A stretch of 20,000 nucleotides of DNA from Candidatus Hermodarchaeota archaeon. Its GTDB lineage: Archaea; Asgardarchaeota; Hermodarchaeia; Hermodarchaeales; Hermodarchaeaceae. The notes under the pieces were generated by a model. It was not told the origin of the DNA, searched no databases, and was given only the letters and a program-made list of their open reading frames with translations. Below, piece by piece: positions 1 to 20,000 of the stretch. The DNA is taken from contig JAEOTB010000037.1 of NCBI GenBank assembly GCA_016840065.1, positions 91,670 to 111,669 of the forward strand, read 5' to 3'. Numbering within the stretch: the stretch's first letter is position 1; the number at the start of each line of letters is the position of its first letter. Both the position numbers and the translations under genes were made by a program.

Positions 1-1117
<1,117 letters not shown>

Positions 1118-3754
1118 CTACCTCTTTTGGCTTAGGACGCGTTCGATAATAGCGGCGAGGTTTACGGCTTTCCCATGGTCGCTTCGAGCAGGGTCCACAC
1201 CATCCTCTCCATACCTAAACTGGATGATAGTACCTTCCGAGTTTCGGACTGTTTCGTCATATTCGACCTTGATGTTCTGGAGTGCATTGATAAGGCGTCG
1301 CTGCATATAACCGCTAGTACTTGTTCTAACAGCTGTATCTACCAGTCCTTCCCGACCACCCATCGCATGAAAGAAAAATTCTACTGGGTCGAGTCCTCTA
1401 CGGTAGCTTGATTCAACGAAGCCACGGGCTTGGGGGCTTAGGTCGCCTGATTTGAAGTGTGGTAGTGTTCGTCCACGGTAGCCTCGAGAGATTCTTTTTC
1501 CACGTACTGCTTGCTGACCTACGCAAGCTGCCATTTGGGCAAGGTTGAGCGCGTTTCCTTTGGCACCTGTTGATGTCATTATTACTGCGTGCTTGTCTAG
1601 TCCTAGTTCCTGACCTGCCACTGCTCCTGCCCCATCCCGCGCCTTGGACAAGAGTTCCATCATTAGATTCTCAAAGGTCTCCTCTAGTGATAAACCAGGT
1701 GTTCTTTGTAGTTCATTTGCTCTAAAGGCTTGAATAAGTTTTAGCCCGTTTTCTTCTGCTTCTTTCAGGATGTCTTCAATTCGTCGGACAGCAGCAGATT
1801 CGAGAGTGACGTCGTCGATCCCCATGCTGAAACCGCTGTTAGTGATCAAGGTTACTAATAAGGGACACATCGAATCAAGAAACCGGCGAGCCTCACTGTT
1901 GCTATAGTCTTTGACAATTCGGTGCAGTACGCTATTAGGTTGAGCTGCACCAAAGGCTTTCTTGTCGATAACACCTGTAAGCAGCTGGCCATTCCTAATT
2001 AATACGAAACTGTCGTAGAGACACTCTTCCTCCTGGCAAACGTCGCATTTACGGCAAACACTTGCCTTCAGAGAGAGATTCAGTTCCTTGGGGAGCAACA
2101 TACTGAAAATCTGCTTTCCAGTCCACATTGGCTCTGGCTTTGTAACAGAGGGCTTTGGTAGGTCTTCTCGGTATCCTGCTGAAGCAAGTAACTGACAGGT
2201 CTGCGCCTTAGTGAAGAGAGTCCCCTTCCTTGTTAATAAGTAGGCAGATGAGATGTAGTCCTGAATCCCACCGATGATTGGTCCTCCATACCGAGGGCTA
2301 AGAATCTGCTCTTGAACAAGCATCAAGATACGTGATTCAGCACGAGCCTCCTCACCCTGAGGAACATGAAGGTTCATCTCATCTCCATCAAAATCAGCGT
2401 TATAGGGGGGGCAAACGCAAAGACTTAGCCTGAATGTTCGGTAAGGCATCACCTTTACTTCATGAGCCATGATTGACATTCTGTGTAGTGATGGTTGTCG
2501 ATTAAATAGAACAATGTCCCCAGTGCGAAGATGGCGTTCAATGATGTGTCCAGCATCAAGCCCATCTGCATTTGTTTTTCGGTCTTTAACAAATCGGAGG
2601 TCAATTCGTTTGCCATCTGGGCGTATGATGTAGTTGCACCCAGGATGTTCTTTTGGCCCTCGTAACACTAGTTGGCGCATATCCTCAATATTCCATTCAG
2701 TAACACGTTCAGGTACAGTCAGTATTTTTGATATCTCGAGCGGAACGCCAACTTCATTGATAGAAAGGTTGGGATCGGGGGATATGACTGTACGGGCTGA
2801 GAAGTCTACCCTCTTACCAGAGAGGTTGCTTCGGAACCGCCCCTCTTTACCTTTTAGGCGTTGAGCAAGTGTACGGAGTGCTCGACCAGACCTATGACGA
2901 GCGGGAGGAATCCCCGAGACCTCGTTATTGAAGTAAGTAGTAATGTGATACTGGAGGAGTTCCCATAGGTCTTCGACGATTAGTTGCGGTGCACCTGCTT
3001 CAATGTTTTCCCGGAGCCTCTGGTTAATGCGTATTACGTCGACTAGTTTATGTGTTAGGTCATCCTCGGATTTGACTCCTGATTCAAGTGTAATGGAGGG
3101 TCGAACTGCCACAGGGGGTACAGGTAGTACAACGAGAATCATCCACTCGGGACGTGATACACGAGTGTCTATTCCCATCAGGTAGCTATCTCCTTCTGGA
3201 ATCCGCTCTAGCCGGTCGCGAATATCTGTTGGTGTTAGCCGCACACTGCCCTCCATTTTTTCTTCGTAGAAGGTCGTTGGTTTCTCATACTTGACCTTAT
3301 ATTGTTCTGCTTCGCAGTGTGGACATGCTTTTGGTTTAGCTGCATCTTTAAGTACCGCATCAGCCAAATCTTGGTCTAATTGACCCGTTTTTTCGAAGAT
3401 TTCATCCATTTTTTGCTTATAGACAGGAAACAGCTCTAGCTTGAGCTTCAATCTAGCGCAACGTCTGCAGACCGATTTGAGGAATTTCTTGATTAACTTA
3501 GCAAAGCTTACATGCATGACTGGACGTGATAATTCGATGTGACCGAAGTGTCCTGGACAGTCTCCTACACGATTTCCACATGTGCTACAACGTTGCCCAG
3601 GCTCAATTGTTCCGAGCTTACGATCCATAAGACCAGAGGAAATTGGGAGCCCGTCCTCGTCGTATGTATCGGCTGTCACGATTTGTGTGACACTCATCTT
3701 GCGGATAATTTCTGGTGCAAGGAGTCCAAACCAAATGCTTCCTATTTTTTTCAA
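1118..3754 (-). CDS. rpoA1: DNA-directed RNA polymerase subunit A'
   Basis: 878 aa ORF with N-terminal zinc motif (CSTCGNRVGDCPGHFGHIEL) and the catalytic motif NADFDGDEMNLHVPQ. Confidence 0.98.
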   Translation of the reverse strand: MKKIGSIWFGLLAPEIIRKMSVTQIVTADTYDEDGLPISSGLMDRKLGTIEPGQRCSTCGNRVGDCPGHFGHIELSRPVMHVSFAKLIKKFLKSVCRRCARLKLKLELFPVYKQKMDEIFEKTGQLDQDLADAVLKDAAKPKACPHCEAEQYKVKYEKPTTFYEEKMEGSVRLTPTDIRDRLERIPEGDSYLMGIDTRVSRPEWMILVVLPVPPVAVRPSITLESGVKSEDDLTHKLVDVIRINQRLRENIEAGAPQLIVEDLWELLQYHITTYFNNEVSGIPPARHRSGRALRTLAQRLKGKEGRFRSNLSGKRVDFSARTVISPDPNLSINEVGVPLEISKILTVPERVTEWNIEDMRQLVLRGPKEHPGCNYIIRPDGKRIDLRFVKDRKTNADGLDAGHIIERHLRTGDIVLFNRQPSLHRMSIMAHEVKVMPYRTFRLSLCVCPPYNADFDGDEMNLHVPQGEEARAESRILMLVQEQILSPRYGGPIIGGIQDYISSAYLLTRKGTLFTKAQTCQLLASAGYREDLPKPSVTKPEPMWTGKQIFSMLLPKELNLSLKASVCRKCDVCQEEECLYDSFVLIRNGQLLTGVIDKKAFGAAQPNSVLHRIVKDYSNSEARRFLDSMCPLLVTLITNSGFSMGIDDVTLESAAVRRIEDILKEAEENGLKLIQAFRANELQRTPGLSLEETFENLMMELLSKARDGAGAVAGQELGLDKHAVIMTSTGAKGNALNLAQMAACVGQQAVRGKRISRGYRGRTLPHFKSGDLSPQARGFVESSYRRGLDPVEFFFHAMGGREGLVDTAVRTSTSGYMQRRLINALQNIKVEYDETVRNSEGTIIQFRYGEDGVDPARSDHGKAVNLAAIIERVLSQKR

Positions 3755-3780
3755 TCGGTATGATATTTTCTATTCCTCCT

Positions 3781-6700
3781 TCAAGTCCTATCAGCGAGTT
3801 TTAGCCTGGGCCATATCCCTAGGGAAATCAGTTCTTGCAGTACAAGTTTGAAGGCGTATGATATATTTACCTTACTTATTGCTGTGGTCCTAGGTGAGCA
3901 GACTGGACAACGGTGGCGGTCGCGGTTTCGATCATATTCTGCGAGCATTCCACACCCTTCACATACTGATGCAGTGTACTTGTCAGATTCCTCTAGGAGA
4001 CGTTCTCGGAGGAGAAGTGCAGCTCCGTGCCCAATAAGGCAGTCGCGCTCCATTTCGCCGAATCTGAGTCCTCCTTCCCTAGCTCGGCCCTCTGTTGGTT
4101 GTCGTGTAAGAATCTGTACGGGACCTCGTGCTCTAGCATGCATCTTATCAGCAACTAGGTGATGAAGTTTTTGATAGTAGATGACACCAATGAACAAGTC
4201 TACTTCATATTTTTGCCCTGTAATTCCATTGTACATAGTCTCTCGTCCGCTGTATTTGAAGCCTAGCTCGCGCATCTCTTTGAATAATTCTTGAACCTTA
4301 ATCCCTGAAAACGGAGTGCCATCTATCTTTTCACCCTTAAGGCAACCGATTTTCCCTCCAATAGATTCGAGGATTTGACCTAGCGTCATACGACTCGGGA
4401 AAGCATGAGCGTTAACAACAAGATCAGGAACCACTCCAGATTCAGTGAAAGGCATGTCCTCCTGGGGTGCTAGGAGCCCGATGACACCCTTTTGACCGTG
4501 ACGGCTAGCAAATTTATCTCCTAACTCTGGTATCCTCTCGTCTCGAACTTTTACCTTCACCAGACGATTGCCATCGATGTTCTCAGTGAAAACAACCTTG
4601 TCAATAGTTCCTCTTTCGCCGTGTCGAAGGCTGACTGATGTTTCTCGCCTCTTAGGTCCAGGTACTTCTAGTTCTGTGTACTCCTCAAGGAATCTAGGTG
4701 GGCTTGTCCGACCTATGACTATCTCGCCCCCCTTGATTTGGAATTCTGGCTCAATAATACCATCCTCACTCAGTAGACGATAGGATTCAGCGGCTCGATA
4801 TCCACGAACCTCCTTACTCGGAATCTCAAATTTATCCTCTTGCCCACCGGGATATTTACGCTCCTCGGCATCATAGCATCTAAAGAATGTTGATCGGCAA
4901 ATACCCCTTTCAACGGAGGCTTTGTTCATAACTAAAGCATCTTCAATGTTATAACCCTCAAAGCTATGGATTGCTACAACGAGGTTTTGCCCTGCAGGGC
5001 GCCGGTCAAAGCCTATTACCTCCATAGGTCGAGTGGTTACAATTGGACTCTGAACATAGTGAAGCAGATGGCTGCGCGTGTCAACCCGAAGCATAAAATT
5101 GGCGGAGTAAAGACCCAAAGCCTGTTTAGCCATACCTGCTTCGTAGGTATTTCTTGGGGACTGATTATGCTCAGCAAAAGGAACTAGACTCGCACAGATT
5201 CCTAACACGGCTTCAGGCACAAGTTCAAGGTGGGTATGATCTTCAGTGACGTCTTCTGGATTCATAGCAATTAGTGAATTCTCCTCTTCTTCAGCGTCTA
5301 GATACTCAAGGATGCCTGCTCTTACAAGATCATCCCAACTTAATTCTCGGTTACGAATTCTTTCCACATATTGCTTCTCCAGTAATGAAACGCCATCTTT
5401 CACTACGATGAGTGGTCGTCTTACACGACCTGCATCACAATTTACTTGAACCTCTTGTGTATCAGCGTAATAAGCGACATTCACTTCATCACTTAGTTCA
5501 CCCCTTCGCCGCCGATCGCGAAGCCGGGTGACTAGGAGTTCAGGGTTAGCATGAACCCCTATGAATCGACCATTCAAATAGACGTAGATACCTTTGCGGT
5601 CCTCCAAAGATGTGCCTTCTAGAGGTGATAGCTTCAGGGAGAGCAAAGCTTCCTCCACATCAGCTACATCTGAGCCCACAGAGATATACGCCATAAGTGC
5701 CAAGTTTTTCACTAGCCCACAATTTGGCCCCTCAGGAGTTTCTGCCGGACAAATTTTCCCCCAATGCGTCGGATGCAGGTCACGTGCTTCGAAATGTGGT
5801 TGGCTGCGGCTTAAAGGCGAAACAACGCGTCGTAGATGGCTTATTGATGACATGTAGTTAACTCTGTCGAGAAGTTGGCTGACTCCGGCTTTGCCACCAA
5901 CCCAGTTTCCTGTTGCTAGGGCGTGACGTAATCTCTCTGTGATTACATCAGCTCGTACTGCAGTTTTGATTACGGGTTTGCGGCCCCTTGTCGCTGTACG
6001 TTCAAGCTGGTATTTGATATCTCGGCAGAGATTGAGGAATGCAACACGGAAGAGGCTGGTGAGCAAATCTCCTGCTAGTTTAAGCCGCTTGTTTGCATAG
6101 TGGTCTTTATCGTCCTCTGCTCGCTTGTCCAAGGATAACTCGATGAGGCGTTGAGCCATTTGCCCCAAGTAGTGAGCCTTAGCTATCCCTGAACTTGATT
6201 CAGTACCGATATGTGGAAGTAGATATCTATTCAGAACCTGACCCGCTCGTCTTAGACGATAGTCCTTAGTTTGCCCAACCGCCACACGTTTTCCAATGTA
6301 GTCCAGTGCACTTTCACGTGTCGCCTCTGAATCACTCGGGATGACTAGAGATTCAGCGGCGTGAAAACTGGGAATCATCTCTTGCTGAATCGCCGGCTCA
6401 TCACTTACTGCACCAGCTATCTCTCGATCAGTCACCAGACCAAGAGCACGCATTAAAACAACAAGAGGTATCTTTCCTGGGACCGAGGGAAATGATACTC
6501 GGAAGGTGTGATCAGTGCGCCGCTCCATGGTTACGGGAGCTCGGAATCCTCTAGCAGTTGAGAAGACTTTTGTCATGTGTGTGCAGGAGCTACTGCTTGT
6601 CGCTTCCTCGATTAGGATACGATTTGGCGCCAAATCTTCTTGGGTGACTAGCACCCGCTCAGATCCGTTAATCACGAAGTAGCCACCCGGGTCGTTCGGA

Positions 6701-7143
6701 TCCTCACCAGCCTGAATCAATTCTTCAGGTGACATATGCGAGAGACAACAAAAGGAAGACTTGAGCATAATAGGTAGACGGCCAATATAGACCTTTGTTG
6801 TGTCCTTAGGATATTCCATCCCAGTTTTCTCATCTTTATCGATTGGGGTCATTTCAAGGTAAACTGGGGCTGAGTAAGTCAGGTTTCGAATACGTGCCTC
6901 CGAAGGCGTAATCTGTCGAATAGAGCCATCAGCCTCCCTAACAGAAGGATCCCTAATCTCAATCTTACCAATCTTGACATAGAAATTCGGGATATCAGGT
7001 TCGATCTTCCCGACATCACTAACGATTTGCTGAATACGCCGCTCTATGAGGTCGTTAAACGAATCGAGGTGCTGCCGGACGAGGCCCTTCGAAGCGAAGA
7101 AGGACTTCATTACTACCCATCTATCTTCTGAAGTGAGCGACAT
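3781..7143 (-). CDS. rpoB: DNA-directed RNA polymerase subunit B (unsplit)
   Basis: 1120 aa ORF with archaeal Rpo2 motifs: ETPEGPNCGLVKNLAL, GYNIEDALVMNKASVERG, KFASRHGQKGVIG, GGLRFGEMERDCLIGHGAA, and C-terminal zinc motif. Confidence 0.98.
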   Translation of the reverse strand: MSLTSEDRWVVMKSFFASKGLVRQHLDSFNDLIERRIQQIVSDVGKIEPDIPNFYVKIGKIEIRDPSVREADGSIRQITPSEARIRNLTYSAPVYLEMTPIDKDEKTGMEYPKDTTKVYIGRLPIMLKSSFCCLSHMSPEELIQAGEDPNDPGGYFVINGSERVLVTQEDLAPNRILIEEATSSSSCTHMTKVFSTARGFRAPVTMERRTDHTFRVSFPSVPGKIPLVVLMRALGLVTDREIAGAVSDEPAIQQEMIPSFHAAESLVIPSDSEATRESALDYIGKRVAVGQTKDYRLRRAGQVLNRYLLPHIGTESSSGIAKAHYLGQMAQRLIELSLDKRAEDDKDHYANKRLKLAGDLLTSLFRVAFLNLCRDIKYQLERTATRGRKPVIKTAVRADVITERLRHALATGNWVGGKAGVSQLLDRVNYMSSISHLRRVVSPLSRSQPHFEARDLHPTHWGKICPAETPEGPNCGLVKNLALMAYISVGSDVADVEEALLSLKLSPLEGTSLEDRKGIYVYLNGRFIGVHANPELLVTRLRDRRRRGELSDEVNVAYYADTQEVQVNCDAGRVRRPLIVVKDGVSLLEKQYVERIRNRELSWDDLVRAGILEYLDAEEEENSLIAMNPEDVTEDHTHLELVPEAVLGICASLVPFAEHNQSPRNTYEAGMAKQALGLYSANFMLRVDTRSHLLHYVQSPIVTTRPMEVIGFDRRPAGQNLVVAIHSFEGYNIEDALVMNKASVERGICRSTFFRCYDAEERKYPGGQEDKFEIPSKEVRGYRAAESYRLLSEDGIIEPEFQIKGGEIVIGRTSPPRFLEEYTELEVPGPKRRETSVSLRHGERGTIDKVVFTENIDGNRLVKVKVRDERIPELGDKFASRHGQKGVIGLLAPQEDMPFTESGVVPDLVVNAHAFPSRMTLGQILESIGGKIGCLKGEKIDGTPFSGIKVQELFKEMRELGFKYSGRETMYNGITGQKYEVDLFIGVIYYQKLHHLVADKMHARARGPVQILTRQPTEGRAREGGLRFGEMERDCLIGHGAALLLRERLLEESDKYTASVCEGCGMLAEYDRNRDRHRCPVCSPRTTAISKVNISYAFKLVLQELISLGIWPRLKLADRT

Positions 7144-7455
7144 AACATTCCTCCAATGACGGAAACCCAGTCTAATTTGACCAATACTCTGCTAGACGGT
7201 GAAAAGTATCCCTTGAACAAGGCATCGACAGCCCGCACGAGATGAAATGCCCTTGATGTTCTTGATTCGATGAACCTGTGTCTCACGTATATCTCCAGAT
7301 TATAAACATGCGGCGCCAACCAGCCATCGCTCAAGTGAACCCAAGCCAACCGCCTGCGGAGTTAATTTGCCAATGTACAAAGCCCTTTTAAAGATTTTGA
7401 ATCCCCGCGCCAAATGACAACAAAATAATGCGCATACACAGAGAATAAGAAGAAG

Positions 7456-7563
7456 TGGCGCCCGCACCGGGATTCGAACCCGGGTCCTAGGAGTGACAGT
7501 CCCAGATGATAGACCTGATTCTGCATTCTGGCAGTTATTGCCAAAATCCTACACTATACGGGC
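7456..7563 (-). tRNA. tRNA-Asp(GTC) with a D-loop intron; CCA encoded
   Basis: Acceptor GCCCGTA/TGCGGGC, anticodon arm TGGGA-CTGTCAC-TCCTA, T arm CCGGG-TTCGAAT-CCCGG, then G-CCA. About 30 extra nt lie between A14G15 and G18G19. Confidence 0.9.
7519..7548 (-). other. Candidate tRNA-Asp D-loop intron (~30 nt; ends uncertain by a few nt)
   Basis: GATTTTGGCAATAACTGCCAGAATGCAGAA contains the 9-bp hairpin ATTTTGGCA-ATAAC-TGCCAGAAT (one G-U). Removal gives a normal-length D arm. Confidence 0.75.
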
Positions 7564-7683
7564 TGCAATAGTTTGCTTTGGGTGTTTGGATAAAAAGCTT
7601 TCTCTGCTTAGTGTGCTACGCACTTGGATTAGTGGTGCTGGTCTAAGAAAAGTGGTGGTCCCGCCTCCCGGATTTGAACCAGG

Positions 7684-7712
7684 TTATGGGTCCTTGAAAT
7701 GCTCCAAGGACA
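7684..7712 (-). other. tRNA-Tyr intron 2 at variable loop/T-stem junction (29 nt)
   Basis: Strict BHB: outer helix ACCAG/CTGGT, central ATGG/CCAT, bulges TTT and AAC, inner helix GTCCTTG/CAAGGAC. Cleavage after the 2nd bulge nt gives variable loop TGGTT followed by T stem CCTGG. Confidence 0.9.
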
Positions 7713-7723
7713 AACCATCTGGT

Positions 7724-7777
7724 TACTGCCTTGACTGACACCACGTCATAACCCGGGGGGCTCAGGGTGCGAGTAAT
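7724..7777 (-). other. tRNA-Tyr intron 1, canonical position 37/38 (54 nt)
   Basis: Intron ATTACTC...GGCAGTA. Splicing gives anticodon loop CTGTAGA closed by TCTGG/CCAGA. Confidence 0.88.
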
Positions 7778-7883
7778 CTACAGCCAGACGCTCTACCGGA
7801 CTAAGCTAAGGCGGGTCCTTTTGGTTTGTTGCCTTCGTTGGTACATTCCTTTTAAGATTTTTCTAAGTGTTCGTTGGCGATTG

Positions 7884-8360
7884 TTACTTTGTTCCTGTGA
7901 TTGTTTTAACGATCTGGTCGGCTGCTTCTTGTATTGGGGGTGTGATTGGTTTGGCGAATTCTACGTTGAGAGGTTGGATTCCGAGGATGAGGATGATTGT
8001 TTCGATTTGGTTGAGGAGGTACTCGATGAAGAAGGTTAGGGGGAGTTGGTGGGTGGAAAATGCGACGCCACCTATGCTGTCCTTGTCTATCAGGCGGATG
8101 GTTCCTGGAGGTTCGTTCATTAGGGCAGCGTCTACGATTAGGGTGAGGGATGGTTTCATTTCGCAGAGTTGACTGATGAAGTTCTCTGGTACGGTGCTGG
8201 CGTTGATTAGTTCCACGTTTTCAGGAACTCTGTTTTGGAGCTGTTTTATTATGTGAGGACCAACACCGTCATCGGCTTTCAAGTCGTTTCCAACGCCTAG
8301 TATGACGGTGCGTGATGATTTCCTAAGCTCTCCTGTTAAGCGTTGTCTCCAAGACTCCAT
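7884..8360 (-). CDS. Hydrogenase maturation protease (HycI/HyaD-like)
   Basis: 158 aa; ILGVGNDLKADDGVGPHI is the hydrogenase maturation protease N-terminal motif, followed by VELINASTVPENF and LIVDAA. Confidence 0.85.
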   Translation of the reverse strand: MESWRQRLTGELRKSSRTVILGVGNDLKADDGVGPHIIKQLQNRVPENVELINASTVPENFISQLCEMKPSLTLIVDAALMNEPPGTIRLIDKDSIGGVAFSTHQLPLTFFIEYLLNQIETIILILGIQPLNVEFAKPITPPIQEAADQIVKTITGTK

Positions 8361-8439
8361 TTTGTGAGAAGAATTTATAATAAGTGATAAAGGTTGCTAT
8401 TCCTAGTAGCATCAACTGATCTGTTGAAGGGGTATACCA

Positions 8440-9045
8440 TTGGTAGATGAGCATCCACTGGAAGAAGTTTCTCTAGATGAAGATAAGGAAGAACCGCGCC
8501 CTCAGCTCCCAGAGGAACCTATAACAGCGAAGCTGTCCAGAGGACGTGTCGTAGTTAAGGGGGAGATGGCCCGTGTTCTATACGACGCTGGGCACTTTGG
8601 CACTTTGAAAAGTGAATTAGAACTCGTCTTAGAGGCTGAGGAAGCCCTCTTACTTATACGACGAAAGCGAATTCAGGTCTTTGACAGAAAAGGAACTGAA
8701 CTAGATTTCTCGGTGTTGCTTCAGATATTATCAGAACGCCACCCTAGATTATGGACGCAGTATCTTGTATACAGTGACCTTAGGAGCAGAGGTTATGTTG
8801 TCCGAACAGGCTATGGAAAAGGACTCTGGTTTCGCGTTTATCCACGGGGCGCCAAACTAAACGAGGCAACAGCGAAATATTTTGTGTGCGCCATATCAGA
8901 GGGTTCACCACTTAAAGTAGCAGAACTTGAGAAGCTTAGCAGTCTAGCGTTAAGGAACCGGAAAAAGCTGATGCTAGCTGTCTTGGATAGACAAGGTGAA
9001 ACAACCTACTATCTAGTTTCACACGCCGACATCACGGCAGACTAG
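8440..9045 (+). CDS. endA: tRNA-splicing endonuclease EndA-family protein, possibly a divergent or non-catalytic subunit
   Basis: 201 aa; YLVYSDLRSRGYVVRTGYGKGLWFRVYPRG and RNRKKLMLAVLDRQGETTYYLVS match the EndA catalytic domain (Tyr and Lys regions present), but the region that normally reads EEHSKYLVH is NEATAKYFV. Confidence 0.85.
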   Translation: MVDEHPLEEVSLDEDKEEPRPQLPEEPITAKLSRGRVVVKGEMARVLYDAGHFGTLKSELELVLEAEEALLLIRRKRIQVFDRKGTELDFSVLLQILSERHPRLWTQYLVYSDLRSRGYVVRTGYGKGLWFRVYPRGAKLNEATAKYFVCAISEGSPLKVAELEKLSSLALRNRKKLMLAVLDRQGETTYYLVSHADITAD

Positions 9046-9076
9046 ATAAAGGGAATAGGTGGCGGGCCCGCCGGGA

Positions 9077-9105
9077 AATTCAGCATACACGATTTGTATA
9101 GCGCG
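9077..9105 (-). other. tRNA-Arg T-loop intron (29 nt, position 59/60)
   Basis: Outer CCGGG/CCCGG, central TTCG/TGAA, bulges AAC and TTT, internal hairpin ATACA-AATCG-TGTAT. Excision gives T loop TTCGAAT. Confidence 0.85.
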
Positions 9106-9144
9106 TTCGAACCCGGGATTACTGGCTTAGGAGGCCAGCGCCTT

Positions 9145-9165
9145 CTTCGGGGTATCAGTGAACCA
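9145..9165 (-). other. tRNA-Arg D-loop intron (21 nt, position about 20a/21)
   Basis: TGGTTCACTGATACCCCGAAG; central helix TCGG/CCGA, bulges ATT and AGA. Excision gives D arm GCCAAGTCGGATAAGGC. Confidence 0.83.
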
Positions 9166-9233
9166 ATCCGACTTGGCCACGGGCCCTCGGAATCACCCTG
9201 TGCTAGAGGAAACACCTATTTCCATATTTCGCT

Positions 9234-9920
9234 TCATTTCACTAAACGTTTGATATCCGAGTCAGTGCCCACATAAACAGCGTTAGTTTGGTGGGGAAAT
9301 AGGCCAGTTTCTAGAACCCCAGGTATTGATATCAATTGGCAATCTAGTTGGGCAGCATCAATGATTTCTGAAAATGTCACATCGACGATGAAATTTCCAT
9401 TATCGGTGATTACAGGACCAGCTTTGCGATGGGCTTGCCTCACCTTTGGCGTACCCCCAAGTTCTCTAATTCTCTTCAAGGAAAGTGACAAAGCAGGAGG
9501 TATCACCTCAACAGGCACAGGCATTTTCACACCCAGCTTCGAAACAAGTTTTCCTTGATCTACGATAACGATGAACTCCTCGGCGGTTTCAGCAAGAATC
9601 TTTTCCCGCAAAAGCGCGGCACCACCCCCCTTGATTAACGCGAGTTGACTATCAACCTCATCTGCCCCGTCAATTGCAAGTGGAATCGTCGATATACTGG
9701 TTAGGCATTCTACTCTAAATCCAGCAGCTCGGAGCCGATGACCAGTAGCAAAGGAGCTAGGAACGGTTACAATCGAGATCTTGTCCGCAGCCACCTTTTC
9801 TATCAACAGGTCTATGAAAATATCAACCGTCGAACCAGTGCCAACGCCAAGGGTCATTCCATCAGTAACGTGGACCAGCGCTGCTTCAGCAGCCCTTCGC
9901 TTCTCATCTATTGCAGCCAT
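9234..9920 (-). CDS. rpiA: Ribose-5-phosphate isomerase A
   Basis: 228 aa; GLGTGSTVDIFIDLL, IDGADEVD, LIKGGGAALLREKI, ETGLFPHQTNAVYVG. Confidence 0.96.
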   Translation of the reverse strand: MAAIDEKRRAAEAALVHVTDGMTLGVGTGSTVDIFIDLLIEKVAADKISIVTVPSSFATGHRLRAAGFRVECLTSISTIPLAIDGADEVDSQLALIKGGGAALLREKILAETAEEFIVIVDQGKLVSKLGVKMPVPVEVIPPALSLSLKRIRELGGTPKVRQAHRKAGPVITDNGNFIVDVTFSEIIDAAQLDCQLISIPGVLETGLFPHQTNAVYVGTDSDIKRLVK

Positions 9921-9992
9921 TGATTCAACCTTCCATCCCTCCAGTCTCCTAGAACTTAATATAACTTACCAAGGAGCCGAGAAGAAAATAGA

Positions 9993-10069
9993 TGGAGCCT
10001 CGGGCGGGATTCGAACCCGCGACCCTCGCCTTACCAAGGCGATGCGCTACCGAGCTATGCCACCGAGGC
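9993..10069 (-). tRNA. tRNA-Thr(GGT), intronless; CCA encoded
   Basis: 77 nt: GCCTCGG/CCGAGGC acceptor, anticodon arm TCGCC-TTGGTAA-GGCGA, T arm GCGGG-TTCGAAT-CCCGC, T-CCA. Confidence 0.96.
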
Positions 10070-10098
10070 TCATATGAAGAGAAGTGCCGAGGGCGGGC

Positions 10099-10123
10099 TT
10101 TTCGCCGAACATTGCTGTTCAGT
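10099..10123 (-). other. tRNA-Met T-loop intron (25 nt, position 59/60)
   Basis: Strict BHB: outer GCGGG/CCCGC, central TTCG/CGAA, bulges AAA and AAG, inner CTGAACA-GCAA-TGTTCGG. Excision gives T loop TTCGAAG. Confidence 0.9.
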
Positions 10124-10145
10124 TTCGAACCCGCGATCTCCAGAT

Positions 10146-10191
10146 GGCTCCGGCGCCAGGTTCAATTATAATTGACCCTGGGGCAACGCCC
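10146..10191 (-). other. tRNA-Met intron 1, canonical position 37/38 (46 nt)
   Basis: GGGCGTTGCCCCAGGGTCAATTATAATTGAACCTGGCGCCGGAGCC; internal hairpin CCAGG..CAATTATAATTG..CCTGG. Confidence 0.87.
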
Positions 10192-10375
10192 TATGAGTCT
10201 GGCGCTCGAACCAGGCTAAGCTACCTCGGCGTTTCCCTATCCCTGATTCGTTCCTTTTAATTCTTATTCTCAGGACCGCTACCCCCATTCAGTGCTCGAA
10301 GCAGTTTTAAAGAGAAGGCTGTCTCATCATTGAATGCGGGGGCCCTTCAAGGGTCAGCGACCGCATGACAAGGCG

Positions 10376-10476
10376 GCGGGGGTTTCCAAGAGACCCTATA
10401 GCCAAGCCTGGTCAAAGGCGCAGGACTTAAGATCCTGTCTCGCAGGAGTTCCCGGGTTCGAAGCCCGGCCCCCGCA
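10376..10476 (+). tRNA. tRNA-Leu(TAA) with a 16-nt intron between positions 8 and 9; CCA not encoded
   Basis: Acceptor GCGGGGG/CCCCCGC, D arm GCCAAGCCTGGTCAAAGGC, anticodon arm CAGGA-CTTAAGA-TCCTG, long variable arm, T arm CCGGG-TTCGAAG-CCCGG. Spliced length is 85 nt. The exact 5' end is ambiguous because GCGGGGG is duplicated 40 bp upstream. Confidence 0.87.
10384..10399 (+). other. tRNA-Leu intron at 8/9 (16 nt)
   Basis: TTCCAAGAGACCCTAT; outer GGC/GCC, central GGGG/CCCT, bulges GTT and ATA. Excision gives T8-A9 before the D stem. Confidence 0.75.
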
Positions 10477-10545
10477 CCTTTCTTTTAGATAACCTCACTT
10501 CCAGTTAGAAAATGAAAAGCCGTTTTCATAAGGAAAAAAGGAGAG

Positions 10546-10651
10546 TGGAGCCTCGGGCGAGGATTGAACTCACGACCAGCAGCTTACAAGGTTCAACGTT
10601 ACCGGTTTGGTTTCCGGAAACTCTGTCGCTCTACCACTGAGCTACCGAGGC
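10546..10651 (-). tRNA. tRNA-Thr(TGT) with an intron in the anticodon stem; CCA encoded
   Basis: Acceptor GCCTCGG/CCGAGGC identical to tRNA-Thr(GGT), D arm GCTCAGTGGTAGAGC, spliced anticodon arm ACAGC-CTTGTAA-GCTGC (A27-C43 mismatch), T arm GTGAG-TTCAATC-CTCGC, T-CCA. Spliced length 75 nt. Confidence 0.87.
10592..10622 (-). other. tRNA-Thr(TGT) intron at 30/31 (31 nt)
   Basis: Outer GAG/CTT, central CGAC/GTTG, bulges AGA and AAC, inner GTTTCCGG/CCGGTAAC (one T-T mismatch). Confidence 0.8.
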
Positions 10652-10763
10652 ACTCCTGCAGGTGAAGGATTACTACTATATGACTTTTATTGCGGTTGTT
10701 GAGGCGGCGGGGCTTGACAGGTAACCTTTTTCAATACCTCAGTTATTCATTCTTGTACTCAGC

Positions 10764-10869
10764 GGGCTGGTGGTCTAGATTCCCAGAAGGATAGCCTTCT
10801 GGACTAGATTGGTATGATTCGCGGTTTGGGTCCGTGAGATCCCGGGTTCAAATCCCGGCCGGCCCACCA
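10764..10869 (+). tRNA. tRNA-Pro(TGG) with a D-loop intron; CCA encoded
   Basis: Acceptor GGGCTGG/CCGGCCC, D arm GTCTAGATTGGTATGAT after splicing, anticodon arm CGCGG-TTTGGGT-CCGTG, T arm CCGGG-TTCAAAT-CCCGG, A-CCA; spliced length 77 nt. Confidence 0.92.
10781..10809 (+). other. tRNA-Pro D-loop intron (29 nt; ends slide within a CTAGATT direct repeat)
   Basis: Perfect 8-bp hairpin CCAGAAGG-ATAG-CCTTCTGG flanked by CTAG/CTAG, with CTAGATT repeated at both junctions. Confidence 0.85.
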
Positions 10870-10915
10870 CTCTTTTCTTTGCTGTCATTAATTCAGGTTT
10901 CTGGTATTACGAAAC

Positions 10916-10926
10916 AAATATATATT
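10916..10926 (+). promoter_or_regulatory. Archaeal TATA box for the 5S rRNA gene
   Basis: AAATATATATT about 27 nt upstream of the predicted 5S 5' end (10947). Confidence 0.7.
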
Positions 10927-10946
10927 CAGAGTTGTTGTGATTGTTC

Positions 10947-11065
10947 GGACGCGGTCATAGAAACTGGGTCACTCCCGGTCCCGTTCTGATCCCGGAAGAT
11001 AAGCCGGTTTCGTCTGTCCGAGTACTGATGTCCGAGAGGCTTCGGAAAAGGTCCGAACTGCGTCC
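10947..11065 (+). rRNA. rrf: 5S ribosomal RNA
   Basis: 119 nt; helix I GGACGCGGT/ACTGCGTCC closes the ends; conserved CATAG, ACTCCCGGTCCCGTTCTGATCCCGGAAGATAAGCC, GTACTG and GGAAAAGG segments match archaeal 5S rRNA. Confidence 0.92.
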
Positions 11066-11074
11066 ATTTCTTCT

Positions 11075-11094
11075 GCCTTTTAGCAAAGGTTTTT
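11075..11094 (+). terminator. Hairpin plus T-tract downstream of 5S rRNA
   Basis: CCTTT-TAGC-AAAGG followed by TTTTT. Confidence 0.6.
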
Positions 11095-11149
11095 ATTCGC
11101 TATTGGAACCGTTCGGGAAATAGATACAGATTACTGGTGAGCTATACAA

Positions 11150-12250
11150 ATGCAAGTTGGTACCGAGTGGTCGTGGATATTTCAGTTAATATTCATGGTC
11201 TTGTTTTTACTGATTTACCTTTACGGAACACGACTTCAGACATACATGATGCAGCGGCAAGTTGAAGCTGCTACAGTGCAGCTAGAGTCACTTTCAAAGC
11301 AGGGCAAACAGATTGCCTTTCGAGTGTTTAAAGAAATTGGAGTAGCGGAAGACGCTATCAATGCAGCCGTTGAAGAGTTCATGGAGTTCTTCATAATTGA
11401 GCCTGTGAACGTTGATCCAGCTGGCGTTCTGGGGAGATTGGAGCATCTTTTAGATGTACGCACACACAGATACGAGAAACACATAGCGCGGGTTGCTCCA
11501 AAAGCTGAACCTGCGCTAGCAGCTAACGCGGAGAGTGTACTCAGTGCAGCGATGGCTGTTTACTATGTTTTCCGTGTTGTACGTCACTACTTGATTCTCG
11601 GAAAGAAGACGAAGAGCCTTTACCTAATCATGCAGGTCCAGATGCAACTCCCACAAATCATGCAGATGGCTAAAGCCTACTTTGACGCCATTAAAGCATT
11701 TGCTGATGGTAAGCCCATAGGAGACGGTATGGGTCCTTTAGCTGTTGCACACCTAGCTCGAGAATTAAAGGCAAATAAATCTGAGGAGCTTGCACGGCAC
11801 ACAGTGTCCATTTCCGCCAAGTTTGAAGGACGAACTTTACACATTGTTCGCGCAAAGGGACATGGCTCACATGTAGGCAAGCCTGGCGAAGCAATTAGGA
11901 AGTTAGTTGACCGCCACAAAAGCAAAGTCGCTAGGATTATCACAGTTGATGCCGGCTTGAAGCTTGAGGGTGAAGATAGTGGACATGTCATTGAAGGAGT
12001 CGGTGCGGCAATTGGTGACCCTGGACCAGAGAAATGGAAAATGGAAGAGTCAGGTGTCAGATACGACATCCCGATTGATGCTATCGTTATCAAAGAGTCT
12101 CTCGAAGATGCCCTCAGCCCGATGAAAAAAGCGCTTGTTGATGCTGTCCCAAAGGTTATTGAACGGATAAAAAGTGCTATTCGCCTTCGTACAAAGAAGG
12201 GTGACACCATCATTGTAGCGGGCATTGGCAACACAATGGGTATTGCGTGA
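11150..12250 (+). CDS. DUF1512-type conserved archaeal membrane-anchored protein
   Basis: 366 aa with N-terminal TM segment (FQLIFMVLFLLIYLYGTRLQ) and C-terminal DAGLKLEGEDSGHVIEGVGAAIGDPGPEK...DAIVIKESLEDAL...GNTMGI; recognised as the archaeal DUF1512 family from memory. Confidence 0.75.
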   Translation: MQVGTEWSWIFQLIFMVLFLLIYLYGTRLQTYMMQRQVEAATVQLESLSKQGKQIAFRVFKEIGVAEDAINAAVEEFMEFFIIEPVNVDPAGVLGRLEHLLDVRTHRYEKHIARVAPKAEPALAANAESVLSAAMAVYYVFRVVRHYLILGKKTKSLYLIMQVQMQLPQIMQMAKAYFDAIKAFADGKPIGDGMGPLAVAHLARELKANKSEELARHTVSISAKFEGRTLHIVRAKGHGSHVGKPGEAIRKLVDRHKSKVARIITVDAGLKLEGEDSGHVIEGVGAAIGDPGPEKWKMEESGVRYDIPIDAIVIKESLEDALSPMKKALVDAVPKVIERIKSAIRLRTKKGDTIIVAGIGNTMGIA

Positions 12251-12310
12251 AGTAAATTCCTTCATTCGAAGGGTTCTCAACATAGGAATTCAGAAATATC
12301 CAAAGGAGTC

Positions 12311-12817
12311 ATGGGAGGTCATTCATTGCCTGAACACCGTTACGATTGGGTGGCGATAGGCGGCACCTTTGACAGGCTTCACAAAGGACACAAGGTTCTA
12401 TTAAGCAGAGCCTTCGAGCTTGGCAACAACGTTCTCGTTGGCTTGACAACTCAATCAATGATAACCCACAAACCAGACTGGGAATTAATAGCCCCTTACG
12501 AAGAAAGAGCAGCTAAACTAAGACATTGGATGGAATCTGAGGGCTATAAAGGGCGCTTCACTATCGAACCCTTATGCGACCCTTATGGGCCAGCAATAAC
12601 AGAGGAGAAACTACAACTCATTGTTGTAAGCGAAGAAACCTACACCAGGGCCGTTGAAATCAACGAAATTCGGCAACAACGTGGGCTCCCAATCCTAGAC
12701 ATAGCAGTGCTTACAATGGTTTTAGCAGAGGACAAAACCTCTATTTCTTCAACACGAATCCGAGCAGGGATAATTGATCAAGATGGTCAGCTCGAATACC
12801 GCGACCGCTCCACTTGA
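12311..12817 (+). CDS. coaD: Phosphopantetheine adenylyltransferase (archaeal type)
   Basis: 168 aa; nucleotidyltransferase motif AIGGTFDRLHKGHKVLLSRAFE and ISSTRIRAG. Confidence 0.92.
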   Translation: MGGHSLPEHRYDWVAIGGTFDRLHKGHKVLLSRAFELGNNVLVGLTTQSMITHKPDWELIAPYEERAAKLRHWMESEGYKGRFTIEPLCDPYGPAITEEKLQLIVVSEETYTRAVEINEIRQQRGLPILDIAVLTMVLAEDKTSISSTRIRAGIIDQDGQLEYRDRST

Positions 12818-12857
12818 CAGTGGAAGGCTTTAAGTGTAGGCAATAGATTTCTTTCAT

Positions 12858-13185
12858 TTAGCGATGAAAGGATACTGCCACCTACGAGGTCATGTCTGAA
12901 GGTATGGACCCTGATGAAGACTTGAGCATAATGGTGGCGACACTGGAGCTAGTTGAGGGTTATGCGGCATGTGACAGGCTCCTACACGATCTACGGCGTG
13001 GCGCCAAGAGGTGATTGTTGGGGCAACCCAGAATGTCCACAACTCAACGCCGGGTCGAGTCTAGTTCGCATATCTCGGCACATCAAGAGAGGACCTGCCG
13101 GAGGGTTGAAGGCGTTTCGCCCACCGAGGACGGTGGGGAGTTAGTGTTCTCGAGGAACAGAGCAAGGCCGACCCACCAATTATTT
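12858..13185 (+). ncRNA. Candidate structured non-coding RNA, family unassigned
   Basis: No plausible ORF (only 60-63 aa overlapping open frames); relatively GC-rich; multiple complementary segments (12877-12882/12933-12938, 12994-12999/13047-13052, 13118-13124/13129-13135 with AGGA-type 4-nt loop); possible TATA-like element at 12829-12834. Confidence 0.5.
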
Positions 13186-13193
13186 CAAAACTT

Positions 13194-14075
13194 ATGACAT
13201 CTAGCAGAGTGAGTTACGTGAATAGTCATCAAAGCCGACCACGTAGAAGTTTTTTCAAGTTTCTTCAACAACGCTTAGGTGACAAGATCCCGGATACCCT
13301 GCTGCCACGACGCCTTCGTCTCTACGGTCATGTAGCTGTTCTCTGGTTAGACCCTAAGATTCTATCTCAAAGTGAAGTTGTGGGAAAAACAGTTCTGGAA
13401 TACGATTCTCGAATACATTCAGTTTTAAGACGCACCAATCCAATTTCAGGCCCCTTTCGTCAGCCAGCTTTGGAGGTAATTGCTGGTTCGCATGAGACAG
13501 AGACTGTCTTTTCAGAGAATAGGTGCACTTTTCATATCGATCCAATGAAAGTCATGTTCTCCCTTGGAAATAAAGCGGAACGAGAACGCATGAGCAAACT
13601 AGGAACAAATGAAGTTGTTGTAGACATGTTCGCGGGTATTGGGCAATTCACAATCCCAATGGCAGTTCATGCCTCTCCTCAAGTTATTCACGCAATTGAA
13701 TGGAACCCAGATGCCTTTCATTACCTCCAACGAAATATCCGTTCTAATCGAGTTAATGATATTGTGACCTCTCACCAAGGAGACGCAGCTATCATCGCGC
13801 CTGATGTAGCTCAAAACCAATCAGATCGTGTATTAATGGGATTAGTGCAAGGTACAGTACAATATATCAATCAGGGAATAGTGTGCCTTCGACCAGGCGG
13901 GGTTCTACACTATCATGAAATCTGCCCTCGCCCCGATGCATGCGCCATTGCAGCAAAACAAGTCGAACGCGCTGCTCAGCAATTGGACAGAAAAGTACGA
14001 ATTTTAAATGCTCGGGTAATCAAGTCCTATAACTCACAGAGCGATCATGTAGTTTTGGATATACAAGTTGATTAG
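13194..14075 (+). CDS. Trm5/Taw2-family class I SAM-dependent tRNA methyltransferase
   Basis: 293 aa; VVDMFAGIGQFTIPMAVHA...HAIEWNPDAFHYLQRNIRSNRV...DRVLMGLVQGTVQYINQGIVCLRPGGVLHYHEI, typical of Trm5/TYW2. Not resolvable between the two by eye. Confidence 0.85.
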   Translation: MTSSRVSYVNSHQSRPRRSFFKFLQQRLGDKIPDTLLPRRLRLYGHVAVLWLDPKILSQSEVVGKTVLEYDSRIHSVLRRTNPISGPFRQPALEVIAGSHETETVFSENRCTFHIDPMKVMFSLGNKAERERMSKLGTNEVVVDMFAGIGQFTIPMAVHASPQVIHAIEWNPDAFHYLQRNIRSNRVNDIVTSHQGDAAIIAPDVAQNQSDRVLMGLVQGTVQYINQGIVCLRPGGVLHYHEICPRPDACAIAAKQVERAAQQLDRKVRILNARVIKSYNSQSDHVVLDIQVD

Positions 14076-14088
14076 TAGGTGGGTCGGT

Positions 14089-15186
14089 TTATCGGGTAGT
14101 AGTGTAACTATCGACCTCCCTTAGAAGTTCGTTGGCTTCTGTGTTTTGAATGAAGTATTCACGGACGGGCGTCAATAGTTCTGCAATAGCCTTTGCTGCT
14201 GCTTGTTTTAAATCTAAGGGATGGATTTCGCCTGATGCAAAAAGTGTGTTCAGTTCATCAACAGTTCCAATGCTTAGAGGACCACCATGTTTTTCAGAAC
14301 GCTCGACAGTGAAAACACAATCTTTCTGAGAGAAGAGGAGGTGACGTACATAGCCCAAAACTGGGTTGTCAGTAACCTCCCTAGCAGGACAGTAGGCGTT
14401 ACGTAATTTCTTCATTATTTCTTTAGGTGCATCATGAATGAGAATTGAATCATCGGGTTTAGATTTTGACATCTTCGTGGCAACTGCTAAATCCTGAGCC
14501 GATGTGCTAGAGGATGCCTCCATTCTAGATGACCCGCTCAGCCCTGAGAGTAGGGGAGTGTGAACACCAATTGGTTTCCAGTCGAGCTTAAGTTTCTCGG
14601 CAACTTCTCTTGCCAAGACATGAGCTCGTCGCTGATCCATGCCGCCTAAGCATACTTCGAATTGCTGATTAATAATATCAGATACTTGAAGACAGGGATA
14701 TATGAGCTTCGAGAAGTCTAGTTCTGCATCTTCTCCGCTTCGACCCATGATTGTCATTGAACGCCGAACTCGAGCCAGAGTAAGGCTTTTCGCGACTCGG
14801 AGTGTATCTTCCCAATATTCAAGTTTTTTCATTAGATTCTCAGCTGTTACAACGCGAACTTTTCGGAGATTCACGCCTAATGCTGAAAAACAGTGTCGGA
14901 GATACACAGCACACCGTCTAATTTGATCAATATTACCACCGAATTTGTCGTTTATCTTGGCATGCCATGTCGCGAGTAACACATGCATCTTCACACCCAA
15001 ATCTGAGAGCGTTCGCAACTTTTGAACCCAGACTGCATGACCCAAGTGCATCAATCCGGTAGGTTCAACCCCTACGTAGCCACGAGGTTTCTCTTTTCTA
15101 GCAAGTACAACTTTCAAGTCATCCAGAGTTACAACTTCTTCAGTTTGAAAAACGGCTTTCGCTACAGTTGGAGGCAATTCTTCCAT
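14089..15186 (-). CDS. tyrS: Tyrosyl-tRNA synthetase
   Basis: Class I motifs GVEPTGLMHLGHAVW and KMSKSKPDDSILIHD; archaeal TyrRS C-terminus GDL-like/HPLDLKQAAAKAIAELLTPVREYF. The track ORF starts at 15330; internal Met at 15186 (MEELPPTVAKAV) is the better start. Confidence 0.88.
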   Translation of the reverse strand: MEELPPTVAKAVFQTEEVVTLDDLKVVLARKEKPRGYVGVEPTGLMHLGHAVWVQKLRTLSDLGVKMHVLLATWHAKINDKFGGNIDQIRRCAVYLRHCFSALGVNLRKVRVVTAENLMKKLEYWEDTLRVAKSLTLARVRRSMTIMGRSGEDAELDFSKLIYPCLQVSDIINQQFEVCLGGMDQRRAHVLAREVAEKLKLDWKPIGVHTPLLSGLSGSSRMEASSSTSAQDLAVATKMSKSKPDDSILIHDAPKEIMKKLRNAYCPAREVTDNPVLGYVRHLLFSQKDCVFTVERSEKHGGPLSIGTVDELNTLFASGEIHPLDLKQAAAKAIAELLTPVREYFIQNTEANELLREVDSYTTTR

Positions 15187-15308
15187 TTTTCTATACTCTC
15201 CACTTCGAGGCAACAATAGGGCTGATATAAAGGTTATTGTTTCCTTTTCATGGTAATTCTTTAGAGAAAAAGAAGTCATAATATAATTCAAATCGGTGTC
15301 AACAGAAG

Positions 15309-15728
15309 ATGCCAACCACACGCAATGCATCGTCAGTAATGCAAAAATTACTAGAAGAGGGTTTTAGGAATGGTGTTGCGTTACTGGTGGAATTATCGAA
15401 GAATGGAGTAGTGGTTATTGTGGAGGGTCAAAAGGATGTGATATCCTTAAGGCATTTGGGACTAACAGGACCAATTATTCCTCTTGCAGGGCATAGTGTG
15501 CTCACACTAGCGGAAATGCTTGCAGGGAATGCTCAAGTTTTGATACTTTTCGACTTTGATACTCGGGGCGAGCAACTTACTAGATTATTAATTTCGCAAT
15601 TACACGGAACAGGGACGAGAGTACATCATGATTTTCGTAGGAAACTAAAGAAAGCGTTCAGTTGGCAATCCAGAGTAATCGAAGGATTAAGACCCCTAAA
15701 TAGGGATACAAACACCACAAAGTTTTAA
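15309..15728 (+). CDS. Small Toprim-domain protein
   Basis: 139 aa; VVIVEGQKDVISLRHLGLTGPIIPLAG and VLILFDFDTRGEQLTRLL, the E and DxD Toprim motifs. Confidence 0.85.
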   Translation: MPTTRNASSVMQKLLEEGFRNGVALLVELSKNGVVVIVEGQKDVISLRHLGLTGPIIPLAGHSVLTLAEMLAGNAQVLILFDFDTRGEQLTRLLISQLHGTGTRVHHDFRRKLKKAFSWQSRVIEGLRPLNRDTNTTKF

Positions 15729-15882
15729 TCACCCTCCACTCCAGTCTCATCTTGTATCATGCTTACATACCGTCAAGCCCAGTCTTGACGTCTTAACTTG
15801 GTATATCATTCACAGATATGATTGTGGTGAAGGAATAACACACCACTCATAACACATAACCAATCAAAATCATCCCTAGGTG

Positions 15883-17185
15883 ATGAACTTGGGTTCAAGT
15901 ACGCCTAGTAGTGCTACTACAAAGTATGAAATCCGATGTAAAATAGAAATTAGCGGAGTTGTTGAGACTCCAGATGTCGTTGGAGCGCTCTTTGGTCAAA
16001 CAGAGGGCCTACACTTCATGATACGCGTTTCATGAAGGGGTAATCGGTGAAGATTTAGATCTGAGAGAACTGCAGCAGTCTGGACGAATAGGTCGAATAA
16101 AGGTTGAACTACACTCAGAGGGAGGAAAATCCCGCGGAATAATAGTAATCCCTTGCAGCCTTGACCGTACTGAAACAGCCATTCTTGCAGCGGCATTGGA
16201 GACAGTTGACAGAGTTGGACCGTGTTCAGCGAAAATCACTCTGGAGAAGGTTGAAGATGTCCGTGACTCTAAACGCAAACAGATTATTGATCGAGCTGTG
16301 GCTTTACTGCGTGTATGGGAGGGTGAAACCTCTCCAGGGGCACAGGAGATAACCGATAAAGTTACACGTGAAACGAAGACAGCAGAAATCACTCGATTTA
16401 ATGGGCTTCCTGCGGGTCCTTCTGTTCAAGAATCAGATACAATAATCGTCGTAGAAGGGAGGGCTGATGTCCTCGCATTGCTCCGAGCAGGAATAAAGAA
16501 CGTTGTTGCAGTTGAGGGTACCAGTATTCCTCCTTCCATCATAAAACTAGCAAAAACAAAAACGATTATTGCCTTCCTTGACGGCGATAGGGGTGGCGAC
16601 TTGATTCTTAAAGAATTGTCTCAGGTTACAGATATCAAGTTTGTAGCGCGAGCGCCAGCGGGACGTGAGGTTGAAGAACTTACAACAAAGGAGATAACCA
16701 AAGCTCTTAGAAATAAAGTGCCTGCATCCCAGGTTGTTGGACGGATAAAACGAGGGGTAAGCGAGTCGGCAACAACAAGAGCCTCTTCAACTCCAAAACG
16801 CAGAACTCGCCGAACAACACAGAAAACAACTGCACCGCGGCGAACTGCAACCCGTTCTAAGACCACGACCAGAAGTGTTACACGACCAAAAAGTGGAAGC
16901 ATCCCTAAACCGATTCGAGAATTAGCTGAGAAAATACAAGAGACAATGACTGCAATGATACTCGATAAGGATAAGAAGGTCTTGAAAGAAGTTCATGTCG
17001 CAGAACTGGCTTCAATGCTGCAAGAAATAGAAAAAGCGAAAACAATCATTCTCGATGGTGTAATCACTCAGCGACTGGTAGACATCGCTGGTGAACGTGG
17101 AGTGACCCTAATCATAGGCGCGAGAACCGGTAAAATTGTAAAGAGACCCGTGAAAATCAAGATACACACATTCAACGATTTATGA
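15883..17185 (+). CDS. dnaG: Archaeal DnaG-type primase, interrupted by a 31-nt intron-like insertion (exon 1 15883-16012, exon 2 16044-17185)
   Basis: Exon 1: [43 protein letters not shown]; exon 2: (L)[60 protein letters not shown]...[26 protein letters not shown]...[13 protein letters not shown]. Joined exons total 1272 nt = 424 codons, in frame. The ORF track only shows the 3' part from 16196. Confidence 0.88.
16013..16043 (+). other. Candidate protein-gene BHB intron in dnaG (31 nt)
   Basis: ACTTCATGATACGCGTTTCATGAAGGGGTAA; inner 8-bp helix CTTCATGA/TCATGAAG, central GCCT/GGGT (2 G-U), bulges ACA and AAT. Outer helix is weak. Excision gives GGC CTA C|TC GGT = G-L-L-G. Confidence 0.8.
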
Positions 17186-17276
17186 AGAAAATCCCAATAG
17201 CCAATGAGGAGCAAGGCTTAAATAGCGAGCTACCTCATTTTCGCCTTCAGCCGCATCACATCAAGGAGCCTCCAGT

Positions 17277-17561
17277 ATGTCGAAAAGGAGTATGGAATTT
17301 ACAAGGACTCTACAACTTATTGGACTCTTTTTTGGCTTTAGTGCTGGGGCTGTGGTTTTCCTCAACCTAGTGCTTGATTGGTCTTGGGACCTTGTAGCCG
17401 GCATTTTCTTCACCTCCACGTTATTGCTTTGTGGATTATCTTTTGGTGTCGCGGGTCTTATGACAGAAAACCCTGAAAGAACTCGTAAACTCTTTGGCGA
17501 ATGGCTTGCTGGTAGCGTAGCAGTATTGATTTTCGTCATTACCATTTACGCAATAATTTAG
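17277..17561 (+). CDS. Small hydrophobic (predicted two-TM or more) membrane protein of unknown function
   Basis: 94 aa with hydrophobic stretches LIGLFFGFSAGAVVFLNLVL, LVAGIFFTSTLLLCGLSFGVAGLM and VAVLIFVITIYAII. Confidence 0.6.
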   Translation: MSKRSMEFTRTLQLIGLFFGFSAGAVVFLNLVLDWSWDLVAGIFFTSTLLLCGLSFGVAGLMTENPERTRKLFGEWLAGSVAVLIFVITIYAII

Positions 17562-17699
17562 GGGTAAAATAATAGCTTAATCCACTGAAATAATTCAAGG
17601 AATCAGCAATATATATTTGGCAATTATTGGTTGGCCTTATTCTCCAGTAATTTCACGCCCATAATAGCCCGCTGCTCTCATTTCCTCTTTCAAGAAATA

Positions 17700-17709
17700 A
17701 ATTTATATT
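17700..17709 (+). promoter_or_regulatory. Possible TATA box upstream of the ATPase subunit D gene
   Basis: AATTTATATT 40 nt upstream of the start codon at 17749. Confidence 0.45.
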
Positions 17710-17748
17710 CGTCACGGATTTTACTGAGTGTTTAACTGAGGGGCTCCT

Positions 17749-18408
17749 ATGTCTGCGGTAGATAAGCTAGAGGATATCAAACCAACTCGTATGGAGCTAA
17801 TCGCCCTAAAAGAACGACGTGAGTTAGCAGCACGTGGCTATGAATTGCTCCGAGAGAAACGTGATGCTCTTGTACGCGAGTTCTTTGCAATTCTTTCTGA
17901 AGCGAAAAAGCTGAGAGAAGAAGTTGAAACAACCCTGGACGAAGCGTTCTCATCATTAATGGAGGCAAAACTTGTGGAAGGGGAGATGAAGTTGGAGGGG
18001 CTTGCACTAGGTGCACAGAGCTTCCTCGACTTCGAAGTCACAACACGGAATTTAATGGGTGTTTCGGTTCCAATATTTCGAGTAACTCAGCAAGAAGATC
18101 AGCCTCGTATTCATTATAGTTTGGCTGGTACTTCAGCTGTAGTTGATGCTGCAGCTCAAAAAATCAGAGAGACTCTGGACAAGATTGTAAGACTTGCAGA
18201 AGTCGAAGCCTCGGTAAAACGCCTAGCAGCAGAAATCGAGAAAACTAAAAGACGCGTTAACGCGCTTAACTTCGTTGTTCTCCCGCGAATAAACAACACA
18301 ATCAGGTATATCGAGCTTGCACTGGAGGAAGCTGAAAGAGAGGACCTGTTTAGACTTAAGCGTGTTAAGGCCCTTCTAGAAAGCAAAACCACATCTGAAT
18401 CTGAGTAG
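17749..18408 (+). CDS. atpD: V/A-type ATP synthase subunit D
   Basis: 219 aa; IKPTRMELIALKERRELAARGYELLREKRDALVREFF... and RRVNALNFVVLPRINNTIRYIELALEEAEREDLFRLKRVK are subunit D hallmarks. Confidence 0.95.
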   Translation: MSAVDKLEDIKPTRMELIALKERRELAARGYELLREKRDALVREFFAILSEAKKLREEVETTLDEAFSSLMEAKLVEGEMKLEGLALGAQSFLDFEVTTRNLMGVSVPIFRVTQQEDQPRIHYSLAGTSAVVDAAAQKIRETLDKIVRLAEVEASVKRLAAEIEKTKRRVNALNFVVLPRINNTIRYIELALEEAEREDLFRLKRVKALLESKTTSESE

Positions 18409-18450
18409 ACTCTTTTCGAGGACTTCTCCTAAAGCGACATCTTCTAGGTT

Positions 18451-18840
18451 TCAGCCACCAGTTAGTACGATAATTGCTTTTGCCAAGTTACCTTCAGCTT
18501 GTTGGAGCGCTTCGCGAGCTTGTTCTTCTGTGACTGCTGCTTGGCTAGCCACAAGTTGAACATCTTCCTCTGTAAATGTAGCCTTCGATTCAGTGGGTAC
18601 TTCACTGTCCACATCAGTTGAAGCGGTTGGGGCCCTTTCCACATGTTGACCTATAATCTGGTAAATCGTCTCACCTTGGGCCTGCATCATTACTATTTGA
18701 GGTTCGGAGATGACTAGCTCTTTATTGGGAAAGCGGATTATCACTTCGGTGGCGCCGTCCATTTGCTCATAATCAACACCGGCTTTCCTCATTTGCCGCT
18801 CCATTGAACGGCGTTTAACGCGCCTTTTGACTTTGACCAT
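18451..18840 (-). CDS. nac: Nascent polypeptide-associated complex protein (archaeal NAC with UBA domain)
   Basis: 129 aa; NAC core (AGVDYEQMDGATEVIIRFPNKELVISEPQIVMMQAQGETIYQIIG) and UBA-like C-terminus (EEDVQLVASQAAVTEEQAREALQQAEGNLAKAIIVL). Confidence 0.93.
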   Translation of the reverse strand: MVKVKRRVKRRSMERQMRKAGVDYEQMDGATEVIIRFPNKELVISEPQIVMMQAQGETIYQIIGQHVERAPTASTDVDSEVPTESKATFTEEDVQLVASQAAVTEEQAREALQQAEGNLAKAIIVLTGG

Positions 18841-18946
18841 TTTTTGTCACTCGGATTCGATTGTTATTTTATATTCGGATGGCGTTTGCGAGACAAGTGT
18901 ACTGTTAATTTGAGTAGAGGAATCAGCTTTTTTATTTTATGTTCTG

Positions 18947-19450
18947 CTAACTGAGACCAGCTGATTTTCTGGTATGACGTATTCGAACAGCTGTTCCACG
19001 TGTCAACTCTAGCATTTCTTGGGGGCAGAGATAAGTTTTACCAACTGCAAGGAGTCTGTCTTCTTGATCTACGATAAGCGCTTCATCACGCGCCCTCAAT
19101 TGAGAGTCGACCTGAATTACATGTTTAGCGAAGACACTGCGCCCTTTCCTAATAAAGGGAGAAATCTCATTTGGGACCATTACTCGGTAACGTGGTGATT
19201 GTGATGCCTTATGGAGACGCTCCCCACCCGGAAATGTCAGGACGATACGACCATCTCTTGCTCGGAGGATTGCAAGAAGGTTTCCTTCAAATGAAATATA
19301 TCGAATGCGTCCTGTCCCTCTAGAATATTTAATTTTACATCCATCAGGGAACAAAGATTCTCCAATATCCTCTCCGAATTGGTAATTTGCCACGCCTCTC
19401 ACTTTAAAGAGAGGATTAACCGTAGATGTCAGCGTTGTCTCCTTTCCCAA
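18947..19450 (-). CDS. PUA-domain protein
   Basis: 167 aa; [48 protein letters not shown] and [57 protein letters not shown] (PUA motif). Confidence 0.82.
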
Positions 19451-20000
19451 TAGTTTCGCCCAACACCTTAGCTATTGATTTCACAAAGTCGAGGTTTGTA
19501 ACAGTATCACGCAACTCACGAATTGTGAACATACCTGCTTCAGTGCAGATAGCCTTCAAGTCAGCACCTGAGGCGCCGGGGCTTTTTATTGCCAATTGAG
19601 AGAGGTCAACATCTGAGGCGATGTGCATCTTCCGTGTATGAATTTTGAGTATCTGTTCCCGTGCAGCCCTGTCTGGCAGAGGAAACTCAATAATGCGATC
19701 GAAACGACCAGGACGAGTCAATGCTGGGTCAAGTATGTCAGGGCGATTTGTCGCGGCAATAATTCGCACATCACCACGTGGGTCAAAACCGTCTAACATA
19801 CTTAGCAGCTGCATTAAAGTTCGTTGAACCTCGCGATCACCACTAGTGGCGATGTCTAACCGGCGGCTGGCAACCGCGTCCAACTCGTCTATGAAGATGA
19901 TGCTTGGTGCTCGTTTTCTTGCCATGAAAAAGATTTCCCGCACAAGTCGAGCGCCCTCACCAATGAATTTTTGGATCAATTCCGACCCGATAACACGGAT
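19416..20000 (-). CDS. pan: Proteasome-activating nucleotidase (AAA+ ATPase), truncated by window edge
   Basis: Frame open to 20000 ([47 protein letters not shown]...[57 protein letters not shown]...[18 protein letters not shown]). Walker B, SRH and PAN C-terminal region present. Confidence 0.93.

Follow-up and report, generated by a model that had tools for sequence, protein, structure and literature searches.

A tRNA gene cluster with ten predicted archaeal-type introns, most of them at non-canonical positions, in an Asgard archaeon of the Hermodarchaeia clade

tRNA introns at non-canonical positions, and more than one per gene, are reportedly a feature of the Thermoproteales, as described by Sugahara et al. 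in 2008 and Fujishima et al. in 2010, both as cited in PMC11291895. Among the Asgard archaea, introns are present in 92-95% of the tRNA genes of Atabeyarchaeia and Freyarchaeia, often at non-canonical positions, and more than half of the genes carry several of them (PMC11291895, Valentin-Alvarado et al. 2024). An Asgard splicing endonuclease, an (alpha-beta)2 EndA with an L1 loop which cleaves relaxed bulge-helix-bulge (BHB) motifs, was described in 2018 (PMC5829648, Kaneta et al.). In the library of papers that was searched, no account of tRNA introns in Hermodarchaeia was found.

The DNA analysed here, called the window, is a stretch of 20,000 nucleotides. Eight tRNA genes (Asp-GUC, Tyr-GUA, Arg-CCU, Thr-GGU, Met-CAU, Leu-UAA, Thr-UGU and Pro-UGG) occupy 3.4 kb of it, from position 7456 to position 10869 (Table 1). 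Exactly ten introns, 16 to 54 nt long, were assigned to seven of these genes, Thr-GGU having none, and Tyr, Arg and Met contain two each. Two of the ten lie at the canonical position 37/38, in Tyr and Met. The other eight are non-canonical: one each at 8/9, 30/31 and 48/49, three in D-loops (Asp, Arg and Pro) and two at 59/60. The original prediction of eight genes and about ten introns in some 3.4 kb, with only two canonical sites, these same non-canonical ones and a double interruption of Tyr, Arg and Met, is confirmed on each of these points. On the unspliced sequence, ARAGORN called 2 of the 8 tRNAs, with the Asp call mis-drawn, and Rfam at its gathering score detected 5 of the 8; tRNA-Arg(CCU) was missed by both. 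After in-silico removal of the ten segments, ARAGORN recognised 8 of 8 genes as complete tRNAs, each with a cloverleaf fold and the anticodon expected. Since standard finders miss most of these genes, the tRNA complements of Asgard metagenome-assembled genomes (MAGs) will be underestimated unless BHB-aware tools are used.

Table 1. Positions of the tRNA genes, their predicted introns and associated features, counted from the first nucleotide of the window.
Feature	Position	Strand	Description
tRNA-Asp(GUC) gene	7456-7563	-	CCA encoded; one D-loop intron; spliced form called tRNA-Asp by ARAGORN; orthologues aligned
Asp D-loop intron	7519-7548 or 7520-7547	-	30 nt at 15/16 or 28 nt at 16/17; two possible BHB registers
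tRNA-Tyr(GUA) gene	7656-7815	-	CCA encoded; two introns; two large insertions in the Rfam tRNA match (40 bits); spliced form called by ARAGORN
Tyr second intron	7684-7712	-	29 nt; 48/49 (variable loop/T-stem junction); strict hBHBh', outer helix 6 bp, inner 10 bp
Tyr canonical intron	7724-7777	-	54 nt; 37/38; strict hBHBh', central CUGU/GCAG, outer helix 7 bp
EndA-family protein	8440-9045	+	201 aa; Pfam tRNA_int_endo N and C domains; full-length alignment to M. jannaschii EndA
tRNA-Arg(CCU) gene	9060-9186	-	CCA encoded; two introns; spliced form called tRNA-Arg by ARAGORN; aligned with 4 orthologues
Arg T-loop intron	9077-9105	-	29 nt; 59/60; strict hBHBh', outer helix is the T-stem
Arg D-loop intron	9145-9165	-	21 nt; 20a/21; central UCGG/CCGA, no outer helix, inner 3 bp
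tRNA-Thr(GGU) gene	9993-10069	-	only intron-less gene; called by ARAGORN; Rfam 61.5 bits
tRNA-Met(CAU) gene	10085-10230	-	elongator Met or Ile2 type; CCA not encoded; two introns; spliced form called tRNA-Met by ARAGORN; orthologues aligned
Met T-loop intron	10099-10123	-	25 nt; 59/60; strict hBHBh', central UUCG/CGAA, outer helix 5 bp, inner 7 bp
Met canonical intron	10146-10191	-	46 nt; 37/38; 3/4 central BHB pairs, outer helix 5 bp, inner 7 bp
tRNA-Leu 5' leader	10337-10375	+	conserved; its first nucleotides, GCGGGGG, repeat the acceptor 5' strand
tRNA-Leu(UAA) gene	10376-10478	+	one intron; Rfam partial match; spliced form called tRNA-Leu by ARAGORN, long variable arm
Leu intron	10384-10399	+	16 nt; 8/9; strict hBHBh'
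tRNA-Thr(UGU) gene	10546-10651	-	CCA encoded; one intron; Rfam 45.5 bits with 40-nt insertion; spliced form called tRNA-Thr by ARAGORN
Thr(UGU) intron	10592-10622	-	31 nt; 30/31; strict hBHBh', central CGAC/GUUG, outer helix 3 bp, inner 3 bp
tRNA-Pro(UGG) gene	10764-10869	+	CCA encoded; one intron; spliced form called tRNA-Pro by ARAGORN
Pro D-loop intron	10781-10809	+	29 nt; 17/17a; central CUAG/CUAG, self-complementary; one mismatch, then inner 8 bp
5S rRNA gene	10947-11066	+	adjoins the cluster; Rfam RF00001, 69.6 bits

A BHB (3-nt bulge, 4-bp helix, 3-nt bulge) was found at 10 of 10 intron junctions. Its central helix had all four pairs at nine junctions and three of four at the remaining one. 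Seven motifs are of the strict hBHBh' form, and the outer helix is missing in the three D-loop introns. When introns were shuffled, 5000 trials per intron, the observed BHB quality was matched in at most 0.9% of the trials. In the transcript, intron and exon flanks would fold into this structure, the tRNA splicing endonuclease would cleave 3' of the second nucleotide in each 3-nt bulge, and the exons would be joined by an RNA ligase, presumably RtcB as in archaea. The relaxed D-loop motifs would need a broad-specificity (alpha-beta)2 endonuclease with an L1 loop, a type known from TACK and Asgard archaea, whose catalytic alpha subunit may be encoded elsewhere in the genome.

Alignment with related genomes and metagenome loci (numbered with the prefix L) yielded further detail on individual boundaries. 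For the Asp intron, each end is uncertain by 1 nt: the 28-nt register has a central helix of 4/4 pairs and an inner helix of 8 bp but results in a D-loop of 13 nt, and the 30-nt register has 3/4 central pairs, an inner helix of 9 bp and a D-loop of 11 nt, as in the orthologues. With this reservation, the ten boundaries constitute a clean, alignment-verified set. The Arg BHB helices were 94% paired, with five pairs altered on both sides, and their covariation score was matched in none of 500 shuffles; the central helix at 20a/21 covaries (U-A in three sequences, C-G in two), and compensatory changes are present in the inner helix at 59/60. An automatic scan had proposed a 10-nt intron in the Arg D-loop, which we rejected, as it would leave a D-loop of 22 nt and covariation backs the 21-nt intron. 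The Tyr 37/38 intron was found in 14 of 14 aligned relatives, and the RNAalifold consensus of the 14 sequences recovers its BHB. This intron also contains a conserved K-turn-like motif. Central pairs of the Met 37/38 intron are 4/4 in L002, against 3/4 in the window. At the Leu 8/9 site, relatives carry a 23-nt intron in which 93% of the BHB cells are paired, one pair with a compensatory change. A longer Leu intron of about 54 nt, beginning with the GCGGGGG copy that lies upstream (10337), was rejected: no BHB exists between the two copies and the first lacks a following U8. The BHB of the 16-nt intron at 8/9 is strict and conserved. The Pro intron has a counterpart at the same position in L003, with a contiguous inner helix of 5 bp.

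RpoB encoded in the window is 97% identical to that of a Hermodarchaeota MAG (L001) and 84-85% identical to those of further genomes of the same clade (L002-L005, L016), the next-best matches being Jord/Freyarchaeia at 67-71% and Thermofilum at 60%. The order of the tRNA, HycI, EndA and RpiA genes is common to the window and these Hermodarchaeia-clade loci. From RpoB and this shared local synteny, the window can be placed in the Asgard archaea, within the Hermodarchaeia clade. Were it derived from Thermoproteales, to which non-canonical and multiple introns have reportedly been tied classically, or from another TACK lineage, its intron density would be the well-known crenarchaeal case; such an origin is extremely improbable in view of the RpoB identities, and the HycI-EndA neighbourhood is listed for Atabeyarchaeia too. 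The window and Thermoproteales do have in common short introns bounded by BHBs, located in the D-arm, the anticodon stem, the variable region or the T-loop, and the presence of several introns in one gene, as well as a mixture of strict and relaxed motifs and a fast turnover between related genomes. They differ in lineage and in the lack of mutual sequence similarity among the introns of the window. With Atabeyarchaeia and Freyarchaeia the window shares Asgard affiliation, the interruption of most tRNA genes, often at non-canonical positions, and genes with multiple introns (two to four in those groups); for Atabeya-1, a Met-CAU/Leu-UAA/Pro-UGG neighbourhood and the HycI-EndA gene pair are also listed (PMC11291895). 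It belongs to a different class, Hermodarchaeia, its RpoB being about 67-71% identical to Jord/Frey-like loci, and its density refers to eight genes, not to a genome-wide census. It had been predicted that such a density outside Thermoproteales would be notable. RpoB does set the window outside that group, but the density is not unprecedented, since it has been reported for Atabeyarchaeia and Freyarchaeia (PMC11291895). The Asgard placement weakens novelty, because tRNA introns of these two groups were reported in 2024 and Asgard endonucleases described in 2018; the window would extend extreme tRNA-gene fragmentation to a further Asgard class.

Could the interrupted genes be decaying pseudogenes with random insertions, functional copies being located elsewhere in the genome? 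Only 20 kb of the genome are in view, Thr-UGU has diverged from its orthologues, relative to which it is inverted, and has an A27.C43 stem mismatch, and the related contig L088 contains a degenerate second Leu copy. We nevertheless consider decay very unlikely. Across five genomes, exons are 94-99% identical while the inserts drift, at 52-74% identity. A BHB brackets each insert at the sole position that restores the cloverleaf, and the BHB helices covary. TATA-like boxes lie upstream of the cluster genes, and the same genes are kept in the same order in at least four other genomes. Chimeric joins made during assembly or binning are another conceivable source of the inserts, as the source of the window is most probably a MAG and its close relatives are all MAGs. 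The chance of this is close to nil: orthologous introns occur at the same positions in assemblies that are independent of each other and differ in study and sample (L002, L003, L004, L016, L082-L095), and they have diverged in sequence with their structure preserved. We conclude with high confidence that these are eight functional tRNA genes, seven of which are predicted to be interrupted by ten archaeal-type, protein-spliced introns.

Intron presence differs at five sites (Asp, Tyr, Met, Thr-UGU and Pro) among genomes that are about 15% apart in RpoB. L002, L004 and L016 lack the Asp D-loop intron, and L093 lacks the Pro 17/17a intron. The Thr-UGU 30/31 intron is absent in the orthologues of L002, L003 and L093, where the predicted splice junctions were found. 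For Tyr 48/49, no intron is present in L002, L003, L004 and L016, nor in 13 metagenome loci that match without insert; 12 of these 13 span the Tyr gene, which makes 16 full-length intron-less orthologues with the four genomes. At the junction, 16 of 16 are identical to the predicted splice product. L094, like the window, has a 29-nt intron at this site. These natural intron-less alleles, at Tyr 48/49, Thr-UGU 30/31 and the Asp D-loop, validate the BHB cleavage rule applied here. The comparison shows that the predicted introns are gained and lost rapidly, on short evolutionary time-scales, between related genomes, a turnover which bears on the spread of BHB introns and on endonuclease-substrate co-evolution in the archaea most closely related to eukaryotes. 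In an all-against-all comparison of introns, no similarity was found beyond orthologues; the window introns being mutually dissimilar, there is no sign of recent intron transposition as described for Thermoproteales.

The EndA-family protein encoded inside the cluster has a Thr at the position of M. jannaschii His125 and retains the other two catalytic triad residues, Tyr and Lys. No L1/CSL insertion is present at the site of the S. tokodaii alpha loop. The catalytic His is missing in 74 of 74 close homologues, and among NCBIfam entries the protein best matches models of dimeric EndA, in their N-terminal half, which is non-catalytic. By family and subunit size the protein is like the (alpha-beta)2 enzyme; without catalytic His and L1 insertion, it is unlike the catalytic subunit and resembles the structural partner. 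It probably serves the splicing endonuclease as its structural (beta-like) subunit. Neither a catalytic EndA subunit nor an RtcB-type ligase was found in the 20-kb window.

A more speculative and rather unlikely reading is that Hermodarchaeia tRNA introns are actively mobile rather than statically inherited, and that the His-less EndA paralogue, the Tyr K-turn-like motif and the acceptor-mimicking Leu leader belong to a pre-tRNA processing system specific to this lineage. If the introns were mobile, the differences observed between genomes would imply a mechanism of gain and loss still at work in the archaeal lineage nearest to eukaryotes.

Scans around the cluster gave few additional features. 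T-arm pattern matches outside it were rejected as extra tRNAs, since they fall within coding regions, and Rfam (E<=1) detected no further RNA between positions 11000 and 20000. Searches for sigma-70 promoters and for terminators were uninformative, yielding as many matches as shuffled sequences did. Inside the cluster, tRNA-Thr(GGU) lies 15 nt downstream of tRNA-Met. For the tRNA-Leu leader, the RNAalifold fold was weak and showed no covariation. The leader is conserved in L002, L003, L004, L088 and L093, and a TATA-like box is located 21-31 nt upstream.

Reading both strands of the window by hand, we identified eight tRNA genes within 7456-10869. On the raw window, ARAGORN called two tRNAs; at gathering score, Rfam matched five tRNAs, several with large internal insertions. 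Once ten segments were removed, all eight genes were called by ARAGORN as full cloverleafs, with the anticodons assigned by hand. Introns interrupt seven of the eight genes and average 1.25 per gene; 8 of the 10 lie at non-canonical sites. The original prediction of eight tRNA genes and ten introns at named sites was matched exactly by the hand reading, the ARAGORN calls after removal and the bulge-helix-bulge (BHB) motifs. The 11150-15330 neighbourhood, together with the 5S rRNA, is rich in translation-related genes.

Features of the window, with tRNA introns given as site (tRNA numbering) and length
Feature	Position	Strand	Introns or remarks
RpoB	3781-7143	minus	
tRNA-Asp-GUC	7456-7563	minus	D-loop, 28-30 nt
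tRNA-Tyr-GUA	7656-7815	minus	37/38 (canonical), 54 nt (7724-7777); 48/49, 29 nt
HycI hydrogenase-maturation protease	7884-8360		divergent, adjoins EndA-family gene
EndA-family protein	8440-9045		mid-cluster; Pfam N and C domains
tRNA-Arg-CCU	9060-9186	minus	20a/21 (D-loop), 21 nt; 59/60, 29 nt
tRNA-Thr-GGU	9993-10069	minus	
tRNA-Met-CAU	10085-10230	minus	37/38, 46 nt; 59/60, 25 nt
tRNA-Leu-UAA	10376-10478	plus	8/9, 16 nt
tRNA-Thr-UGU	10546-10651	minus	30/31, 31 nt
tRNA-Pro-UGG	10764-10869	plus	17/17a (D-loop), 29 nt
5S rRNA	10947-11066		Rfam
DUF1512 protein	11150-12250		
Trm5/Taw2-family tRNA methyltransferase	13194-14075		
Tyrosyl-tRNA synthetase	14089-15330		

Short BHB-like motifs are frequent by chance across the region, and the pertinent test is therefore the presence of the motif at the one junction that restores the tRNA. 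The geometry scanned for was an outer helix, a 4-bp central helix, a 3-nt bulge (cleaved between its second and third bases), and an inner helix, with the 3′ side mirrored. A BHB was found at the tRNA-restoring junction of all ten introns, with four of four central pairs in nine junctions and three of four in one (Met 37/38). The strict form hBHBh′, with both flanking helices, was observed at 7 of the 10 junctions; the outer helix is absent in all three D-loop introns. When exons were kept fixed and the intron was shuffled (5000 trials per intron), an equally good BHB was obtained in 0 to 0.9% of shuffles. Two registers are possible for the Asp intron. In the shorter, of 28 nt (7520-7547), the central helix is fully paired and a 13-nt D-loop remains. 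The 30-nt register (7519-7548), with three of four central pairs and a 9-bp inner helix, leaves a D-loop of 11 nt, equal in length to that of the orthologues, and a normal D-arm is then drawn by ARAGORN; this register is favoured.

In a search with RpoB, five loci (L002-L005 and L016) were 84-85% identical, and L002, L003, L004 and L016, which reach far enough upstream to include the tRNA cluster, were used for comparison. Gene order in the cluster is identical to the window in all four. The Tyr 48/49 intron is absent in all of them, and the junction reads CCAGAUGGUU|CCUGG, the exact splice product predicted for the window gene by the cleavage rule. A pattern scan of metagenome contigs found this junction without insert in 13 further loci and, in L094, a distinct 29-nt intron in that position. 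Thr-UGU has no intron in L002 and L003. The Asp D-loop intron is absent in L002, L004 and L016, where a 30-nt canonical intron is found instead; L003 has both. Close to the variable-loop/T-stem junction, Asp in L094 (217-322) carries an intron that is absent in L085 (1727-1804). A third Met intron (32 nt, 30/31, strict BHB) is present in L003 (3995-4173), L004 and L016. The anticodon stem of L003 Pro (1195-1340) harbours a second intron, and Pro in L093 has none. These differences are evidence of fast gain and loss of introns among related genomes. Judged from the alignments, all intron boundaries are verified, Asp keeping its two possible registers. No similarity between introns of the kind indicating recent transposition was found.

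Exon identity across the five genomes is 94-99%, compared with 52-74% for introns. Pairing in the four intron-dependent helices of the Arg alignment is 94%, with changes on both sides in five pairs, and none of 500 shuffles reached the observed covariation score; when the partners were offset by 1-3 columns, pairing fell to 36-53%. The Leu BHB shows 93% pairing across four genomes and includes one compensatory pair. For the canonical Tyr BHB, the anticodon stem, central helix and inner helix were recovered by RNAalifold from 14 Tyr genes. The interrupted genes are conserved and constrained, and are very unlikely to be pseudogenes or assembly artefacts. The BHB at every junction and the related genomes support their reading as tRNAs with archaeal, mostly non-canonical introns.

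Archaeal tRNA splicing is an established system (reviewed in PMC4090602). By analogy, the splicing endonuclease (EndA) would cut both bulges of each BHB, and the exons would then be ligated by RtcB. Only (alpha-beta)2 or epsilon2 enzymes that bear a specificity loop are known to cleave relaxed BHBs without outer helix; the three D-loop introns of the window are examples of such motifs. An (alpha-beta)2 enzyme with the L1 loop is reported for Asgard archaea (Kaneta et al., PMC5829648). The EndA-family protein of the window aligns along its whole length with M. jannaschii EndA and keeps the catalytic Tyr and Lys, with Thr at the His125 position; the catalytic His is absent in all 74 close homologues. 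It lacks the insertion (L1 loop) present in S. tokodaii alpha, and its top NCBIfam match is the non-catalytic N-terminal half of dimeric EndA models. We read it as a putative structural (beta-like) subunit, and the catalytic subunit would be encoded elsewhere in the genome. Atabeya-1 likewise has two K01170 (EndA) genes listed, one adjoining HycI as in the window.

RpoB is 97% identical to that of a Candidatus Hermodarchaeota MAG; two of the five loci at 84-85% are labelled Hermodarchaeota or Hermodarchaeum. Identity is 67-71% to Jord/Frey-like and further Asgard loci, and 60% to Thermofilum. The cluster therefore lies outside Thermoproteales, and by sequence the source organism is placed as an Asgard archaeon (kingdom Promethearchaeati according to NCBI) of the Hermodarchaeia clade. 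The original prediction had called for this placement, as such intron density would be notable outside Thermoproteales. Asgard cases of such density were already reported: in complete Atabeyarchaeia and Freyarchaeia genomes, introns interrupt 92-95% of tRNA genes (228 introns in three genomes), often at non-canonical sites, and more than half of the genes have several, some three or four (Valentin-Alvarado et al. 2024, PMC11291895). The eight-gene cluster shows this phenomenon in one more Asgard class. In the literature searched we found no description of such introns in Hermodarchaeia; a specialist would regard the case as expected rather than surprising, and its novelty is modest. What it adds is alignment-checked boundaries, evidence of fast intron turnover between related genomes, and no sign, by intron similarity, of recent transposition.

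The canonical Tyr intron is unusually conserved in an alignment of 14 sequences. Its pattern, GCACC-NN-GA-GCC(loop)GGC-NRU-GA-C-NN-GGUGU, fits a K-turn (3-bp stem, 3-nt bulge, tandem G.A pairs, second helix), with GA and UGA invariant and flanks variable. Rfam gave no match in this intron. The motif may serve as an L7Ae-binding site or represent a degenerate C′/D′ box.

Genes for tRNA-Met and tRNA-Thr(GGU), on the same strand, are 15 nt apart; no promoter-like box was found in between (10070-10084), and they are probably co-transcribed. The tRNA-Thr(UGU) gene is inverted relative to its orthologous position in L002 (86-160) and L003 (2195-2269), its T-arm differs from that of the sister genomes, it has an A27.C43 mismatch, and it shares an identical acceptor stem with the window Thr(GGU), which together suggest gene replacement or conversion.

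The 39-nt 5′ leader of tRNA-Leu(UAA) (10337-10375) is conserved. Its first bases exactly repeat the acceptor 5′ strand (GCGGGGG), and it has an invariant GGGUCAGCG inside. This first GCGGGGG is preceded, 21-31 nt upstream, by a BRE/TATA-like box (CGAAGCAnTTTTAAr), so the leader should be transcribed. Only in the window can a strict BHB, with an outer helix of 10 bp, form between the leader and the T-loop and 3′ acceptor strand. On metagenome contig SMTZ1_10008384, exon 2 of tRNA-Leu(UAA) occurs a second time (L088, 9644-9722), with its own AT-rich upstream box. The 5′ exon of this copy is degenerate, with GAAGGGGC in place of GCGGGGGU, and the copy is either a pseudogene or, possibly, half of a split gene.

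Follow-up and report, generated by a model that had tools for sequence, protein, structure and literature searches.

A histidine-less EndA homologue encoded among interrupted tRNA genes of a Hermodarchaeota archaeon, a probable structural subunit of the tRNA-splicing endonuclease

The EndA locus and its interrupted tRNA genes

We analysed a 20,000-nt stretch of archaeal DNA with a GC content of 44-52%, hereafter the window, in which the gene for an EndA homologue lies among tRNA genes. In addition to the genes for two RNA polymerase subunits, the window contains hycI, the genes for ribose-5-phosphate isomerase, tyrosyl-tRNA synthetase and DnaG, a 5S rRNA gene and a tRNA gene cluster. The features at and around the EndA gene are as follows.

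1118-7143, minus strand: genes for RNA polymerase subunits B and A'
7659-7815, minus strand: tRNA gene with insertions of 57 nt (anticodon loop) and 31 nt (before the T arm); Rfam RF00005, 40 bits
8440-9045, plus strand: coding sequence of the EndA homologue, 201 aa, TTG start, TAG stop; the proposed structural β subunit
9060-9186, minus strand: tRNA-Arg(CCU) gene, starting 15 nt past the EndA stop codon, with non-canonical insertions in its D region and its T loop; read from the sequence
About 10374-10475, plus strand: tRNA-like gene, apparently interrupted near the acceptor stem or in the D loop; read by eye only
10549-10651, minus strand: tRNA gene interrupted once, by about 31 nt at the anticodon loop; Rfam RF00005, 45.5 bits
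About 10764-10869, plus strand: tRNA-like gene, apparently interrupted near the acceptor stem or in the D loop; read by eye only
10947-11066, plus strand: stand-alone 5S rRNA gene, after the tRNA cluster; Rfam, 69.6 bits

Seven tRNA or tRNA-like genes are found within 3.5 kb around the EndA gene (7456-7532, 7659-7815, 9060-9186, 9993-10069, 10374-10475, 10549-10651 and 10764-10869), and at least five of the seven are interrupted. Most of the interruptions fall at sites that are not canonical, namely in the D region, T loop or variable region or after the acceptor stem. When ARAGORN was run on the unedited sequence, only the uninterrupted Asp-GUC and Thr-GGU tRNAs were called. The tRNA-Arg(CCU) was called only once a D-region segment and a T-loop segment had been removed, and Tyr(GUA) was the most frequent call for the gene at 7659-7815 after removal of its insertions. 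A first-pass annotation, made from the sequence, had described the EndA gene as lying next to multi-intron tRNAs, and this description holds, with two segments interrupting the tRNA-Arg(CCU) gene, two insertions in the gene at 7659-7815 and one in that at 10549-10651. Hermodarchaeota is an Asgard phylum, and multiple, non-canonical tRNA introns have been reported in very large numbers from other Asgard genomes. The transcript of the tRNA-Arg(CCU) gene is likely to be a substrate of the endonuclease. Because the neighbouring tRNA genes carry non-canonical introns, several of them within 2.5 kb, an active EndA of broad specificity must exist in the organism. The protein encoded in the window is unlikely to be this active enzyme, because the catalytic histidine is missing from it, as set out below.

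The gene order rpoB - hycI - EndA - tRNA - rpiA - DUF1512 - ... - tyrS - dnaG was kept in all loci examined. In two of the related loci (L003, 12264-13674, and L004, 11387-12797), rpiA and the DUF1512 gene are separated by a NUDIX gene and a LAGLIDADG-type open reading frame, neither of which is present in the window. In L003, rpoB was called as two open reading frames (5422-8784; 948 and 151 aa), as against one of 1120 aa in the window. An Rfam search of the 20,000-nt window found no 16S or 23S rRNA gene. Towards the other end of the window, the open reading frame at 16196-17185 on the plus strand covers only positions 82-419 of the archaeal DnaG model. With the DnaG of L003 as query, tblastn extended the homology across an in-frame stop codon as far upstream as 15992, so the first part of DnaG lies outside the same open frame. 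The gene may be interrupted; an intron, as the first-pass annotation had suspected, a frameshift or a mis-called start are possible explanations. We rejected the open reading frame at 15309-15728 as a DnaG exon, as it encodes a separate small Toprim protein of the PRK04017 family. The layout of short open reading frames upstream of DnaG recurs in L002-L004.

In a collection of species-representative genomes, the EndA family of the window was found in 16 genomes. The closest homologues, with 85-88% identity, come from metagenome-assembled genomes (MAGs) of Hermodarchaeota, and the rest from Thorarchaeota or unclassified Promethearchaeota; the homologues that carry names belong to MAGs of Thorarchaeota and 'Promethearchaeota'. 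For the alignments described below, we assembled from public data a family set of 74 close homologues with 61-100% identity, from Hermod- and Thorarchaeota MAGs.

Domain architecture and the replaced catalytic histidine

The window protein consists of an acidic extension, which M. jannaschii EndA lacks, followed by the two domains of an EndA protein. Its parts, and the codons of the residues discussed below, are as follows.

8440-8520, plus strand: acidic N-terminal extension, residues 1-27; pLDDT 46-51 for residues 1-20, variable in the family alignment
8524-8712, plus strand: EndA N-terminal domain, residues 29-91 (PF02778)
8749-9009, plus strand: EndA C-terminal ('catalytic') domain fold, residues 104-190 (PF01974); nearly invariant across the family
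8839-8841, plus strand: Tyr134 codon TAT; aligns with M. jannaschii Tyr115, Tyr in 74/74 family members
8869-8871, plus strand: Thr144 codon ACA; aligns with the catalytic His125, Thr in 73/74 and Ser in 1/74 family members
8962-8964, plus strand: Lys175 codon AAA; aligns with Lys156, Lys in 74/74 family members
8986-9000, plus strand: acidic loop of the L10 type, D183-R-Q-G-E187, with the terminal strand T-T-Y-Y-L-V after it; invariant in the family alignment

With the Pfam gathering scores as cut-offs, PF02778 matched residues 29-91 (E = 9.6e-11; 41.5 bits, cut-off 21) and PF01974 matched residues 104-190 (E = 6.4e-19; 68.3 bits, cut-off 27), the latter over positions 1-85 of the 85 positions of the profile. 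An AlphaFold2 model of the protein has a mean pLDDT of 86.9, with disorder limited to the first 20 or so residues, and its top Foldseek match is M. jannaschii EndA (1a79; TM 0.88, E = 4e-16). By both domains and by its fold, the protein belongs to the EndA/tRNA-intron endonuclease superfamily. In an alignment to 1a79 and to the α subunit of S. tokodaii, its N-terminal domain lacks a long L1/CSL-type insertion after the G-x-F/Y-G motif; S. tokodaii α has an extra loop in this domain, whereas 1a79 and the window protein do not. Strands are predicted in the model at residues 176-182 and 188-193, and T189, Y190 and Y191 are conserved in the family, which would leave a C-terminal strand available for β9-β9' pairing.

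The catalytic triad of M. jannaschii EndA is numbered Tyr115/His125/Lys156 (Mitchell 2009, PMC2761253). The window protein was aligned to this enzyme (1a79) by phmmer with an E value of 6.9e-22 and 34% identity, and the alignment runs without gaps from the Tyr to the following strand (FRVYPRGAKLNEATAKYFV in the window protein versus FRLYERGANIDKEHSVYLV in 1a79). The first-pass annotation had inferred the loss of the catalytic His from the motifs FRVYPRG, NEATAKYFV and RNRKKLMLAVLD. All three are present, and the inference was borne out: T144 falls on the column of His125, which is His in 44 of the 44 catalytic homologues aligned. Thr144 sits inside an almost invariant pseudo-active-site stretch, FRVYPRGAKLNEATAKYFVCAISEG. 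We rejected a sequencing error at this position, since ACA is at least two substitutions away from CAY and so does not arise from it by a single-base error, and since Thr is conserved across the family. A nearby His that fills the catalytic position, which the same annotation had proposed to look for, did not turn up: the family alignment has no conserved His column, and the highest count (17 of 74) is at residue 101, far from the site.

The histidine is not the only residue lost. In a single alignment of 52 family members and 44 His-bearing homologues, R168 and K126, each present in 44/44 of the His-bearing proteins, are replaced in the family, as are H130 and H150, each of which is His in 38/44. 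Position 168, which is Ser in the window protein and Lys in 36 of the 52 family members, lies seven residues ahead of the catalytic Lys and aligns with A. fulgidus R280, reportedly one of the two bulge-binding arginines that hold the flipped base between them. Measured against a catalytic EndA unit (tRNA-intron lyase, EC 4.6.1.16), then, the protein keeps the Tyr and the Lys and lacks the His and the conserved Arg.

By contrast with these losses, the acidic L10 loop is retained. L10 is conserved in the structural subunits of (αβ)2 enzymes and degenerate in their catalytic subunits (Mitchell 2009, PMC2761253; Yoshinari 2009), and the negatively charged loop docks into the opposing catalytic subunit (Mitchell 2009, PMC2761253).

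The loss of the catalytic His and of other residues found in catalytic homologues would also be seen in a decaying, functionless paralogue, that is, a pseudogene in the making. We give this reading almost no weight. The dN/dS of the gene is 0.06-0.09 in comparisons with its three closest orthologues; the EndA homologue is therefore a functional gene, and such purifying selection effectively refutes decay. The open reading frame is moreover unbroken across 74 protein clusters and in 16 genomes, synteny is conserved, and 65 columns of the family alignment are invariant.

Relatives of the protein among EndA units

An exhaustive HMMER search of 1.84 billion protein representatives returned 747 relatives, and we analysed the best 150 of these 747. 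Among these 150, the canonical His motif is absent from 83 of 85 single-unit proteins. In the two-unit relatives, which are of the α'2 type, the N-terminal unit is the better match to the window protein in 57 of 61; this unit never has the His, which is present in the C-terminal unit in 60 of the 61. The nearest relatives outside the family, again among the best 150, are His-less proteins of Helarchaeota and Lokiarchaeota. We obtained 147 His-less units from these 150 relatives, of which 108 keep the Tyr and 121 the Lys. The position of the His is hypervariable in them (P 41, A 22, V 12, S 12, E 10, T 8, and others), and the L10 pattern D-x-x-G-[DE] is retained across them. Since most of these units keep Tyr and Lys and have lost His, this is the normal state of a structural unit and no peculiarity of the window gene.

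The best NCBIfam match agrees with this picture: it is to an α'2 EndA model of 350 positions, NF006795, of which positions 2-166, the N-terminal half, are matched with 111.6 bits. The generic endA equivalog TIGR00324 was passed (68.5 versus a cut-off of 59.6). The crenarchaeal NCBIfam models named 'tRNA-splicing endonuclease subunit beta' failed, NF007085 with 23 versus a cut-off of 157 and NF007086 with 32.2 versus 101. By sequence and by fold, solved catalytic subunits (1a79, 2cv8 and 3p1z_B) outscore solved crenarchaeal β subunits. These scores, and the failure of the β models next to the generic model that was passed, count against the structural reading proposed below.

The known α'2 enzymes of the A. 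fulgidus type are thus the source of the best-scoring model, that of their N-terminal repeat (NF006795), and α'2 N-terminal units resemble the window protein in that the His is missing whereas Tyr, Lys and L10 are mostly kept. An α'2 enzyme is, however, a fusion of two units with about 300-390 aa, whereas the window protein is a free-standing single unit of 201 aa. No catalytic repeat is fused to it, as the stop codon at 9045 is succeeded by a tRNA gene on the opposite strand; we therefore rejected a truncated α'2 gene, there being no EndA unit downstream.

The structural subunits known from (αβ)2 enzymes are NEQ261 of N. equitans (3IEY_B/3IF0), the β subunit of A. pernix (3P1Z_A) and the EndA-like protein of M. 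kandleri (5X89, N-terminal part). They share with the window protein the EndA fold, an incomplete triad and a conserved acidic L10. As with these β subunits, it would be encoded apart from its catalytic subunit, and its lineage has many non-canonical tRNA introns. The N. equitans match is better for NEQ261 (E = 5.9e-9) than for the catalytic NEQ205 (6.6e-4), whereas the sequence kinship to crenarchaeal β proteins is only distant (E about 2e-4). The β subunit of P. aerophilum lacks an N-terminal domain (Hirata 2019), which is complete in the window protein. The window protein differs from the known β subunits in keeping Tyr and Lys and in its 27-residue acidic N-terminal tail.

Among solved structures the α4 enzyme of M. 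jannaschii (1A79) is the best match and is alike in length, domain order and L10 loop; its His125, however, is Thr in the window protein, and conserved Arg, Lys and His residues are replaced too. In the eukaryotic TSEN heterotetramer, the catalytic Sen2 and Sen34 pair with Sen54 and Sen15, which have the EndA fold and are non-catalytic. TSEN chains occur among the Foldseek matches and Sen54 gave weak sequence matches (E 0.15-0.2), a very remote similarity. Taken by its own features, namely an incomplete triad, an acidic L10, a C-terminal strand and closest relatives that are non-catalytic, the window protein has the make-up of a structural unit.

Two groups of His-bearing proteins were noted in the course of this comparison. 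The P0257 family (P0257 and P0351-P0353; 259-291 aa, NCBI/ENA) is β-like overall, with the motif SYRLYPRG and the L10 loop DRVGD, and carries, besides Tyr and Lys, a His in the catalytic position (GESHATNIV); these proteins are either structural-type units that kept or regained a full triad, or carry the His by chance. The P0327, P0364-P0392 and P0076 families comprise many single-unit His-bearing EndAs with a Lys/Arg-rich insertion of 8-12 residues directly before the catalytic His, for example RGVRPKKGVRAPWEHAKY; they retain the acidic L10 and are therefore α4-like. Of the specific loops described for EndA, L1 and L2 lie close to the catalytic His and L3 is part of the C-terminal region; α4 enzymes with L3 occur in DPANN and Hadesarchaea (Kaneta 2018).

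A proposed structural subunit and its alternatives

We conclude that the window gene very probably encodes a non-catalytic structural (β) subunit of an (αβ)2 EndA in an Asgard archaeon of the Hermod-/Thorarchaeota type. The first-pass annotation had suggested a structural subunit of a heteromeric EndA, and we favour the same reading on the grounds of the His-less relatives, the invariant L10, the further residue losses and the (αβ)2 EndA with an L1 loop in α that has been reported for Asgard archaea, Thorarchaeota SMTZ1-83 included (Kaneta 2018). The (αβ)2 type, together with specific loops in α, has been associated with the cleavage of non-canonical introns (Kaneta 2018).

By analogy with the characterised enzymes, the C-terminal strand of β would pair with that of a separately encoded catalytic α subunit to give an αβ dimer. 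The acidic L10 of β (D183-E187) would then insert into a basic pocket of α in a second dimer, and this docking may set the two α active sites at the spacing needed for cutting both bulges of the bulge-helix-bulge (BHB) motif. The β subunit itself would make no cut.

We infer that an α partner is encoded in this genome, that the two subunits assemble into a heterotetramer and that the window protein is inactive. Searches with phmmer and hmmsearch on six-frame open reading frames found exactly one EndA gene in the window and in each of 20 related loci. No catalytic α partner turned up, either in the window or across some 300 kb of related loci, which counts against the proposed reading. A word-indexed protein search seeded with the β sequence returned only β proteins. 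What argues for an α subunit in the clade is the literature and the need to splice the neighbouring tRNAs. Two candidates for the partner were rejected. P0076 is a Nanohaloarchaea EndA. P0327, the His-bearing single-unit protein most similar to the window protein, belongs to an α4-like family with an insertion beside the His, an intact acidic L10 and no Asgard names: its named relatives are from Aenigmatarchaeota, Thermoplasmatota and Hydrothermarchaeales. Its locus (L141, GCA_053530055.1) has a GC content of 51% and only moderate tetranucleotide similarity to the window.

That no second EndA gene was found in the window and across some 300 kb of related loci would fit a protein that is an active endonuclease by itself, as a homotetramer or homodimer, with Thr144, water or another group as the proton donor and no need for α; so would the two triad residues that are retained, and the full two-domain architecture and acidic L10 as in α4 enzymes. 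This corresponds to the active enzyme with an altered general acid that the first-pass annotation had put forward as a second option, and we consider it very unlikely. Chemically, Thr can neither stack on the bulge base nor serve as a proton donor at neutral pH. The His has been described as the general acid, which also positions the scissile phosphate by stacking on a bulge base (Mitchell 2009, PMC2761253). The losses at R168, K126, H130 and H150 speak against stand-alone activity as well, as does kinship: among the best 150 of 747 relatives, the closest are almost all structural units beside a His-bearing unit. An αβ type has, moreover, been reported for a Thorarchaeota genome (Kaneta 2018).

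An alternative closer to the proposed β subunit is that the protein is a structural subunit whose pseudo-active site (Tyr134, Lys175 and Thr144) still works, for example by binding extra RNA of relaxed or closely spaced BHB motifs, and so adds specificity for multi-intron pre-tRNAs. The conserved stretch FRVYPRGAKLNEATAKYFVCAISEG and the kept Tyr134 and Lys175 leave room for a residual RNA-binding or catalytic role, which counts against a purely structural reading. Around the former active site, the C-terminal domain hardly varies in alignments of 52-74 sequences, most structural units keep Tyr and Lys, and the gene is surrounded by multi-intron tRNAs. High conservation is, however, expected anyway at 61-88% identity; the equivalent of the bulge-binding Arg (R168) and other residues of catalytic homologues are gone; and the broad specificity of solved (αβ)2 and α'2 enzymes has been attributed to loops in their catalytic units (Kaneta 2018). 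We therefore regard a working pseudo-active site as improbable. The stronger claim that the Tyr134/Thr144/Lys175 pocket is a working second RNA site, which binds RNA or slowly cleaves it without a histidine, is more improbable still. If it were true, four pockets rather than two would handle the dense non-canonical introns of Asgard tRNAs, and in the extreme case the window protein would be the sole EndA of the clade.

A β scaffold subunit is an expected part of an enzyme type already reported in this lineage, and the missing His is thus genuine but unremarkable. It bears on annotation: the His-less homologues P0005, P0020, P0040 and P0041 are named 'tRNA-intron lyase' in NCBI records, because His-less proteins pass the TIGR00324 endA cut-off, and this label is probably an over-annotation of a non-catalytic subunit. 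Pathway reconstructions could consequently count His-less proteins as the catalytic enzyme, wrongly. The Asgard β proteins, which are closest to the structural repeat of α'2 enzymes and keep Tyr and Lys, also add a small data point on the sub-functionalisation of EndA in the line leading to the eukaryotic Sen2/Sen34/Sen54/Sen15 complex.

Follow-up and report, generated by a model that had tools for sequence, protein, structure and literature searches.

The window, which is the whole 20,000-nt stretch of DNA analysed here, carries on its plus strand an archaeal dnaG gene whose coding frame is broken close to its 5' end. The gene lies in a neighbourhood conserved in all relatives, comprising TYW2/Trm5, a Tyr/Trp-tRNA synthetase, a small Toprim protein, dnaG, a 94-aa protein, AtpD, NAC, a PUA protein, and PAN, and the interrupted copy is apparently the only full-length dnaG at each locus. 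The parts of the gene are as follows.

15878–15884, plus strand: Shine-Dalgarno-like AGGTGAT 5' of dnaG, a motif also found before the start in the related loci L001, L002, and L095
15889–16012, plus strand: dnaG exon 1, 124 nt, made up of 41 codons and the first base of a split Leu codon
16013–16043, plus strand: putative 31-nt BHB-type intron, the sole frame-restoring excision, missing from L095 and from 75+ outgroup dnaG genes
16044–17185, plus strand: dnaG exon 2, comprising bases 2 and 3 of the split Leu codon, the Toprim core, the C-terminal domain, and the stop codon

An earlier annotation of this DNA, made from its letters alone and referred to below as the sequence-only reading, had the gene run from 15883 to 17185. 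Its extent to 17185 stands, but TTG 15889 is the likelier start. This TTG is conserved in L001 and L002, where it is the only possible start codon, and it is located 4 nt past the Shine-Dalgarno sequence AGGTGAT. Both GTG 15880 and ATG 15883 are in-frame alternatives in the window, while ATG 15883 is out of frame in L001.

From any of these three starts, the exon 1 frame runs after C16012 through HFMIRVS and stops at the TGA of 16033–16035. The remainder of dnaG lies downstream in a different frame, in which the sole long open reading frame is 16196–17185 (329 aa), and the public database entry for the same genome consists of this ORF only (P0001, 100% identity). The 31-nt insert, ACTTCATGATACGCGTTTCATGAAGGGGTAA, both shifts the dnaG frame and contains the in-frame TGA. 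In an exhaustive excision trial, only the removal of 16013–16043 yielded CTA C/TC GGT GAA GAT, which encodes GLLGED as in all homologues. The sequence-only reading had noticed the break after exon 1, the stop codon within the insert, the shift of frame, and the archaeal DnaG motif rebuilt upon excision; all of these are confirmed, and the last proves unique among the possible excisions. The predicted spliced junction joins ...GAGGGCCTAC to TCGGTGAAGAT..., the peptide predicted to span it is TEGLLGEDLDLR, and the spliced product would be 421 aa in length. Because base 16012 differs from 16043 and base 16013 from 16044, the boundary cannot slide, and the intron is placed at 16013–16043 to the nucleotide.

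Comparison with homologues leads to the same insert. In all 75+ outgroup dnaG loci (Bathyarchaeia and others), the FGQTEG and LDLRELQ codons lie exactly 15 nt apart in a single frame; in the window they are 46 nt apart, which equals 15 plus 31. The spliced ORF matches the NCBIfam profile for archaeal DnaG (NF003108) over positions 1–419 of 419 with 514 bits, whereas the annotated 329-aa ORF matches only positions 82–419, with 360 bits. This full-length match, which includes the N-terminal domain and the Toprim core, places the predicted product in the archaeal DnaG family (NF003108 / PRK04031), and Pfam Toprim families are detected on DnaG homologues. Together with the junction peptide GLLGED, the profile match suggests that excision would restore a functional product. 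Pairwise Nei-Gojobori estimates over 14 loci gave a dN/dS of 0.036 for exon 1 (31 codons) and 0.038 for exon 2 (60 codons), at a synonymous divergence (dS) of 1.2–1.5. Judged by these values, both exons are under strong purifying selection to an equal degree, even though they are separated in the DNA.

The insert is found at the identical site in 14 independent assemblies from different projects, namely the window and 13 relatives. Two of the relatives were obtained from a genome-contig scan with a single protein, two from a metagenome scan, and the others through look-ups of the encoding contigs. The closest genomic loci are those of Candidatus Hermodarchaeota YT_063 (L001, 92% amino acid identity) and H02S_Hermod_124 (L002, 88%), and the best DnaG relatives bear Asgard labels. 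According to NCBI, Hermodarchaeota is a phylum of Promethearchaeati. The FGQTEG–LDLRELQ distance is 46 nt in the window and L093 (insert of 31 nt), 44 nt in L001 and L002 (29 nt), and 43 nt in L010, L011, L090, L091, L092, L094, L096, L097, L098, and L099 (28 nt), and the flanks read CTAC...TCGG in every intron-bearing locus. The insert thus lies inside coding sequence, holds no ORF, and keeps its position while its length and sequence vary. The sequence-only reading had suggested an alignment of related dnaG loci as a check on its proposal, and that alignment bears it out: the insert is present in the 13 relatives, at 28, 29, or 31 nt, and is missing in L095. A search of the window and 99 loci for the intron sequence gave no further copy, and within this set the intron is therefore not a repeat.

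When folded as RNA, the exon-intron borders contain the following elements, all on the plus strand.

16007–16010, plus strand: 5' strand of the central helix H, GCCT, in exon 1, pairing with 16038–16041
16011–16013, plus strand: 5' bulge ACA, 3 nt, with the predicted cut after C16012, between bulge bases 2 and 3
16014–16037, plus strand: inner hairpin h', with arms 16014–16021 and 16030–16037 (8 bp) and a loop at 16022–16029
16038–16041, plus strand: 3' strand of the central helix H, GGGT, in the intron; T/C variation at 16041 retains pairing with G16007
16042–16044, plus strand: 3' bulge or internal loop AAT, with the predicted cut after A16043

The arms of the inner hairpin are CTTCATGA and TCATGAAG, and helix H is formed by the pairs G16007-U16041, C16008-G16040, C16009-G16039, and U16010-G16038. 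An 8-bp hairpin, a GCCT/GGGT pairing, and the bulges ACA and AAT had been described in the sequence-only reading, and all of them are present; the hairpin, the 4-bp pairing, and the bulges constitute the minimum free energy (MFE) structure of RNAfold. On its 3' side, a clean 3-nt bulge forms only if G16006-C16045 closes. In the MFE fold, by contrast, the pairs are U16044-A16004 and C16045-G16003 and the site becomes a 2x2 loop, and the 3' side is therefore the relaxed side. The 4-bp central helix separates the two cleavage sites and is paired as GCCT/GGGT in 14 of 14 sequences, the 5' site is a clean AC/A, and the 3' site is AA/U at the symmetric position. On each side, the boundary defined by homology separates the second bulge base from the third, and cutting at this point is the rule for cbf5 introns and tRNA BHB motifs (PMC2738675). 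Two independent lines, the comparison of homologues and the BHB cleavage geometry, thus place the boundaries in the sequence with single-nucleotide precision.

The inner helix h' has 8–9 bp, whereas the outer helix h has only 1–2 bp and falls in invariant coding sequence, so that the strict hBHBh' form, with stable outer and inner helices, is not attained. Because its outer helix is weak, the motif is a relaxed BHB, like that of crenarchaeal cbf5, as the sequence-only reading had also concluded; according to the modelled fold, it belongs to the relaxed, HBh'-like class. Motifs of the relaxed class are cut by heteromeric EndAs (PMC5829648, PMC2738675).

The same architecture was obtained in 13 of 13 loci folded singly with RNAfold and was recovered by RNAalifold from the alignment of 14 sequences, in which the 5' bulge is unpaired. 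Across the alignment, 94% of the cells are paired, compared with 43%–54% after sliding of the 3' partners. All 14 sequences (100%) retain a paired helix H through one-sided GU to GC and CG to UG changes in either direction, and 91% of the cells of the inner hairpin are paired among the relatives. Three pairs of the inner helix have changed on both sides (UA to UG to CG; AU to or from GC, in four sequences; UA to or from AU). This covariation is modest (6 cells in 3 pairs, in phylogenetically related sequences), and it appears supportive rather than decisive.

A fold of this kind is not rare in itself. Its stability exceeds that of shuffled sequences only modestly (z = -2.3; 6 shuffles out of 200 did as well), and the relaxed helix-bulge-helix motif is not enriched in the window, where there are 89 matches against 86±7 in shuffled sequence. 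Over about 1.9 million combinations of position, length, and strand, the scanner returned 16 matches with an inner helix of at least 8 bp, and two of the other strong matches are tRNA introns, which serve as its positive control. A motif of this kind would coincide by chance with the single pair of boundaries that is needed at a probability of about 1e-5 for each position/length pair. Because the motif alone is common by chance, the evidence lies in the coincidence of its cut sites with the frame-restoring boundaries, to which conservation adds.

The distribution of the insert is that of a single clade. Among the best 120 DnaG clusters, 50 have a damaged N-terminus; 19 of them begin with a wrong-frame read-through (exon 1 and the intron in the exon-2 frame) and the other 31 start downstream. 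Within these best 120 clusters, the 50 account for all matches of at least 62% identity with the exception of P0049. A neighbour-joining tree built on the Toprim core groups them in a single clade, in which only P0049 is intact. The simplest history, as far as can be read from the sequences, would be one gain at the base of a Hermodarchaeia-level clade. P0049 is the product of the locus L095 (Ga0395754_008471, from JGI 3300036486), a clade member that lacks the insert and reads gagggcCTAC followed directly by TCGGTGAAGAT. The L095 protein is 99.65% identical to P0048, which comes from a 74-kb genomic contig where dnaG is called as pieces of 49 aa and 369 aa, with coordinates that imply an insert of about 34 nt. 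L095 may therefore be either a recent, precise loss of the intron or an RNA-derived contig, and both would display the predicted junction. A 92-aa junction query for further intron-less or cDNA-like members of the clade returned only short fragments of at most 78% identity. A possible second interrupted gene, PUA/TGT_C2 in L091 and L092 (called at 70–75 aa), was rejected, as tblastn gave one continuous match, which indicates short gene calls.

The window also encodes components related to BHB splicing.

8440–9045, plus strand: EndA homologue, 201 aa, with Pfam tRNA_int_endo_N and tRNA_int_endo domains and TIGR00324 endA above cut-off
7520–7547, minus strand: tRNA intron, 28 nt, with a 4-bp helix, 3-nt bulges, and an 8–9-bp hairpin
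7684–7712, minus strand: tRNA intron, 29 nt, with a 4-bp helix, 3-nt bulges, and an 8–9-bp hairpin

Aligned to the EndA of M. jannaschii (1a79), the EndA homologue retains the Tyr and Lys of the catalytic triad, and its His is replaced. The absence of the catalytic His makes a structural subunit probable, and the protein is a candidate component of the enzyme predicted to cleave the dnaG intron. A catalytic EndA subunit and RtcB were not found in the 20,000-nt window. Asgard EndA is an (alpha-beta)2 enzyme, with an L1 loop that confers broad specificity (PMC5829648), and the relaxed cbf5 motif is cut by a heteromeric EndA (PMC2738675). Rfam identified intron-bearing tRNA genes in the window that ARAGORN had missed or called incorrectly. 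Their introns, 28–29 nt in length, are located at non-canonical sites and share the geometry of the dnaG intron; non-canonical introns are abundant in Asgard tRNA genes (PMC11291895).

Taken together, we propose that dnaG is interrupted by a 31-nt BHB pre-mRNA intron, to which we assign a probability of about 0.9; the in-silico tests of cut-site geometry, junction, position with variable length, helix pairing, selection on both exons, and spliced product all support this proposal. The gene would be transcribed with the intervening sequence, and the exon-intron borders of the pre-mRNA would fold as a relaxed BHB. An EndA of the broad-specificity (alpha-beta)2 type would cut after C16012 and after A16043, and an RtcB-type ligase would then join the exons, rebuilding the Leu codon C/UC. 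The full-length 421-aa DnaG would be translated from the spliced mRNA only, while the unspliced mRNA would give a peptide of 48–51 aa. That EndA and RtcB perform this reaction, and that splicing takes place in vivo, is what we infer from the sequence.

Other explanations must account for the same observations. When a metagenome-assembled genome shows an insert that shifts a reading frame, an assembly or sequencing error is the usual cause, and the sequence-only reading had named such an error, or a pseudogene-type disruption, as an outcome that would overturn it. However, an insert at the same site in 14 independent assemblies, with structured variation in length and sequence, strong purifying selection on both exons as estimated from dN/dS, and conserved synteny effectively exclude an error or a decaying pseudogene, and we give this account next to no chance. 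It is also very improbable that the gene is split or truncated, with exon 1 encoding a separate peptide of about 48 aa and DnaG beginning at an internal start, so that no RNA splicing is involved. Databases do annotate the 329-aa ORF from TTG 16196, and an ATG or TTG occurs at the DLRELQ position in some relatives, but start positions are not conserved among the relatives, and the window offers none from the exon-2-frame stop TGA at 16019–16021 up to TTG 16196. Yet the 50 codons of 16046–16195 are under strong purifying selection (dN/dS 0.038). The last codon of exon 1 is split, and in all homologues that have no intron the exon 1 sequence runs on into exon 2 without a gap.

Translation could in principle deal with the insert as well. 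In T4 gene 60, the ribosome bypasses a stretch of the message with a hairpin and a nearby stop codon, and the hairpin and stop codon in dnaG recall this case. A hopping ribosome would take off from GGC 16006–16008 (Gly) and land on GGG 16038–16040, skipping about 30 nt over the hairpin, which would yield a product as long as other DnaG proteins; the exon-2 frame stays open across the insert's 3' end, and it is the frame that gene callers adopt. Nevertheless, the product would read G-V-I-G, with V/A and I/F where every other DnaG has L-L/F, and the supposed codons vary (GTA/GCA and ATC/TTC) as a G.U/G-C helix position and a bulge base would. The take-off (GGC or GGT) and landing (GGG) codons are mismatched, the intron-less L095 encodes CTA CTC, which is the product of splicing and not of hopping, and the exact BHB geometry would be left unexplained; we regard hopping as highly unlikely. 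Programmed frameshifting was rejected, since the insert lengths of 31, 29, and 28 nt differ modulo 3 and the reading frames on its two sides accordingly do not stand in one constant relation. The insert is too short for a group I/II intron or an intein and it shifts the frame, so that these were rejected as well. Finally, the 31 nt might be removed from the RNA by enzymes other than EndA and RtcB, for example by another endonuclease/ligase pair. Such a pair would be in keeping with the weak outer helix and with a window that contains neither RtcB nor the catalytic subunit of EndA; against it, both cut sites follow the EndA rule, the tRNA introns in the window, of like geometry and size, need EndA, and a self-splicing intron would have to be much longer than this insert. 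The likelihood of this variant is very small.

If a BHB intron interrupts dnaG, it is conserved across a whole Asgard clade and resides in a core information-processing gene. About 50 public DnaG clusters would be truncated or begin in the wrong frame because of the intron, and completeness and phylogenomic pipelines with a DnaG marker would be affected. The intron also offers a short and well-defined substrate for the specificity of Asgard EndA. A much broader reading would be that it is the tip of a routine, possibly regulated, EndA/RtcB splicing of mRNA in Hermodarchaeia and other Asgard archaea, with further mini-introns of 20–40 nt hidden as "truncated" or "frameshifted" ORFs, and that it has persisted through a long span of evolution by tying the output of DnaG, as an exosome subunit, to RNA-processing capacity. 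We consider this broader reading rather unlikely and put it forward tentatively.

In eukaryotes, HAC1 and XBP1 mRNAs undergo unconventional splicing in the cytoplasm; they contain a short frame-shifting intron that is cut by IRE1 at stem-loop sites and sealed by tRNA ligase, which is RtcB in metazoa. As in our proposal for dnaG, removal depends on a protein endonuclease and a ligase, and the protein that results is determined by splicing. Unlike the dnaG intron, the HAC1/XBP1 intron is cut by the IRE1 endonuclease at a different motif and its splicing is stress-regulated; we found no evidence for regulation of the dnaG intron. A dnaG intron would place endonuclease/ligase splicing of mRNA in the archaea closest to eukaryotes, with the same enzyme families that splice mRNAs of the HAC1/XBP1 type.

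Non-canonical BHB introns of archaeal tRNAs were reportedly described by Marck and Grosjean in 2003, and the BHB intron of crenarchaeal cbf5 pre-mRNA is said to have been described by Watanabe in 2002 and Yoshinari in 2006. The non-canonical tRNA introns of TACK and Asgard archaea have the same geometry and size class as the dnaG intron (PMC5829648, PMC11291895) and are presumably processed by the same enzymes. In contrast to these introns, the dnaG intron lies in an mRNA and has no tRNA body to provide an outer helix or positioning. The BHB intron of HVO_1309 in Haloferax volcanii is, like that of dnaG, an EndA substrate in an mRNA, but it is located in the 5'-UTR, leaves the frame uninterrupted, belongs to a euryarchaeon with an alpha'2 EndA, and has been verified experimentally (Schwarz 2020, PMC7714728).

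The cbf5 intron of Crenarchaeota measures 16–44 bp, contains no ORF, and lies in the coding region (Yokobori 2009, PMC2738675), and the dnaG intron, at 28–31 nt, is similar in several further respects. In both genes the intron interrupts a codon after the first of its three bases, and the BHB is of a relaxed or unconventional form whose cuts separate bulge residue 2 from residue 3. In both cases a heteromeric EndA of broad specificity is present in the host lineage, and the intron is restricted to a clade with apparent loss. Both host genes encode proteins of RNA metabolism, a pseudouridine synthase for cbf5 and a subunit of the exosome for archaeal dnaG (PMC7667871); any regulatory significance of this shared role is speculation. 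The dnaG intron differs in being found in another gene and another lineage (Hermodarchaeota, Asgard), with no evident similarity in intron sequence, and the splicing of cbf5 was demonstrated by cDNA and in vitro cleavage, whereas that of dnaG is inferred from sequence. Since 2002, no archaeal coding sequence other than cbf5 has been known to require splicing by protein enzymes, and a 2020 paper states that, apart from the Haloferax 5'-UTR intron which it describes, cbf5 supplies the sole BHB intron on record for an archaeal mRNA (PMC7714728). We found no prior report of a dnaG intron or of a BHB intron in an Asgard protein gene in the full-text literature, subscription-only papers being outside its scope. 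The view of the sequence-only reading, that cbf5 is the standard coding-gene precedent and that dnaG is undescribed, thus agrees with the searchable literature (PMC7714728). As far as we have found, dnaG would bring to two the number of coding-gene families that carry a BHB intron, and Asgard archaea had provided none before. A second independent case, if true, would show that the use of the tRNA-splicing pathway for mRNA is not a crenarchaeal one-off.

About 50 database entries for the DnaG proteins of this clade (clusters P0001-P0048, P0052, P0061 and P0076) are mis-annotated because the intron interrupts the gene, leaving either a truncated N-terminus or an initial peptide read in the wrong frame, for example [21 protein letters not shown]. 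These entries have been labelled by their submitters as Thor-, Hod-, Odin-, Hermod- or Promethearchaeota, yet they belong to one clade. In L095, the intron-less clade locus, positions 1141-1160 carry one surplus A in a homopolymer (A7, versus the A6 implied by P0048, a 99.65%-identical protein from a genomic contig with an interrupted dnaG), and the 3' end of dnaG is frameshifted as a result. It is possible that this extra A is an assembly or RT error, and it offers a weak hint of an RNA-derived contig. Among the distant dnaG loci, L083 and L086 are uninterrupted at the intron site and exhibit divergent motifs (LYGQTDG and IYGQTSG), while their matches are unusually long (161-1576 and 992-2419, that is, 1416-1428 nt versus about 1150).

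Two protein genes lie upstream of dnaG:

14089-15330, minus strand: Tyr/Trp-tRNA synthetase open reading frame, 413 aa
15309-15728, plus strand: 139-aa Toprim protein, small and stand-alone (Pfam Toprim)

The Toprim gene is located directly 5' of dnaG, a position that is kept in all relatives (130-139 aa), and its product resembles NCBIfam PRK04017 with a score below the cut-off. The start of this gene overlaps the synthetase reading frame, which is 413 aa long in the window versus 365-384 aa in relatives. Translation of the synthetase probably begins at an internal Met near MEELPP...

Further RNA genes were identified in the window, several of them with insertions of their own:

7456-7563, minus strand: intron-bearing tRNA-Asp (ARAGORN and Rfam, call corrected)
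7547->7520, minus strand: 28-nt BHB intron in the D-loop of tRNA-Asp (helix, bulge and hairpin geometry)
7659-7815, minus strand: tRNA matched by Rfam only
10399-10468, plus strand: tRNA with anticodon UAA and a long variable arm (Rfam; missed by ARAGORN)
10549-10651, minus strand: tRNA with an insertion of about 31 nt in the anticodon arm (Rfam; missed by ARAGORN)
10947-11066, plus strand: 5S rRNA gene amid tRNA genes (Rfam, 69.6 bits)

Both ARAGORN and Rfam wrongly place the tRNA-Asp at 7456/9-7532 and give it a poor 5' half; the true acceptor 5' strand is GCCCGTA at 7563->7557 (minus strand). Its intron combines a TGTA/TGCA helix, the bulges GG|A and GA|A, and an 8-bp hairpin. In the 7659-7815 tRNA the anticodon region harbors an insertion of about 54 nt, and a second insertion, of 29 nt, lies ahead of the T-arm (7712->7684). 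The latter exhibits clean geometry with an ATGG/CCAT helix, 3-nt bulges and a 9-bp hairpin. The insertion in the 10549-10651 tRNA possibly occupies a non-canonical position. As the Rfam match of the 10399-10468 tRNA covers model positions 8-63 only, the acceptor stem of this tRNA may lie elsewhere or contain an interruption.

The window also encodes a homologue of the splicing endonuclease:

8440-9045, plus strand: EndA (tRNA-intron endonuclease) homologue, 201 aa, with both Pfam domains

This protein carries an acidic N-terminal extension and may be a non-catalytic, beta-like subunit. Alignment to M. jannaschii EndA indicates that two residues of the catalytic triad, Tyr and Lys, are kept while the third, His, is replaced, with EATAKY in the homologue versus KEHSVY in the M. 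jannaschii enzyme.
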